Origin: an uncultured Nitrososphaerota archaeon
GTDB taxonomy: Archaea > Asgardarchaeota > Njordarchaeia > Njordarchaeales > Panguiarchaeaceae
Assembly (NCBI GenBank): GCA_964636085.1
Contig: CAZWPQ010000001.1
Location: 73,427-137,426, forward strand
Length of the DNA stretch: 64,000 bases
Reading direction: 5' to 3'
Shown: positions 1 to 64,000 of the stretch, piece after piece
How positions within the stretch are numbered: the stretch's first letter is position 1
Layout of the letters: each line of letters opens with the position of its first letter
Translations under genes and position numbers: made by a program
The notes under the pieces: generated by a model
Database searches by the model: none
Seen by the model: the letters and a program-made list of their open reading frames with translations, nothing else
Told to the model about the DNA's origin: nothing

Positions 1-479
1 TCAATGTTGATGATCCAGTCAGGTTTTTCTAGCGAGACCTCACCATAGTGAATATGTTTTGCGATAAGATCTATAATCCTCCTAGATGAGGCCCCTGATG
101 AGTGCTTCGAGACACGAACACACCATTTTCCATCTCCAATTCTTATGGGACCTACCTTAGATATAAAATCCACTATATCATCTAATTTCGTCGACACAAT
201 CTCTATAGGGATTATCCTGTGAGTGTATCTTAAAATCCATGGTTTTTTCAGTAAATATGTTCTTATCGTTCTGATGGCCTTTAGGGCGTCTTCGTTAAAT
301 ATAACACCAAAAAGCCCTCTGATTCCTTTTTTCCGTGTTCTAATAAATACAATATCGATTTCGTTAGAGATGTTAGATACATATAGGCAATGCCAGACCT
401 CCGAGGCAGCATCTAGCTCGTATCTGGGATCCGATGTTACGAGAAATTTAGTATTGATAGGAACGATGGAGCTACCCAT
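1..479 (-). CDS. THUMP-domain RNA-binding protein (Tan1-like), partial, runs off window start
   Basis: Own translation from ATG at 479: MGSSIVPINTKFLVTSDPRYELDAASEVW...YTHRIIPIE...WCVRVSKH...EVSLEKPDWIINIE; the 'V.L..PD..I.IE' ending is typical of THUMP; not in the ORF track because truncated. Confidence 0.8.
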   Translation of the reverse strand, partial: MGSSIVPINTKFLVTSDPRYELDAASEVWHCLYVSNISNEIDIVFIRTRKKGIRGLFGVIFNEDALKAIRTIRTYLLKKPWILRYTHRIIPIEIVSTKLDDIVDFISKVGPIRIGDGKWCVRVSKHSSGASSRRIIDLIAKHIHYGEVSLEKPDWIINI

Positions 480-506
480 TAAGTGTCACAAGAAATTGCT
501 CAAAAG

Positions 507-1115
507 CTAGGGCTTATATGGCCTCTTTTTTCTTGCTTTTTTTCTAAGAGCTGCACGTCTGGAAGGTCTTACTTTCTCAGCACCTCTACCCTTGTTCCGT
601 AACCCTCTGGCTCTCTTCCCTGCTGAGGTTAAACCTCGAAACACTCTTCCTCTATTCTTGTTACTAGTAATCCAGTTAAGATTCGGATCGCTTTTTATGA
701 CTGGATTATCACGTTCCACAAGGATAACCTCATACCATACAAATTGTCCGTCCTCGCCGACCCAATACGAATTTAAAACTTCAGTATTTCTATATTTTCG
801 TGCGGCACGTTCCTCAGCAATCCATTGTAGTGACTTTCCAACAGTGTGTCCCTTTATAGCTAAGTGTTTTCCTTTTCGCCCCCTCTTAGGTCTTGGTTTT
901 CTTTGCCCCCCTTTTCTTACCCTTACCCGTACAAGTATTATCCCCTGTTTAGGTTTCCAACCTAGTGTGCGTGCTCTATATAGGTTTGTTGGTCTCTCGA
1001 TGCGGACTACGGCGGGTTCTCTGCGCCAGACGAGTATTCTTTCCTGCATTAGTTTTTCGAACTCCTCTGAATCTTTATTGCTCCAAAACTCTTGAATATA
1101 TTTGTAAGCGCCCAA
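507..1115 (-). CDS. rpl15e: 50S ribosomal protein L15e (eL15)
   Basis: [15 protein letters not shown]...[39 protein letters not shown]. Confidence 0.98.
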
Positions 1116-1254
1116 GGTCTACACCGCCTATTTTATCTTTGTTATGTTAAAACTGCTCCACCTTTGATGAATCCATAACCAATAGAAATTTTAGTAATTT
1201 AATTAATTTATATCAATCCCATTTTACCTTACTTATTATGGGAACATAACCTCA

Positions 1255-1352
1255 GCCGGGGTTGCCGAGCTAGGTACGGCGTCGGACTCGAGCAGATTGA
1301 GAAATCCGATGGCGTTTTCGCCTCGCGGGTTCAAATCCCGCCCCCGGCACCA
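1255..1352 (+). tRNA. tRNA-Ser(CGA) with 11-nt intron at 37/38, CCA encoded
   Basis: GCCGGGG/CCCCGGC acceptor stem, TCGGA-CTCGAG[CAGATTGAGAA]A-TCCGA anticodon arm, long variable arm, GGTTCAAATCC T-arm. Confidence 0.9.
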
Positions 1353-1355
1353 TAA

Positions 1356-1438
1356 GCGGGGGTTCCGGAGCGGTCAAACGGGCAAGGTTCAGGACCTTGT
1401 GGCGTATACCTTCGCGGGTTCAAATCCCGCCCCCCGCA
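1356..1438 (+). tRNA. tRNA-Leu(CAG), intronless
   Basis: GCGGGGG/CCCCCGC-A, CAAGG-TTCAGGA-CCTTG anticodon arm, long variable arm; 3 nt after tRNA-Ser. Confidence 0.95.
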
Positions 1439-1451
1439 TTTCTATTAGACT

Positions 1452-2213
1452 CTAGTAATCTTCAGGAAGGTATAACATTGGATCTAAAACCACTATGCCG
1501 TTGCGCTCTGCGTGTTCCAATTTGTTTTTTACTTCTTCCACTATATTTCGTAGTTCCCCATATTTTCTAAGCGCATCTCCCGCAACAAAAATCATTATGC
1601 CACCACTACTCGTAAGAAACACTTCAAATTTCATTGGATCATGCATAAAATCTTCAATTATCTTGTTATTACGCGCCACAATCAGCTTAAGTCTGTTATC
1701 TACAAGGAAGAAAAAATCCATATATTTGGTATAATCTATTTTAAGATCTAAAATAGAAGATATCTCTACTTTATTCTTAGTATCCCTATCTACTACATAA
1801 TTAGCCAGCACATTCTCAATTTTCCTGTACAGTCTCTTAAGCTCAATCTCTAGATAGTCATTTGTCAAGCCATTAGTCTTTATTTTATCGATTGTTTTTC
1901 CTATAAGGTTCTCTATTTCAAATCTAATGCTTTTTATTTTTTCTATCAAAGCGATATTACTAAAATATGCCACTACAGCATATTTCTTATATTTTCTATC
2001 GTATGCAGGATCATAAACCTTGAACTGGGCTGACAAAACCAAATATTCTTCTGTCTCCAATATAGCCTTGCCCTCCACATATAGGGCATAATCCGCTATC
2101 TGAAAACTAGTACTTATATCTAAGGGGAAGTCCTTTGGCAAGATTATTGATATTACGGGGCCCTCCACATCATCAAACTCAGCTAATCCAACGAAGAAAT
2201 CATATTTCTTCAA
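1452..2213 (-). CDS. uDENN/longin-domain protein, NPRL2/FLCN-like, with a second small alpha/beta C-terminal domain
   Basis: N-term 'FVGLAEFDDVEGPVISIILPKDF' parallels NPRL2 '[22 protein letters not shown]'; 'DPAYDRKYKKYAVV' parallels NPRL2 'HKKYSRNALLFNL' (recalled alignment). Confidence 0.7.
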   Translation of the reverse strand: MKKYDFFVGLAEFDDVEGPVISIILPKDFPLDISTSFQIADYALYVEGKAILETEEYLVLSAQFKVYDPAYDRKYKKYAVVAYFSNIALIEKIKSIRFEIENLIGKTIDKIKTNGLTNDYLEIELKRLYRKIENVLANYVVDRDTKNKVEISSILDLKIDYTKYMDFFFLVDNRLKLIVARNNKIIEDFMHDPMKFEVFLTSSGGIMIFVAGDALRKYGELRNIVEEVKNKLEHAERNGIVVLDPMLYLPEDY

Positions 2214-3203
2214 TTACCACCCACCCAGTACCCCAATATTATTCATAATCCCCACTAGTTTTCTACTCGCTCCGGAAATAATACCTCTTATTACATCAAT
2301 TTGCTTTTTAGGATTAAACAAGGAGAAACATATAGGTCGATCATCTATTTTTCTAATACTTATATATGCTTTCGTTGAAGATCCTACATCCATTATTATG
2401 TCTATTGATTCATCATCCCCAACACCGAAGATAATATCCCACAGGTCTTTCCTGAAATCCCTAATTATTCTTTTTTCGTGCTCCAAGGACGTCAACAGTT
2501 TGGCTGGGATAATAGACAACCAAGAGCCAATCTTTTCATCTCCTTTCATGGCTAATGGGAAACCCATACTATCACTAATAACTACTGTTCTAGAGCCCGT
2601 TAGCTTGGCTAACGTATCTACAATATCCTCTAGCGTTTTCATGGGAAGTGCTTTAGGAAGTATTATCTCCCTTACAACCCTAAATAGACTTTCTGGATAA
2701 TATATGCTGGTATTAAATACATATATTCTTATATTGGGGAAGACCGATTTCATTTTCTCTATCATACTTTGCAATATTTTCTCCGCGTTTAGAGCATTAG
2801 GTAAGTCCTGCTTATGAGCCAATAATGCAATTGTTATGCTATCAATTTTCCTGTCCTTAATAGCGCTTGACATCAGTTTTAATATATCTACGAACTCTTT
2901 CAGCATTAACTTTATTCTCTCTCTTTTCGCCGCTGCGTCCATAACATATAGTATAACAGTATTTTCATCAAGCAAATTTAATAAAAACTCGATATTCGTT
3001 CGCTGAAATCTCCTTTGGCCTGGGGTAACAAATAGTGATATATCTGCCTTTAACACTTTTAGCATGTATTTTTCTACTCTTGTGGAAGGTTCCGTGTTCA
3101 ACGCTATTGCTCTATCTAGAAATATCAAATATTTCCCTATTGATGTTTTGCCCACATTAGCTTGTCCTATCAAAATGACTTTTAATTTAGCCATATTTAT
3201 CAC
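2214..3203 (-). CDS. Rag/Gtr1-like small GTPase with C-terminal roadblock domain
   Basis: G1 GQANVGKTS, G2 PSTRVE, G3 variant VTPGQ, Rag-type G4 HKQD and G5 TSIY; C-term 'LEDIVDTLAKLTGSRTVVISDSMGFPLA' roadblock pattern. Confidence 0.85.
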   Translation of the reverse strand: MINMAKLKVILIGQANVGKTSIGKYLIFLDRAIALNTEPSTRVEKYMLKVLKADISLFVTPGQRRFQRTNIEFLLNLLDENTVILYVMDAAAKRERIKLMLKEFVDILKLMSSAIKDRKIDSITIALLAHKQDLPNALNAEKILQSMIEKMKSVFPNIRIYVFNTSIYYPESLFRVVREIILPKALPMKTLEDIVDTLAKLTGSRTVVISDSMGFPLAMKGDEKIGSWLSIIPAKLLTSLEHEKRIIRDFRKDLWDIIFGVGDDESIDIIMDVGSSTKAYISIRKIDDRPICFSLFNPKKQIDVIRGIISGASRKLVGIMNNIGVLGGW

Positions 3204-3404
3204 ATTCCCTATTAAGAAATTGTATCAATCGAGGGATAACCTGCCAAAAAAATCAGAACATGTTGTGATAAACATAACTAATTTTTTATAACACTCAAGT
3301 AAAAGATTTTTTGTTGTATATTAGCATTAGTAATGAGCAAAATTTGGGCTTCATGTATAGTGATTTTTATTACCTATAATAGCGAATAGCTTGGTGATGA
3401 AGAT

Positions 3405-4736
3405 ATGAACGTACGCCAAAAGAAAACGAAGATTGATTATTCGAAACTCATTGACATATTAAACATTGATATTAATGCACTTAGGACAGCACCAAAAAAA
3501 CCAACTATGCACATATCTAGTGCGATCATCGGTACTGCGGGCCATGTGGATCATGGTAAAAGTACTGTTACAGAAGCCCTTACGGGAAAATTCCCAGCCA
3601 CGCATAGTGAAGAAATACTCCGGGGAATAACTATATTCTTGGGGTATTCTCACCTAGATATTTTTACTTGTGTTTCAGGAGAGGAACTAAGCTGTCTAAT
3701 ATCCAACTCTACCAAAAAATGCCCAAGCAGAACATCAATGCATCACATGCGTTGTTATTCTATACTCGACCACCCTGGACACGAAATTTTGATCTCTACA
3801 ATGCTCTCTGGTGCTTCCCTTATAGATTACGGCCTTGTTGTAATAGCAGCTAATGAACCATGTCCAATGCCCCAGACTAGAGAGCACGTTGCTGCCCTTG
3901 AAGTCATGGGCATAGATAGAATTATATGTGTGCAAAATAAAATAGAACTCGTTGGCCAAGAAAAACTACTAAAACATTATCAACAGATTATCGACTTCTT
4001 TGAGAACGAAACGAGATTCGGTACACCACCAATAATCCCAGTAAGTGCTGCCCTAAAAATAAATATAGAGCTAATATTGGCCGCTATCCTCCAGTATTTC
4101 CCACCCAAAACACCTAATCTTGGAGGCCCAGCCTTGATGTATATAGCCCGCTCTTTCGACCCAAATAGACCAGGAACCCCCATAAAGAAAATTATTGGAG
4201 GCGTTATCGGTGGCGCGCTTAAGAGCGGCGAATTAAAAGTAGGGGATGAAATAGAGATAAGACCTGGTGTTATTGCCGAGGACGGAGAAATCATGCCTTT
4301 GTTCTCAGAAGTAGTAAGTATACGCTCTGATGCTGGACAGTCCCTTAAAAAAGCCCAGCCACATATGCTAATTGGAGTAGCCACAACACTCGACCCTGGG
4401 CTGGCAAAATCAGATGGGCTTGTAGGAAATATCGCGGGGAAATCTAAGGATCTGCCGCCTGTGACTGATAAGATAATTGTCAAGAATATAAATATGTTCG
4501 AAAAAATAATTGGCACAAGAGTTGAAAGGAAAAATTATCCGCTCAGAAAAGGAGAGGAGATATTGATAAACGCTGGCACATCCACCGTCGTTGGAGAAAT
4601 CGACTTCATTCAGGATGACGAGGCCGAAATTATATTGAGTAGACCCATATGCCTGCCTAAGGAGGAGAGAGTGGCAATACTTAGGGAAATTGACCGTGAA
4701 TATAGGCTGGTTGGTTACGGCAGACTGGACTATTAA
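3405..4736 (+). CDS. eif2g: translation initiation factor 2 gamma subunit (aIF2-gamma)
   Basis: GTAGHVDHGKST, HSEE..RGITI.LGY, DHPGHE, PCPMPQTREH, QNKIE, ARSFD.NRPGT, GGVIGG, RLVGYG. Confidence 0.97.
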   Translation: MNVRQKKTKIDYSKLIDILNIDINALRTAPKKPTMHISSAIIGTAGHVDHGKSTVTEALTGKFPATHSEEILRGITIFLGYSHLDIFTCVSGEELSCLISNSTKKCPSRTSMHHMRCYSILDHPGHEILISTMLSGASLIDYGLVVIAANEPCPMPQTREHVAALEVMGIDRIICVQNKIELVGQEKLLKHYQQIIDFFENETRFGTPPIIPVSAALKINIELILAAILQYFPPKTPNLGGPALMYIARSFDPNRPGTPIKKIIGGVIGGALKSGELKVGDEIEIRPGVIAEDGEIMPLFSEVVSIRSDAGQSLKKAQPHMLIGVATTLDPGLAKSDGLVGNIAGKSKDLPPVTDKIIVKNINMFEKIIGTRVERKNYPLRKGEEILINAGTSTVVGEIDFIQDDEAEIILSRPICLPKEERVAILREIDREYRLVGYGRLDY

Positions 4737-4747
4737 GGACAGTTGAA

Positions 4748-5332
4748 CTATTTCCATAAAAATACCGTGGCGATTTTCTCCATCACAACCTTGATGCCCA
4801 CACTATCCATTCTTTCTCCCCTCATCTTGCTAAGAGTACTCACATAATCTAAGGGAACATCGTATATTGACAATATCTCCCCCAAATTTCCAGCACACTT
4901 ATCACACTCTACAAAACTAGTGATAATCCCTCTTTCAACAAGTTCCTCTAATATCTCCTCGACATCATTTCTTGCAATTATCACAATAACAGCCCATCTA
5001 TTAGATCTAGACAACAACTCTAGTACATCCCTAACCTGCGTCCTAGCGAATAAACGCAAACAAAACTGCAGGTTAAGTTTCTTTGCTACATTCTCTCCCC
5101 GGAGATAATCCCTCACAGCAAGCTTAAGAGCATACTCTACTATTTCAATACCTAACACATAACTACACGGAACAAACTGAATCCAAATCCCCCGACGCTC
5201 AAAATCAGGGATAAAATTCAGAAAAGCATCTTTATTTATCTCCCCACAGGTAATTAGGAAATTAAACTTCTCCCCGTTATATGAAATCTTGTCTTTCTTG
5301 TAATACTCTTGTAATACGCTAATATTATCCAA
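4748..5332 (-). CDS. cgi121: KEOPS complex subunit Cgi121
   Basis: A.R....GENVAKKLNLQFCLRLFARTQVRDVL and C-terminal V.EKIA pattern. Confidence 0.75.
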   Translation of the reverse strand: MDNISVLQEYYKKDKISYNGEKFNFLITCGEINKDAFLNFIPDFERRGIWIQFVPCSYVLGIEIVEYALKLAVRDYLRGENVAKKLNLQFCLRLFARTQVRDVLELLSRSNRWAVIVIIARNDVEEILEELVERGIITSFVECDKCAGNLGEILSIYDVPLDYVSTLSKMRGERMDSVGIKVVMEKIATVFLWK

Positions 5333-5362
5333 TGGAATACACCTACATTATCGGTATTTTTA

Positions 5363-5378
5363 TACTACTCGAGTATTA
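5363..5378. promoter_or_regulatory. near-perfect palindrome TACTAC-TCGA-GTATTA, candidate RHH operator
   Basis: Between the TTTTTATA box and the RHH start; contains AGTATTA. Confidence 0.45.
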
Positions 5379-5398
5379 CAGGTATATTGGTGATCCAT

Positions 5399-5611
5399 AT
5401 GCAATTACAAGCATCAAATATGAAATTAATAACCTTGCATATCCCCCAGAAATTCATTGAAGCTCTTGACGAGTTAGTTGCGAGAGGATGGTACCCAAAT
5501 AGAAGTGAGGCTATCAGAGTTGCTATACGCGACTTTTTGAGAGAGATGAAGAAGTTTATGTTGAGTGCAGAAAACAGTAGAAGATCTAGTACTGGTATCC
5601 AGACACTCTAA
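5399..5611 (+). CDS. ribbon-helix-helix transcription factor, CdrS/aCcr1-like
   Basis: MKLITLHIPQKFIEALDELVARGWYPNRSEAIRVAIRDFL; SD GGTGAT precedes ATG at 5399. Confidence 0.85.
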   Translation: MQLQASNMKLITLHIPQKFIEALDELVARGWYPNRSEAIRVAIRDFLREMKKFMLSAENSRRSSTGIQTL

Positions 5612-6089
5612 TCCATTTGCGTCCGCGTAAATAATAACATGTTATATTCCTCCTTCTTAATTTTTTTACTAATTCCATGTCTATTGTGGCTACTGCCGCA
5701 TTAATTTTGCCAGCCATCCTTGCAATGATCTCATCATAGTACTCATAAAATTTTAGCCTGTTTTTGATTCTGGCTAATTCTTCGATTATGGCCTTATCCA
5801 CAGTTATGATCTCTATTTGCATTCTTCTTATTAGCTCTAGTGCAAAGTCTGCTGCTATTTTTATTTTTCCTTTCTTTCTGTTCCTCAATATTTCAAGCTC
5901 CTCTATTGTTGTGTCTAGTACTACAAGCCTAGCTCCTTCTGACACCTCCTTGAGTGCTAATTCTATATTTATTGGCATCCTCTTTTTCCCCTTTATTGCA
6001 TACATTAGTAGGGACGAATCTATGATTATTAATCTATCTCTCCGATTTGAAGTGTTCCCATCCTTTCCTCGGTATCTTTTTTCCAGCAT
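5586..6089 (-). CDS. PIN-domain ribonuclease (Fcf1/Utp24-like)
   Basis: IIIDSSLL, TIEELE, YDEII, VATIDMELVKKLR..NI....LRG. Confidence 0.8.
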   Translation of the reverse strand: MLEKRYRGKDGNTSNRRDRLIIIDSSLLMYAIKGKKRMPINIELALKEVSEGARLVVLDTTIEELEILRNRKKGKIKIAADFALELIRRMQIEIITVDKAIIEELARIKNRLKFYEYYDEIIARMAGKINAAVATIDMELVKKLRRRNITCYYLRGRKWIRVSGYQY

Positions 6090-7026
6090 AGAAAACCCCC
6101 GAACCCTTTTCTACGTATCCTATCTTTATTGGTTCCTTGAGGCCCATCGCTCTAAATTTCTCGATCACTGTCTCCTCTGGCTTGTCCGTGGTGAATATTA
6201 TCTCAAACTCTTCGCCACAATACAATGCTAGGCTTAATGGGTCAAGGTTATTCAACTTTGCATATTGATATACTTCAGATGCGACGGGTATCCTATCTAG
6301 AATTATGGCTACCCCACTCTTGTTGGCGATATCATTCAATGAGACAGCTAGACCATCCGATGAATCTATAGCCGCTGTAGCTAATTCCCTCAATACGATC
6401 GCTATTTTGGGATTTATCTTTGGTCTCATATATTCCCGTAGTACTGATTCTATACCTCTTGTTGCAGTTCCAGATTGGAGTAAATAATGTAGAGCAATGG
6501 AGGCCACACTAAATTCGTTAGTAGCCCATACGCTATCTCCCTCCTTTGCTCCACTCCGAGGTATAAACCTGTCCGAAATACCTATGCCAACGCCTGTAAT
6601 TACAAGGTCTTCGGATCCTCCAAAGTCCCCTCCAATGTATTTGCATCCATAATACTCACACGCCCTCTTTATACCGTCTAGCAACTCTCTAATATGCTTT
6701 ATTTCCATATTGCTTGGAGCACTTATAGAGCACATTAAATATGTGGGTAATCCACTCTTGGCTATTACATCACTAAATGTCATTGTTACTGTTTTCCACC
6801 CTATGCTGTAGTAGTCTATACCCGAGGGCGCGTCCGTACTTTCCACAAATGTGTCCACATTTACTATCATCACCCCTCGGCCACAGGGAAGGGGAAACGC
6901 GTCCTCGTCAACAAAGATATTGTCATTCGATATATATTCAAATATTATCCCCTCTAGAATCCTTCGTTCTCCAAGTTCTGATAGCCTCATCCTATCTTCC
7001 ATATCTAAGCGACACCATACCTGCAA
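6034..7026 (-). CDS. thiL: thiamine-monophosphate kinase
   Basis: LSELGER, DEDA, SDVIA, IGGD, RSGAKEGD, AIDSSDGL, GEEFEIIFT, GWEHF. Confidence 0.93.
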   Translation of the reverse strand: MQVWCRLDMEDRMRLSELGERRILEGIIFEYISNDNIFVDEDAFPLPCGRGVMIVNVDTFVESTDAPSGIDYYSIGWKTVTMTFSDVIAKSGLPTYLMCSISAPSNMEIKHIRELLDGIKRACEYYGCKYIGGDFGGSEDLVITGVGIGISDRFIPRSGAKEGDSVWATNEFSVASIALHYLLQSGTATRGIESVLREYMRPKINPKIAIVLRELATAAIDSSDGLAVSLNDIANKSGVAIILDRIPVASEVYQYAKLNNLDPLSLALYCGEEFEIIFTTDKPEETVIEKFRAMGLKEPIKIGYVEKGSGVFYAGKKIPRKGWEHFKSER

Positions 7027-7852
7027 CTTTTCTTATTCTACTATGCCTCCCCCAAAGTCTTATGAATTTGGTTACGGCATTCGTATACTTTATTTCCACT
7101 TCCTCGCCTCTAGCTATTTCTCCTACTTCCACACCATCCGCTATAAGTATAGCATCCATCCATGTTTCCATGACCTTAACTCTAATAATCGAGTCCGACG
7201 GGAATATCATTGGAAAACTGGACCTAAATAGTGGTGCTATAGGCGTGACAACGAATGACTCCACGCTTTCTGATACTATCGGCCCACCAACCGATAATGC
7301 ATAAGAAGAACTCCCAATGGGTGTCGATATAATTAGGCCATCGCATAGTATCTCCCCCACTTTCTCATTATCCACGCTCATCTCCAAACCCAATATTTTC
7401 CCTGGTTTTTTTGTCATGATAACATATTCATTAAGTATTGAGGGGAACGCATGTGCCCCATGTTCTATATGGGCCTTTGCCCTATGTATTGCTATTATAT
7501 AAAAATCCCCCTTCTCTATCTTATCCACACTATTGTAGAATTCAGCGATAGATAATTCGGTTAGGAGGCCAATCTTTCCAAAATTTATCCCAAGAATTGG
7601 CTTCTCATATTTTTCTATCTCCCTTGAGGCATACAAAATTGTGCCATCACCACCCAAGGTTATGACAAAATCACACGATTTTAAGGCCCTATCCTCAGGT
7701 GCGGAATCTAAGGTTACTACTTGAAGAACATTCCAACCCCGTCTCCTTATAAAATTTAAAAAGTTATCCAACTCTACTATAACGTTCTCTTTAGGGGCAA
7801 CGAATATTACTACATTAGGTTTACCTGAGAAGCCCTCTCCTCCGTATTTCAT
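6992..7852 (-). CDS. nadK: NAD(+) kinase
   Basis: LGGDGTIL, GINFGKIGLL, LNE, DGLIISTPIGSSSYALSVGGP. Confidence 0.95.
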   Translation of the reverse strand: MKYGGEGFSGKPNVVIFVAPKENVIVELDNFLNFIRRRGWNVLQVVTLDSAPEDRALKSCDFVITLGGDGTILYASREIEKYEKPILGINFGKIGLLTELSIAEFYNSVDKIEKGDFYIIAIHRAKAHIEHGAHAFPSILNEYVIMTKKPGKILGLEMSVDNEKVGEILCDGLIISTPIGSSSYALSVGGPIVSESVESFVVTPIAPLFRSSFPMIFPSDSIIRVKVMETWMDAILIADGVEVGEIARGEEVEIKYTNAVTKFIRLWGRHSRIRKVAGMVSLRYGR

Positions 7853-8330
7853 CTATTATCACACCCACTATTTTCTCGAAATCACCATTACTCGTATCTA
7901 TTACTACTAGCTTAGATTTCCCATAATTCGAAATAGCTTCCCCAAGTATCACCCCGAACCTTTCGGCCTCTAGGTTTTCATCAATTTTATCTTGCGAAAA
8001 ACCCCTTCTTTCTAGTCTCTCCCTTAGAACATAAGGCTCACACACCAATACTATACACAAATCAACCCAATCCGATGGCAGCGCCTCCGCACCAATCCCC
8101 TCTATGATGACACTTTTCTTTGTGCTAATAATCCCCCCCAATTTTTTCCTTAGCCTATCCTCGTCTATAATATATGCAGAACGTTGCCTATCATAGCCAC
8201 AGTATAGCTTGTTCTCTATGACAAATTTGCTTAAATGTATGACATGGAAACCATAGCTAGATAACATGTCGGCGAATGTAGACTTACCAGTACCTGGGGA
8301 ACCACATATTGCGATTACCACCAACAGCAA
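7821..8330 (-). CDS. adkA: adenylate kinase AK6/Fap7 family
   Basis: GSPGTGKST, LRERLERRGFSQDKIDENLEAE. Confidence 0.9.
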   Translation of the reverse strand: MLLVVIAICGSPGTGKSTFADMLSSYGFHVIHLSKFVIENKLYCGYDRQRSAYIIDEDRLRKKLGGIISTKKSVIIEGIGAEALPSDWVDLCIVLVCEPYVLRERLERRGFSQDKIDENLEAERFGVILGEAISNYGKSKLVVIDTSNGDFEKIVGVIIDEIRRRGLLR

Positions 8331-8449
8331 TCACCAAGAGTCGAATAATTCACAATCGCCAGTATATAATGCCCTAGGCATTAACATAAACTTATTAATT
8401 TAATACAGATGAATTATACTTTAATTTGATGTGCCTATGATGATTTAAA

Positions 8450-10396
8450 ATGACCGACATACAAAATATAGTGCGGGATAAGGTTGGAACAATATTTGGT
8501 AGGGCGGGAGTTACTCAATTCTCCATGAGGGTTGAGCAGGGAAAATCTATACAAAAGGGACAATTTCTTCTTGTGATGGGTGATGGACGCATATTATTAT
8601 CCCGCGTCATCGATATTGAGACAAGAGTCACCGAGACTATTGGTTTCTGTGAAATACTTGGAGAATGCGAAGACTCTAAACTAAAACAGTGCAACAGGCC
8701 TGTTAGAGCTGGATATGAGATTTATAATCCCTCTGGAGAGTTCCTTAGTAGATTAGTTACAAGAACAACAAGGGAGGAGGGGCTATATATAGGCAAAATT
8801 CTCACGCATCCAGATTTCGTACCAGTCTATTATCGCCCAAAGGATCTCAGAGTCCACGTTCTTGTATCAGCCACAACAGGAGGGGGGAAATCCTACACAC
8901 TATCAGTTTTTATTGAAGAGCTAATTAAGAAAATGAGAAAGAAAAAAAATTTTGCAATAATAATTTTTGATGTCCATGATGAATACTCCGGGCTCGCTGT
9001 CCCTAACCAACATGATAAACAGGTCGAAGCGCTTAAAGAGTATAATTTAGAGCCACAAGGATTTGAAGATGATGTCCTAATATTTGATTGGGAGAATAAC
9101 CCGCCCTATCTCAGCCCGATCTTCTCGCCTGATCGTCTCATGTTCATTTTCTCTATGAAAGAGCTAAGACTTGCCCTCCAACTTAAGCAATTAATGGGGG
9201 AGAAATCCCAAATGCATATTGATGACCTATATAGGCTAGTGGAAATAAGTGATCTACACTTCCAAACAAAGCAGGCCTTGCTCACAAGAATCGGATCGCT
9301 AAGAGCCAGTGGATTCCTATCATATAACTATATCAAGCCCTCGGAATACTGCCAGCCTGGAAAAGTAACTATTTTTAGATTAATCGGTACACCACTTGGC
9401 GATTTGGGTGTACGTTTCTTCGTGGCGGATATCGTCCGCCAAGTATTTGAAGACAAAAAAGCTGGGAGAATTCAGCATAATGTGATTCTTGTTGTCGATG
9501 AGGCCCACTTATTTGCACCGGCAAAAGGTAAGGACGATCCAGTTAAGGAAATCCTTATCCGTGTCGCAAGAGAAGGACGCAAAATGGGTGTCTGGTTGAT
9601 ATTAGCTACACAGTCACCCAGAGATCTAAGCGATGTTATAATAATTAACTGCTCCACAATAATAGCACTAAAGATGCAACGACATGATGTTTCAAAGCTG
9701 AGCCAACTATTTGGAATACCAAAAAAACTTGTCGAAGTACTTACATCCGTTTCTCCAGGCGAATGCTTTATAAAGGCACCATCATTCACAATACCCCTTA
9801 TGGTTAAGGTAAGACCAAGACAATCATCAGAACTTAAAGCAGAATATGTCAATTATGCACAACTAATAAAGAAAGTCGAAGAAATTGCTAAAAAAACCAG
9901 AAATATGATAGCTAAACTAAGAAAGAAAACCCATCCAGAACCCCCACCGCCCCCATCTCCTCCAATAACCCCAAAACCAATAAGACAGACACCAAAACCT
10001 CCTGAGCCCACACCCTCGCGGGTATTTGAGGTAAGAAAAAAATATCAACGACCGCCTAGCCGACTACACAGAGAGACCGCTAAAATAAGAAGGGACGAAG
10101 AGGCTCTTGACTTCGTAGTTGGTATATTGGCAGATCAAATAAAAGGCCATGATTACGCTGCACTTGGTTTAATACGAGCAATTCTTACCTATGGGGCCCT
10201 GGATATTGTTGAGGCCCTTCATTATGCGTCGGAGGATGTTATCGATTCGCTGATAGCTGACGATATAATAAGAATCACAGATTCAAAAATTGTGCTAAAT
10301 CTAGATAAAAGAATAGAGGAGTATACTGGAAAGCGTGCCTCGGATTATCTAATAGAGCTGGCAAAAAGAAAACTTTGGGATCTATTAAAGACCTAA
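8450..10396 (+). CDS. HerA/FtsK-family ATPase with N-terminal HAS barrel, Pro-rich linker and helical C-terminal domain
   Basis: HVLVSATTGGGKSY, IFDVHDEY, VVDEAHLFAP, REGRKMGV.LILATQSP; PEPPPPPSPPITPKP linker. Confidence 0.88.
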   Translation: MTDIQNIVRDKVGTIFGRAGVTQFSMRVEQGKSIQKGQFLLVMGDGRILLSRVIDIETRVTETIGFCEILGECEDSKLKQCNRPVRAGYEIYNPSGEFLSRLVTRTTREEGLYIGKILTHPDFVPVYYRPKDLRVHVLVSATTGGGKSYTLSVFIEELIKKMRKKKNFAIIIFDVHDEYSGLAVPNQHDKQVEALKEYNLEPQGFEDDVLIFDWENNPPYLSPIFSPDRLMFIFSMKELRLALQLKQLMGEKSQMHIDDLYRLVEISDLHFQTKQALLTRIGSLRASGFLSYNYIKPSEYCQPGKVTIFRLIGTPLGDLGVRFFVADIVRQVFEDKKAGRIQHNVILVVDEAHLFAPAKGKDDPVKEILIRVAREGRKMGVWLILATQSPRDLSDVIIINCSTIIALKMQRHDVSKLSQLFGIPKKLVEVLTSVSPGECFIKAPSFTIPLMVKVRPRQSSELKAEYVNYAQLIKKVEEIAKKTRNMIAKLRKKTHPEPPPPPSPPITPKPIRQTPKPPEPTPSRVFEVRKKYQRPPSRLHRETAKIRRDEEALDFVVGILADQIKGHDYAALGLIRAILTYGALDIVEALHYASEDVIDSLIADDIIRITDSKIVLNLDKRIEEYTGKRASDYLIELAKRKLWDLLKT

Positions 10397-10653
10397 TATG
10401 CTGTTCCCTCCAGTTTTATCTTAATGTTTGATGGTGCTATAATTATAAACTCCGCCCCGACCCCAAGAACATTCAGTCTTAACTTATTACCAGCCTCTAA
10501 GATTCTCTTAACTACCTCTCTTCTAACACTTCTACTTTTGAAAGCAGAAAAACTTGCTACTATCACATTTCCTTTTCTGACTTCACTTAATATTCTAATA
10601 AGATCCCTGTGTGTCGAGACCTTTATAGCTACTATCTTCATGCCTCCTTCCAT
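10393..10653 (-). CDS. sepF: cell division protein SepF (archaeal, core domain only)
   Basis: 'DLIRILSEVRKGNVIVASF...GVGAEFIIIAPSNIKI' matches the archaeal SepF pattern. Confidence 0.75.
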   Translation of the reverse strand: MEGGMKIVAIKVSTHRDLIRILSEVRKGNVIVASFSAFKSRSVRREVVKRILEAGNKLRLNVLGVGAEFIIIAPSNIKIKLEGTAY

Positions 10654-10732
10654 AAATCCCCCAATTATTTTTTTAAGTTAATGATTATAAACCAAGATAA
10701 TATCTGTAGAATATCATGCTGGTGCAATAGCA

Positions 10733-11440
10733 TTGCGACTCAAAATACTAAAGCAACCATCTCAAAGACAAGACTGTATTGTAGGTATAGACGAGGCGGG
10801 GAGAGGGCCCGTCATTGGTCCAATGGTAATTGCTGGTGTTGCTGCTAACGAAGAAACAATCAAAGAGTTAGAGGCCATAGGAGTCGCTGATTCTAAGACA
10901 ATCGCACCAACAAAGAGAAGTGAACTATTTGATAAGATATTATCCATGGTGGATGGCGCAGCTGTTGTTTATGTGGAACCAAAAACAATGGATCGTTGGG
11001 TTCAAAGAAAGGGACTAAATGTTCTAGAAGCAAAAGCTATGGCTACAATAATGACAATGTTTAGGCATGCAAAATTATATATATTGGATACTCCATCATC
11101 CCCAAGAAAATTTAGGGAATATGTAACAAAATTCTCTAATATAGAGCCAAGTAGAATACTATTTGAACCAAAGGCCGATATGAAATATACTATAGTTGCG
11201 GCGGCCAGCATTATTGCTAAGGTACTGAGAGACGCCGAGATTACCGAGATTAAAAGACAAACTGGAGTCGATTTTGGAAGCGGATACCCATCAGACCCCA
11301 AAACCATTCAACAACTAGAAACAATATTAAGAATACGGCCCGAGGTAGTAAGAAAAAGCTGGAAAACAACAAAAAAAGTCTCAAATAAAAAGCTTGACGA
11401 ATTCATCAACCCAACTAATAAACCAAGAGGTGATTCTTAG
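10733..11440 (+). CDS. rnhB: ribonuclease HII
   Basis: GIDEAGRGPVIGPMV, DSK, KAD..Y..VAAASIIAKV.RD, GSGYPSDPKT. Confidence 0.98.
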   Translation: MRLKILKQPSQRQDCIVGIDEAGRGPVIGPMVIAGVAANEETIKELEAIGVADSKTIAPTKRSELFDKILSMVDGAAVVYVEPKTMDRWVQRKGLNVLEAKAMATIMTMFRHAKLYILDTPSSPRKFREYVTKFSNIEPSRILFEPKADMKYTIVAAASIIAKVLRDAEITEIKRQTGVDFGSGYPSDPKTIQQLETILRIRPEVVRKSWKTTKKVSNKKLDEFINPTNKPRGDS

Positions 11441-11660
11441 CTAACTTGGACTTAAATTTCTCCATTTCTATGATCGTACAAAGTAAAAGAAGTTTACATC
11501 TACCCTCAAATACAAACTCTCTCGATCTAAAATCATAAAAAAGCGCCCCACGCCCATCTACACACCTGCAGACCTGTTCGCGTGATACTATAGCTATTTT
11601 TGCGCCTCCACGAACTATAAATTTTTCCTCTTCCATTTGGCCACCTATACAAATCACCAC
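11415..11660 (-). CDS. small Cys-containing hypothetical protein
   Basis: Fills the gap between rnhB and rpl21e; GGTGG SD-like element before internal MEEEK start. Confidence 0.45.
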   Translation of the reverse strand: MVICIGGQMEEEKFIVRGGAKIAIVSREQVCRCVDGRGALFYDFRSREFVFEGRCKLLLLCTIIEMEKFKSKLAKNHLLVY

Positions 11661-11690
11661 ACATAATCATGATATCCTATATTAAAATGA

Positions 11691-11708
11691 GTAATACATG
11701 TGTATTAC
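11691..11708. promoter_or_regulatory. palindrome GTAATACA-TG-TGTATTAC, candidate operator
   Basis: 8-bp inverted arms upstream of the small ORF; same TAATAC-N4-GTATTA geometry as the 5363 site. Confidence 0.45.
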
Positions 11709-11754
11709 CATTCATTTCATTGAAAAAGAGGGTATATGAAAAGTAAAAACAATT

Positions 11755-12066
11755 TCAACGTTTAGAGGTAAATTTAATGCCCATAGGCCTTATATGCTCT
11801 GGTCTAGCAATGATTTTCTTATATTTGCCTCCATCCCTGACTAGTATAACATAGGCTTTGCCTCTTTTCTCAATGATCTCCCCTACCTTCCCATGAAACC
11901 TTTTATAGGGCATGCCCTTATGTATGCTTGGATCAATCTTTATTACTACCTTCTCGCCTATACCGTACTGGTATAGGATTGCAGACATCGGAGGTAGTCC
12001 CCGCTCCTTGCATCTCTTGGATAGTAACTTTCTTGTGCGTGACCGTGGACCTTTAGAGTGCCTCAT
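11755..12066 (-). CDS. rpl21e: 50S ribosomal protein L21e
   Basis: SKGPRSRTRKLL, IDPSIHKGMPYKRFHGKVG, RPEHIRP. Confidence 0.98.
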   Translation of the reverse strand: MRHSKGPRSRTRKLLSKRCKERGLPPMSAILYQYGIGEKVVIKIDPSIHKGMPYKRFHGKVGEIIEKRGKAYVILVRDGGKYKKIIARPEHIRPMGIKFTSKR

Positions 12067-12575
12067 TGTTTGCTCACCATTCTATATGCTTCGATTAGGT
12101 CCATATCTTCATCCTTAATTATTGTTTTTAAAATCTTGTACATCAGTTCTCGCTTTATAGCAAATAGCTTTGTTATATCTTTTAGTAGTATAGCAATCAA
12201 ATCATGTACTCCCCTATCTTCATCAACATTGACAACGGAGGGCATTTTGTCCACAAAGAAAGTCATGTCAAGACTTCCCTTCTTAAAAACTATGACGCCT
12301 CGCTCTCTTAATAGTTTCGAAATGACCTCTTGGGAGTCGTCATCCACGGGGTCAAGAAAGGCTATATAGTCGACTGAACCACTCGAAATTTCAGGGGGAG
12401 GTGATACTTTCGACACGCTGAAAATATATACTCCTATTTCCTTTTTGTTAGAAGCCTCCAAATAAACTTTTTGTAATCTACCACTAAGCTTTGTTAGTTT
12501 TAAGACCTCGAAAAAAATTTCTCGTATTAATTCCATAATTTTATCGTTAGCTACAATTGCGAAGCAATACTCCAT
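12063..12575 (-). CDS. highly diverged IorB/2-oxoacid oxidoreductase gamma-like protein
   Basis: 'SPPPEISSGSVDYIAFLDP...LLRERGVIVF' resembles IorB 'SPLIP.G.AD.LLALEP...LKPGGVVIV'; GxGGQG loop absent. Confidence 0.55.
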   Translation of the reverse strand: MEYCFAIVANDKIMELIREIFFEVLKLTKLSGRLQKVYLEASNKKEIGVYIFSVSKVSPPPEISSGSVDYIAFLDPVDDDSQEVISKLLRERGVIVFKKGSLDMTFFVDKMPSVVNVDEDRGVHDLIAILLKDITKLFAIKRELMYKILKTIIKDEDMDLIEAYRMVSKQ

Positions 12576-12584
12576 CCTTAGTCC

Positions 12585-13943
12585 CTATACAAAAACTACT
12601 ATTAATTTCCTTTTTTTGACTGCCTTTTTAATTTCTTCCTCATAGTCATCGCTTATTATCTGTGCCCTTGACCCTATTACTTCTGATATACTCTTTTCGA
12701 TTGGCCTATAGCTCCCCTCAGGGACAAACTCTGTCGAAAGAACAAAAATAATTTTTGCCTCAAGACCCATAAATTCCTGTATTGATTCTCCTAACTCTGC
12801 AAATTGGGATATATGAGAGACAACAATTAATGTTCTCTTCCCAGAATCCACTAGTTTTGTATATAGATCCATAAAATCATCCACATATTCTGCACTTGAA
12901 TCAATCTCTATTGGCTTAACAACAATAACCTCGGCCTCATGCAATATTTCTTTTACGATGCTTACAGCCTCGCTAGCCCTACCGCTATATATTTTGACCT
13001 CACTTCTCAGTTTCACTCCTTCGACAGCTTCATAATACCCTCTACCCAGAACATTCATTATCTGATTATACAGGATATCGCCTAGACTTGGAGTAGAAGA
13101 TTCTAATGCTTCTATATTCGTAATGTTCGGTATCCTGTTCAGTTCACCCCTCTCTATAAGCTCTTGAGATATCATTCTCAGATAACTCGATACAAGACCA
13201 CTCAAGCTTATAATGTTGTTATGTTTAAGCATTATGTTTCTGAGATAACGACGGATCCTATTATTTAATTCTACAATACCATAAATCGTAAGATCTTTCT
13301 GCATATTCGCCCTACTAACAATATCAAGCACATAATTGATACACGAACCTATACCAATAATTGCTGTTTTCCCCGAACCTACGCACAAGTTAAACGACAA
13401 TTCGTTTGATGAGACGCCACGCTCGATGGACGCGAAATCTATTTCCTCCTCAAATATCTCTAGATTAATTATATCGGGCTCACAAACCGATACAATTACA
13501 GGTCTTTGTCTACCAGAGAAAACCTTAGTTGCTAAGGCAACCATCGTCGGGAAATTTGGAGGAAGATATATGGGGAGGTTCTTATCAATAGCCAGCTTTA
13601 TTAATGTATTGAGGGCTTCTCTGCTTCCACACAATATATTTAGATATATGTTCTTGTTCTCATTTTGCTCTAAAATGGGTACCATCTTCTCTACAATGTA
13701 GAATATATTGTAGACATTGTGTTTCTCTGCAGACATAATCGCTATAGAGTCGCCTTCCGACTTCATTATACGTACAAACATCGCATAGGGATTTGGAACA
13801 TATATTTTTCTTATTTTTCCTAGCATGATCCTGTTGGATATTTTGAGGGATATTGGATCCATATTTACATAAAATACTTCAACCCCATAGCGAGAAGCTA
13901 TGCGTTCTAGCATACTTGGAACTGACTGCCTATCCTTACCCAA
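12585..13943 (-). CDS. highly diverged IorA-like (indolepyruvate oxidoreductase alpha) protein
   Basis: N-terminal Pyr-domain-like pattern and 'GSGKTAIIGIGSCINYVLDIV' domain II pattern; no GYPG, GDS/GDG TPP motif or ferredoxin Cys. Confidence 0.5.
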   Translation of the reverse strand: MGKDRQSVPSMLERIASRYGVEVFYVNMDPISLKISNRIMLGKIRKIYVPNPYAMFVRIMKSEGDSIAIMSAEKHNVYNIFYIVEKMVPILEQNENKNIYLNILCGSREALNTLIKLAIDKNLPIYLPPNFPTMVALATKVFSGRQRPVIVSVCEPDIINLEIFEEEIDFASIERGVSSNELSFNLCVGSGKTAIIGIGSCINYVLDIVSRANMQKDLTIYGIVELNNRIRRYLRNIMLKHNNIISLSGLVSSYLRMISQELIERGELNRIPNITNIEALESSTPSLGDILYNQIMNVLGRGYYEAVEGVKLRSEVKIYSGRASEAVSIVKEILHEAEVIVVKPIEIDSSAEYVDDFMDLYTKLVDSGKRTLIVVSHISQFAELGESIQEFMGLEAKIIFVLSTEFVPEGSYRPIEKSISEVIGSRAQIISDDYEEEIKKAVKKRKLIVVFV

Positions 13944-14004
13944 AATTTAGCACCCATAAATAAATTTATTCCCAAAAATTAAAAACAATGATACACAGGC
14001 CTCA

Positions 14005-14901
14005 TCACGTTAGAATCTCCGCAGAGTTTGTTTTCACGAGAATTGTATGCTCAAACTGAGAAACCCATCTTCTCTCAGACTCTATGAGCGTCGGATATGC
14101 CCTTATCCTTCCTTCATAAAATTTTTCAATTAATACCCTCTCAAGTCTCTCTCTAAATATGGGGTCCATTCTTGCTTTGCCTATCCACCTTAACGTAAAT
14201 GGTAGCTTGTCAAACATTTTATATAGGGTCTCTAAGATCCTATCCCCTTGGTGATTGCGTATGGAGAATATAAACACTCTTGTCATATCTGGATTCGTTG
14301 AACTATCCTTACCTACTGGAATCAAAAATGGCTCTATTGCTATAATCATATTTTCCTTGAGTTTTGGCGAGAACATACGTGGAACATTAGGAATTGTTAT
14401 TCCCGAGTGTAGATTCCACTTATCTATTGAGTGCCCACCTAGGTCAGCTAGAACCCCAAACCCCCTGTCATGGGCAATTTTCCAAATAAGCTCCCCGATG
14501 AACCCCACTCTTACACCAGCCTTTACATGTTCAATAGCTACACTTAATGCTTCTTTCGTAGCACGTATTAATTCCACTAATTTCTTATCAATACCTATGC
14601 CTACTGTTATTGCTGTATCTGCTATGGCTCCGTCATCCATAAGTACTCCTAGATCCACCTTTACCAATGCTTTGTTTGGTATTGTAGTCCTGTCGCCGGG
14701 AGGCGATGTATAATGCGCAGCAACTTCGTTTATACTAATGTTTGCAGGGAAGGCAGGTCTGGCGCCTTCATCCCTTATCATCTGCTCTATTTTTTCACAT
14801 AATTCCAATACTTTTTTGCCGGGCCTAATTTCCTTTTCAATGCTTGATAAAATTTTATGGGCTATCTCACCAGCCTTGTACCAGGTCTCAGAAACACTCA
14901 T
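14005..14901 (-). CDS. map: methionine aminopeptidase type II
   Basis: AFPANISINEVAAHYT, KVDLGV, IADTAIT, GGHSI, AIEPF, SQFEHT. Confidence 0.97.
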   Translation of the reverse strand: MSVSETWYKAGEIAHKILSSIEKEIRPGKKVLELCEKIEQMIRDEGARPAFPANISINEVAAHYTSPPGDRTTIPNKALVKVDLGVLMDDGAIADTAITVGIGIDKKLVELIRATKEALSVAIEHVKAGVRVGFIGELIWKIAHDRGFGVLADLGGHSIDKWNLHSGITIPNVPRMFSPKLKENMIIAIEPFLIPVGKDSSTNPDMTRVFIFSIRNHQGDRILETLYKMFDKLPFTLRWIGKARMDPIFRERLERVLIEKFYEGRIRAYPTLIESERRWVSQFEHTILVKTNSAEILT

Positions 14902-15929
14902 AGGGATTCATCCAGTATTAATAATTCCTTTATTTCAGTGGGGGCCAAGCCATAATATATGGATTCCGCTATAGCCTTTAGGTTTCTGTACTCAAATTCG
15001 AAAAGCCTAATGATTCCATATACATATGTGAAATGTATTGGAAATTTGTGTAACATTGCAAGAATCTTGCGCATAATAATCCTCCCACCTAAACTCTTTG
15101 CTTTTATGTCAGACCCAACAAGGTAATACTCGGCCACGTCCTTATAGGGTTCAGGCACCATTTTCATAATGACCTCAGTTTCTAGACCATAGGCTTTCTT
15201 AAGGCTCTCCAAACTAACCTTGTACTCGTAAGGAATCAACATATCCCACGCAATACTGGGCGAGTATCCATAGAGCAGTGGTCCAATAGCTATCGCGATG
15301 TTTGTAATATCTATCTCGGTACCAATAATTTCGCCCAGACTATCCCTATCCTCTTCTTCTAAATGTTCAAGGGCTCTAATATACTTGATATAATACTGTC
15401 TACGTAATGCCATCTCTATTATGTATATGGTTCTATACTTTTTCCACAAGTCGATATATGCCTTATCTATGTTAAATGGAGGATAAGCTAACTGGTCAAC
15501 ACAAGCATCTACTGTTTCTGCTTTTAGAAACCTTCCTATGTCCACTTTTGTAAAGGGAAGAACATAATAATCCCGCGACTTATGCTCTATCCCCGCCATT
15601 TTCTCCGAGATTACCTCTAAGACGCCATCAATATCGAATCGAAATAGGTGGGTTTCCATTAGGTCTCTAGCATTACCTGGCAGAACTTTAATAAACCGTT
15701 CTGCGATATCAGAAAAATAACTTTTGAAGCCATTAACTAGGCTCTCTAATGTTACTTCTGCCAGCTGAACCATATAGTCCCTATACCGTGTCAATTGTAG
15801 AAAACCGACCAGTTCCTCCAAAGACTTGGAATTTATTAAGTCTCTCTTTATTGTCTCGAGGGGTATTAAGTATGTTCTATATGCATGGGCTCTCGTAGAG
15901 GCATATACTATATCTATCTCATGCATCAC
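14898..15929 (-). CDS. atpC: A/V-type ATP synthase subunit C (Vo d-like)
   Basis: YASTRAHA N-term, GTEIDITNI, EFEYRNLKAI; ATPase gene context. Confidence 0.85.
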   Translation of the reverse strand: MMHEIDIVYASTRAHAYRTYLIPLETIKRDLINSKSLEELVGFLQLTRYRDYMVQLAEVTLESLVNGFKSYFSDIAERFIKVLPGNARDLMETHLFRFDIDGVLEVISEKMAGIEHKSRDYYVLPFTKVDIGRFLKAETVDACVDQLAYPPFNIDKAYIDLWKKYRTIYIIEMALRRQYYIKYIRALEHLEEEDRDSLGEIIGTEIDITNIAIAIGPLLYGYSPSIAWDMLIPYEYKVSLESLKKAYGLETEVIMKMVPEPYKDVAEYYLVGSDIKAKSLGGRIIMRKILAMLHKFPIHFTYVYGIIRLFEFEYRNLKAIAESIYYGLAPTEIKELLILDESL

Positions 15930-16558
15930 AATCCCTCCCCAACACCAGTAATTAGCACCCTCAAGGAAGATAACTCCGCAATGAAAAATTCAGACAACAT
16001 AGACAACACATAAGATATTTTTTCCTTTAAGCTAGGTATAACCACCTTATCCAACGTATTAACTATCCTATTAGTGACTTCAAGCTCCCTCAACAACAAC
16101 TCTATCTTCACAAAAATCGAGGCCAATCTCAGAATATCTGGAATAGACAATTTCAGCTTCTTCGCCAATGCTCTAATACCCTCTGGAAACCTATCCTTGA
16201 GCTCTGGAAACTCTTCTACCTCAAATACAGGAACTAGAATACCTCTCTCCGAAATGTATCTTACGGATATTTTCAGCTTTCCTTTTTGGATCAATGCATA
16301 AATTCTCAAACTCCTACCGTAGACTATAGCTGTCGCCAGTACAAACTTCATCAGCTCTATCAATTCTCTCTTTAGGAATAAAATTACCTCTTTCATCTCC
16401 TCAATAGTCTTTTTAATCGCACTTTGAAGGGAGTCCCTCTTCTTCTCAAGAATTCTCTTAGAGAAATCAACTAGCCTAAGTTTTTTCCTTAGTTCCAATA
16501 AGAAAATTTTTGTAGGGAGTACATACTCAGAGCTCATACTACCTTCTCCCCCACCCAA
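15926..16558 (-). CDS. atpD: A/V-type ATP synthase subunit D
   Basis: PTKIFLLELRKKL...ILEKKRDSL; LLRELEVTNRIVNTLDKVVIP. Confidence 0.9.
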   Translation of the reverse strand: MGGGEGSMSSEYVLPTKIFLLELRKKLRLVDFSKRILEKKRDSLQSAIKKTIEEMKEVILFLKRELIELMKFVLATAIVYGRSLRIYALIQKGKLKISVRYISERGILVPVFEVEEFPELKDRFPEGIRALAKKLKLSIPDILRLASIFVKIELLLRELEVTNRIVNTLDKVVIPSLKEKISYVLSMLSEFFIAELSSLRVLITGVGEGL

Positions 16559-16781
16559 AAATAATTACCGCTAGAACCAATGGCAACACGGAAGCTATCA
16601 TCACCCCAACAATAATCACCAAGATAGGATTCAACCTTATTTTTGTCATGAGTATTAGGTATATTCCTAACACCTGTATGGAAACTAATAATAGGAAATA
16701 TGTGATGGCCAGTCTTATGTTCCTTCTCTTGTATTCTTCCTCCTCCATAGATCCATAATTCCATGCTAATGCGAACTGCAT
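16539..16781 (-). CDS. small two-TM membrane protein inside the ATPase cluster
   Basis: Two hydrophobic helices flanked by KRR and GRR; ATG at 16781 (or 16748) just after the atpI stop; overlaps atpD start. Confidence 0.65.
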   Translation of the reverse strand: MQFALAWNYGSMEEEEYKRRNIRLAITYFLLLVSIQVLGIYLILMTKIRLNPILVIIVGVMIASVLPLVLAVIIFGWGRR

Positions 16782-16794
16782 GCCTATCCTTTCT

Positions 16795-18723
16795 TCATAA
16801 CCTAAATGGTCTGAAGGCCCTGCCCCTACCAATATACCACTTAGTCGAGAATTCATAGAATAGCAACCTCAGAGCCTGTAATGATACAACCAATAACTCT
16901 AGTGTCAATACTAGAAAATTCATACCCAACAACATTCCATAATAGACCACTGTACCCATATTTTTCATTACCTCCACTACCAGTGCGAACGCTGCATGAC
17001 CTATCAAGAAACCAGCTAGCCTAGTAAATGATAGTGTATTTGCGATCATAGATAGTAACATTTCTATAAGAGAAGGCAATTTATCACCCAAATTCTTCTC
17101 GATTATTCCTCCAACCAAAAATAGTACTATGCCCGCCAACAATACGTAAAAAGGCCAACTATCAACCAGCGCGAGAGGATTAAATACCGCCATTCCCTTC
17201 CTAGGAAATACTAAGGAAACTTTTATACCAGCAATCTCAAATGGACGCAGAAGCGTAATCCCTATGAAATATAGACCAGTCAAAATAAGTCCTAGGTACA
17301 TAGCTAGTCCTGGGATGCCCCATTCTCCAAATATTGCCTCTTTGTATTCTCCATGTTTTATACTCCGATACATAAATAGGAAACATGCCAACACAATTTC
17401 TATAATCCCTATCAACAGCGCGTACTTTATCACCCAAGATACACTGGCTCTATCCTCCAGCCAATGTTCAACAAGACCAGGCATAAGCGGAGGATATATT
17501 TCTACAAGGAAAAACTCGCCGTATAGCAATCCAAAAAACGTTGATGATAACCCTACCGTTATGAATAGATTGCCAAGCTTTTTACCAGAGAAACCAAAAA
17601 CTTCTCTTTTCCTATAGAATATAATACCCATCAATATTATCGCTAGACCTTGTCCAATATCAGGGAACATGAATCCAAACATAAATGCCCACATAATGCC
17701 TGCAAGGAACCATGGGAAGATATCCTCTCTCGTAGGATAGCCCATCTGTAAGAACAAAGATTGCCATGATGGCACAACTTTTCCTGGCTTTATAGGAGTA
17801 GGTGTTTCTTCTCTTCTCCCCGGTTTTTCCTTTAATATTGAGACTGTAATCCCCTTAAGCTTCTTAATCGCCTCCTCTAGGTGAATAATTTTGTCTTCAG
17901 GTACCCAACATTGGAGAAATGCTATATATTCTCCTTTCAATGAGTAGGTCCTAGCTTTTAGGAACTTATTGAGAATCAATGCCTTCCTGTATAGCCTTGC
18001 AAGCTTTATCGTAGCGTCTTTTATTATCCTATCACGTTGGTTTTTGATCCTTTTAGTTGTTGACTCCAATTCCAAAATTCTGTTCCTTACTGCCTCTATT
18101 ATTGAGGTTTTATCTGTTTCAAGTTTGGGTATATCTATCACTCTATAATCTATTTTCGAGATAATCAGCCTAATAATATTCCATATTTCATCGTTCTTAA
18201 CCGACATGTAGAAGATAGTATTATCGCCGTAGGAAGCAACAATGTACTCTACACCTATGTTATCAAGCATGGCTTTTATATAGTCCTCATTCAATCTATC
18301 AACCATAATGGCTTTTCCTCCCTCCCTATATATACTCTCCGCCTTCGGAGATGCACGAAGTATACATTCAAAAATGCGAAGATTCTCCAATTCTTTCGTC
18401 AGCGTAGCCAATGCGGCTATCTCTGATAAGCTCTTTTCCAAATTATTATACTCGCCTAGTAGTTCCTCATATCTATATCTTCTTATCTCAACTTCCCTAG
18501 AAACATCACTAACATATTTTTTAAGATCAATACCAAATTTTCCAGCCAATTTCTCCATCTTATCTATCAGCAGTATAACATATCGTGTTTCCTCTGGAAC
18601 CTCCCTTCTGAACCCCATGACTTCTTCTGGTACAATGAACTCCACACATCCTAATTTACCTATTAGCAATATTAAATCCTCCTCATACTCCTTGGGATAC
18701 ATTATCGTTAATTTTTTAAGCAC
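16795..18723 (-). CDS. atpI: A/V-type ATP synthase subunit I (a)
   Basis: FMFGFMFPDIGQG, LYGEFF, NTLSFTRLAG...H, LQALRLLFYEF.TKWY.G.GR.F.PF. Confidence 0.95.
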   Translation of the reverse strand: MLKKLTIMYPKEYEEDLILLIGKLGCVEFIVPEEVMGFRREVPEETRYVILLIDKMEKLAGKFGIDLKKYVSDVSREVEIRRYRYEELLGEYNNLEKSLSEIAALATLTKELENLRIFECILRASPKAESIYREGGKAIMVDRLNEDYIKAMLDNIGVEYIVASYGDNTIFYMSVKNDEIWNIIRLIISKIDYRVIDIPKLETDKTSIIEAVRNRILELESTTKRIKNQRDRIIKDATIKLARLYRKALILNKFLKARTYSLKGEYIAFLQCWVPEDKIIHLEEAIKKLKGITVSILKEKPGRREETPTPIKPGKVVPSWQSLFLQMGYPTREDIFPWFLAGIMWAFMFGFMFPDIGQGLAIILMGIIFYRKREVFGFSGKKLGNLFITVGLSSTFFGLLYGEFFLVEIYPPLMPGLVEHWLEDRASVSWVIKYALLIGIIEIVLACFLFMYRSIKHGEYKEAIFGEWGIPGLAMYLGLILTGLYFIGITLLRPFEIAGIKVSLVFPRKGMAVFNPLALVDSWPFYVLLAGIVLFLVGGIIEKNLGDKLPSLIEMLLSMIANTLSFTRLAGFLIGHAAFALVVEVMKNMGTVVYYGMLLGMNFLVLTLELLVVSLQALRLLFYEFSTKWYIGRGRAFRPFRL

Positions 18724-18797
18724 CCCAATATCCCTCCTAGTAACTTAATTCTCCCATCTATATACAAAACATATTTTATAACCCGTTTAACTATATA

Positions 18798-19121
18798 TTG
18801 CGAGGGATCAGAATGAAAGTACGACATTTAATGTTACTCTCCATGATCTTAGCGATATCTATGTTCGTCTGTGGCCTCTCAGCACAAGAAACGGAAGGGA
18901 GATCTACAAGCGACACTAGTGGACTGAAGTACATAGGTGCTGCACTAAGCGTAGGGCTGAGCTGCATTGGTGCAAGTTACGCCGTAGCCAAATCTGGTAC
19001 TGCCGCTATGGGAGCGCTTACAGAGAAGCCAGAACTGTTTGGGAAGATAATAGCTATAGTTGGTCTGGCAGAGGGGATAGCCATCTACGGATTGCTAATA
19101 GCAATACTAATCGTTATCTAG
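18798..19121 (+). CDS. atpK: A/V-type ATP synthase proteolipid subunit K (c), single hairpin with leader peptide
   Basis: GAALSVGLSCIGASYA, EKPELFGK, GLAEGIAIYGLLIA; lacks the Q..E(S/T) Na+ signature, so probably H+-coupled. Confidence 0.95.
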   Translation: MRGIRMKVRHLMLLSMILAISMFVCGLSAQETEGRSTSDTSGLKYIGAALSVGLSCIGASYAVAKSGTAAMGALTEKPELFGKIIAIVGLAEGIAIYGLLIAILIVI

Positions 19122-19135
19122 ACAAAAATTGTGGC

Positions 19136-19762
19136 TTAATCTTCATGTGTTTTTTTCCAAAGCCATATCCCATCATAGAAAACTCTTATATCTTTTCTAT
19201 ATCTACCTCTTAATTTACATACATTCTCTAGAGCAGAACTTGTAAGCGAGACAGCCTCTATATCGCATCCTTTTATGTAGACCAAATCGGGAATCTCTGA
19301 ATTTGGTTGATTTTCTACTTCTATTTCTACATCACCAAAAATTGGCACTCTTAATGTATCCCTTCGCCCATAAAAACCTTTGATTAGTATCTGCTTGTTC
19401 TCTTTATCGACCTCAATTCTCATTGGGAAATGTCTATATACTACTTTATGCACGTACACAAAACGTTTTTGAACCCCCTCTATCATTCTCCTTATCTTTG
19501 TTGTAGTGGTACCTAGGAACTTTGTTTCCTTCCTTTTATGAGCGCTACAGGCGATATACAATTTATTGCCATCTCGGATTATATATACTGGCATATGGCT
19601 AAAGTCTTTTTCGACGGATCCTTTGGGTCCGGATACCCTAACTACCTTGCCTCTAACTTCTACATCCACGTTTTCTGGTATTTCTATCTCCTCATATTCA
19701 ATACCAGTAGCACCACTTCTTATTGCCTCTAAAACCGCCTTCTCGCCTATCAGCAATTCCAT
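19136..19762 (-). CDS. rpl6: 50S ribosomal protein L6 (uL6)
   Basis: IEIPENV.V, V.GPKG...KDFSH, VYRHFPM, KDIRVFYDGIW. Confidence 0.96.
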   Translation of the reverse strand: MELLIGEKAVLEAIRSGATGIEYEEIEIPENVDVEVRGKVVRVSGPKGSVEKDFSHMPVYIIRDGNKLYIACSAHKRKETKFLGTTTTKIRRMIEGVQKRFVYVHKVVYRHFPMRIEVDKENKQILIKGFYGRRDTLRVPIFGDVEIEVENQPNSEIPDLVYIKGCDIEAVSLTSSALENVCKLRGRYRKDIRVFYDGIWLWKKTHED

Positions 19763-19781
19763 ACCCCCTCACCATGAATAG

Positions 19782-20174
19782 CTAATATACGTATGCCACT
19801 AATCTACCACCAATTTTCTCCTTTTTGCACTCAATATGCGTTTTAACTCCTCTTGGCGTCGAAATTATAAGCAGACCCATTGTATATGCTGGTAAAAAAT
19901 GCCTTTCCCACTTTTCTATCTCCCTCCATGTTGTTGCATATCTAGGTTTTATCACACCAATCTCATGAATTTTCCCTGCGAGTTCAACCCTTATGAACTC
20001 TTTCTTGTTTAGAATCATTGGCTTGAAATCCTTTATATATCCATGCTCTTTAAGGATCATCAATACAGCTTTTATTAGCTTATTAGCTGGAAATATGTAG
20101 ACCTTACTTTTGCCAACCATTTCAGCATTCTTAATTGATGATAAAGCATTAGCAAGCGGATCCAATAGTACCAT
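19782..20174 (-). CDS. rps8: 30S ribosomal protein S8 (uS8)
   Basis: DPLANALSSIKNAE, IKPRY, FLPA, IISTPRGV.TH, GGRLVAYVY. Confidence 0.98.
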   Translation of the reverse strand: MVLLDPLANALSSIKNAEMVGKSKVYIFPANKLIKAVLMILKEHGYIKDFKPMILNKKEFIRVELAGKIHEIGVIKPRYATTWREIEKWERHFLPAYTMGLLIISTPRGVKTHIECKKEKIGGRLVAYVY

Positions 20175-20180
20175 ATCGTA

Positions 20181-20444
20181 TCAGCTCCTATGAATGGAGG
20201 ATTTCTTAAAACCAATTAGACTATATACCTCCCTAAAACATCGTCGGCATATATATAGCCCGTACTTCCTAATGACGGCTTTTACAGTTCCACATCTTAT
20301 ACATGGCCTCGCACGCTTTGATTTTTTATCATATAACGCCTTCCTTATCTTGTATAGTCGCTTGAGTCTTGATCCCCTAAGGGAAAGTTGCTGTACCTCG
20401 CTCATTAGTCCACCCCTGCGAAGGATCTTCACTAAAATTGACAA
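20181..20444 (-). CDS. rps14: 30S ribosomal protein S14 (uS14, Zn type); real start probably at internal MSEVQ
   Basis: CIRCG...VIRKYGLYICRRCFRE....IGFKK. Confidence 0.95.
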   Translation of the reverse strand: MSILVKILRRGGLMSEVQQLSLRGSRLKRLYKIRKALYDKKSKRARPCIRCGTVKAVIRKYGLYICRRCFREVYSLIGFKKSSIHRS

Positions 20445-20490
20445 TTTAATTTATTTATGATTAAAAATCTTAAATCTTAACCAGCATGGT

Positions 20491-21522
20491 CTAAAACTCT
20501 ACTCCCACTTCATTAGCTAATTTGATTAGTTCTTTCTTCGTCATTAAGTAGATGCCATACTTCGCCAACATCTCCCGCACATTCTTTTCCTCTACACCAC
20601 TAAAGCCAATGAATATTAATGCATGCAAATCAACCTTATTCTCCGACAGGAATCTATCCACGGAGCTCTTGAACTCATCTATTCTTTTTACATTAGCCGT
20701 ACCAAGAGTTGCATATATAAAAGTAGTCTTACCGTCACTATGTGTACAGACAGCATCAATACGTTGTCCAGGCATTATTAGTGAGTATACTTCAACTACT
20801 GGCAATAGCTTTAACTCTCTTCCCTGGGCATCCTTTACCATTATTTCCTTATTTACTCTTTCCAGTATTTTACATATTAATGATCTAAACCTAGCTTGGG
20901 ACATCATACCTAAGTTTCTAGCAATTTTTACTGATAGTTTTCTCATAACCTCGTCTATCCGTCCATCTATGGTCGCATTATATGTTAATACACCATCAGG
21001 CGTAGAACATATGACCCCCCCTATCACATCAACTTTGTCGCCTATTGTTAGTGTTATCTTTTTGCCTAGATCCTCCTCAAGCCTTGACTCTAGTTCTGCT
21101 TTATGTGTTTTAATAAACTCTAGGTCCCTACCGTTGGCATATACAACAACTTTTTCTTGGGCGGTCTCAGAAACTGCCTCCCTTAGTAGCGAGTATAGAA
21201 TTTTTGTATAATCCCACCGCCTATCCTTGCCATGTATTATATCCTGAATTCTCCTTATCAGTATTGTCCTAAGCTGTTTTAATTTCGCCTCTTTTAGCTT
21301 TATTTTATCCTCGATAAGTCTTCTCTTTTTCTCATCGATCATTTTGTTTAGCATTGTCTCCCTTATTATTCTTGCCTCTTTTTCGGCGATTTCGTATGCT
21401 TTTCTTTCTGCCTCCTTAACTATTTTTTCGGCCTCTCTTCGTGCATTATCCAGTATTTCCTGTACTTGTTTTTCACCCTCCCTCATTATAGTCTCTATTA
21501 GGGCCTCATATTCACTCAACAA
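20491..21522 (-). CDS. atpE: A/V-type ATP synthase subunit E fused to C-terminal PD-(D/E)XK/Mrr-like domain
   Basis: aa ~1-205: coiled coil plus 'IGGVIC...DG...YNATIDGRI' (subunit E); aa ~206-343: 'GQRIDAV...IDEF...IFIGFSG...GIYLMTKKEL..L'. Confidence 0.85.
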   Translation of the reverse strand: MLSEYEALIETIMREGEKQVQEILDNARREAEKIVKEAERKAYEIAEKEARIIRETMLNKMIDEKKRRLIEDKIKLKEAKLKQLRTILIRRIQDIIHGKDRRWDYTKILYSLLREAVSETAQEKVVVYANGRDLEFIKTHKAELESRLEEDLGKKITLTIGDKVDVIGGVICSTPDGVLTYNATIDGRIDEVMRKLSVKIARNLGMMSQARFRSLICKILERVNKEIMVKDAQGRELKLLPVVEVYSLIMPGQRIDAVCTHSDGKTTFIYATLGTANVKRIDEFKSSVDRFLSENKVDLHALIFIGFSGVEEKNVREMLAKYGIYLMTKKELIKLANEVGVEF

Positions 21523-21817
21523 CTATCACCCCCAATATTTCTTCGGCTAATTCCTCTATTTCCTCATCTGAGATCAAACTTAATCTCTCTAGTTCCTCGT
21601 CGTCCTCGGCTTCTTCACGCCATTCCATCTCGATTTTTTTCTTGTATTCCTCCACCAACTTCTGCTTTATTCGCTCGATATTTTCCTCACTAAGAATTTC
21701 ATTAGCACGAGCTCGTGCTTTTTCAATAATACTTTCCGCCTCTTTTTTGGCTTTTTGGATTCGCTCTCGAACATCCTTTTCTATCATTGCTATTTTTACA
21801 ACTGCGCCTATGCTCAC
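21512..21817 (-). CDS. atpH: A/V-type ATP synthase subunit H/G (peripheral stalk)
   Basis: Charged coiled coil 'IQKAKKEAESIIEKARARANEI', overlaps atpE. Confidence 0.7.
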   Translation of the reverse strand: MSIGAVVKIAMIEKDVRERIQKAKKEAESIIEKARARANEILSEENIERIKQKLVEEYKKKIEMEWREEAEDDEELERLSLISDEEIEELAEEILGVIVVE

Positions 21818-21993
21818 TATACTGCACCATTAACATCCTCAATAATCAGAAAAACATAGGATTTAAACTGTTTGTATAAAAGTTAATTTTAACTACACCT
21901 TCAAATAACCTCAGTACTCTCGGATACAGTTTGTGAATTATTAGAGTTTCTTTGTACTATATCTTAGGATATCGGTCTATGATGGGATGAATA

Positions 21994-22497
21994 TTGACCA
22001 AATTCATAGTTGATGAGATGCTTGGGAATATAGCTAGATGGCTTAGGATACTTGGCTTTGATACTCTTGCTGCCTCTGAATTACGAGAACACCCAAACGA
22101 GGATATCGATACAAAAATTCTGTTAATAGCACTTGATACTGGCAGAGTATTAGTAACTTCTGACATGGAATTGATAAAAAGAGCGAGGAACCTAGGCGTT
22201 AAAGTCATCCATGTCGATAATAAAGAAGGAGAAACTTGTATAGTCTTGAAAAAAATACTTACGAGTCTTAATGCTATGGATGAAGCTAGAAACAATAAGA
22301 TGACTAGATGCCCAATCTGCAATGGTTTGCTCCGCCACGCCAGCAGAAATGAAGCAAAAGGCCAAGTCCCTCAAAGGGTATACGAAACAACAAATAAATT
22401 CTGGGTCTGTACAAAATGTAATAAGTTTTATTGGATTGGATCGCATTTTAGAAACATTAGAAAAGTACTGACTTGTGTTTTGGGAGAGGATGATTAA
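21994..22497 (+). CDS. Mut7-C RNase domain protein (DUF82)
   Basis: FIVDEMLGNIARWLRILGFDT, RVLVTSD, RCPICNG.L, FWVCTKCNKFYWIGSH. Confidence 0.92.
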   Translation: MTKFIVDEMLGNIARWLRILGFDTLAASELREHPNEDIDTKILLIALDTGRVLVTSDMELIKRARNLGVKVIHVDNKEGETCIVLKKILTSLNAMDEARNNKMTRCPICNGLLRHASRNEAKGQVPQRVYETTNKFWVCTKCNKFYWIGSHFRNIRKVLTCVLGEDD

Positions 22498-22499
22498 GT

Positions 22500-23303
22500 A
22501 TGGGGCTCCAATATTACATAGGCTGCTCTGGCTGGTGGTACAAGGATTGGGATGAGAGATTTTATCCCACAGGGTTATCGGAAAGTAAACGTTTGCCATT
22601 TTATTCTAAATACTTCAACACAACGGAAGTCAATGTTACATTCTACAGAGTACCTCCCCGATCAACAGTTGAGAGTTGGGTTCGTCGCACCCCTAAAAAT
22701 TTTATCTTTAGTGTTAAGATTCCCAAAGAAATTACACATGGAACACACATGCTATACGCTGAAAGACTAATCAATAAATTCCTCGATACGATAAACCCTC
22801 TGCAGAAGCATAACAAACTTGGTGCACTTCTCTTTCAGCTTCCTCCCGATTTTACCAAAACTAGAGGAACTTTTCAAAGACTTAAGGATTTCATAGATAA
22901 GCTACCAAAAACATATGAATATTCAGTAGAATTCCGTCACAAAAGCTGGTTATCGGATGAGGTTTTTAAATTACTTGAGGAATATGAAATCGCATATGTT
23001 ATAGTTGATGAGCCATTATTACCACCCATTGTTAAAGTAACAGCTGATTTTGCATATATACGGTTTCACGGACACGGTAGAAAGGTTTGGTACTATTATA
23101 ACTACACACGACAACAACTAGAAAAATGGTGCGGGATTATTAGGAAAGAAATAGAGCCATCCGTCTCCAGGCTTTATATATACTTCAATAATCACTTTAG
23201 AGCTTTTGCACCCAAGAACGCCCAAGAATTCATCCAATTACTTGGCATAAGTAGAAGGGAGATGGGGCTAAAACCTATACAGAGATCCCTCGAGGAATAT
23301 TAG
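22500..23303 (+). CDS. DUF72 family protein
   Basis: IGCSGW.Y.DW...FYP, EVNVTFY, LFQLPP, VEFRH.SW, YIRFHG, YFNNH...AP.NA. Confidence 0.95.
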   Translation: MGLQYYIGCSGWWYKDWDERFYPTGLSESKRLPFYSKYFNTTEVNVTFYRVPPRSTVESWVRRTPKNFIFSVKIPKEITHGTHMLYAERLINKFLDTINPLQKHNKLGALLFQLPPDFTKTRGTFQRLKDFIDKLPKTYEYSVEFRHKSWLSDEVFKLLEEYEIAYVIVDEPLLPPIVKVTADFAYIRFHGHGRKVWYYYNYTRQQLEKWCGIIRKEIEPSVSRLYIYFNNHFRAFAPKNAQEFIQLLGISRREMGLKPIQRSLEEY

Positions 23304-23941
23304 GACTTGGATTCTTTTTTCTTTTCTTTACTCTCCCTCCTTCTTTCCAGCCTAAATGCTAGTTTAAATGGTGTTAGCATATTCATAATCGCTGCCTTAA
23401 TAGCCATTAGAGTAGTTTGCCCCGCCATGGGCATCATGAGATAGCCTATCGGTGAAACTTTCTTCTCTGGCTCGGCATATATGCCAACAACTCTCATTTT
23501 TTGCTTACATGAATCACATTCTTCATCTACAATGTCACCTACAAATTCGTTGGGTTTTCTCTCCCTTATAAAGATGAATCCACACTTAGGACATTCTAGC
23601 TTGGAGTAGAAAGTATATCTTCCAGCACCTGGGCTCAGCATCCTTGACGCTTCACGTCTCAATGCTACCCCATACCTTGTAAAGCTAATACCTAAGAACA
23701 TCAATAGGAATGTTACCCAAAATACTGTCTTCGAGCTTATTTGTTTAGCTAATGCTGAATCTGGCCCCATATAAAGCCCATACATAACCAATCCAAGGGG
23801 AGCTAAAAATATGACTGTTCCTATAACCACTAGAATTAACCCTAACTTTTTCTTTGATCTGATCAGGTTATTGAAGTACTTCATATCGTCCGCAAATATC
23901 CTATCTACTATGTCTTCTACATTCATATCCATAGTCATCAT
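23300..23941 (-). CDS. two-TM membrane protein with zinc ribbon
   Basis: Two hydrophobic segments then CPKC...CDSC. Confidence 0.75.
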   Translation of the reverse strand: MMTMDMNVEDIVDRIFADDMKYFNNLIRSKKKLGLILVVIGTVIFLAPLGLVMYGLYMGPDSALAKQISSKTVFWVTFLLMFLGISFTRYGVALRREASRMLSPGAGRYTFYSKLECPKCGFIFIRERKPNEFVGDIVDEECDSCKQKMRVVGIYAEPEKKVSPIGYLMMPMAGQTTLMAIKAAIMNMLTPFKLAFRLERRRESKEKKKESKS

Positions 23942-24101
23942 CTCTCAACAAATAATAAAATCCTATACAACACTAATAAAAAATCAGAAACCATGGATCA
24001 AGTACATGCACATGAATACTCATTCTACACATGTACTTTAATATTAATTATCTTATTTGGATAATCTTTTTTTGTGAACCCGATGTACACTAATTAAATT
24101 A

Positions 24102-24641
24102 ATGGTGATTATGTTGAATGCCATCCAAGGGCAAGACACAAAAAAAATCCCTAAGCCAGAGAGACAATGGATAGCTATTATTAGGATTCGTGGAACTGTA
24201 AATGTTAAGAGAGACGTAGAGTATACATTAAAACTCCTCCGACTTCATAAGCCTAATCACTGCGTTGTGAGACGCTTAGATCAAAGTTTAAGAGGCATGC
24301 TACTAAAGGCCCAACATAAAATTGCATGGGGAGAGATCGACTTCGAAGTTCTGTATAAGCTTCTGAAGGACCGAGGATATACGGTAGGCGGTAACAGACT
24401 CACTGACGACCTAGTCAAAAAATTCACTGGAGGCAAATATAAAAATATTGAAGAGCTAGCAAAAGCTATCTGGAGAGGCGAAATAAGTTTCGGGGAATTA
24501 AAATGGCTTAAGCCTGTTTTCAGACTTCATCCACCTAAGCATGGTGGATATAAGAGAAGTGTCAAAAAGCTGTATCAGGAAGGTGGAGCACTGGGATACT
24601 GGGGGCCTGATATCAAAAATCTATTGCTACGCATGATATGA
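24102..24641 (+). CDS. rpl30: 50S ribosomal protein L30 (uL30)
   Basis: AIIRIRG.V, TLKLLRLHKPNH, FRLHPP..GGY, GGALGYWG..I..LL.RMI. Confidence 0.96.
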   Translation: MVIMLNAIQGQDTKKIPKPERQWIAIIRIRGTVNVKRDVEYTLKLLRLHKPNHCVVRRLDQSLRGMLLKAQHKIAWGEIDFEVLYKLLKDRGYTVGGNRLTDDLVKKFTGGKYKNIEELAKAIWRGEISFGELKWLKPVFRLHPPKHGGYKRSVKKLYQEGGALGYWGPDIKNLLLRMI

Positions 24642-24650
24642 CTCATTTTC

Positions 24651-26918
24651 CTATGCTTTTTCAAATTTGACCCTTACCATATTCTCCCATAGTTTTCGTA
24701 CGATCTTTCTAATTCTTATCAACTCTTCTTTTTCTATTAATCTCCTCTGGCAGATTTTCCTTACTAGTAGATGCTCTTCTTCAATGCTCAGAAACTTGTA
24801 CTTTCTTGCAAAATATAGATTGACCAATTCCGCTATCACATCTATACATGCCTCTATCTTACCACCTATGGATAAGTATAGGCCTAGCCTAAATACATCA
24901 CCAGATGTAAGTTGGGGGACAACAGTTATTGGTTCGCCAGATTTAAGTATCATGTGCGCCGTTTCGGTTTCTAGTTCCCAATAACTATTTCTTAGCTCTC
25001 TCAGTAACCTGATTTTGAGTTGCTTATTAGCCTCCAATATCATCCTGGATGCATGTTTTGAAAGTGGTTTCAACACAATAACAGAATACTCTCCCGTCTT
25101 AGGATTAATTATGGGTGACATGTTTGCGGGCATAAAGCCATTCTTAAGCCAAAAGTTGAGTAATCTAGGGTTAGCACCAAAAGAAGCACCAATCCATTCT
25201 ACTCCCTCATTCTTTGCGATTTTCGTTAGTTTTTCCAGAGCTAGACTCCCTAGTCCTCTTCCTTGAAGATTTGGATGTGTAGCTATCCTTACTATTCTGA
25301 AGCCACGCATTTTTGGGAAATCAACAATGCCAGTATATCTCGTTATGTTATCTGGTATGAGATGACCTGATGGCGCTTCTTCTAGCATTTCTTGAACCGA
25401 TTCTGGAGGGATTTTCCCCTCCTCGGCTATCTGCAATGCAACCAGTGGTTTTGAATCTATTACTAATGCAAATAATCTATGATGGGGCGCATCACTTAGG
25501 AGCAATAGATCCTTCGGATTATTGCGGTAATGTGCCGTTGTCAATATACCTATAAGCGATCTCAAAAACTCTTCGGACTTTTTATCCCCTAGGAAATATT
25601 CCTTGGGGTCTAATTCTATGAGTTTTGCCTCTCCTATCTTTTCCATTATATCTTCACTTACTCTGGAAGGCTCGGCATCGAGAAGTAGTAAATCAAACAA
25701 CCATTGTTCGACAGGGTCATCCATCGCATATCTTATTGGTTGCTTTAACTCAATCTTTATGAAGTGCCTACCACTCGATTCTAGCATCTTTAGAAAGCGT
25801 ACCGCGAAAATTCTTCCTGTTCCCTCATAGCCATGCACGGTCCCTGAAAACACTATTTTCTTGTAAGCATTTATTGTCTTCCGTAAAAAGGTAAACGGAA
25901 TCGCAGCGACTTCATCTACAACTAAAGCATCTGCAATATGCGCCATCTTTAAAGCTCTGTGTGGGAACTCAAATTGGAGTCTTAGTATGTCGCTCTTCAA
26001 TGTTTGCTCTTTAGCATTAAACTCATAGTTTATACCTAGGGCATCATGAGCTATTTGCGCAAATCTAAATACCTCCTCCACATTCAAGGTACTTCTAGAC
26101 GTCAAACATACAAAGAATGGTCTTTTATGTTTTTTGACAAATATTGTAGCATAGCCAGTAAGCCCTAGACCTATACTTGCCGACTTCCCCCGGCCCCTAT
26201 TGGCTAGAAGGATTATATAGTTTTTCCATTCTTCAAATGCCTTTAACACATCGATCTGATCCTTAGATGCGGCGAGCCCATATATTTCTTCGGGTATTGA
26301 TGCCATCTCTGGGATTCCTATCTCTTCTTCTACATATTCGTGCTTCGCCTCCTTGGGAATACTTAAGAATTCTTTCTTCGATGCATCATAGACGTAGACA
26401 CCTCTATAGTTTTTTGATTTCTTTATTATTCTCTCTAGCATTATTCCTCTCGGCTGTTTATTGTAGTATGGCGGAACAATTTCTTCGTAGTATATCCTCG
26501 AGTTATATGAGTATGGTAGTAGGATGAATATTATGCCGCCACCACGTACAGTTCCCACAGCCCTAGATAAGGCTATTACATCGGGCCAATCCCTCAGATC
26601 AATACAGGCGATGTCATACGTCTTTCCAAGTATTTTGTCTGTATCCCAGCAAGACACCGCAAAGAGACTATCGGACGTGCATATCTCCTTTAAACTCTTA
26701 CGAAACTTTTTACTATTTGAGACACATAACATATTCTCGTTACAGAAATCCTTCATTATATCTAAAACTTCTCTAGCAGTATGGAGAGGCTCCCCTAAAA
26801 CAATAAATAACCTCCTCTCAAACATATCTTTAGCATATCTTCTTGCCTCCTGAACATAGCTTATAAATTCGCCATAAACACTCATTCTATCCACAACCCA
26901 TGACCAATCGTTATCCAA
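24651..26918 (-). CDS. tmcA: tRNA/rRNA cytidine acetyltransferase TmcA/Nat10
   Basis: VRGGG, ANRGRGKSASIG, VDEVAAIP, TVHGYEGTGR.F, PIRYA..DPVE.WL, AHYRNNPKDL, RIVRIATHP..QGRGLGS. Confidence 0.96.
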   Translation of the reverse strand: MDNDWSWVVDRMSVYGEFISYVQEARRYAKDMFERRLFIVLGEPLHTAREVLDIMKDFCNENMLCVSNSKKFRKSLKEICTSDSLFAVSCWDTDKILGKTYDIACIDLRDWPDVIALSRAVGTVRGGGIIFILLPYSYNSRIYYEEIVPPYYNKQPRGIMLERIIKKSKNYRGVYVYDASKKEFLSIPKEAKHEYVEEEIGIPEMASIPEEIYGLAASKDQIDVLKAFEEWKNYIILLANRGRGKSASIGLGLTGYATIFVKKHKRPFFVCLTSRSTLNVEEVFRFAQIAHDALGINYEFNAKEQTLKSDILRLQFEFPHRALKMAHIADALVVDEVAAIPFTFLRKTINAYKKIVFSGTVHGYEGTGRIFAVRFLKMLESSGRHFIKIELKQPIRYAMDDPVEQWLFDLLLLDAEPSRVSEDIMEKIGEAKLIELDPKEYFLGDKKSEEFLRSLIGILTTAHYRNNPKDLLLLSDAPHHRLFALVIDSKPLVALQIAEEGKIPPESVQEMLEEAPSGHLIPDNITRYTGIVDFPKMRGFRIVRIATHPNLQGRGLGSLALEKLTKIAKNEGVEWIGASFGANPRLLNFWLKNGFMPANMSPIINPKTGEYSVIVLKPLSKHASRMILEANKQLKIRLLRELRNSYWELETETAHMILKSGEPITVVPQLTSGDVFRLGLYLSIGGKIEACIDVIAELVNLYFARKYKFLSIEEEHLLVRKICQRRLIEKEELIRIRKIVRKLWENMVRVKFEKA

Positions 26919-27531
26919 AACTATTATTGGTTACAATCTGGAATGATACTCCATTCATAAATAACAACCTATAGACACTCCTAGCTAGGATCCTGGCTAC
27001 CCTAATGGGTTCTATATATCTACCATGTATAGCATACAGGTTTAATATCTCCACAGCGTTACCTAGAGATATGCCGACAGGCCTCACATACACCAAGTAT
27101 TCATTCCTTAACTTTACAAGGACTCTTGGTCCATTCTTCTTGTATATATTTATCCTCACCTCCGCATCGGGAAGTTCTGCCAAATACTTCTCGAGACCCT
27201 CAGAATATTCATATGTTACTGCAATCACTGGAATTCCACATCTCTCATATACCCTATTCAGGTCCACAACATTATACATCGATATAACTGTGCCCGACAA
27301 TATTATTGTCCTAATATCTTTTCTCTCAAGCTTTTTATACAGCCCTATTATCGCTTCAGTTGCATCTAGACCCCCAACTGTGCATAATCCAAATGAGAAA
27401 CCATCTATCTGTAAATCGGCCCTCATTACCACCCCAGCCAATACTGATCGCCTAATATGCGATTTTTTATTGAATGATTCAGCTATACCAAGCACTCTTA
27501 GACCCTTCTTTGGGGGGATATACTTTGGCAT
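26911..27531 (-). CDS. DUF99/UPF0215 endonuclease V-like protein
   Basis: RVLGIAESF, VGGLDAT..I, NVVD, EPIRVAR. Confidence 0.9.
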   Translation of the reverse strand: MPKYIPPKKGLRVLGIAESFNKKSHIRRSVLAGVVMRADLQIDGFSFGLCTVGGLDATEAIIGLYKKLERKDIRTIILSGTVISMYNVVDLNRVYERCGIPVIAVTYEYSEGLEKYLAELPDAEVRINIYKKNGPRVLVKLRNEYLVYVRPVGISLGNAVEILNLYAIHGRYIEPIRVARILARSVYRLLFMNGVSFQIVTNNSFG

Positions 27532-27542
27532 TGTTCACAGCT

Positions 27543-28499
27543 TTATTGTTCCAGCACTACCATCCTTAGCGTCTGGGGTTGAAATTCCAAATACTTGTGC
27601 CTTCCAGTAATATAGTTCTTTACAAGCACTTTTATGTAGATGATTACCCTGCCATTAACATTTTCTAATGAAAGCAATGAATTCAGAACAATCGCTATAG
27701 ATACATTCTTCTCGCCGTAGAATGGATATGCTATCTCCCACACGCCATATCCTACTACGCCCCCATCAATCGTAACGTTTATCTCTACTCTTTTTACTGA
27801 CTCGTAGGGAGAACATCTTGAAACCACGCTCAAGTTAACTATCATGTAGGTTTTATCGTCTATAACCCCACTATTTATGGGTTTGATTATCTCCACGTAT
27901 ATATTACTGGGGTCTCCCCTACTTCGGATCATTATTACCAAAAATGAACAAACTAATATTAACACAACCAGAACTCTAATGTTGATAGCCCTCAGATGTG
28001 TTGACAATGGATATACTCTTCTCTCTTTCTCACTACTCATACTCCAATATATCATAAATGTCAGGATAACAATCAATATGAACATTAGCCGGGCGCCGGG
28101 CTCATCTAGAGATAAGAAAAAGTATCCTAGATATGGAACTCTGCCAACAAGTTTACCTAGAACATAATCCTCTGGCACCCATACCCATCGATCTATATTT
28201 GGATTATTGTCCCCCTTTGTAACGAAATATAATTTACCATCCTTCTCCTCTATATAAGCAACCCTATGCAGAATTAATTTATTACCGGGGGGAGGCTCCT
28301 TGAATACAATAACATCGCCTATGGATATTTGTGATGGAGGCACTTTTTTGATGATGACGATATCGCCCTTGCAATAAGTTGGTTCCATCGACTCCGATTC
28401 TACATATGATATTATATATAGACACCTCATATATAGAAAAATCCCAATAAGCGCAATACATATAATAACTATGGCCACATTTTTGTTTGTATTCTCCAT
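27543..28499 (-). CDS. signal peptidase I (Sec11-type) with extra TMs and C-terminal domain
   Basis: SESMEPT..GD, ILHRV, TKGDNN..D. Confidence 0.92.
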   Translation of the reverse strand: MENTNKNVAIVIICIALIGIFLYMRCLYIISYVESESMEPTYCKGDIVIIKKVPPSQISIGDVIVFKEPPPGNKLILHRVAYIEEKDGKLYFVTKGDNNPNIDRWVWVPEDYVLGKLVGRVPYLGYFFLSLDEPGARLMFILIVILTFMIYWSMSSEKERRVYPLSTHLRAINIRVLVVLILVCSFLVIMIRSRGDPSNIYVEIIKPINSGVIDDKTYMIVNLSVVSRCSPYESVKRVEINVTIDGGVVGYGVWEIAYPFYGEKNVSIAIVLNSLLSLENVNGRVIIYIKVLVKNYITGRHKYLEFQPQTLRMVVLEQ

Positions 28500-28550
28500 A
28501 TTCCCAGCCCCTAATACCTAAAAATATATCTATAAATTCACTAATGAATA

Positions 28551-29063
28551 TTGTTGACAAAAAAGGGGATAACCATGCATGCCAAAAAGCTACTTTATGC
28601 CAACACATTTTGTGCATATCGCGATAAGTACATGGGACGTATCATTTGTCGGCATAAATACAGTTATGGAGTATGTGACCTAGACCTATGCCCAATAGTC
28701 AACGATTATTATGCTAATGTTGTGTTCCAAGAGGAAGGCATAGTATTGGTTGTAAAACGCCCCTCGGGGGATAGTGTGGCTGGGATGTGGGAGCGATATA
28801 ACATCGAAATATCTCCAGAACTCGACAACGAGGATGATATCATAAAGTTCTGTATGGAGAAGACAAACGGTGTCCCAGAGATAATACGTAAGAAACTTCA
28901 GGAGAAAATACATGCACTATTCGAACGATGGAGATTTCTCAAATCTCGCGGTAAGAAGATTGGGGCGATAGAAACTGAAAAGAAAGTTGCTGAGGAAGAA
29001 ATAACTATAGGCGAGGAACTCTTAGAGGAAATCAAAGAGGTCGAAAAAGAAATCGAGAGTTAA
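28551..29063 (+). CDS. Mak16/eL28-family protein
   Basis: 'FCAYR...ICRHKYSYGVCDLDLCPIVNDYYANV...LVVKRP...MWER' parallels Mak16 'FCS.R...FCRNEYNVTGLC...SCPLANS.YATV...LYMKT...LWER'; acidic C-terminus. Confidence 0.85.
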   Translation: MLTKKGITMHAKKLLYANTFCAYRDKYMGRIICRHKYSYGVCDLDLCPIVNDYYANVVFQEEGIVLVVKRPSGDSVAGMWERYNIEISPELDNEDDIIKFCMEKTNGVPEIIRKKLQEKIHALFERWRFLKSRGKKIGAIETEKKVAEEEITIGEELLEEIKEVEKEIES

Positions 29064-29088
29064 CATAAATACTTCTCCTCTATAATAG

Positions 29089-29161
29089 TGGAGGGGGCGG
29101 GATTCGAACCCGCGGCCTCTGCCCTGCGAAGGCAGCGCTCTACCAACTGAGCTACCCCTCC
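29089..29161 (-). tRNA. tRNA-Ala(CGC), acceptor stem with A3:U70
   Basis: GGAGGGG-TA-GCTC..GAGC-G-CTGCC-TTCGCAG-GGCAG-AGGCC-GCGGG-TTCGAAT-CCCGC-CCCCTCC-A. Confidence 0.93.
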
Positions 29162-29211
29162 TAATTCTACAATCCCCCAATATATCCTATCCTATTTTTT
29201 TAGTTTTTTAA

Positions 29212-30462
29212 GTGTTTTTGTGGTGTGGTAAAATGCTTAGTAATATCGCCAGATATATGATTGATCATCCCAGCAGTATTAGAGAGATAATGGAACTTGT
29301 TGCTCAGTTTGAAAAACACCCAGAAAAGTTTCCCCGACCATTGATATACCTGGCAGGTGGCTGGCCCCAAGATCCCCCACCACGTATACTACGGGAAAAA
29401 TTTCTTGAAGTCATAAAAGATGACGAGTTGTGGAAAAAAGCTGCAAGATATAGCCCAACAATAGGTTTTCCAGATCTCCTTGAGCTCATTCCTACTTACG
29501 AAAAAGAGATATTCGGTAGAGGAGGAATACCTCCCGATTCCATAGTAGTTGGCTTGGGCTCCACTGAGCAGACAGCAGCTTTATTTAAAATGCTGTTGAA
29601 TCCTGGCGATGAAATAATCATGACGACGCCTGGGTATCTAAATTATAGGAGACAAATAGAACTTGAGCTAGATTTGAAAGCCAGAATTAAGTTTTGGGAG
29701 ATTGTAAAAGATGGATCCTTTTCTCCTTCCCTTCAGGAACTTACAGACATGATTTCAAACAAGACTAGAGCCATACTTATAGGAACCCCGGGCAATCCAG
29801 ATGGGCAAGTATGGGGTGATAATATACTTAGGGGGCTTCACGATTTAGCGATGGATCATGACTTTTATATATTGCTAGATGTTGCATACAGAGCCTTCAT
29901 TTTTGAGGATCTACCTAGAGCATTCCAGAGACCTCCACGTGAACGCGAGATATGGATATGTTCATTTAGCAAGGAGTTTAGGGCCCCAGGATGGAGAATA
30001 AGCTACGTAATTTTACCACCAGAATTCCGTAGGCCCCTGAACACTATTGAGCAGGCCCGCATACTTGCACCTGTAAGCCCTGTTCAAATGACTCTTATTA
30101 GATTATTTTCGGATAAAAAAGCGTTAAGCGAACTCAAAAAGTTTTATGATGATGGGAGAAAGAAATATAAAGCCATGGCCGAATACACAGTTGACTCTCT
30201 AAAGCATATAGAAAAAATCAAGGTACTAGAGCCAAGAGGAGGCTTCTATGTGTTCTTCAATATCGAGGAAATTTGCCGTGACGATAAGAAAATATGGCGC
30301 GAACTTATCGATAAAAAACAGCTTGCACTTGCCCCAGGTAGCGATTTCAATAATGCTAAGGGATGGCTAAGATTATCCTTCGCACCCGTTGTAGAGACAC
30401 CCGAAAAACTCAGAGAGGGATTAGAGAGACTAAAGGAATACTTTAGTGAAATTCCATCATGA
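29212..30462 (+). CDS. PLP-dependent aminotransferase class I/II
   Basis: YSPTIG...L, PGNPDG, DVAY, SFSKEF..PGWRISY, PRGGFYVF, PGSDF, WLRLSFA. Confidence 0.93.
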   Translation: MFLWCGKMLSNIARYMIDHPSSIREIMELVAQFEKHPEKFPRPLIYLAGGWPQDPPPRILREKFLEVIKDDELWKKAARYSPTIGFPDLLELIPTYEKEIFGRGGIPPDSIVVGLGSTEQTAALFKMLLNPGDEIIMTTPGYLNYRRQIELELDLKARIKFWEIVKDGSFSPSLQELTDMISNKTRAILIGTPGNPDGQVWGDNILRGLHDLAMDHDFYILLDVAYRAFIFEDLPRAFQRPPREREIWICSFSKEFRAPGWRISYVILPPEFRRPLNTIEQARILAPVSPVQMTLIRLFSDKKALSELKKFYDDGRKKYKAMAEYTVDSLKHIEKIKVLEPRGGFYVFFNIEEICRDDKKIWRELIDKKQLALAPGSDFNNAKGWLRLSFAPVVETPEKLREGLERLKEYFSEIPS

Positions 30463-31383
30463 TAATACTTTATTTATGAACCAATCTGGATCAAAAGCTA
30501 CAAGATCCTCATACCCCTGCCCAATCCCTACATAGCTTATGGGTTTTTTTGTTACATAGCATAAGGTAATTGCTGCTCCTCCCTTCACATCAGCATCTAC
30601 TTTAGTTAGGATACTACAGTCAACACCCACCTCTGAACTAAACGTTCTGGCTTGAACCACCAAGTCGTTTCCCATCAACGCATCAACAACCAGACATTTT
30701 ATATCTGGCTTAGCAACTCTTACAATCTTCTTCATCTCCCCTATCAGGTCCATATCTGTCCCTAGACGCCCCGCGGTATCTATCAACACAACATCTTTCT
30801 TTCTTGACGACGCGTGTTCTATAGCATCGAAACCAACAGAGGCAGGGTCTGCTCCATATTGTCGCTTTATCATATATACCTTCAATTTCTGTGAATGCTT
30901 GTATAATTGCTCAATGGCACCAGCTCTAAATGTATCAGAACATGCCAATACTACCGTGAGAGAATTTTTCTTCATTTTGTATGCCAACTTCGCTATACTA
31001 GTTGTCTTTCCACACCCATTAGGGCCAAGAAAAACAACAGTAAATGGTTTCCACCGACCATACTTGTTATTCAAATTTTCCTCTTTTCTTTTAAGTGCTA
31101 GCTCTACTAGGTCTACCCGTGGTATGTTCAATATTGATCTTAGTTCCTCCCTAATAGCAAGTCTTATTATCTCTCTTATATCACTAAAACGCTTAACGAT
31201 TTGTCCAGCTAGCCTACTAGAAATGTTTTTTGTTATCTCTCTTGCAACATCCACAGCGATATCCGACTCTATTAGATCAAGTTCAAATTCAAACAACACA
31301 TTCCTTAAATTCTTCTCTGTTAATTCCTTATAGACAACTTTATCAATAAATTTTTTAATAGCCTTCTTTAGTGACTCAAACAA
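30457..31383 (-). CDS. ftsY: SRP receptor GTPase FtsY
   Basis: GPNGCGKTT, DTFRAGAIEQL, DTAGR, TKVDADVKGG, GQGYEDL. Confidence 0.97.
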   Translation of the reverse strand: MFESLKKAIKKFIDKVVYKELTEKNLRNVLFEFELDLIESDIAVDVAREITKNISSRLAGQIVKRFSDIREIIRLAIREELRSILNIPRVDLVELALKRKEENLNNKYGRWKPFTVVFLGPNGCGKTTSIAKLAYKMKKNSLTVVLACSDTFRAGAIEQLYKHSQKLKVYMIKRQYGADPASVGFDAIEHASSRKKDVVLIDTAGRLGTDMDLIGEMKKIVRVAKPDIKCLVVDALMGNDLVVQARTFSSEVGVDCSILTKVDADVKGGAAITLCYVTKKPISYVGIGQGYEDLVAFDPDWFINKVLS

Positions 31384-31488
31384 CTCGTGCGCACCCCTCT
31401 TATGGATAAGCTTAAATCAATTTTTAAACTATATACTCTTTTAGATGATTATTAAAATAGTGATCTATGAGATCATCCTGGTGGTTTT

Positions 31489-33492
31489 TTGACAATATTG
31501 GGCCTAGACGTATTACCAGACCGACAAAATTTTTACGCTGTCATACTGGATGAAACTACGGGAGATATTCATTACAGGAACACAGTAAAGCGAGAAGACA
31601 TCATACTTTTAATAAAGAAATACAATGTCAAAATTGTAGCCATGGATAACATATTTGAGCTCTACGAAACTTCTGCCGACATCATGAACTTCATAGATAA
31701 AACTGGTGTTACTCTAGTTCAGGTTACCGGTGCACCGTTTAGACAACACCGCCTTGCTTCTTTAGCAAAGAAACATGGTTTATTCAGGGGCGGGAAACTC
31801 CCCCCAGAGAAAGCCGCAGAAATCGCCGCTAGACTTGCTATGAGGAGCGAGGGCGCCCAAGTTATAGCCCTAAGGGACGCTACCCTCATAACTGTATCCC
31901 GCTCTAGACACTTCGGACAAGTTGGAGGAAGCCATCAAAGGCAATACCTACGATCAGCTGAGGCCCGAATTAGAGAGATTGTAAAGGAAATTTTGGATTC
32001 TCTAAATAAACAGGGAATACTGTATGACACTCTAATAAGAGAGGGAGAAGGAGGATATAAATCGGCCAGAATAATTATATACGAATCCTACGACACTATC
32101 AGGAACATAATCAGGGACTATGAAACTGATTGGTACCAAGTTAAAGTGGAGCCGATACGGCATAGTAGACTCATATTTGTTCTTCCAGGCGAGGGACACT
32201 CACCATTCCACTACGGACATTATATAATCGTGGGTGTTGATCCCGGTGAAACAACTGGATTGGCATTAATCGACTTAAATGGTAATGTGCTATATGTTGG
32301 AAGCCGTCGGGGGATAGGTTTTTTTGAGCTCATAGACAAAATTTACGAACATGGAAAACCCCTCATAATATCAACTGATGTTCCTAAGATCCCACACTTC
32401 GTCAATCTTCTTTCACAGAAATCTGGTGCGATAATTTTTAGGCCAAAAAAAACTTTGTCTATATTCAAGAAGAATGAAATAATAAAGAATTTAGGTATCA
32501 GAGTTCATGACTCCCATCAAAGAGACGCACTAGTAGCTGCATTTCTTGCATACAAGCACTATGAAAAGAAATTCTCAAAAATTGATTCAATCTTAAAATA
32601 CATTCCAATAGTTGATCCAGAAAAAGTAAAAGTCGACGTGGTTTTTCGGAATCTCGATATTAGAACGGCCATACTATCCCAACTATCGGAGCTCCTCTCA
32701 GAAAGAAACAAAGAAAAAAGCGACTATATTAGCCACAGAGAGGTACAGCTACTTAGAGAAAATCAACAATTAAGAAAGAAATATGTGGAACTTAGAAAAA
32801 AAGTTGCCCAAATGAGAGAAACTATACATGAGCTTAGGGAGTCCTTAAGACAGAAAGAAAGAGAAATTATCCGCTTAAAAAGTGAGATAAGAACCTTATC
32901 AAGTGCGAAAAAGGCGGAAACTATAGATATCCTTAGAGAGAAAGATCACATAGTTGCCAAATTGCTAGACGAAAATAGAACACTTACGAACATCGTTACC
33001 AAGTTAGAATCTAAGATTAAATACCTTGAAAATAAGCATGAGGTCCTTAGAAGAATTGCCCAGAGAAACCCTAGCGAGATTGTTGTTAAGAAAATAGAAA
33101 AACTTTCCTACTCGTCATTGATTACTTGGAAGAACGAATATGGCTTATCAAAATATGACTTCATTCTTACAAAAAACATTACTTGGAGTGAAAAACTAAT
33201 TAATCTTCTAAGCACCAACGCAGCTGGTATCATTATCTATGGAGACGAAAAAATACCTGAGGAAATAAGACAAAAACTTGCTGAGGTAGGCATCGTTGTT
33301 TTAAAATATGATGATGTCTCAGATATCATAGACACCAAACTCATAGTACAGACCGTACAACTGAGGAAGCTGAGAAAGAGAATACGGGGAGTTATCCTTG
33401 AGTATACGGACAAACTAGAAAAAGCATACGAAGAATTTATGGAAGTTTTGGAAGAGTATAGAAGGAAAAGGATCGTAGAGCTCATGGATTAG
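31489..33492 (+). CDS. DUF460 protein (RNase H-like domains plus coiled coil)
   Basis: ILGLD, VAMDNIFEL, IVGVDPGETTGLA.IDL.G, HQRDALVAA. Confidence 0.9.
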   Translation: MTILGLDVLPDRQNFYAVILDETTGDIHYRNTVKREDIILLIKKYNVKIVAMDNIFELYETSADIMNFIDKTGVTLVQVTGAPFRQHRLASLAKKHGLFRGGKLPPEKAAEIAARLAMRSEGAQVIALRDATLITVSRSRHFGQVGGSHQRQYLRSAEARIREIVKEILDSLNKQGILYDTLIREGEGGYKSARIIIYESYDTIRNIIRDYETDWYQVKVEPIRHSRLIFVLPGEGHSPFHYGHYIIVGVDPGETTGLALIDLNGNVLYVGSRRGIGFFELIDKIYEHGKPLIISTDVPKIPHFVNLLSQKSGAIIFRPKKTLSIFKKNEIIKNLGIRVHDSHQRDALVAAFLAYKHYEKKFSKIDSILKYIPIVDPEKVKVDVVFRNLDIRTAILSQLSELLSERNKEKSDYISHREVQLLRENQQLRKKYVELRKKVAQMRETIHELRESLRQKEREIIRLKSEIRTLSSAKKAETIDILREKDHIVAKLLDENRTLTNIVTKLESKIKYLENKHEVLRRIAQRNPSEIVVKKIEKLSYSSLITWKNEYGLSKYDFILTKNITWSEKLINLLSTNAAGIIIYGDEKIPEEIRQKLAEVGIVVLKYDDVSDIIDTKLIVQTVQLRKLRKRIRGVILEYTDKLEKAYEEFMEVLEEYRRKRIVELMD

Positions 33493-34896
33493 TCATTTCT
33501 TCGGGAGTTTAACATATCTTCTATATAACCTTATACACAACGATATACCAATCACTACTATTATGATCGTCGCAACTAATTTCCAAACCCATTCAGGTAT
33601 TTCTTTTTCTTTCTTCTTTGGTACAATTATCTTATAAATATACATTTTCGATTTATAATCACCAAATTCTGAGCGGACAGTTGCATTAAGAACGAGCCAC
33701 CTAGCCGTCGAGTTTATCTTGGGTAATTCACACATAAACTTGTCAGTAGGAACATCAATTGGTTCTGCACAATATGTTATTGTATCATTATTTTCATCCC
33801 TCAGTTCGTAGTATAGCTTTATTTCCGATATATTCCCAAAGCCATATCCAAGTATAACATACACATCACACGTTTTATTAACCTGGGGTTCGTCGGGGAT
33901 AATATCAAGTACCGGGTATTTTGGTATACTCAAGAACCCCTCTTTTAGGTACATGCTAACATAAATTTTAAGTTCGTCCAGATTTTCTAGTCCATAGTGT
34001 TTCCACCAGATGACTCCTTGGTCGTCAATAATTACTACAAGGGGCAAAAACGTGTTGTTGATAGTTGTAAACTCATACAATGTTCCATTGGACGATCTAT
34101 TATATATGTATGTAACATTATCATTCACAATCATTATGTTTGTATTTTCTTGTTCGTTACTATTGTTGTATGTATTCGAGATATCCACGATTAACGAAAA
34201 TATGGATTCAGCATCTATCTCTATTATGCTATTAAGCATTTCCTCGATGCCCAGTACATCGTTCATATATGACAGATTCGCATAGACAATCAAGTATAGC
34301 CGATACCCCTCATCTAAGACATTGATGTCCCCATCGCCATTCGAAATATTTAGACATGGTATCACGCCATAGAACGATTTCGGATATTTTGATCCATATT
34401 CATCATATATATAATCCTCAGCATTTACCGGAACTATGAGTCCCGAGTAGTTTTCCAGCTTCTTCTCAAGCCTCGATAAGAAGACCCTATGGAGGGGGTA
34501 ATATGTTAGATTAATAGATTCACTCTCATTCGCCATAATGGAATCCATATACTCTAAATAGTCACTAATAGTACTTACGTTTACCTGTTCTATATCCTCA
34601 ACGTTTATACTGCCATTGTATATTAGGTAAAACAGCTCGTCCATTGTCGATACATTTATATAGGTGCCGTTTTTCAGAATTATCCTTCCAAATGGCATAA
34701 TGGAGACATTTGTAACATTTGTAGCATTATCGTCGTTATCCATTATTATTATTCTAAATGATAGGTATATGGCCTCATTAGAGCTGGTATCCACATCTAC
34801 ACTACCTAACGTCCTATGTATAGTGAATGCCAATACTGGGTATGATATAAGCATCAGACATATAAACAAAGGAATTAGATGTCGCATTACTATCAC
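33493..34896 (-). CDS. type I membrane glycoprotein with thioredoxin-like segment
   Basis: Signal peptide, about 20 N-X-S/T sequons, 'PLVVIIDDQGVIWWKHYG', C-terminal TM and basic tail. Confidence 0.7.
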   Translation of the reverse strand: MIVMRHLIPLFICLMLISYPVLAFTIHRTLGSVDVDTSSNEAIYLSFRIIIMDNDDNATNVTNVSIMPFGRIILKNGTYINVSTMDELFYLIYNGSINVEDIEQVNVSTISDYLEYMDSIMANESESINLTYYPLHRVFLSRLEKKLENYSGLIVPVNAEDYIYDEYGSKYPKSFYGVIPCLNISNGDGDINVLDEGYRLYLIVYANLSYMNDVLGIEEMLNSIIEIDAESIFSLIVDISNTYNNSNEQENTNIMIVNDNVTYIYNRSSNGTLYEFTTINNTFLPLVVIIDDQGVIWWKHYGLENLDELKIYVSMYLKEGFLSIPKYPVLDIIPDEPQVNKTCDVYVILGYGFGNISEIKLYYELRDENNDTITYCAEPIDVPTDKFMCELPKINSTARWLVLNATVRSEFGDYKSKMYIYKIIVPKKKEKEIPEWVWKLVATIIIVVIGISLCIRLYRRYVKLPKK

Positions 34897-34975
34897 TTCC
34901 CAGTACCAATATATTCTGGCTTAAAAATTTCTATAAAATCAAACATTGAAAAAGACCCTTATACATCCCCCTTAT

Positions 34976-35692
34976 TTATTTGATCAGTATTCTCTCTATC
35001 CTCTGAACTAGGTCTGGTGGAGGACTACGATCCAATAGCCAATATATCGAGGACACTAAAAATAGCGCATTATCCGATTCCCCTATTAGATCCTCCGTTG
35101 CTATCTCCCATGTGGATATAGCCATGACCCTACCATTACCAAATTTTGCCACACAAGACAAAATAGCATCTGGGGGCTGTTGATTTTTTTCACTCCTGAC
35201 AAGTATGTCAATGGGATAGGCCTTCTTTTGTGCTAGTATGAATCTAACAGCATTTCTAAATACCAATTCACTTATGCCTATCGTGATTCTATGATTCCTG
35301 TTTATGTTCTTCGTAGCAAACTCTAGCTTTCCATTCTCACGTATAATTGTGGGGTCTGGATATATTCCAATATCTTTGAGAAGACTATATGTGGAGTCAA
35401 AAAATGGTACACTATCACTATCGACCATTACGAGAAGCCTGTGGCCAGCATGAACGTGTTTTGTTATTATGTTTATTTCATCAGAAGAATACCTATCATA
35501 TTTCTTTCCTGCAATTATAAGAAGCCTACCTTTAGACAACTCATCAGAGGATATCCTTGATATGTAATGTACCTTAAACTCCAGCCACTCCAAGAACCCA
35601 CCAAAAAACTCAATCCTACCAGCGATCTCTGGCGAAGTATCCATGAGTATAGCTTCCAAATTATCCACCAAGATACCTATATTCAAAAACAT
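34976..35692 (-). CDS. GldG/IFT52 (GIFT)-like domain protein
   Basis: LLIIAG....YSSDEI..I..HV..G.RLLV, FGNGRVMAIS, DNALFLVSSIYWL. Confidence 0.65.
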   Translation of the reverse strand: MFLNIGILVDNLEAILMDTSPEIAGRIEFFGGFLEWLEFKVHYISRISSDELSKGRLLIIAGKKYDRYSSDEINIITKHVHAGHRLLVMVDSDSVPFFDSTYSLLKDIGIYPDPTIIRENGKLEFATKNINRNHRITIGISELVFRNAVRFILAQKKAYPIDILVRSEKNQQPPDAILSCVAKFGNGRVMAISTWEIATEDLIGESDNALFLVSSIYWLLDRSPPPDLVQRIERILIK

Positions 35693-35759
35693 TTTAACTA
35701 AAGATACAATTCTTATGTAATGAATAATATTGTAGTTAAAATATTGTTTGGTTACTTAG

Positions 35760-36251
35760 GTGACATCTATAATGGTCTTCCCTGGAGTAGAACAAAGATG
35801 GTGGAGAGTAGTCTTTGATTTCGGCGAAATCGGTAATTTTGTAGGAGTATTGGGTCTTATGTATGAGTCACTTACACCAACTATAGAACGATCCTCCATT
35901 GTAAGGAAAATCTTGGCATCTCTCCCAATATGTACAGAGAGTGTAGTTTTCGATGAGATAGAGTTGCTGATAAAACTACCTCTCCGTTTTAAACAAAAAA
36001 TTTTTAAGCGCGATCACACAATAAAGCGAGGAGAAATAATATACAGGCCCCACATACCATCAATATCAATCTTCACAGATACGTCTGAGATCTATGAGCC
36101 CGTAGAAAAGATTGGCCTTATAAGAAAGGACGATATACCCAAATTCATGGAGATTGTAAACAAAATTAACAATAAGGCTAGCATCTATGTTGAGATAAGA
36201 AAATATGAGCCCAAAGTTGAGGCCGAAGAGACAGAAGAAGAGGCAATATGA
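35760..36251 (+). CDS. cyclophilin-like fold protein (DUF369/TM1367-like)
   Basis: ILASLPI, RGEIIYRP....ISIF, PVEKIG. Confidence 0.6.
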   Translation: MTSIMVFPGVEQRWWRVVFDFGEIGNFVGVLGLMYESLTPTIERSSIVRKILASLPICTESVVFDEIELLIKLPLRFKQKIFKRDHTIKRGEIIYRPHIPSISIFTDTSEIYEPVEKIGLIRKDDIPKFMEIVNKINNKASIYVEIRKYEPKVEAEETEEEAI

Positions 36252-36559
36252 TAGGCCAGTTAAAACGCATTGGAATGTTCTTACACAGATCAAACTTAGC
36301 AAGCAATATACTCATCATTAAGCTCGATACAAGAGTACCTATAGGTACTGTGGTCTTTGATGAAAAAATGCGGGAAATAGGAAAAATCATAGAGATTTTT
36401 GGACCAACAATTTCTCCATACGCGCGTGTATTGGTCAAAGACCCATCTATCACGTTTATTGATGACATTAAAGGCCACAGTTGCTTCACCATCGTTGGGG
36501 AGGGGGAGAGAGTAAAATGGAGAAAAATGCCCCGTCCGAGAAAAGGAAAAGTAGAGTGA
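36248..36559 (+). CDS. gar1: H/ACA RNP subunit Gar1
   Basis: IG..VFDEKMREIGKIIEIFGPTISPY. Confidence 0.88.
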   Translation: MIGQLKRIGMFLHRSNLASNILIIKLDTRVPIGTVVFDEKMREIGKIIEIFGPTISPYARVLVKDPSITFIDDIKGHSCFTIVGEGERVKWRKMPRPRKGKVE

Positions 36560-37089
36560 TGTGTCCAGAGCTAGTTATTACCTCCTCTCTTAAGGTACCT
36601 CCCTCAACTAGAAGATTTATGAGGACCCTCTCGGCTGTTACTGGGGCTCCTATAATCCACAGAGGGAAGTCTAATCTTGACGAAATTGCTTACTATGTAA
36701 AGAGAGCAAAATTTAAGTCATTTGTTGTGGTTTTCTCCAAGAAGTCTGGACCATCCATATTGACTTTTTATAGACTTACAACCCTTGGATATTTCGCTAA
36801 ATATGGTTCTTTATTTCTCAGCACTGTTAATCTCGTACGCCGACATAGGTCATATATTGGATTCGAAGCTATACTCAAGGGAAAAAATGCATTATCTACC
36901 CAAATCTGGAATTTTTTTATAGATCTTTTTGGAGATGATTTGTGTCATAAATATGTCGGCCCGATCTCTCGTGCAATTATAAAAGATCTGAACGAGCAAT
37001 CGGTGATAGAGTTTTGGGGAAAACAGGACATAATACTGAGCATGTCCATAAGAAAAATATCTCGCCAGAAGTATTCCATGGAAAAATAG
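36559..37089 (+). CDS. Brix-domain (Imp4-like) ribosome biogenesis protein
   Basis: ITSS......TRRFMRTL.......IHRGKSNL, GPS.L.F; context with pcc1/pfdB. Confidence 0.75.
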   Translation: MCPELVITSSLKVPPSTRRFMRTLSAVTGAPIIHRGKSNLDEIAYYVKRAKFKSFVVVFSKKSGPSILTFYRLTTLGYFAKYGSLFLSTVNLVRRHRSYIGFEAILKGKNALSTQIWNFFIDLFGDDLCHKYVGPISRAIIKDLNEQSVIEFWGKQDIILSMSIRKISRQKYSMEK

Positions 37090-37391
37090 AAATAAGGTTC
37101 CCGAATAAAACCATAGCGACTATTGTGTACAGAGCACTTGTTCCTGAAACCAAGAACCCTCCAACCTATAGATCAAAAATCATTCTTTATGTTGATAATT
37201 GTTCCTTAAAAATAGATATTTTATCAAAAGATTTGATATCCCTTCGTGCATCCTTAAATAGTTACCTAATGTGGATCTCAGCAATAATAGGTGGCTTGGA
37301 GGCTATAAAAAATGAGCTCCGAGGATTTAAAGAAAGCTCAAAACCTACAGCAGCAGATATTGGTTCTCGAGGAGCATCTAAGACTTTATAA
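37014..37391 (+). CDS. pcc1: KEOPS subunit Pcc1 (start uncertain)
   Basis: A.IVYRAL.PE......RSKI, I.SKDLISLRASLNSYL.W. Confidence 0.88.
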   Translation: MGKTGHNTEHVHKKNISPEVFHGKIEIRFPNKTIATIVYRALVPETKNPPTYRSKIILYVDNCSLKIDILSKDLISLRASLNSYLMWISAIIGGLEAIKNELRGFKESSKPTAADIGSRGASKTL

Positions 37392-37653
37392 GCAAAGATT
37401 AATTGAAGTCGAGACGGCGCTCCGGGCCATTAAACAGGCAAAAGAGAGAGGAGAACAATACGCCTACCAGTTTTTAGGAGCAAATGTAATGATCAAACGT
37501 AATATCGATGAGATAGTATCTGAGTTAGATGAAGAACACAAACTTCTTAAGGAAAGAGTTAAGGCCCTTGAATCACAGGCCAGGGAACTTAGACGCCAAT
37601 TTATCGAGTTAACCAAGAAATTCGAGACTCCCAGTCAAGCGCAGGGAGCATGA
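37312..37653 (+). CDS. pfdB: prefoldin beta subunit
   Basis: Coiled coil - beta hairpin (AYQFLGANVMIK) - coiled coil; pcc1 context. Confidence 0.85.
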   Translation: MSSEDLKKAQNLQQQILVLEEHLRLYKQRLIEVETALRAIKQAKERGEQYAYQFLGANVMIKRNIDEIVSELDEEHKLLKERVKALESQARELRRQFIELTKKFETPSQAQGA

Positions 37654-37665
37654 GTAGAATTACAT

Positions 37666-38013
37666 ATGACTGTTTACAGGTTTAGAAAAAAAATTCTACT
37701 TGAGAAAGGTATTGACAAAATTCCATCCGATATACTCGCGGATATAGTTGATCGGGCCGAAGAGAACGCATATAAAAAACTTATAGAGGAGGTATCTAGA
37801 CATTATATTGGCTTTATAGTTGATTCATCCCTAGTATCGATAAAAAAAGAGGGCAAAATCATTGGAATTGTCGTGGATTTATATTTAGATTTAGATATTT
37901 CCCCTCTATCCGAAAAAGTTGCTTACCAAGATAAGATAGCTGAGGAAATAGCCAATGCGTACTTTGAGGCAATACGAGAAGGAATTGACAAGTTTTTTAA
38001 ACAGGCTTCTTGA
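37666..38013 (+). CDS. DUF3194-like protein
   Basis: Size, pattern and position after pfdB. Confidence 0.55.
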   Translation: MTVYRFRKKILLEKGIDKIPSDILADIVDRAEENAYKKLIEEVSRHYIGFIVDSSLVSIKKEGKIIGIVVDLYLDLDISPLSEKVAYQDKIAEEIANAYFEAIREGIDKFFKQAS

Positions 38014-39001
38014 TATCGATATAGAAGCGTATGTACTAGTACCTCACGAACATGCCGATATTGATGCTATAGCATCTCTTAGACTTTTTAGCGAGGTTCT
38101 TGGTAAGATCAGAAGTTCCGCTAATATACACACGCTTCTGCCTGGGGTTTCCTCCTCCGCGAGAAAACTCCTGAACGGCCTAGGTATCGAGATCCCAGAA
38201 TTCCATACCGTTAAACCTGATGTGAACTATGTTTCTGTACTACTAGATATCTCAGACCCGTATAGGTTCATCTCTCCCAATATCAGAGATATAGTCATGA
38301 GCTCACATAGCATTTTTGCGATAGATCATCATAAAACTGGGGCTCCAAGAGGGGTATATGTGCTATATCTGCCATTTTCCTCAACTACCGAGATAATATT
38401 GTATATTGCAGATCACCTCGGTGTTCTAGATGACATAATATCAAATGAAAAAATGTCGACACTAGCAGCCGCGGGAATTATAAGTGACACCGCCTTCTTC
38501 TCTACGACCAGCATAGCCACATTTTATTACATGGATAAGCTCTATACCCACATCAATTACGAACAAATAGCAGAGCTCTTTAGAAGGCAGCGAACAAGAG
38601 AACTCTCCGAAAGAATGGCCATAATAAAGGCATTGCAGAGAACTATGGTACGGAAAGTTGACGACAAAATCATAGTCGTCACGCATGTTGGCAGTTATGA
38701 ATCAATAGTGGCAAATACTATACTGCAACTCGGAGCCGATATTGTTTTTGTTATATCAAAAAAGAAGGAGCGAGGAAAACACTTCTATAGAGTAATAGCC
38801 AGATCTAGAAGAGGTAAGCTGACCGATATATTGTCCAGAATATGTAATAGACTTGGGGGAACATATGGGGCCATTGCAGATAAAGTTGGTGGCATGCAAT
38901 TGAGTGCAAAAATAAAGCTAGACAAACTTAAGAAAATCATCATGGAAGAGATTCTTAGCTATACGTATCCTAGAAACCACACATTAACCATCCAAGACTA
39001 G
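37955..39001 (+). CDS. DHH family phosphoesterase
   Basis: HEHADIDAIAS, LLD, IDHH, SSTTE, GIISDT, VGSYE. Confidence 0.9.
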   Translation: MRTLRQYEKELTSFLNRLLDIDIEAYVLVPHEHADIDAIASLRLFSEVLGKIRSSANIHTLLPGVSSSARKLLNGLGIEIPEFHTVKPDVNYVSVLLDISDPYRFISPNIRDIVMSSHSIFAIDHHKTGAPRGVYVLYLPFSSTTEIILYIADHLGVLDDIISNEKMSTLAAAGIISDTAFFSTTSIATFYYMDKLYTHINYEQIAELFRRQRTRELSERMAIIKALQRTMVRKVDDKIIVVTHVGSYESIVANTILQLGADIVFVISKKKERGKHFYRVIARSRRGKLTDILSRICNRLGGTYGAIADKVGGMQLSAKIKLDKLKKIIMEEILSYTYPRNHTLTIQD

Positions 39002-40087
39002 TGGAAATAGATCTGCTATTTTTCTTTTTATCTTTTCTTGGGTCTCTTTATCGACAACCACGATGTCTCCTGCAAACAAATCTCCGTACTCCTTATTTAT
39101 ATTTTCTACTATTCTATCGAGGATTTCTCTAAGTAAGAATGATGATCTCTCCACAAATAAATAACCGACGACCTTTCCTACTTTAGAAACCATTATGATA
39201 TAATCCCCAATCGAGATCGAATTTAGAGGAATTTCTTTGCCAGTTATTTCTTTTATTATTGATGATACACCAGTCAATGCTGAGCTTACGAATGCTGGAT
39301 CTATCTCCCTGTCACGCTCCATTACGAAATTAACATCCACAAGTGGGATGCCCAATTCCGTTGCAATAATCAGCTTTTTGGGTCTCGAAATATTTACAAG
39401 CAATAAATGCGGATATTTAACTAGCATTATCCCCGACAAAAATATACTTGTACTTAGACCCAAGAGCCAGCTATCTTGCAACATATACTCAAGAGGGGGA
39501 CCTATTATTTGGGCCCCAAGTGAAACAATGCCCATTATTATTAGAAATATAAAACCAGCCACGTACATAGCTAAAAACTTTCTTAGTTCTTTAACCCTAA
39601 GACCCCACATTGATCTTATGAAGTGTCGGATGATTAAATATGCAAATAATAATAGACCCAGAATCTCTACAAATATGTTTATCATCATCTCAAACCTATG
39701 CTGTTCAAATAGCTCTCCTATAGCCGCCATGGAAATTATTGCTACTACAGCTATCGAAGAAACGGTAAAACCCTCATAGTCCATGAAATGTATTGATAAC
39801 GACCAAGCTAAAAGTGAGGCCAGGAGAAACTCTGTGAATAGCATATCGTTGAGATTTATACTGTGCCCTAAAACGTCAATAAGCATAATCACCTCAAGCC
39901 GATCCATGATATTAAGGATCACAGACACCAATAATAAAATAAGACTAACAAGGAATAGCGATACTGACTTGTACTTGTATCTTATAAATGTCCAATATGC
40001 GAGAAAAATAACCACAATCAATTCCACGATGACTACTAGATTTACCCACACAGCAACACTTACCAACATAAAACACCAAATCATCAA
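38984..40087 (-). CDS. 7TM membrane protein with C-terminal longin/roadblock-like domain
   Basis: About 7 hydrophobic helices then 'LIIATELGIPL...DPAFVSSALTGVSSIIKEITG...LNSISIGDYIIMV'. Confidence 0.75.
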   Translation of the reverse strand: MMIWCFMLVSVAVWVNLVVIVELIVVIFLAYWTFIRYKYKSVSLFLVSLILLLVSVILNIMDRLEVIMLIDVLGHSINLNDMLFTEFLLASLLAWSLSIHFMDYEGFTVSSIAVVAIISMAAIGELFEQHRFEMMINIFVEILGLLLFAYLIIRHFIRSMWGLRVKELRKFLAMYVAGFIFLIIMGIVSLGAQIIGPPLEYMLQDSWLLGLSTSIFLSGIMLVKYPHLLLVNISRPKKLIIATELGIPLVDVNFVMERDREIDPAFVSSALTGVSSIIKEITGKEIPLNSISIGDYIIMVSKVGKVVGYLFVERSSFLLREILDRIVENINKEYGDLFAGDIVVVDKETQEKIKRKIADLFPLVLDG

Positions 40088-40225
40088 TTCTCTATTTCTC
40101 GGGACAAAATAGCAGATGACAAATCACATCCGCTACCCTACCAATCACAGATTATAAAGAATTTTAAAATTAGCCACAAGACTAGGGCCTATACCAACCT
40201 AGAATGCAAATTTTTACTTGTGTTT

Positions 40226-40334
40226 TGGTGGGCCGGGGCGGACTCGAACCGCCGACCTTACGGTATCTAACCTTTAACCACACACAAGCCACGCATACCT
40301 TCAGCCGTACGCTCTCCCTCTGAGCTACCGGCCC
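40226..40334 (-). tRNA. tRNA-Phe(GAA) with 34-nt intron at 37/38, CCA encoded
   Basis: GGGCCGG/CCGGCCC-ACCA; TACGG-CTGAAG[intron]A-CCGTA; CTGA/TTAG central helix. Confidence 0.9.
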
Positions 40335-40468
40335 GGCTTGAAGTTGAACACCATATTGATAATAATCACATGTACACTTTTATAAATTTTTCTTTTTAAG
40401 GGCCCCCTAATTTTTGAGGTATAGAGCTAATTTGTTCGATCTTTCCATATCTTTGCACCATTCCCTTT

Positions 40469-41632
40469 TTATGATTGATGACAAATGTTTGTTATCGTTT
40501 CTGCTAGCTTATCTATGCCTATCGTTGCTTTTGCTGAGCATAGTATTATTTTTGGTTCTTCTTTAAAGTACTCACCTATTATCTTGCGGATCTTACTTAT
40601 TTTAGGTTCTTGTGGCTCCTTTAGCGCATCTATCTTATTTGCAGCTATTATCTTTACTCTTTCTATTGCGACATTTCTCTTTAGGATTTTTGCGGTTGCC
40701 CTTATCTTCAACTCTAATAGACGTGGGTTATCCGCTATGTCTATCACCCATACCAACATATCTGCCTCCATAATATCCTCTAGGTTTAGTCTGAATGATG
40801 ATATTATTTTCGGATCAAGTCCCGATACGAATCCTATTGTATCTACCATTAATATTTTTTCTGCGCCCTTTAACCTCGAGTATTTTGGGGATAGCGTCGT
40901 AAATGGTAGTGACGATACGGGCTTTTGCTCCCCTGTTAATGCATTGAACAGACTGGTTTTCCCAGCATTATAATATCCAACAAACGTCACTATCTTAAAC
41001 CCTAAACTCTTCCTTTTGTTTATCTCCATTATCTTTTTGTTTAATAGTTTCTCTATTTCCTCTCGAAGTTTTTTTCTTCTTTTCCTTAGCCATGCGACCT
41101 TTGGTACCCAGCCATATTCTCCTCCTGCTCTAAAGAAGGGCTTATCGGAAGGACCATGTATTAATTTTTCCCTCAATTTAAAATATGGAATTAGCTTCTC
41201 GAGATACGCCATCTCTATCTGCAATTTTGCTAGCCTATCACCCGCATTCCTCTGAAAAATTTCTAGGACCAATTCATACCTATCAATTACTCTAAGCCCC
41301 GTGTATCGTTCAAGGTTGAACTTCTGGATACTCTTAAGGGTATTCCAAATTATTAGTGTATCCGCCGCATTTTCCTCCGCCCGTATCTTAATCTCACTAA
41401 CTTTTCCCTTTCCAAATAGGGTTGCGGATATGGGCCTAGGTTTTATCTGAATAACCTCATCTACAATCCTATACCCAGCAGCACTTGCCAACTCTTTTAG
41501 CTCTTCTAATCTTACCTTCCACCCCACAAACTTTGGGGTTCTCAACATACCTATTATGGCATTATTATGCACCATTACCACCACAAAAGTAACCAAAACA
41601 TTATTATAGTCCATCACCATAGATAGAAACAC
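40469..41632 (-). CDS. hflX: GTPase HflX
   Basis: FGKGKV.EI, VIDR..LVLEIF, AKLQIEMA, GYYNAGKTSLFNALT, FTTL, DTIGF, NKID. Confidence 0.95.
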   Translation of the reverse strand: MFLSMVMDYNNVLVTFVVVMVHNNAIIGMLRTPKFVGWKVRLEELKELASAAGYRIVDEVIQIKPRPISATLFGKGKVSEIKIRAEENAADTLIIWNTLKSIQKFNLERYTGLRVIDRYELVLEIFQRNAGDRLAKLQIEMAYLEKLIPYFKLREKLIHGPSDKPFFRAGGEYGWVPKVAWLRKRRKKLREEIEKLLNKKIMEINKRKSLGFKIVTFVGYYNAGKTSLFNALTGEQKPVSSLPFTTLSPKYSRLKGAEKILMVDTIGFVSGLDPKIISSFRLNLEDIMEADMLVWVIDIADNPRLLELKIRATAKILKRNVAIERVKIIAANKIDALKEPQEPKISKIRKIIGEYFKEEPKIILCSAKATIGIDKLAETITNICHQS

Positions 41633-41771
41633 CGATTAGAAAAAGCTATAAAATACCGCACAAAATGATATCCATAATCCATAAACTGCATAATGACTCA
41701 ACAATAATAGAGCTTACGCAGAATTGTCTATGGGAACCACAGAGAAAACATCCCTTTTGAAGTATAGAGAA

Positions 41772-41899
41772 TGGAGGCGGGGGCGGGATTTGAACCCGCG
41801 ACACGGGGATTTTTGAGCCACTATCAAGTATACACGTACTACTATAGGTGCCTGCAATCCCCCGCGTTGGCCAGACTATAGCCGCTACGCCACCCCGCC
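41772..41899 (-). tRNA. tRNA-Cys(GCA) with two introns (11 nt at 22/23; 41 nt at 37/38), CCA encoded
   Basis: GGCGGGG/CCCCGCC-U73-CCA; GGGGA-TTGCAG[41 nt]A-TCCCC; removing D-arm insert AGTCTGGCCAA restores a 76-nt cloverleaf. Confidence 0.85.
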
Positions 41900-42013
41900 C
41901 TGCGGTTCTATGAGGGTCCTATCTATAATTAGAAGATTTTGTCTCTTTAAAAATTTTACTTTGAGTGAAGTGTTTGATTATAGAATCGACAGATAATTCA
42001 GTAATCTTGTTTT

Positions 42014-42688
42014 TCATAATAATAGCGATTCGCACGTACATATGATTCTACATAGAACATATGATGTTGTTAAGGGTTTGTCGCTTATGCTTATCATGTC
42101 GTCAATAATTTCTTCTACATCATCCGAGAAATAGCCTGATGGAAAGGCCCCAACCACGAAAGCTATCCTTTTGTACTGTTTTAGTTTTACCCTTAGGTAA
42201 TCCTCGAGTTTTTCCCGTCTTCCTCTTCTTGATAGACCAATAACATATTTTACGTTATTCTTTTCTAGGACTTCCCTCAGGTTAGAGCATTTTGCAATTA
42301 ATTTCTTACCGCTCGCAAATATGGCCCCCTCCACTAATAGTTTCTCCATCAATCCTAGGAATCTAAAGTAGTGTCTTGGGAGCCTAGTATCTGGGTGGAT
42401 GGAATAGACATTTCCTCTCTTCGTATGAACAACAATATCACTTATTATTCCTCTCGCGCACAGGCTTGAATCCAGTATTAGAAGAAGGGCCCTATGGAGT
42501 ATATCGACTCTGCCCCTGTCTCTTAGTTCTTCATCATTTTTTATGGCCGAAAAAATCAACGTCTGGTCTAGCATTAATTCCCAAGGTTTCCTACCCCTTA
42601 CCCTGCACCATTTTTTAACAGATGGATGTTTCCAGAGTCTTCTAGGTATTAGTTCTAGATGCGCATCTGCCAATATAAACACTAGCAT
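42014..42688 (-). CDS. nep1: 16S rRNA pseudouridine N1-methyltransferase Nep1/Emg1
   Basis: LADAHLELIP, RGRVDILHRALL..LDS, RLPRHYFRFLGLMEKLL, VGAFPSG. Confidence 0.93.
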   Translation of the reverse strand: MLVFILADAHLELIPRRLWKHPSVKKWCRVRGRKPWELMLDQTLIFSAIKNDEELRDRGRVDILHRALLLILDSSLCARGIISDIVVHTKRGNVYSIHPDTRLPRHYFRFLGLMEKLLVEGAIFASGKKLIAKCSNLREVLEKNNVKYVIGLSRRGRREKLEDYLRVKLKQYKRIAFVVGAFPSGYFSDDVEEIIDDMISISDKPLTTSYVLCRIICTCESLLL

Positions 42689-42741
42689 TGTTTATCCCAA
42701 ACAATTTTATAATTTCTACTATTGTTTTTGGGTGAAATAGA

Positions 42742-43533
42742 ATGAGCATAATCCGCGTAGGAGCCATACAATTTAGACCTATTTTGGGGGATCTAGAAAA
42801 AAATCGAAAAAAAATCGGGCAATTATTGGAAAAGGCATATGAACAGGAGATAGATATCGTTGTTCTACCCGAACTATCAAATTCTGGATACAATTTCGCT
42901 AGTCGCGACGATGCGCTTAACACTAGTGAACCTATACCAGATGGTGAAACAACAAAGCTATGCGAAAAACTCGCCATGGAATACCACATGCATATAGTTG
43001 TAGGGATAAATGAGAAGGAGGGAAATTCACTATATAACTCTGCGGTTCTAGTTGGACCTAATGGATATATAGGCAAATACAGAAAAGTCCATCTGTTCAT
43101 GAGGGAGAAAGAAATTTTCAAAAGAGGGGACAAGTTTTATGTATATGACACCCCAAAAGCCAAGATCGGCATAATGATATGTTTTGACTGGATATTTCCC
43201 GAGGCAGCTAGAAGTTTAATGCTACAAGGAGCAGAATTGATAGCACATCCAGTTAATCTCGTCTTACCCTATTGGCAGAATGTTTGCCCCCTCAGGGCCT
43301 TGGAGAATAGAATATACATAGTGTCGGCCAATAGGATAGGAATAGAGGGAGATTTATCATTCACAGGACAATCCATTATTGTAAATCCAAGAGGCGAAAT
43401 CATTGCCAGAGCCAGCAGAACCCACGAGGAGATAATCTATGCCGACATAGACCTCAATCTAGCTAGAAACAAAAATATAACCCCAATGAACAATTTAGTG
43501 AAAGATCGCATTCCTAGTTCCTATTTCCTCTAG
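42742..43533 (+). CDS. carbon-nitrogen hydrolase (nitrilase family)
   Basis: LPEL, YRKVHL, ICFDWIFPEAAR (E-K-C triad). Confidence 0.95.
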   Translation: MSIIRVGAIQFRPILGDLEKNRKKIGQLLEKAYEQEIDIVVLPELSNSGYNFASRDDALNTSEPIPDGETTKLCEKLAMEYHMHIVVGINEKEGNSLYNSAVLVGPNGYIGKYRKVHLFMREKEIFKRGDKFYVYDTPKAKIGIMICFDWIFPEAARSLMLQGAELIAHPVNLVLPYWQNVCPLRALENRIYIVSANRIGIEGDLSFTGQSIIVNPRGEIIARASRTHEEIIYADIDLNLARNKNITPMNNLVKDRIPSSYFL

Positions 43534-43534
43534 T

Positions 43535-45376
43535 TCAATCTCTTTTTGTTATTTTATGTCTCAGTAGAGCCCACGGTATGAGTATTTTCATGGGAATACT
43601 AGAGTTGCTCCTAGAATATATAACGGCACACCTAGTTGGCAGGTTCATAAGCACAGTTTTATCTACAGGTAATTCCATGAATTTTTTGAGGGTTTTTATT
43701 TGGAGAGGTGTCAGGCCAAATAATGTGTATGTATTAACAGTTTTTAGTATCCTAGGATTCAAATCTTCTGGACTTTGAGTCGAGAATTCTATCCTTAGCC
43801 TGAATTTTCTGCCTTCCCTAGCAATTCTTTCAACCCATGAAACTGTCCTCATGACCCATTCTTTTTCGTTAGCATCGTATACAAATCTAGGAAAATAATT
43901 ATGTGCCTCGTCGATTAGCAGCATTACTGGAGGAAATAATTCATTGTAGTCTCTAAGCTTTGTCATTGCTATCTTACTAATGATATGCATTACTACGATT
44001 CTCCTAGCAACAATTGACGGAACCATATCAACTCTTATAATGTTAACAGTCCTAGACCGTAGCATATACTTAATATCAATATCTGAAACTCCCCCAGCAT
44101 CAAAAATTCCCTCCTCCAATACCGCGGCAATCCTACGCAATATTGCTTCTCTCGTAGCCTCACTAATCATATCCTTTGGAAAGCTCGCATTGTCGAGCCA
44201 CCTGTAAAACTTGTCCAATGTATTGTTTCTTTCCCTATACACACTCCTAAATCTTCTAACTAGTTTCGGCAAGACATAATACCCTTGGGGAGACAATGCT
44301 GGGAGATAATACTGAAGAAAACTAGGACCAATATCGGAAAAACGTATAGTAAAATGCATCGTTTTTACTTTGCCATGGAAATCATCCACCTCGACTTCCT
44401 GCTCAAGTTTTGGAATCCATACAATAATATCCTCTATACTCTTAGGCATTATCCCAAGATCCCTCCATATTTTTATATCAAAATCGCTGGGTTTTGTTTC
44501 ATCATCCTCTTTTATGGGATCCTCACAAATCATTGAATACTCATTGTGTGTGTCTATAACAACAACCGCTCCCTCCACATACTCAACAAAGTTATATATA
44601 TCGTTCTTACACTTCGCCGTTTTGCCTTTACCTGTAGTGCCAGTTACTAACTCATGCTCAAAGAGAAGAGATTTTCTCATTCTATACGGAATACATTTCC
44701 CCGTTCGGGGATCGACTATAACTTCGTCACCAAATATCAGGGCGCCATATACGGGGCCATCTGAAGGCAATCCATAGATTATATTAATTATTTCCTGCGA
44801 GGGTATATACGCAGGGGCCCTTATGTGGGGAGCGAAATTCACATCGCCCCTAGTTACGATATTACCTCCATTTCTTTTCAATGTACAGATTGGACTCAAC
44901 CCCACCAAGGGCACTAGTTCAAGGAATTCTGTGTCTCCACTCTCTATCATCTGGGATGTTAGTATATTTCTTGCATCGGATACATCTCTATCCACAAGCT
45001 CATGCCACGCTACATCATACCCCATCATCCTGATTATGCCTGCTATGTATTCACCATGTATGTAGTCAAATATGATTAACGGGAAGCCTAGTCTTATTCT
45101 CGATGACCACTCTGAGAAAAGCCTTATCCACAATAACTTCGAGGCTACCGACCCCCCAACATGGACTGTAAGTCTTTTAGGTATTACTAGATACCCTACC
45201 TCTACACAGCCACTGAGCCAAGGATCCTGTATCTCATCACCTACTTTCTTTTTAAGACAAGGACGTGTAGATAATCGAAAAATCGCCTCGCCAAGTATCT
45301 CTGGTTCCTCTCTACTCACAATTTTTTCTTTTCTCGATATTACGAGGTACTTATCTAAACTCAAGCTTGACCCCAC
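43535..45376 (-). CDS. herA: HerA-family ATPase/helicase
   Basis: HELVTGTTGKGKT, IDTHNEY, LIDEAHNYFP, REGRKF, TQSP; overlaps nurA. Confidence 0.85.
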   Translation of the reverse strand: MGSSLSLDKYLVISRKEKIVSREEPEILGEAIFRLSTRPCLKKKVGDEIQDPWLSGCVEVGYLVIPKRLTVHVGGSVASKLLWIRLFSEWSSRIRLGFPLIIFDYIHGEYIAGIIRMMGYDVAWHELVDRDVSDARNILTSQMIESGDTEFLELVPLVGLSPICTLKRNGGNIVTRGDVNFAPHIRAPAYIPSQEIINIIYGLPSDGPVYGALIFGDEVIVDPRTGKCIPYRMRKSLLFEHELVTGTTGKGKTAKCKNDIYNFVEYVEGAVVVIDTHNEYSMICEDPIKEDDETKPSDFDIKIWRDLGIMPKSIEDIIVWIPKLEQEVEVDDFHGKVKTMHFTIRFSDIGPSFLQYYLPALSPQGYYVLPKLVRRFRSVYRERNNTLDKFYRWLDNASFPKDMISEATREAILRRIAAVLEEGIFDAGGVSDIDIKYMLRSRTVNIIRVDMVPSIVARRIVVMHIISKIAMTKLRDYNELFPPVMLLIDEAHNYFPRFVYDANEKEWVMRTVSWVERIAREGRKFRLRIEFSTQSPEDLNPRILKTVNTYTLFGLTPLQIKTLKKFMELPVDKTVLMNLPTRCAVIYSRSNSSIPMKILIPWALLRHKITKRD

Positions 45377-46461
45377 CTATATAGATACCTTCCCCACCTT
45401 AGTTGATTGTACATAAGGATGTCGGCTATGCCACATTTTTTGAATGCTGATAATACCCTAAACGCAATATATCTCTTCTCCTCATCACAAAACCGTGCAA
45501 TCTTGTCGGCACGACCAATCACATAACTGAAACCATTCCCAAGCTGCAGATCAGCTGATATTATCTCCAATACTTGATCCTTTCCATATTCCTCCAGAAC
45601 GCAATAGGGAAATTCATACCTAAAAACTACCCTTCCCTTTGTCTTCACATAGAAGAAAACAGGCTTCATATAATAAGGCACGCCATTAACTAGCTTATTG
45701 TCATATAGAAACATGATGGTTCGTGTATTAGGAGGGAGATACATTGATAATAAATCGGCGTCTGTCAACGCCTCCACATTTGTTATTCCTGATAGCCAAG
45801 TTGAGAAGGGATTTTTCACGATTTTGATGCAGATTATTGCCCTATCTACAAGAGATTTGATCGCGGAATAAAACTTTTTAAAATACCTCCTAGAAATTAT
45901 TGGACCATCCCAGAATACGACATCTAACACACTCCCATATTCTTCGGCCAATTCTCTAATAGTAACCGTCTCTAGAGACATAAGAATATCCCTCACTTTC
46001 CTTCTAACTTGCTCTGGTACTCCTCCTCGCCGCCGAATAATCGACACGGAAAACCTCCAGACATCTTTTGCACCAAATGTTTCATTATTTCTCATGCTGA
46101 GACCGAAGACAGCAGTCCTCGCAATTATGACCCTGAAGGGATGTAGCCTTAATGAGAAAGCTCCCCCATCAACACCCACAACATTTTTCCCTTTAAATAT
46201 GGTCAACGGATTTATCTCTGGCATTCCCTTTATGATCCCATCCTCTAAAGGTATTATGCCACTATCCTCACTCCGATCAACTATTTTTAATAGTATATCA
46301 TCTCCAAGTTTTCTACTTAGGTATTTTGATAAAACCTCCTTAATAGCCGATTCTATAGCATCCATAATCGCCAGACTTGGTATATACTCACTTTCTAAAC
46401 GGTGCTTAACGCTAAGCATTGGATGACATAATTTATCCAACTTTAAAGCACGTGCGGGCAA
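45361..46461 (-). CDS. nurA: NurA-family nuclease
   Basis: VVGVDGG, LE, VFWDGPI, IVK, D..L, GFSYVI..AD..AR. Confidence 0.85.
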   Translation of the reverse strand: MPARALKLDKLCHPMLSVKHRLESEYIPSLAIMDAIESAIKEVLSKYLSRKLGDDILLKIVDRSEDSGIIPLEDGIIKGMPEINPLTIFKGKNVVGVDGGAFSLRLHPFRVIIARTAVFGLSMRNNETFGAKDVWRFSVSIIRRRGGVPEQVRRKVRDILMSLETVTIRELAEEYGSVLDVVFWDGPIISRRYFKKFYSAIKSLVDRAIICIKIVKNPFSTWLSGITNVEALTDADLLSMYLPPNTRTIMFLYDNKLVNGVPYYMKPVFFYVKTKGRVVFRYEFPYCVLEEYGKDQVLEIISADLQLGNGFSYVIGRADKIARFCDEEKRYIAFRVLSAFKKCGIADILMYNQLRWGRYLYRWGQA

Positions 46462-46483
46462 ATTTCATCACTCCTACGATAGC

Positions 46484-46563
46484 ATTGTAATATTTATGTA
46501 TATGCTACGTATTACAATTTATATTCAAAACAGTATTTAAATAGTAATATTTTGTATTACAAT
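46484..46563. promoter_or_regulatory. repeated GTAATA/TATTAC inverted elements upstream of nurA-herA
   Basis: ATTGTAATA-N17-TATTACAAT (46484-46518) and GTAATA-N5-TATTAC (46544-46560); GTATTACAAT occurs twice. Confidence 0.45.
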
Positions 46564-46639
46564 CAACTACGAAAAAGAAGTGCAGATTACATAGAGTCCA
46601 TTTTAATTCTAGTGTCAGTAGTATTTTTGTCTTTGGTAT

Positions 46640-47422
46640 TTAGCCTACAGAATTTTGCTTAATCATTTTTTTGAGCCTTCTAGGCATAAATACTAATGTT
46701 TTTTCTATTCCTTGTTCTTGTAGGATTTTTTGTACCTCGTCTGCATACACGCCGTATCTGCAAATTATCGAATGTTCTAAAAAGCCTAGTCTTTCAATCT
46801 TTATGATTTTTCTGAAGAGTTTTCTCATTCTAACTATCTTGTCTAGGTTAGATCTTAGCTCCCCGTATACTATGACTCTATCTAGCCTGTCTCGAAACCA
46901 CCTTTTGAAGAGGAAAATTGTTCTTCTTCCTGCTTTTCCGATTATTCCTTTTTCCTGGTTCTCTTTTCTAATCGATACGACCTTTACCACAAGGGGAAAA
47001 TATTTGTCTATCCCCATGAGTCTTATTATCCTAGCAGGGTTTGGTAGACTTGATGCCTCAATTATTTTTCTGATAAAACTACTCGTGGGTATCTTTATTC
47101 GGATATTTTTTTCTTGCCCTATATCTATACCCATAAATTCGTTGTTAACATAATCCACACGACCACTATATTCATGATCCACCATTATTTCATTGGTATC
47201 CAGTCTTCTACCAAATATCTTTTCCAGATACCTATAAGCTATTTCTTTCTCTTCCCCCTGTATCTTAACTAATGCGAATCTTTCTCCTATCTCCAATACC
47301 TCAATGCGGTCTATTTTTAGATCCGCCAGTAATCTCCTTATCAAGTATCGGAGAGATTTTTTTGCATTTTCTATTGGAATGCTTCTATAAACAGGACAGA
47401 GTATCTCTATGGCCATAAACAA
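46640..47422 (-). CDS. DUF2110 family protein
   Basis: GEE.EIA..YL...FG, DRVIV, IERLGFLEHSIICR. Confidence 0.75.
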   Translation of the reverse strand: MFMAIEILCPVYRSIPIENAKKSLRYLIRRLLADLKIDRIEVLEIGERFALVKIQGEEKEIAYRYLEKIFGRRLDTNEIMVDHEYSGRVDYVNNEFMGIDIGQEKNIRIKIPTSSFIRKIIEASSLPNPARIIRLMGIDKYFPLVVKVVSIRKENQEKGIIGKAGRRTIFLFKRWFRDRLDRVIVYGELRSNLDKIVRMRKLFRKIIKIERLGFLEHSIICRYGVYADEVQKILQEQGIEKTLVFMPRRLKKMIKQNSVG

Positions 47423-47445
47423 CTACATCCGTTCAGAAGAACGTA

Positions 47446-47691
47446 TTATTTTTTCTTCAGCTGATTTAAGAGGCTAATAACTTTTGAGCCCACATCGCTG
47501 ATTGGTTCAAATGCCGCTCCAGCCATTTTAAAACCACAATTTCTACACTCCCATAGGCCCACGGATACCCACTTTAGTGATTTCTTTTTGCAGTTAGGAC
47601 ATATGTATCGTCTTTTCTTTTTCTTCTCAATTTTTTCAACCCTTTTTCTTATCGTGGATCCATACCTTGGGCCAAATCTTCTTGTAGACAT
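47446..47691 (-). CDS. rpl37ae: 50S ribosomal protein L37ae (eL43)
   Basis: RFGPRYGSTIRKR, CPNC, GLWECRNCG...AGAAF. Confidence 0.97.
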   Translation of the reverse strand: MSTRRFGPRYGSTIRKRVEKIEKKKKRRYICPNCKKKSLKWVSVGLWECRNCGFKMAGAAFEPISDVGSKVISLLNQLKKK

Positions 47692-47719
47692 TATTGGAAC
47701 ACCTACTAGCTATCTATTA

Positions 47720-48556
47720 TTATGACTTAATCTGTTTTAATACTATTTCCCTTATTTTCTCAGCCCTAGATTTTATATCTTCGGCTATAAACTTTATATC
47801 GTCTATATCCACGGCTCCCCGACCACTTTTTTGTATCCCCACAATGTTCCCCCTAGATAGCCCCATCGTCAATTTATAATCTAGCAATAATTCTTCTTGA
47901 TTCGTTGGATCCAAAATTATCTTGTCAAGCAGTTTTCCATACGTCAATTGTATAGGCATATTCTCAATCCTAACTTTGAGAGGAGTAAACTCGTCTCTGA
48001 CCAATACTGGCCTATCATTCTCAAATGTGACCCTAGGTAACCTTGCCGTCATCAACGCACCTATTGCTCCATAAAATGCTGCGTCTACTAGGTTGCCATT
48101 GTCATCTATCGGATACAAATCAATAAATATCAAATACACGACTTTTCCAGGCTCTATACATAGACTCTCCAAATCTATAAATTCAGAGCTCCTAATTACT
48201 CTATCTACTACTCTTGCCGCCTCTATACCTGGTTCGCTGGGAGGACCCAACTCAAAACTAGGCGAAGCTATTGGCATCGTCTCCATATTCACAATAAAAG
48301 CCCCCTGATTAGGAGTATCTGGATATGGAGAGCCGACGGATACTTTTATTCCAGCTATAACTTTTGTCTTACCGAGGGATGCAAAACACGAGCCCTCTGC
48401 CTTCTCGATGTAGTTGGGTACTAGTTTTAGTTGACGCATCTCTAATAGATCGCGGCCATCGGGACGTCTATTCTTCTGCAAGTAATTGTATATTGCATTT
48501 TTTTCTATGCTTGTAAGGAATATACGACGTGCGGATGGCAAAAACTCTGTGGACAT
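47720..48556 (-). CDS. rrp42: exosome subunit Rrp42
   Basis: RPDGR...EMR, AEGS...LG.T.V..GIK, PYPDTPNQG, ARVVDR, DDNGNL.DA. Confidence 0.95.
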   Translation of the reverse strand: MSTEFLPSARRIFLTSIEKNAIYNYLQKNRRPDGRDLLEMRQLKLVPNYIEKAEGSCFASLGKTKVIAGIKVSVGSPYPDTPNQGAFIVNMETMPIASPSFELGPPSEPGIEAARVVDRVIRSSEFIDLESLCIEPGKVVYLIFIDLYPIDDNGNLVDAAFYGAIGALMTARLPRVTFENDRPVLVRDEFTPLKVRIENMPIQLTYGKLLDKIILDPTNQEELLLDYKLTMGLSRGNIVGIQKSGRGAVDIDDIKFIAEDIKSRAEKIREIVLKQIKS

Positions 48557-48559
48557 TTT

Positions 48560-49318
48560 TCACTCACCTATATCAGCATCAACACTTTTAGCAATCTTCA
48601 AATATTTCCTTCTCAATGTCTCTCTCTGCATCTCATATATCTTTTTCATCGCTTTAACACCGACATCTAACACATTCCCTATCACGTCTACTGGGAATAT
48701 ATGATCGGCTTGCAATAGTGTTATCTTATTACATGATGGCATCATGGCCATAGGTATGTCAGCACATAGATCATCCTCCGCGGCGTTTAGATCCACCAAA
48801 ATTTTACCATCAAAATATCCCACAGCTACCGAGGCCACCAAGTCCTGCATCGGGATGCCCGCATAAGCTAGTGCGAGGGAAGCAGCATTTATGCTGGCAG
48901 TACGTGTCCCCCCATCCGCCTGTAAAACGAGGCAATATACCCTTATCATCATCCTAGGAAATTCCTCCAATAGTAGAGCTGGCTCTAGAGCTTCTCTGAT
49001 AACTTTGGATAGCTCTATCTCCCTACGTGAGGGGGAAGGACTTTTTCTCTCCTCGGTGGAGAATGTAGCCATCCTGTATGCTACATCCAAAATAGCCCGA
49101 TCTGGATCCGCTATGTGTGATGGGACGCATTCCATTGGTCCTCTTACAACACATAATACCCTCGTCTTCCCCATAGATACCATTGCTGATCCCTCCGCCC
49201 TCTCGACTATCCCCACGTCCATCGTTATGGGTCTAGGCTCTAGTAGGTCTCTACCATCTATTCTCTTGCCTTTCCTGAGCAATTCTATTACTTCTTCCTT
49301 TGAAACTTTCATCTCCAT
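48560..49318 (-). CDS. rrp41: exosome subunit Rrp41
   Basis: RIDGR...E.R, YRMATFSTEERK, RREIELSKVI, LQADGGTR, DLN..ED. Confidence 0.97.
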   Translation of the reverse strand: MEMKVSKEEVIELLRKGKRIDGRDLLEPRPITMDVGIVERAEGSAMVSMGKTRVLCVVRGPMECVPSHIADPDRAILDVAYRMATFSTEERKSPSPSRREIELSKVIREALEPALLLEEFPRMMIRVYCLVLQADGGTRTASINAASLALAYAGIPMQDLVASVAVGYFDGKILVDLNAAEDDLCADIPMAMMPSCNKITLLQADHIFPVDVIGNVLDVGVKAMKKIYEMQRETLRRKYLKIAKSVDADIGE

Positions 49319-50016
49319 TCCCCTCTTTGTATTTTATGCATACCATTCATTAATTCCTTTTGAATTCTTTTTGTTAGTCCCACTGTATGGGATTCTCTCT
49401 CTATTTTTTTGATGGCGTATTCTACGAGCTCCTCTATTTCAGGCCGTTCGGCTTTTATCCATATTATTCCATTGGCGCCTACTCTCACATCTGCCTTGGT
49501 TATCCTCTTAATGGTTTCTAGCATTGTGCTCTTGACCCCTATAACACGAGGGATTTTAACTGGATTTATCGATATTAATCGGCCACCTTCAAGCTTACCG
49601 TATCCTTTATCGCGACATGTTAGTAATGGAGATATCCCTACACCTACATGCGCAACTTTAGCATATACTACGTCGCCAATTTTTAGGTAGTCAGTTGTTT
49701 TTTCCTTGCTCGCATCAAATGGTCTCTTGAGAAACTCCGATACATCAAGTCGTGCCCTCCATACATAATTAATCTCCAACATCCAATATACCACCGAGTA
49801 GTCAACAACTATACCTATTATACTATCACCCCTCCTAGGCGTATATGAGCCCGATAGGGGAACCACATTTATATCTCTCCCCTTAATCCTGAGTAGACCT
49901 ATTCTAGTAGCCACTATACTTCCATCAGGTCTTCTAATAACTGCTCCTTTGATGTTATAATCTCCTCCCCTAACAATAACTTCCCCAGGTAGGACTATCT
50001 TGGATGATTTCTTCAA
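49309..50016 (-). CDS. rrp4: exosome RNA-binding subunit Rrp4
   Basis: VLPGE, YTPRRGD.IIG.V, GKLEGG, KIPRVIG, GANG.IW, ESHTVGLT. Confidence 0.95.
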   Translation of the reverse strand: MKKSSKIVLPGEVIVRGGDYNIKGAVIRRPDGSIVATRIGLLRIKGRDINVVPLSGSYTPRRGDSIIGIVVDYSVVYWMLEINYVWRARLDVSEFLKRPFDASKEKTTDYLKIGDVVYAKVAHVGVGISPLLTCRDKGYGKLEGGRLISINPVKIPRVIGVKSTMLETIKRITKADVRVGANGIIWIKAERPEIEELVEYAIKKIERESHTVGLTKRIQKELMNGMHKIQRGEWR

Positions 50017-50061
50017 TTTAGCCGACCTTAACTATATGTTTGCGGATTTATGAGACCTACT

Positions 50062-50907
50062 TTATTCTATTGTCTTTCTAGAGATTATCTCCAACTTAAC
50101 AAGGCCCCTTGTGGTCTCTGTCAACATATTTGACAACTTTAGGAACATACCTGCAGGTATCTCTAATTCGGCCTCCAGTGTTCCATCTTCTAACCATTTT
50201 TGATTGCACATTGTGGCATATTGCAGTATTTTTCCATATAGTTGCCCCGTATAGGCTGGCGGGACGCGTAGTCTAGCTATAATTATCTCCAGCCTTATGG
50301 GAATTACATCTTTTAGATATTTTATGACAATTGGGATGATATCCTTTATATCCATAAATGGATCTATGTTGACGCCTTTACCCAGGGCTTTTTTGAATGC
50401 CTCAGCGAGTTTCATTGGAGGGTATGGTGCATTTGTCGCGGGGTTTATCGCGTATTTTTGGATATAACGTAACATCTTGTTCATTTTTTCTTCAATGAGG
50501 CGATTCCTAACCTGTTCTGGTAGCTTAAGAAACCCCTTTTCAAGTATAATTTTTGCTGCTTCATGATGTACTTTTTCGTCGTCCCAATCTTCTATTTCAT
50601 CCATGATTTTCTTCTTCTCATCATCCTTTAGACTTCTGCCTAGTTTTTTCTCAAGCTTGTCTATAGCGACCTCATACAGCATCTTTCTTAGATCTTCAGT
50701 TGGGGACAATTCGCCCTTATTTATGTCGGAAAACACATATGGATGAATTATAACGTCGTCTATCATTACCTCTTGCCCCATTTTGTATTTTATTGCTTCA
50801 TTAGTATCCACTACAATCTGAAATTTCTTTCCCCATCTTTCATAGACCACAAACGAGTATTTCTCGCCAAAATCCATCCTTGACCAAGTGCCTCTCCATC
50901 TGGACAT
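50062..50907 (-). CDS. ribosome maturation protein SBDS/Sdo1 with insertion
   Basis: GKKFQIVVD, VFSDINKGE, AINPAT.APYPP, W..DG.L...LEIPAG; precedes rrp4. Confidence 0.92.
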   Translation of the reverse strand: MSRWRGTWSRMDFGEKYSFVVYERWGKKFQIVVDTNEAIKYKMGQEVMIDDVIIHPYVFSDINKGELSPTEDLRKMLYEVAIDKLEKKLGRSLKDDEKKKIMDEIEDWDDEKVHHEAAKIILEKGFLKLPEQVRNRLIEEKMNKMLRYIQKYAINPATNAPYPPMKLAEAFKKALGKGVNIDPFMDIKDIIPIVIKYLKDVIPIRLEIIIARLRVPPAYTGQLYGKILQYATMCNQKWLEDGTLEAELEIPAGMFLKLSNMLTETTRGLVKLEIISRKTIE

Positions 50908-50923
50908 AAATGGGACCCCTTAA

Positions 50924-51295
50924 CTATTCGCTATAGAGATAGTACAATATAACAAGAATGCTCAAGACCACAAACAAATATAGGAACCTCTGCGTTAACC
51001 CTAGGGCGTACATATATAAGAGGGGAGGAGTATATGCAAATGCTAATGTTATCACCCCCGGCTCTCTTCCATGATACTCCACTATACTGCCAAAGAATAC
51101 CATCGATAAAATAAATGCGAGCGTTATTAGGATTATCTGGACAATAATCACACTTACATATGCTATTCCCTGTCCCTCCTTAATAATCCCTAGTCCCTCC
51201 GCGGTGGTCCAAAGACCACCCGCTAGGATTAGAATTATCAACATCAAAATTAGAGATTTAAACGTAGTCTGCTTGAGTTCCAATCGCGTAACCAA
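50924..51295 (-). CDS. small 4-TM hypothetical membrane protein
   Basis: Four hydrophobic segments; co-oriented between rpl37e and SBDS. Confidence 0.65.
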   Translation of the reverse strand: MVTRLELKQTTFKSLILMLIILILAGGLWTTAEGLGIIKEGQGIAYVSVIIVQIILITLAFILSMVFFGSIVEYHGREPGVITLAFAYTPPLLYMYALGLTQRFLYLFVVLSILVILYYLYSE

Positions 51296-51304
51296 TCGTA
51301 TCCC

Positions 51305-51535
51305 CTACAAAAACTTCTTAACGCTAGGAACCTTCCAATATCTTCTGTAAAATACCCTATATCTCCGATAGTATGGTTCCCTCCAATTATAACTTCGCAA
51401 TTTACTCGACCTCCCGTAACCGCATGCAGCACAGTATTTGTGACGAATGTGATACGCATGCCTTCCACATCTCCTACATCTTATATGTGTCTTCCCCTTA
51501 CCTCTTTTTCCGAACGATGGTGTGCCTTTGCCCAT
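51305..51535 (-). CDS. rpl37e: 50S ribosomal protein L37e
   Basis: [11 protein letters not shown]...[14 protein letters not shown]....CAACGYG. Confidence 0.98.
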
Positions 51536-51552
51536 ACCTATTACCTCCTTAT

Positions 51553-51816
51553 TTAGGTCCCGCTACCCTTATATTGTAATGCTGGAAATACGATAAAAAC
51601 AACAACATCTCCCCTAATTATAACATCACCTAATGTCCTTAGCTCCCCATTCTCCAATATCTGTTGGGCTCTATTGATTGTTAAATTTAAATGAACATCA
51701 AATCCCTTTAGCTTGCCCCTTATCAGCCTACCCCCCTTGAGTTTGACAACAACATCATTGTTTAATGACCATACTAGGGCTTCTTTTGGCTTCATTGTTA
51801 TTGTTTCTGACGTCAT
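51553..51816 (-). CDS. Sm-like archaeal protein (SmAP1/Lsm)
   Basis: [26 protein letters not shown]; adjacent to rpl37e. Confidence 0.95.
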
Positions 51817-51871
51817 CCAGCATCCACTCTTATTATTCGACTACTAACAATATTCTAAAAAACATGACTAT

Positions 51872-53161
51872 TTAATGCAATATATCAAAGACTAAGGGAG
51901 CAGTAAAGTTTAATATCAACATAACAGTCACTAGGACATTTACTACAAAAAATATAACTCTCTGATGTCTTACTTTCTTCTCAATTAGATATGCATTTAA
52001 CCATTGTGCACCGTCAAGCACAAAGCATGGAAGTACATTCAGAATCACAACCAAGAATTCTACGATAAAGCTAACATATACGAAGAAGTAAATGTAGAAC
52101 ATCGCCTCGTCAGATATCCATGATATTCTACTTTTGTAGTATTGGGAAATCTCTACTCCTATATAGGGCCTCTGTTCCTTTTTGCCCAAAATTAGTTCAA
52201 TTGTGAGTTCACTTCCATGACGTTCCACGGTTATATAAGCAACATGGCCTGGTTTGGCATTTTTCATGAAGTTATTTAAATCATCTATGGTTCTGATCCG
52301 AGTATTGTTCATTGCCAATATTATGTCATGATATTTTAGGCCATATCTGTCGGCGGGACTGTTTGGTATTATTTTCTCTATCCTTAAGCCATATTCTTCG
52401 CATAGATGGGTTCCTCTGATTGTTAAATAAGTTGCGTAGAATATGGCTAGTAACAGCAAATTCGCTATTACACCGACTGCCACGATTCTCCTAAATCTCC
52501 TTAAATGCGTTCTTGATCGACCCGCATTAGAATTATCACTAGTACGCAAACCCTTAGCCGATTTTTTATCAACTGTGATAAAATCCCTATTTGACATACA
52601 GTTTTTAATGGTATCCGTGGATTCTCTCAATAACTCATCTATTTTTGGTTCCACAAATCCTCCAAATATACCTAGCGAAACTATAAATCCAGCCGATTCT
52701 ACAACGACATCCTCGGCTATTGATACGGTGCCATGAAAGAATTCATGCAATATAACTGCAGGTGTGATTGCAACAATTAATAATAGAAAGAACTTCCCAA
52801 ATGGGATTGTTACTGTGGGAATGACAACAACAAATTGTGTGCCTATAGGGAGTCCATATAGCAATAACAAAACATTTTTCATCATAGCTATGAAGTTTAT
52901 GGTTATGTATGATATACCCAGCAACATTATTAGGGGAAAAACCCTGTTCGAAAAAGCACCCAATTTTCGCCAGAATCTTCTTCTCTTCTCAGCCGATTTT
53001 GCTATCATCTCTAAAAATTTATCGGATTCATAGAACAAGATGAGCGGATATATTTTTAGCTTTCCCCTATTCCCAGTTATCTTCTCCCATATCAAATAGG
53101 CCAGAGTCCATACTATCAGCAATAATAGTGCTTTGTTTGATGTTATGAGACCTATGTTCAT
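51872..53161 (-). CDS. site-2 protease (M50) with PDZ domain
   Basis: HEFFH, GGFVEP, PNSPA...GL...D.I, NVLP...LDG. Confidence 0.93.
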   Translation of the reverse strand: MNIGLITSNKALLLLIVWTLAYLIWEKITGNRGKLKIYPLILFYESDKFLEMIAKSAEKRRRFWRKLGAFSNRVFPLIMLLGISYITINFIAMMKNVLLLLYGLPIGTQFVVVIPTVTIPFGKFFLLLIVAITPAVILHEFFHGTVSIAEDVVVESAGFIVSLGIFGGFVEPKIDELLRESTDTIKNCMSNRDFITVDKKSAKGLRTSDNSNAGRSRTHLRRFRRIVAVGVIANLLLLAIFYATYLTIRGTHLCEEYGLRIEKIIPNSPADRYGLKYHDIILAMNNTRIRTIDDLNNFMKNAKPGHVAYITVERHGSELTIELILGKKEQRPYIGVEISQYYKSRISWISDEAMFYIYFFVYVSFIVEFLVVILNVLPCFVLDGAQWLNAYLIEKKVRHQRVIFFVVNVLVTVMLILNFTAPLVFDILH

Positions 53162-53164
53162 TAT

Positions 53165-54268
53165 TTAGCGCCGAATAACTGCTCGGGACTCGATCAAAAG
53201 CTTCGTTATCGACAATAACTTCGTAGCCGAGTATATGTCTTCCACACCTGGCAACAAAACGTCAGAAATAAATTCTGTTGTCTGATCCAATATAAATTGT
53301 GCGAATTTTTTATCTGAAAGTCTATGTATAAGACTTACTAATGTTTCTGTGTTTGATATAAAATACATAAGATTCTTATCCTTATGTATGTCAAAAACTG
53401 CAGAAAAATTATTGGTTAACATGTCCATCAACAACTCATGTACGCGAGGAGGAACCTCGACATTAAAACTCAGAAGCCATTCAATACTCTTCAAAATGTA
53501 TCTCAGAATTTTTTTCTCTAGATTTATTCCTATGACCTCCAAATCCTCTTGACTTAAACCACCACCTTCAAGTAGCTTCCCCCTCAGTATGACCTCCTGC
53601 GTATGTATATCTGAGACCTCTGGATCTATCTTCACTACTATTTTACAAATCCTCCTCGAAAGTGGTAACAATAATTTTTGAGTTTGTTCATAAGAAACTG
53701 CATCAGAACACGAATATATAGCATCTATTATTGGTACGAAATATTTCGTATTATCGATATTCGAAATGTTAAGCTTTTCTATAAATCTATTTATGAACTT
53801 AAACCCTCTTATTATTGGAACCATACTCATGCCTCGGGCGCGACCTAAAGCTTCTAGCGCTCGAGATGTTTGATATATGACCCCATCATAAATTTCATTT
53901 GTCAGTGTGATGCTATTGACAGAAAACATGCCGTCTATCCTCTGTAGTTCACACCAAGCCCCATCCAGTTCTTTTCTAGAGAATTCAGCTCCCCCCCTCT
54001 TATTAACTTGCCTGTTCAAGATGTACTTAGCTATATCCGATGTAAGAAAGGATATCTGTGGGAAGTCGATTAGATACTTAAATGACAGCATCATTATATT
54101 GGATATTCTAATACGGGACTCCATAGAATCCATCATATCCTCTAATAAGCCATTGCTAATATTGTATATCAAGTAATCAAGGAACTTAGAAAGTTCTGTG
54201 ATCGCTAACTTCACTATCGTCCTTTCACGAGCTATCCTGACCACCCAGTATAAGCATAACTCTTGCAT
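53165..54268 (-). CDS. hypothetical helical protein
   Basis: 367-aa ORF, 3 nt upstream of the S2P gene, no recognised motif. Confidence 0.65.
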   Translation of the reverse strand: MQELCLYWVVRIARERTIVKLAITELSKFLDYLIYNISNGLLEDMMDSMESRIRISNIMMLSFKYLIDFPQISFLTSDIAKYILNRQVNKRGGAEFSRKELDGAWCELQRIDGMFSVNSITLTNEIYDGVIYQTSRALEALGRARGMSMVPIIRGFKFINRFIEKLNISNIDNTKYFVPIIDAIYSCSDAVSYEQTQKLLLPLSRRICKIVVKIDPEVSDIHTQEVILRGKLLEGGGLSQEDLEVIGINLEKKILRYILKSIEWLLSFNVEVPPRVHELLMDMLTNNFSAVFDIHKDKNLMYFISNTETLVSLIHRLSDKKFAQFILDQTTEFISDVLLPGVEDIYSATKLLSITKLLIESRAVIRR

Positions 54269-54376
54269 TTTTATATTAAGTAGTAGGGAAATCTTATAAA
54301 TATTATGTATTTAGAGCAATATATACATGATTACAGAATTTCGTAAAGACAAGAAAATATTATACGTGAGGTACCT

Positions 54377-55426
54377 ATGAGCTTACAAAAAGTTACTGGC
54401 GACATAGAAAGAATGTATGATCAATTTAAGATAAGGCCTATCTCCGAGATCTACAATATGCTTCCTTGGAACCATTTCTTAGAGATGGACTTGATAGTAG
54501 CACATAGGGATCTCGATGCTATTCTCAATGAAAAAAAATGGGCGATCGTTAGTGGTAGAGGGCCTAGTGGCCCACTACACTTAGGGCATATCCTCCTATT
54601 CAAACTAGTGGCTTGGTTTCAGAAGACTTTTGATGTATATGCATTCATACCTTTGTCAGACGATGAAAAATTCGTTTTTGATAAGATAAAATCGTTAGAT
54701 GACGCAGAATACTGGGGCCTCGAAAACGCAAAGTGGATAGCTGCATTAGGTTTTGACCCCAAAAAAACTAGGATCTACATCTCCTCTATGCATCCGTGGG
54801 TATATAGGCATGCTCTAAATGTTTCAAAGTATCTTACTATAAGCACTATAAAAGGGGCTCTTGGAATCGATGACTCTAAGAACATTGGAATACCTTTTTA
54901 TGCAGCCGTCCAAATAGTTCATATAATCCAACCTACGCTTGATTTTGGACTACGGACACTTGTTCCAATAGCCTTGGATCAGGATGTTTTTATGAGACTC
55001 ACAAGGGACGTCGCTGAAAGAATGCATATACCTAAACCAGCATCAGTTTATGTAAAATTTCTCCCTGGACTACAGAATATCCCTATGTCCAGTTCTGCCC
55101 CCGAGACAGCAATATACGTTACAGATGACAATAGAACAATCTATAACAAGATTATGAGAGCCCATTCTGGGGGGGGCATATCTACACAACACCAGAGAAA
55201 AAATGGGGGGGATCCAGATAAATGCGTCATTTTTGAATGGCTAAAAGCTTTTTACTTCAAAAGTAGACTACATGCTGAACGGTACGCTGAGGCGTGCAGA
55301 ACTGGACAAATCATATGTGGCTATGACTGTAAGCCACTTTTCTATGAAACAGTTATAAAATTCTTGGAAGAATTAAAGGATAGGGCCAATAAAATAGATC
55401 TTGATAAATTCTTGTGGAGACCTTAA
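54377..55426 (+). CDS. trpS: tryptophan--tRNA ligase
   Basis: AHRDLD, SGRGPSGPLHLGH, SDDEK, DQD.F.RLTRD, PMSSS. Confidence 0.96.
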   Translation: MSLQKVTGDIERMYDQFKIRPISEIYNMLPWNHFLEMDLIVAHRDLDAILNEKKWAIVSGRGPSGPLHLGHILLFKLVAWFQKTFDVYAFIPLSDDEKFVFDKIKSLDDAEYWGLENAKWIAALGFDPKKTRIYISSMHPWVYRHALNVSKYLTISTIKGALGIDDSKNIGIPFYAAVQIVHIIQPTLDFGLRTLVPIALDQDVFMRLTRDVAERMHIPKPASVYVKFLPGLQNIPMSSSAPETAIYVTDDNRTIYNKIMRAHSGGGISTQHQRKNGGDPDKCVIFEWLKAFYFKSRLHAERYAEACRTGQIICGYDCKPLFYETVIKFLEELKDRANKIDLDKFLWRP

Positions 55427-55701
55427 CCTCTTTTAGATTTTTTGTCATTGTTTTTTGGTCTAATAATATACCATGAACCCATCCGTGTCACACTATATTC
55501 TCTCGATAGTCTCTTAAGTATGAATTGTGCGCCCCTACGGCCTTGAAGTAATTTTTTCAACCACCTTATCCTTACGATAGCATAGGGATTTGTCTTAAGT
55601 TCGTTTTCTATGTGTTTCTTTAATTTCACATATACATTCTCAACAACATCAGAGAATAGTTTCTCATCATAGTTTTCTTCCATTACCACCACTATTAGCA
55701 T
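55423..55701 (-). CDS. small basic hypothetical protein
   Basis: 92-aa ORF with GTGGT SD before internal MEENY. Confidence 0.5.
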   Translation of the reverse strand: MLIVVVMEENYDEKLFSDVVENVYVKLKKHIENELKTNPYAIVRIRWLKKLLQGRRGAQFILKRLSREYSVTRMGSWYIIRPKNNDKKSKRG

Positions 55702-55763
55702 CCTTTAGATAATTGAAAAACATCTACTATGACATAAAAAATCAAATTAAGGAAGGATATATA

Positions 55764-57533
55764 TTATCTATGTGCAAACAATATATAGATGACCTCTCCT
55801 TCATTCCTATGTATGCGTCCCCACCCATATCTCTCCATTTGAACATACTCCCCATTCAATAACATCTGGGCTGCATGTTCTACCAACCCCTCAATTGTCC
55901 CCGTTGGTGTTATTAAAAACGCATGCAAAGACAAATCACCAGCCGGCACCCAATGTATCTTGTCTACTCCCTTAACCTCGTCGATACCTGCTTCTTCAGC
56001 CACAATCTTGTTTGCGATAGGATCTATGCTTACAATTCTTATATTCATTAGGCCCTTTAGCCTTAATATATTGTCTGCCTCGCTTGCTCTTCTAATCGTT
56101 TCCATGTCTAATTTAGATACATATAGATTGAGGATCTTATCGCCATCCTCAATTTGGGGTCTTAGTCTATATTCTCTATAACCCGCTTCCTCTTTGCCTG
56201 GAATCCATGGATTTCTCGAAACATATAAATCATTACTAACCCTAACCTCCATAGCTACAGGCTGTTCTACAAAGAATATTCTTTTTGCTATAGGCGACAA
56301 TATCCTTGCATTGTAGGTATAAAGAGTTTTAAGCGATAAGTCTTTTATATCATGCTTTGTCATACCGACATGTTCTGCCAACATTTTAATCGCTTCAGGA
56401 TGTATACCTTTTGCCAACAACGCTCTAATCGTTATCAATCTTGGATCATCCCACCCCTCCATCTCCCTACGTCTCAAAGCGGCCCTTATGTCTCTTTTAT
56501 GTGCTGGCACCCCCGTAATCTTTATCATTCCATACTCGACATATGTTATGTTTACTTTCCAGCCAAAGGATTCCGCTATTATTTTCTGTATTTTTTGGTT
56601 TGTTTCATGTTCTTTTGCCCGAATTACATGAGTAATGCCGTGATGACAGTCCTCGATTATACATGCATAATTGTATAATGGATAGACCCTATACTTGTAC
56701 CCCGTCCTCGGGTGAGGCACATTCTCTATTATTCTTAGTAATGGCGGGTCACGCAATGCTGGATTATCCGCAGTTAGGTCTGTCTTTAACCTTACTACGG
56801 CTTCGCCTTCCCTGTATTCCCCAGATAACATTTTTTCCCAGTAATCCACACTCCCCTGTTTTTCTCTGTGTGGACATGGAACCTTCCTAGCGATATATTT
56901 CTTGAACTCCTCGCTTTTACAATTACATACGTATGCCTTTCCCATCTCGAATAATTTGTATGTAAGTTCATAATACATATCAAAGTTGTCCGACTCATAT
57001 ATTAACTCGTCCCACTCTAGACCTAATGCTTTTAGATCCTCTTTAATCCAATCATAATAAATCCTCTTAACGCGACGAGGATCCGTATCCTCTATCCGTA
57101 GAATAAACTTTCCATCATACTTCCTCGCATAATACCAACTAAGATATGCTGCGCGTAATACTTGACCCAAATGTATTGCGCCAGTCGGCGCAGGAGCAAA
57201 GCGTGTAACTACTTTTCCTGGCATAGCGTTTGGCAGTTCAGGAAGACCAATACGTGTTTTAGCCGACTTTTCCTTCTCCAACATATTTATTGTTATTCCA
57301 AATTCCTTCTCCAACATGGACACCTGCTCATCATATGTCATAGAGTTTACGCGATCAACCATAGATTTGACTAGGCTAAAAATATTTTTACGAGAATCTT
57401 CAGATTTTATAAGCTCCTTCACTTCTGGTACATCAACAAAAATTTTATTCAAAACGGCTTTGAACGCAGCTTTACCCTCATGATCAATAGCATTGATCAA
57501 CGCATATTTGAGTGCCACACGCTCCAATTCCAT
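55764..57533 (-). CDS. gltX: glutamate--tRNA ligase (archaeal type)
   Basis: YALINA..H.GKA, TRFAP.P.G..HLG, LRIEDTDP, NPALRDP, ITHVIRAKEH, GWDDPRL.T, QMERYG. Confidence 0.96.
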   Translation of the reverse strand: MELERVALKYALINAIDHEGKAAFKAVLNKIFVDVPEVKELIKSEDSRKNIFSLVKSMVDRVNSMTYDEQVSMLEKEFGITINMLEKEKSAKTRIGLPELPNAMPGKVVTRFAPAPTGAIHLGQVLRAAYLSWYYARKYDGKFILRIEDTDPRRVKRIYYDWIKEDLKALGLEWDELIYESDNFDMYYELTYKLFEMGKAYVCNCKSEEFKKYIARKVPCPHREKQGSVDYWEKMLSGEYREGEAVVRLKTDLTADNPALRDPPLLRIIENVPHPRTGYKYRVYPLYNYACIIEDCHHGITHVIRAKEHETNQKIQKIIAESFGWKVNITYVEYGMIKITGVPAHKRDIRAALRRREMEGWDDPRLITIRALLAKGIHPEAIKMLAEHVGMTKHDIKDLSLKTLYTYNARILSPIAKRIFFVEQPVAMEVRVSNDLYVSRNPWIPGKEEAGYREYRLRPQIEDGDKILNLYVSKLDMETIRRASEADNILRLKGLMNIRIVSIDPIANKIVAEEAGIDEVKGVDKIHWVPAGDLSLHAFLITPTGTIEGLVEHAAQMLLNGEYVQMERYGWGRIHRNEGEVIYILFAHR

Positions 57534-57726
57534 GACATATCCCTTGATTCACAAATTGTAAAAAGGATATTAAAAAATCAAACACTCCCCACAACAAACT
57601 ACTTTTTGTAGTACCCAACCCCCTAAGCCTAGCAATAGCCTTGGCATTATACCAACATTATACCAACAATTTCTAATATAGTTAACCAACACCCCCTCAG
57701 CAGATAACAATTCTATAACATAAAAA

Positions 57727-57814
57727 TGGGCCCGGCGGGATTTGAACCCGCGACTTGCAGCTTTCTTCTCTCCATTAGAAGGCTGCCGCGCTATCCTAGC
57801 TACGCCACGGGCCC
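57727..57814 (-). tRNA. tRNA-Arg(TCT) with 13-nt intron at 37/38
   Basis: GCAGC-CTTCTA[ATGGAGAGAAGAA]A-GCTGC; CTTC/GAAG BHB helix. Confidence 0.92.
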
Positions 57815-57860
57815 TGGAGGAGAGACTAATTTTATATTTATATATGAGGGGATATTCTTA

Positions 57861-57944
57861 TAGGCCCGGCCGGATTCGAACCGGCGTCAGGGGATCTCCC
57901 CCAGCACCAGAGTCCCCCATGCTTGACCTCTACACCACGGGCCT
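57861..57944 (-). tRNA. tRNA-Gln(CTG) with 11-nt intron at 37/38
   Basis: A1:U72 pair (archaeal Gln hallmark); GGGGA-CTCTGG[TGCTGGGGGAG]A-TCCCC. Confidence 0.9.
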
Positions 57945-57949
57945 ATTCT

Positions 57950-58035
57950 TGGTGCGCCGGGCGGGACTCGAACCCGCGTCACCAGCTTGGAAGGCTTATG
58001 CCTGTGTTGGCATCCTTCCTCTAGACTACCGGCGC
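57950..58035 (-). tRNA. tRNA-Gly(TCC) with non-canonical 12-nt intron at 29/30, CCA encoded
   Basis: CCA[ACACAGGCATAA]GC-CTTCCAA-GCTGG; BHB AAGG-ATGC-CA|A...GCAT-AA|G-CCTT. Confidence 0.9.
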
Positions 58036-58131
58036 TTTGGGATGGCATATCCTAATATTTATCTATTTTTGGGGTTCTTATAAAGGTTTATATCTCGACC
58101 TAGACTTGTTTGAAAAAATTATGTTTTATAT

Positions 58132-58458
58132 TTACTCTGCAAATTTTTGGATAAACCATTTAACGAATTTTTCGCATCTAAATGGATTATTTCTTGAGCC
58201 AGGCTTACATGTTTTTAATTTTTCGCACCCCAGACATGGTATCTCCATTATTTCGGGGTCTATGATTTCAGGTATTGTGACGTTATAGCCGTCAAAATCT
58301 ACCATATATAATTTATGTAGATGCAACAGTATTTCTTCGAGATTCTTAGCTACATCTGGGGATTTTTTCTCCACACGTTCCCTTAACTCGTCAAGCGTTG
58401 CTTGCCCCAATTTTAGTATCTCTCCCCAAACCAGACTTATGCTATTTAGATCTATCAT
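58132..58458 (-). CDS. TFE-beta / RNA Pol III C34-like protein (wHTH plus Fe-S Cys motif)
   Basis: C-term PCLGCEKLKTCKPG...NPFRCEKFVKW matches the C34 'PC..C.....C..G...SP..C....W' motif. Confidence 0.85.
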   Translation of the reverse strand: MIDLNSISLVWGEILKLGQATLDELRERVEKKSPDVAKNLEEILLHLHKLYMVDFDGYNVTIPEIIDPEIMEIPCLGCEKLKTCKPGSRNNPFRCEKFVKWFIQKFAE

Positions 58459-58512
58459 TCTGATTTATCCCTCACATCATATAAATTATTTGGTCAACAA
58501 TTGCTTTAAATA

Positions 58513-59097
58513 TTGCTTTTTAAGGGGATACACATGTACAAAAATATATTCATTACGGGGCCCCCAGGCTCGGGTAAATCGACGCTTCTTATGGATATAG
58601 TCAAGGAGCTGGAAAAAAGAGGCATTAGGGTCAGAGGGATTATATGCCCAGAAATTAGAAGAGGAAAATATAGATGGGGGTTTAAGGTTATTGTGTATCC
58701 TGACGGCCAGGAGGAAATTCTCGCTAGCGTAGAAATAAAACATGGGCCGCGAGTATCCAAGTACCGGGTCAATATTAATGGATTTGAAAGAGTTGGAGTT
58801 AGGGCCCTACAGGACTCCCTAGAGGATCCTAAGATCCAAGTATTGTTGATAGATGAAATTGGAAAAATGGAGCTCTTTAGTAACAAGTTTAGGAATATTG
58901 TGATAAAAATCCTTAACTCCAATAAGATAGTTCTAGGTGTTCTTGGTAGAACCAGCGACCCAATAGTAAGTCGCATCAAAAGTCGTAAGGATGTACTCAT
59001 CATAGATTTATCTTACGACACTGCACACCAACAAAAAGATTCTATTAAAAAACGGATAGTAAGCGATATAGTATCTATGTTATCTACCCCCTACTAG
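58513..59097 (+). CDS. THEP1/NTPase_1 nucleoside-triphosphatase
   Basis: IFITGPPGSGKST, GPRVSKY.V, IDEIGKMEL. Confidence 0.93.
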   Translation: MLFKGIHMYKNIFITGPPGSGKSTLLMDIVKELEKRGIRVRGIICPEIRRGKYRWGFKVIVYPDGQEEILASVEIKHGPRVSKYRVNINGFERVGVRALQDSLEDPKIQVLLIDEIGKMELFSNKFRNIVIKILNSNKIVLGVLGRTSDPIVSRIKSRKDVLIIDLSYDTAHQQKDSIKKRIVSDIVSMLSTPY

Positions 59098-59512
59098 AAG
59101 CAATCTCATATTTTTTCGATGTGAGTCTAAGGTTAAATGCTAGTTCAAAGTATGTCAAGAAAAGTCCACCGAGAAATACAATTTCTCCCTTGTCGTCCAG
59201 TTTTTTAATGATATCCACATAGCAAATTTTGTTTGTTGGTTCTAGGTGAGCAAAAACAATGGCCCTATCACCTATACGTAGATTACTTATTTCCTTTTCG
59301 ACACTCTGAGATATATGTGGATACGCTATTGTTGTTACGTTTTCATCATCGTCCTCCAACTTCAATACAAGCTTTGTTGATTCCTTTCTTATATCACTAA
59401 GCGTGCCCATAAATCTTACAGAATATATGTTTCTACCCAACTCGGATACAACAGACATACCTCTTAACTTCATGGTCTTTATTTCCTTTATACACGAAAA
59501 AACATAAGTCAT
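59084..59512 (-). CDS. OB-fold protein, RPA small subunit-like
   Basis: 'G.NIYSVRFMGTL......LKLEDDD..V' resembles RPA32-type 'VR..G.V.....LDDGTG'. Confidence 0.55.
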   Translation of the reverse strand: MTYVFSCIKEIKTMKLRGMSVVSELGRNIYSVRFMGTLSDIRKESTKLVLKLEDDDENVTTIAYPHISQSVEKEISNLRIGDRAIVFAHLEPTNKICYVDIIKKLDDKGEIVFLGGLFLTYFELAFNLRLTSKKYEIASSRG

Positions 59513-59880
59513 TCCACATCAACCAATTCTACCAATACTTCATCACCATCTTTAAGCATATACTTCTCTCTCAAATTGCACTCAGCAACTATCTCCACTA
59601 CATCTTCAGGATGTCTTGATTTTTCAGGACGCAGGACTATGACAAAGTCTTCAAATATCTTCCCCCTCGCATACAATATAGGGCTTGAAGAGGGAGGAGA
59701 AAATATCCTTAAAGGTAACTCCCTCCACGTTATTGAATTAAGCTTTATGTTTAGAGTCCCCCGAAATATATTACATTCATCGCATTTCAACTCCTTGGCG
59801 AAAAACCTCATATATTCCTTTTTTGATACGTAAAAACGGCCCAATCCCATGCCAGAAATAACTATGCCCTTTATTTTCAT
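59509..59880 (-). CDS. ribK: CTP-dependent riboflavin kinase
   Basis: G.VISG.G.GRFY, GTLNIKL, PEKSRHPEDVVEIVA..NLRE...LKDGDEV. Confidence 0.92.
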   Translation of the reverse strand: MKIKGIVISGMGLGRFYVSKKEYMRFFAKELKCDECNIFRGTLNIKLNSITWRELPLRIFSPPSSSPILYARGKIFEDFVIVLRPEKSRHPEDVVEIVAECNLREKYMLKDGDEVLVELVDVE

Positions 59881-60001
59881 AATTTGAGCACCAAATTCCG
59901 CAATAAATCAAAAAATATTATTGCTAATATTTTGTCAAATTAATATTTGCCTAATTAAATTTATATTGTGATGTTCCAATCATCGATATCGGTGATCATC
60001 A

Positions 60002-60415
60002 TTGAGCGAAAATGAGACAGAAATGACACCACTTACATATCATGAATTGGTTGAGGTTCTCGAGCAACTGTCCAAAGCGGAGGGTACCTTCAGAAGATCT
60101 ACCCAGAGACGTGTCTATGAGTATGCACAAAAATTTCTATTTGCCACAAAGGAAGAAATTAACGAAATAATCAGTAGGTTGGAGGAGCTGGGTATACCGC
60201 GGAAAATTGCAATACAAATTGCTTATATATTACCTTCCACCAAGGAAGAACTACGCCCCTTCCTTTCCCTTCTTCGACAGTCAGGAATCAAAATAGAGAA
60301 TGAGGAAGAACTAATAGAAAAAATAGTATCAATTACGCTTCCTGTATGGAAAGAAAAATATGGAACTATAATGTCCCTAAGAAACATAAGTCCATCAGAA
60401 CTTAAGAAAAAATAG
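60002..60415 (+). CDS. rpoF: RNA polymerase subunit F (Rpo4)
   Basis: LTYHEL.E.L, QRRVYEYAQKF, IAIQIAYILPSTKEELR. Confidence 0.85.
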   Translation: MSENETEMTPLTYHELVEVLEQLSKAEGTFRRSTQRRVYEYAQKFLFATKEEINEIISRLEELGIPRKIAIQIAYILPSTKEELRPFLSLLRQSGIKIENEEELIEKIVSITLPVWKEKYGTIMSLRNISPSELKKK

Positions 60416-60425
60416 GTGATCCATC

Positions 60426-61778
60426 CTGCCTAGCACACTTTCAAAGCTAAGATCATTATTTAGAAGAATACGAGGAATCCACATAGATGTTGAAGAACTC
60501 AACAATATACTTATGGATCTACAGCGAACGCTTATAGAAGCTGACGTTAATGTAAAATTAGCTAGAGACCTCGCCGATAAAATACGCAAGAAGATATTGG
60601 AGACTAAAATCCCAGAGGGTCTGCCACTCAACACAGTGGTCATGCGTTCACTATATGAGGAACTTGTTAGATTTCTAGGAGAGAAACGATACGACCTCAA
60701 CTTAAAACTGGGCAAACAAAACATAATTGTTCTTGTTGGTCTCCAAGGTAGTGGAAAAACAACAACATGTGCAAAGTTAGCGAAATGGTTAAAGAAGAGA
60801 GGGCTCAAAGTCGCCCTTATCTGTGCCGATACATACCGCCCTGCAGCCTATGAACAACTTAAACAACTAGCTAATCAAATAAATGTTCAATTCTATGGAG
60901 ACCCGAAAGAAAAGGATCCTATAAAGATAATCAAAGAGGGACTCAAAAAATTCAATAAAGCCGATGTAGTTATAATCGACACAGCGGGGAGGCATAAAGA
61001 AGAGGCTGGGCTAATGCGGGAGATGAAATCCATAATAAAGAAGACCAATCCTGACGAAGTACTTTTGGTCATAGATGGCATGATTGGTCAAAGAGCGTTT
61101 GATCAAGCCAAAGCATTTAGAGACGCCGTTGGGGATATAGGCGGTATAATAATCACAAAATTGGATGGTAGCGCGAGGGGAGGGGGCGCATTATCAGCCG
61201 CGGTAGCGGCTAACGCACCTATTAAATTTATAGGAACTGGCGAGCATATAGATGATTTCGAACCATATGATCCACCCGACTTTGTAGCAAGAATCCTTGG
61301 AATGCCAGATAAGCGTTTCCTTGAACAAATCTTGGAGACACTACCTGAGAAATTTATGCATTTACGTGAATTAACATTGCGAGATCTACGGGACTACTAT
61401 GAAAACATGCTAAAACGTGGCTCTGGAATTTTTGGACGGATAAAGGAACTTTTCGTTTCCAGCATTTCCGAGAAGGAGTTGAAAAAACAGCTTGGGAAAA
61501 CTCTTGCTGTTTTAAAGGCTATGAATGAAGAGGAGTTATACAATGTAGACTTATTAAAAGAGGCTGAAAGAATTGATAGGATTGCTAGGGGCAGTGGCGT
61601 TGATAGGATATATGTACGTAGAATAATCAAACAGTTCAATAAGCTTAAGAAAATGGTAAACGTTTTGATGAAGCAAAGAGGGCTTAGAAAAGATGAGGCA
61701 CTACGACAAATCATGGAAGGAAAAGTAGATACAGAGACCTTAGAAAGACTAGCGAGGAAAATGGGGATGAGGATATGA
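60426..61778 (+). CDS. srp54: signal recognition particle protein SRP54 (probable CTG start at 60426)
   Basis: LIEADVNV, GLQGSGKTT, DTYRPAAYEQL, DTAGRH, TKLDGSARGGGALS, RIARGSG. Confidence 0.97.
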   Translation: MPSTLSKLRSLFRRIRGIHIDVEELNNILMDLQRTLIEADVNVKLARDLADKIRKKILETKIPEGLPLNTVVMRSLYEELVRFLGEKRYDLNLKLGKQNIIVLVGLQGSGKTTTCAKLAKWLKKRGLKVALICADTYRPAAYEQLKQLANQINVQFYGDPKEKDPIKIIKEGLKKFNKADVVIIDTAGRHKEEAGLMREMKSIIKKTNPDEVLLVIDGMIGQRAFDQAKAFRDAVGDIGGIIITKLDGSARGGGALSAAVAANAPIKFIGTGEHIDDFEPYDPPDFVARILGMPDKRFLEQILETLPEKFMHLRELTLRDLRDYYENMLKRGSGIFGRIKELFVSSISEKELKKQLGKTLAVLKAMNEEELYNVDLLKEAERIDRIARGSGVDRIYVRRIIKQFNKLKKMVNVLMKQRGLRKDEALRQIMEGKVDTETLERLARKMGMRI

Positions 61779-62905
61779 AGGACAAGAGAGTCTTTGATAG
61801 AGTTCTCTTATTACTGGCAATAAAACCGCCGGGAAAGACTGTAAGCCTTGACCACATATATGAGAAAGTGCATAGAGACTGTGGTGCTACACGATCTGAA
61901 ATCATTGATGCTTTGAATGAATTAATATCAAAAGAATTTGCCGAAAAAACTGATGGCAACTTCATGATTACTGAGGAAGGCCGCAAAGCCGCATGGCCTT
62001 TAGCATTTGACGAATCCATGAATAAGAGTTATAGGTATGTCTATATTGCACGTTGGTACTACGGTCACGTGGAAGAACTTATTTTGCCTTTCCTGCTACA
62101 TAGACCTATTAGTGTAGTAAAGATATTCTCCGACGAGAAAGATCCAATCAATAAAATAAAACCAATCTTCGCTAGGTATGCAAAACAGAGACCTAAAACT
62201 TACAACTATATAAATTCTATCAAGGATTTATGGCGTTATATCGACATGCATGCTATCGACTTCATACCCTATGTTCACTCCAAACCAAAGGCACAATACC
62301 CAGACTGGTTTGTTATTGATATAGATGCTGGAGATACAATAAAGTCTGCTGGCAAACTAGGTTTTCAACTAATCAAGGACGTAACCCTAGAGACATATAA
62401 CACACTTAAGGAAGAATTCGATGTCGATTCTTGCATCAAATTCTCCGGAAGTAGGGGATTCCAGATATGGACTACCTTCGATAGTCCCCTAGGCAACTTT
62501 GATGTGTATAGAGATGCAATCAAAACGGTACAAAGGGAGGTCGAAAAAAGACTTAGCGAAAAATATGATATGCTCAAAGAGAGATATGGTAACATAATGG
62601 ACATCCCACTCACAACAAGTGAGGTAGCACATAGTGCAAAAAGAACTAAAAAAATTCTACTTGACTGGAGCTGTCTTAAGCTTGAAGGAGATGTTCGAGC
62701 TCCATGGAGCCTACATTGGAAGACATGCCTAGTGAGTGTTCCAGTAGCCCCCCGAGATATACCTCGTTTCGAGCCTAATGATGCCAAACCAACCGTAGTT
62801 GTTGATAATCTGAACAACCTGAGAAACCTCTTTGAGCTAAAGCCGTCCAGCTCTACCCTACTTAAGAAATCTGTGAGGCCTTCTCTTGATCTATTTTTTG
62901 GTTGA
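61775..62905 (+). CDS. archaeo-eukaryotic primase superfamily (LigD-Pol-like) protein with N-terminal winged helix
   Basis: PDWFVIDIDAG (motif I), KFSGSRGFQI (II), ILLDW (III), RAPWSLH...VSVPV; N-terminal wHTH 'ALNELISKEFAEK..GNFMITEEG'. Confidence 0.85.
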   Translation: MKDKRVFDRVLLLLAIKPPGKTVSLDHIYEKVHRDCGATRSEIIDALNELISKEFAEKTDGNFMITEEGRKAAWPLAFDESMNKSYRYVYIARWYYGHVEELILPFLLHRPISVVKIFSDEKDPINKIKPIFARYAKQRPKTYNYINSIKDLWRYIDMHAIDFIPYVHSKPKAQYPDWFVIDIDAGDTIKSAGKLGFQLIKDVTLETYNTLKEEFDVDSCIKFSGSRGFQIWTTFDSPLGNFDVYRDAIKTVQREVEKRLSEKYDMLKERYGNIMDIPLTTSEVAHSAKRTKKILLDWSCLKLEGDVRAPWSLHWKTCLVSVPVAPRDIPRFEPNDAKPTVVVDNLNNLRNLFELKPSSSTLLKKSVRPSLDLFFG

Positions 62906-62976
62906 TACTCCCTGTAATATATAGTTCTTTAATCCAAATTAACTTAGAATATCACACTTCCTAGGAGTGACCTAAT

Positions 62977-64000
62977 ATGATGCCAGAGCATATCTTTAGG
63001 GCGTACGATATTAGAGGCATCGTAGGCAAGGATTTATTCCCAGATATTATACTTCGTTGCAGTGCGATCTTTGCCAATATAATAAGTGAACGGGGAGGGA
63101 AAAAAGTTGCAGTGGGAGGCGATGTTAGATTATCAACACCTTCTCTGATTTATGCTGCTACTAGCGGTATTATTGCTACCGGACTCGATGTTATGTTTTA
63201 TTATCCACTACCGATACCCGTGTTTAATTTTAGTGTATGGACGAATAAAAATCTAGATGGTGGAGCTTACATTACTGCGTCCCACAACCCGCCAGAGTAT
63301 AACGGTATTCGGTTTAGACACGGTGATGGAACAGGTTTTTCGGTAGAGAACACAGAGATTAAACGTAGATACCTCAGGAATATGATAAAGTTCGTTAGCT
63401 GGGATAAATATGGCAATGCATCACCAGTCCATGTGAATGATATCATAGATGAATACATCTCGTTCGCTTTTTCCATAGTTCCCCCTCCAGAGACACATCT
63501 TAAAGTTGTTTTAGATGGAAAACATGGTTCATCCAATGTGGTGGCACCTAAAATCTTTAATCAATTCCATACAACACTTATGGTCAATGGCGTCATTGAT
63601 GGAAGTTTTCCCACAGGTATGCCAGATCCCCTACATGGTGATGTGACACTTATCTGCGATGTCATAAAGAGCACTAATGCTAACCTTGGCGTGGCCTATG
63701 ATGGTGATGGTGATCGTGCCGCTTTTTTTGATGAAAAAGGCAGGATTATACCAGCTGAAATAATTGGTTTATTTTTAGCTGAGAACCTGCTTAAATCGGG
63801 AGATGTGATTGTGTATAATGTCATGTGTAGCTCTATACTTAAGCGAAAGGCAGAGGAGATGGGCTTCAGAACCGTCGAGTGTAGGGTTGGGGATGTGTTT
63901 GTTGCGGAGGCTGCCAAGAAACATGAGGCAAAATTATGTGTGGAAGAGTCATACCATTTCTTTCTCCCGATATTTGGTTTCTATTATGACGATTCCATAC
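62977..64000 (+). CDS. phosphomannomutase/phosphoglucomutase, partial (runs off window end)
   Basis: Own translation MMPEHIFRAYDIRG...ITASHNPPEYNG...AYDGDGDR. Confidence 0.95.
   Translation, partial: MMPEHIFRAYDIRGIVGKDLFPDIILRCSAIFANIISERGGKKVAVGGDVRLSTPSLIYAATSGIIATGLDVMFYYPLPIPVFNFSVWTNKNLDGGAYITASHNPPEYNGIRFRHGDGTGFSVENTEIKRRYLRNMIKFVSWDKYGNASPVHVNDIIDEYISFAFSIVPPPETHLKVVLDGKHGSSNVVAPKIFNQFHTTLMVNGVIDGSFPTGMPDPLHGDVTLICDVIKSTNANLGVAYDGDGDRAAFFDEKGRIIPAEIIGLFLAENLLKSGDVIVYNVMCSSILKRKAEEMGFRTVECRVGDVFVAEAAKKHEAKLCVEESYHFFLPIFGFYYDDSI

Follow-up and report, generated by a model that had tools for sequence, protein, structure and literature searches.

The tRNA-Ala(CGC) gene and the alanine tRNAs of the genome

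An intron-less tRNA-Ala(CGC) gene of 73 nt, in which CCA is not encoded, is located on the minus strand at positions 29089..29161 of the window, the whole stretch of 64,000 nucleotides that was analysed. The window (C1:73427-137426) belongs to G000, an archaeal MAG of 2.41 Mb in 102 contigs with 39% G+C and a completeness of 83%, many of whose tRNA genes contain introns. ARAGORN called a tRNA-Ala(cgc) at 29088-29161 on the minus strand, and the Rfam model RF00005 matched 29161-29089 over model positions 1-71 of 71 with 74.5 bits (E 1.8e-14; cut-off 29 bits). Read on the minus strand, the gene is composed of GGAGGGG-UA-GCUC-AGUUGGUA-GAGC-G-CUGCC-UUCGCAG-GGCAG-AGGCC-GCGGG-UUCGAAU-CCCGC-CCCCUCC-A, with UUCGCAG as the anticodon loop. 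The anticodon CGC (29126..29128, plus strand gcg), placed at position 34 by ARAGORN, reads GCG, and the discriminator base A73 (29089) is the final position of the Rfam alignment. A TATA-like A/T-rich element (ATATATT, 29179..29185), located 18-24 nt upstream of the mature 5′ end, is a putative archaeal promoter, judged from the sequence alone.

The G3:U70 wobble pair is the textbook tRNA identity element that marks alanine in nearly all life. At the position of the G3 of canonical tRNA-Ala the gene carries an A (29159, plus-strand T), which forms a Watson-Crick pair with U70 (29092, plus-strand A) in the 3′ acceptor strand CCCCUCC. All 7 pairs of the acceptor stem GGAGGGG/CCCCUCC are of the Watson-Crick type and G:U is absent, including a G:U relocated to 2:71 or 5:68 as in mitochondria. 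The remainder of the canonical tRNA-Ala set (NGC anticodon, A73, G1:C72, G2:C71) is present and G3:U70 is missing. A preliminary description of this locus had reported exactly this, an A3:U70 pair in a stem free of G:U, and sequence, ARAGORN and Rfam (74.5 bits) all agree with it.

The neighbours of the tRNA gene are housekeeping genes, encoding an eL28/Mak16-like protein, an aminotransferase, a signal peptidase and an SRP54-type GTPase. The eL28/Mak16-like gene (28551-29063, plus strand) ends 26 nt from the tRNA, and its match to PF01778 is weak (28.7 bits, under the cut-off). Six further tRNA genes, most of them with introns of 11-37 nt, are found at 1255-1438, 40229-40334 and 57727-58035 of the window; several of these six are misnamed (tRNA-???, Pyl, SeC) if ARAGORN is used without the intron option.

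Besides the CGC gene in the window, G000 has two further alanine tRNA genes on two other contigs, one for the GGC isoacceptor (C9:22650-22721) and an intron-containing one for UGC (C24:10990-11075). The preliminary description had proposed to inspect the other tRNA-Ala genes of the genome, and both paralogues were found to share the A3:U70 stem: GGAGGGG/CCCCTCC and A73, and with them the A at position 3, are identical in the three genes. Acceptor stems were taken from all 39 Rfam tRNA matches in G000. None of the 39 contains G3:U70, so that a hidden canonical tRNA-Ala was not found among them, and in all full-length tRNAs other than tRNA-Ala the 3:70 pair is G:C or C:G. The same holds for G009, a genome of the other main genus with a completeness of 91%, in which the 35 non-alanine tRNAs have G:C (24) or C:G (11) at this position. 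In both genomes checked A:U at 3:70 is thus exclusive to tRNA-Ala.

As three genes of G000, each on a contig of its own, agree in this stem, an error of base calling or assembly, a pseudogene and a stray copy were ruled out as sources of the unusual pair. This disposes of one case that had been named as a possible refutation, namely an erroneous base at 29159, the more so since the stem recurs in relatives. Together with the A3:U70 tRNA-Ala genes of 11 other species (see below) it shows that the pair is real and not an artefact.

Distribution of the A3:U70 pair in Njordarchaeales and other Asgard archaea

G000 is treated here as a member of the Asgard order Njordarchaeales, since its nearest named relative is labelled Njordarchaeota. 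Its alanyl-tRNA synthetase (AlaRS) is 64% identical to that of this relative, 'Candidatus Njordarchaeota archaeon B13_G17', a value which equals the level of identity to genomes of the same genus. For the order, 14 species were sampled and all candidate tRNA-Ala loci were taken; the genomes are incomplete MAGs throughout (66-91% complete).

The A3:U70 pair is found in 28 of 28 tRNA-Ala genes from 12 of the 14 species, 25 of these genes belonging to 11 species other than G000, while G3:U70 is present in 6 of 6 genes of the remaining two species (G013 and G007). The 15 tRNA-Ala genes of genus g1 (G000-G004) have the stem GGAGGGG/CCCCTCC. A different stem with A:U at 3:70, GGACGGG/CCCGTCC, occurs in the 13 genes of G005 and of six of the seven species of genus g3 (G006, G008-G012). 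The seventh g3 species, G013, and G007, which represents a separate family, each have three genes with the stem GGGCGGG/CCCGTCC and hence G:U at 3:70. The possibility that relatives would carry G3:U70, named beforehand as another refuting case, therefore does not apply to most of them. Two metagenome contigs with an alaS gene of the g3 type (Njord-type) likewise carry an adjacent intron-containing tRNA-Ala(CGC) with A3:U70.

No mixed state at 3:70 was seen in any of the 14 genomes of the order, and in each of 15 genomes all isoacceptors (2-3 per genome) are in the same state. G:C or C:G at 3:70 was never seen in the tRNA-Ala genes examined. As a separate peculiarity, the tRNA-Ala(GGC) of two g3 species, G011 (L007) and G006 (L081), has the anticodon loop UCGGCAA, in which C33 replaces the near-universal U33.

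Across the phylum, the DNA pattern of an intron-less tRNA-Ala with A3:U70 was matched in 11 of 400 Asgard genomes, namely 10 genomes of the order and G111, which belongs to a different family. The same pattern with G3 was matched in 79 of 151 sampled genomes; it was found in none of the 12 A3 species of the order and in both of its G3 species. The GGC and CGC tRNA-Ala genes of G111 are both of the archaeal type and have the stem GGACCGG/CCGGTCC with A3:U70; in its sister genus, represented by G110, the stem is GGGCCGG/CCGGTCC with G3:U70. A third tRNA-Ala gene in the G111 bin (UGC) has G3:U70 and is located on contig L179 (G111:C521:1-4000), whose other genes include those for a phage baseplate/VgrG-like protein and a SAM lyase, along with three tRNAs of bacterial type that have CCA encoded. 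Given the phage-like genes and the CCA-encoding tRNAs, L179 was probably placed in this bin by mistake and derives from a phage or a bacterium, and G111 was not accepted as a genome of mixed state, as its lone G3:U70 tRNA-Ala sits on this contig. Since G111 belongs to a different family, its sister genus has G3:U70 and the deviating tRNA lies on the mis-binned contig, the A3:U70 pair of G111 apparently represents a second, independent gain.

In the AlaRS tree the families f1, f2 and f3 are united in a single clade (SH-aLRT 100), and G013 is nested in g3 as sister of G010 and G006 with a support of 91. G013 is moreover placed in one genus with A3 species. The most parsimonious history for the order therefore has a single gain and a single reversal, the latter in G013, and the reversal is likely. 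It cannot be taken as a proven fact, because an AU test with AlaRS alone did not reject a tree with the A3 species in a single group (delta lnL 16.2, p = 0.154).

Decoding of alanine codons and features of the alanyl-tRNA synthetase

For the meaning of the GCN codons, 1,050 ORFs of outgroup loci were compared to G000 by tblastn, and the aligned residue was tallied for each G000 codon. Alanine was the main residue at all four codons, with a share of 0.38 at GCA (430 sites), 0.43 at GCC (276 sites), 0.39 at GCG (234 sites) and 0.35 at GCT (384 sites); the runner-up residues, S and G, each reached at most 0.10. Serine and threonine codons, which served as control, matched their own residue at 0.37-0.41, about the level of the GCN codons. 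As GCN sites are mainly alanine at the level of the control codons, these alignments indicate that GCN is alanine in G000 and that the code is unchanged. The earlier suggestion that the tRNA is charged with another amino acid, with GCG being ambiguous or reassigned, thus finds no support in the 234 GCG sites. A preprint of 2026 described CGG as a Trp codon in two hydrothermal-vent assemblies assigned there to one family of Njordarchaeales (10.64898/2026.04.02.715157). This reassignment does not apply to G000, since Arg has a share of 0.52 at 62 CGG sites; the genome also has a normal tRNA-Arg(CCG).

G000 has one AlaRS gene (C10; PF01411, 314 bits), and a small AlaX-like ORF lies elsewhere in the genome. 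The protein matches the AlaRS of A. fulgidus (3wqy_A) with E 1e-111 and contains the editing domain PF07973 (tRNA_SAD) in the downstream part of the same polypeptide. An apparent split of the enzyme into 576 and 305 aa (C10:53754-55478 and downstream; L031:1380-1520) coincides with a scaffold gap of 10 N, and the frame runs on into the HxxxH editing motif, so that AlaRS is not split. Its length in relatives is 916-944 aa.

In the AlaRS of A. fulgidus, Asn359 contacts the O4 of U70 through the major groove, and Asp450 the 2-amino group of G3 through the minor groove (PMC6055181). Both N359A and D450A still charge the wild-type tRNA, and G3:C70 is charged only after substitution of Asp450, which relaxes specificity and keeps the activity towards the wild-type tRNA; archaeal and human AlaRS are described as selecting by steric fit (PMC6055181). 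The preliminary description had proposed to check the G:U-reading residues of AlaRS, and the outcome was divided: the major-groove Asn is retained in G000 as N352 (PANIGG motif), whereas the minor-groove Asp is replaced by Leu (FYLNYG). At this position Leu is found in g1 and Ile or Leu in g2 and g3, so that all 10 A3 species with data have Leu or Ile. G013 and G007 have Val, G111 has Thr, and other Asgard lineages have E, Q, R, T or V, with non-acidic residues (V, Q, R, T) in many lineages that retain G3:U70. Leu or Ile was therefore rejected as a diagnostic marker. The loss of the Asp fits a relaxed minor-groove check, although it is not specific to the A3:U70 lineages, because the position is degenerate in G3:U70 Asgard lineages too.

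Further changes at highly conserved positions are shared by the Njordarchaeales clade including G013, in which the conserved GGGYNLR is altered to GGAYNLR and a Gln in the C-terminal half of AlaRS to His. The Gly-rich motif of C-Ala (GGxGGG...GGG), which is conserved in other Asgard AlaRSs, is lost in all Njordarchaeales, including the G3:U70 species, as well as in G110 and G111 (loci L177-L178, L033-L062). Both origins of A3:U70 thus arose in lineages with a degenerate C-Ala.

To compare G111 with the A3 species of the order, 98 archaeal AlaRSs were aligned and columns were selected in which the residue of G111 is present in at least 80% of the Njordarchaeales A3 clade and in at most 10% of 81 other sequences. 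Two columns passed this filter. One is a Glu in the N-terminal motif CGDxEC (E44 in G000; the second Pro of GDPPC in A. fulgidus), which all 14 A3 sequences and G111 have; Ala is found here in G013, Leu in G007 and Pro in G110, and the share of Glu in the background is 3%. The other is an Asn directly after the D450 position, present in 13 of 14 A3 sequences (Ser in G005), in G111 and also in G013, with Ser in G110 and G007 and a background share of 1%. Background sequences used as control yielded 0-6 such columns, so that the two of G111 are ordinary in number, and the count was rejected as statistical proof of convergence. Only the locations of the two residues appear worth attention: the Asn column adjoins a known G3:U70-reading residue, and the Glu column agrees with the tRNA state at both gains and also where G013 differs. 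As they were noticed post hoc, they may serve as leads rather than proof. Single residues of this kind also occur in metagenome AlaRSs of other archaeal lineages (Ile at D450 in L106, Asn at the following position in L114, the CGDxEC Glu in L110 and L127), on contigs that do not carry tRNA-Ala.

Proposed recognition of the altered pair and comparison with known systems

The A3:U70 pair at the gene level in 12 species, its uniformity within genomes, the standard reading of GCN as alanine and the substitutions in AlaRS are direct observations. We consider it likely that the alanine identity pair changed from G3:U70 to A3:U70 in all isoacceptors together with AlaRS, and that alanine is still charged. 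A single full-length AlaRS of the archaeal type, altered alongside the tRNAs, would then continue to charge tRNA-Ala. Leu or Ile would stand in place of the residue that in A. fulgidus reads the 2-amino group of G3 and excludes Watson-Crick pairs, and with this replacement an enzyme selecting by steric fit could accept the A:U pair, which is free of the amino group, and still refuse G:C and C:G, while the conserved N352 could go on contacting the O4 of U70. The A:U pair would be usable as a mark, because only tRNA-Ala has it at this position in G000 and G009. Among the options named beforehand, an AlaRS independent of G:U is the one we favour, given a change that is lineage-wide and uniform over the isoacceptors and a single AlaRS devoid of the minor-groove Asp.

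A more far-reaching version of this reading, which we put forward only tentatively and would not yet bet on, is that the A:U pair is read positively by AlaRS and that it was gained twice independently (in the Njordarchaeales clade and in G111), each time along with the same rare changes, the CGDxEC Glu and the Asn beside D450, and was lost again once (in G013). A rival to the main reading is neutral drift under a generally relaxed enzyme, in which an AlaRS blind to 3:70 would recognise A73, G1:C72, G2:C71 and the overall shape, so that A3 and G3 would be interchangeable. G013 speaks for drift, since it has G3:U70 although the body of its tRNA is nearly identical and its AlaRS closely related, and so do the degeneration of the Asp450 position across many Asgard AlaRSs, the loss of the C-Ala motif in the order and in the family of G110 and G111 irrespective of the 3:70 state, and the finding that AlaRS-alpha of N. 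equitans alone charges minihelices free of G:U (PMC11392972). However, drift does not readily account for the lack of any mixed genome: two to three isoacceptors switched as one in 15 genomes, and this all-or-none behaviour argues that AlaRS is not indifferent to the pair. Nor would it explain why 3:70 of tRNA-Ala is never G:C or C:G and why A:U is exclusive to tRNA-Ala, or why the CGDxEC Glu follows the tRNA state across two gains and the difference of G013. Moreover, an enzyme blind to 3:70 must separate tRNA-Ala from many other tRNAs that start with GG/CC and carry A73. On balance we regard drift as rather unlikely.

Three other explanations carry much less weight. Editing of A3 after transcription, for instance to inosine, would restore a wobble with U70 in the mature tRNA, but the AlaRS changes which track the genomic state would be needless if the mature tRNA were canonical. 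We know of no enzyme that deaminates position 3 of a tRNA, and hence of no precedent for editing of A3; in addition, I3:U70 was reportedly inactive with E. coli AlaRS in work by Musier-Forsyth in 1991, as the 2-amino group is missing. This makes editing very improbable in our view. Slightly less credible still is a charging of these tRNAs with another amino acid, with all GCN codons or GCG alone being reassigned or ambiguous. The loss of the main alanine determinant would be in line with it, as would the sense-codon reassignment of CGG in another family assigned to Njordarchaeales (10.64898/2026.04.02.715157), but the predominance of alanine at all four GCN codons, the low share of S and G, the similar controls and the reading of CGG as Arg in G000 are against it. 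Finally, the fragmentation of the G000 MAG might raise the suspicion that the pair stems from a wrong base call, a faulty assembly, a pseudogene or a contaminating contig, a suspicion which has practically nothing left to it in view of the identical stem on three contigs, its A3:U70 counterparts in 11 other species, the high-scoring cloverleaf and the housekeeping neighbours.

The loss of G3:U70 from tRNA-Ala in this lineage is real, with alanine decoding kept and AlaRS altered; the mode of recognition is what we infer from the sequences. A full-text literature search on tRNAs of Asgard archaea and Njordarchaeales did not retrieve any account of an archaeal lineage, Asgard or other, in which G3:U70 is missing. 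A whole clade outside organelles has replaced this pair, with a second origin elsewhere and one species that probably reverted. It offers a natural experiment in which a synthetase and its tRNAs shift an identity rule under an unchanged code, and it names residues for testing. If A:U is indeed read positively, the oldest element known from the 'second genetic code' would have acquired a new mode of recognition, and AlaRS and tRNA would form a natural pair orthogonal to G3:U70 systems; should the AlaRS reject G3:U70 substrates, a ready-made orthogonal AlaRS/tRNA pair would be at hand for genetic-code engineering.

The system shares with the canonical archaeal one the NGC anticodons, A73, G1:C72, G2:C71, a single full-length AlaRS and the major-groove Asn, and differs from it by A:U at 3:70 in every isoacceptor, Leu or Ile at Asp450, the motif GGAYNLR and the loss of the Gly-rich motif of C-Ala. 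Natural tRNA-Ala without G3:U70 is otherwise known from mitochondria, where AlaRS is likewise presumed to have co-evolved: human mitochondrial tRNA-Ala has G5:U68 and its mt-AlaRS is independent of G3:U70 (PMC6451123), and that of Drosophila has G2:U71 (reviewed in PMC9976931). Those are reduced organelle systems that keep a relocated G:U, whereas the archaea described here, whose genomes each yielded about 40 tRNA genes, have no G:U in the stem. Among archaea, the catalytic fragment AlaRS-alpha of Nanoarchaeum equitans resembles the predicted behaviour in charging substrates with a Watson-Crick 3:70 pair (PMC11392972). That side activity, however, is weak and was seen in vitro with a single subunit of an enzyme that is split, and both the complete enzyme and the tRNA-Ala of N. 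equitans still use G3:U70 (PMC11392972). In the present case AlaRS is unsplit and the cell's own tRNA-Ala is without G:U. A parallel to the proposed mechanism is provided by mutants of A. fulgidus AlaRS (D450) and human AlaRS (N317/D416), in which loss of the minor-groove Asp relaxes the rejection of Watson-Crick 3:70 pairs and activity is kept (PMC6055181). Those mutants were made in the laboratory and tried on G3:C70, whereas here the substitution is the natural state, fixed and paired with A3:U70 tRNAs.
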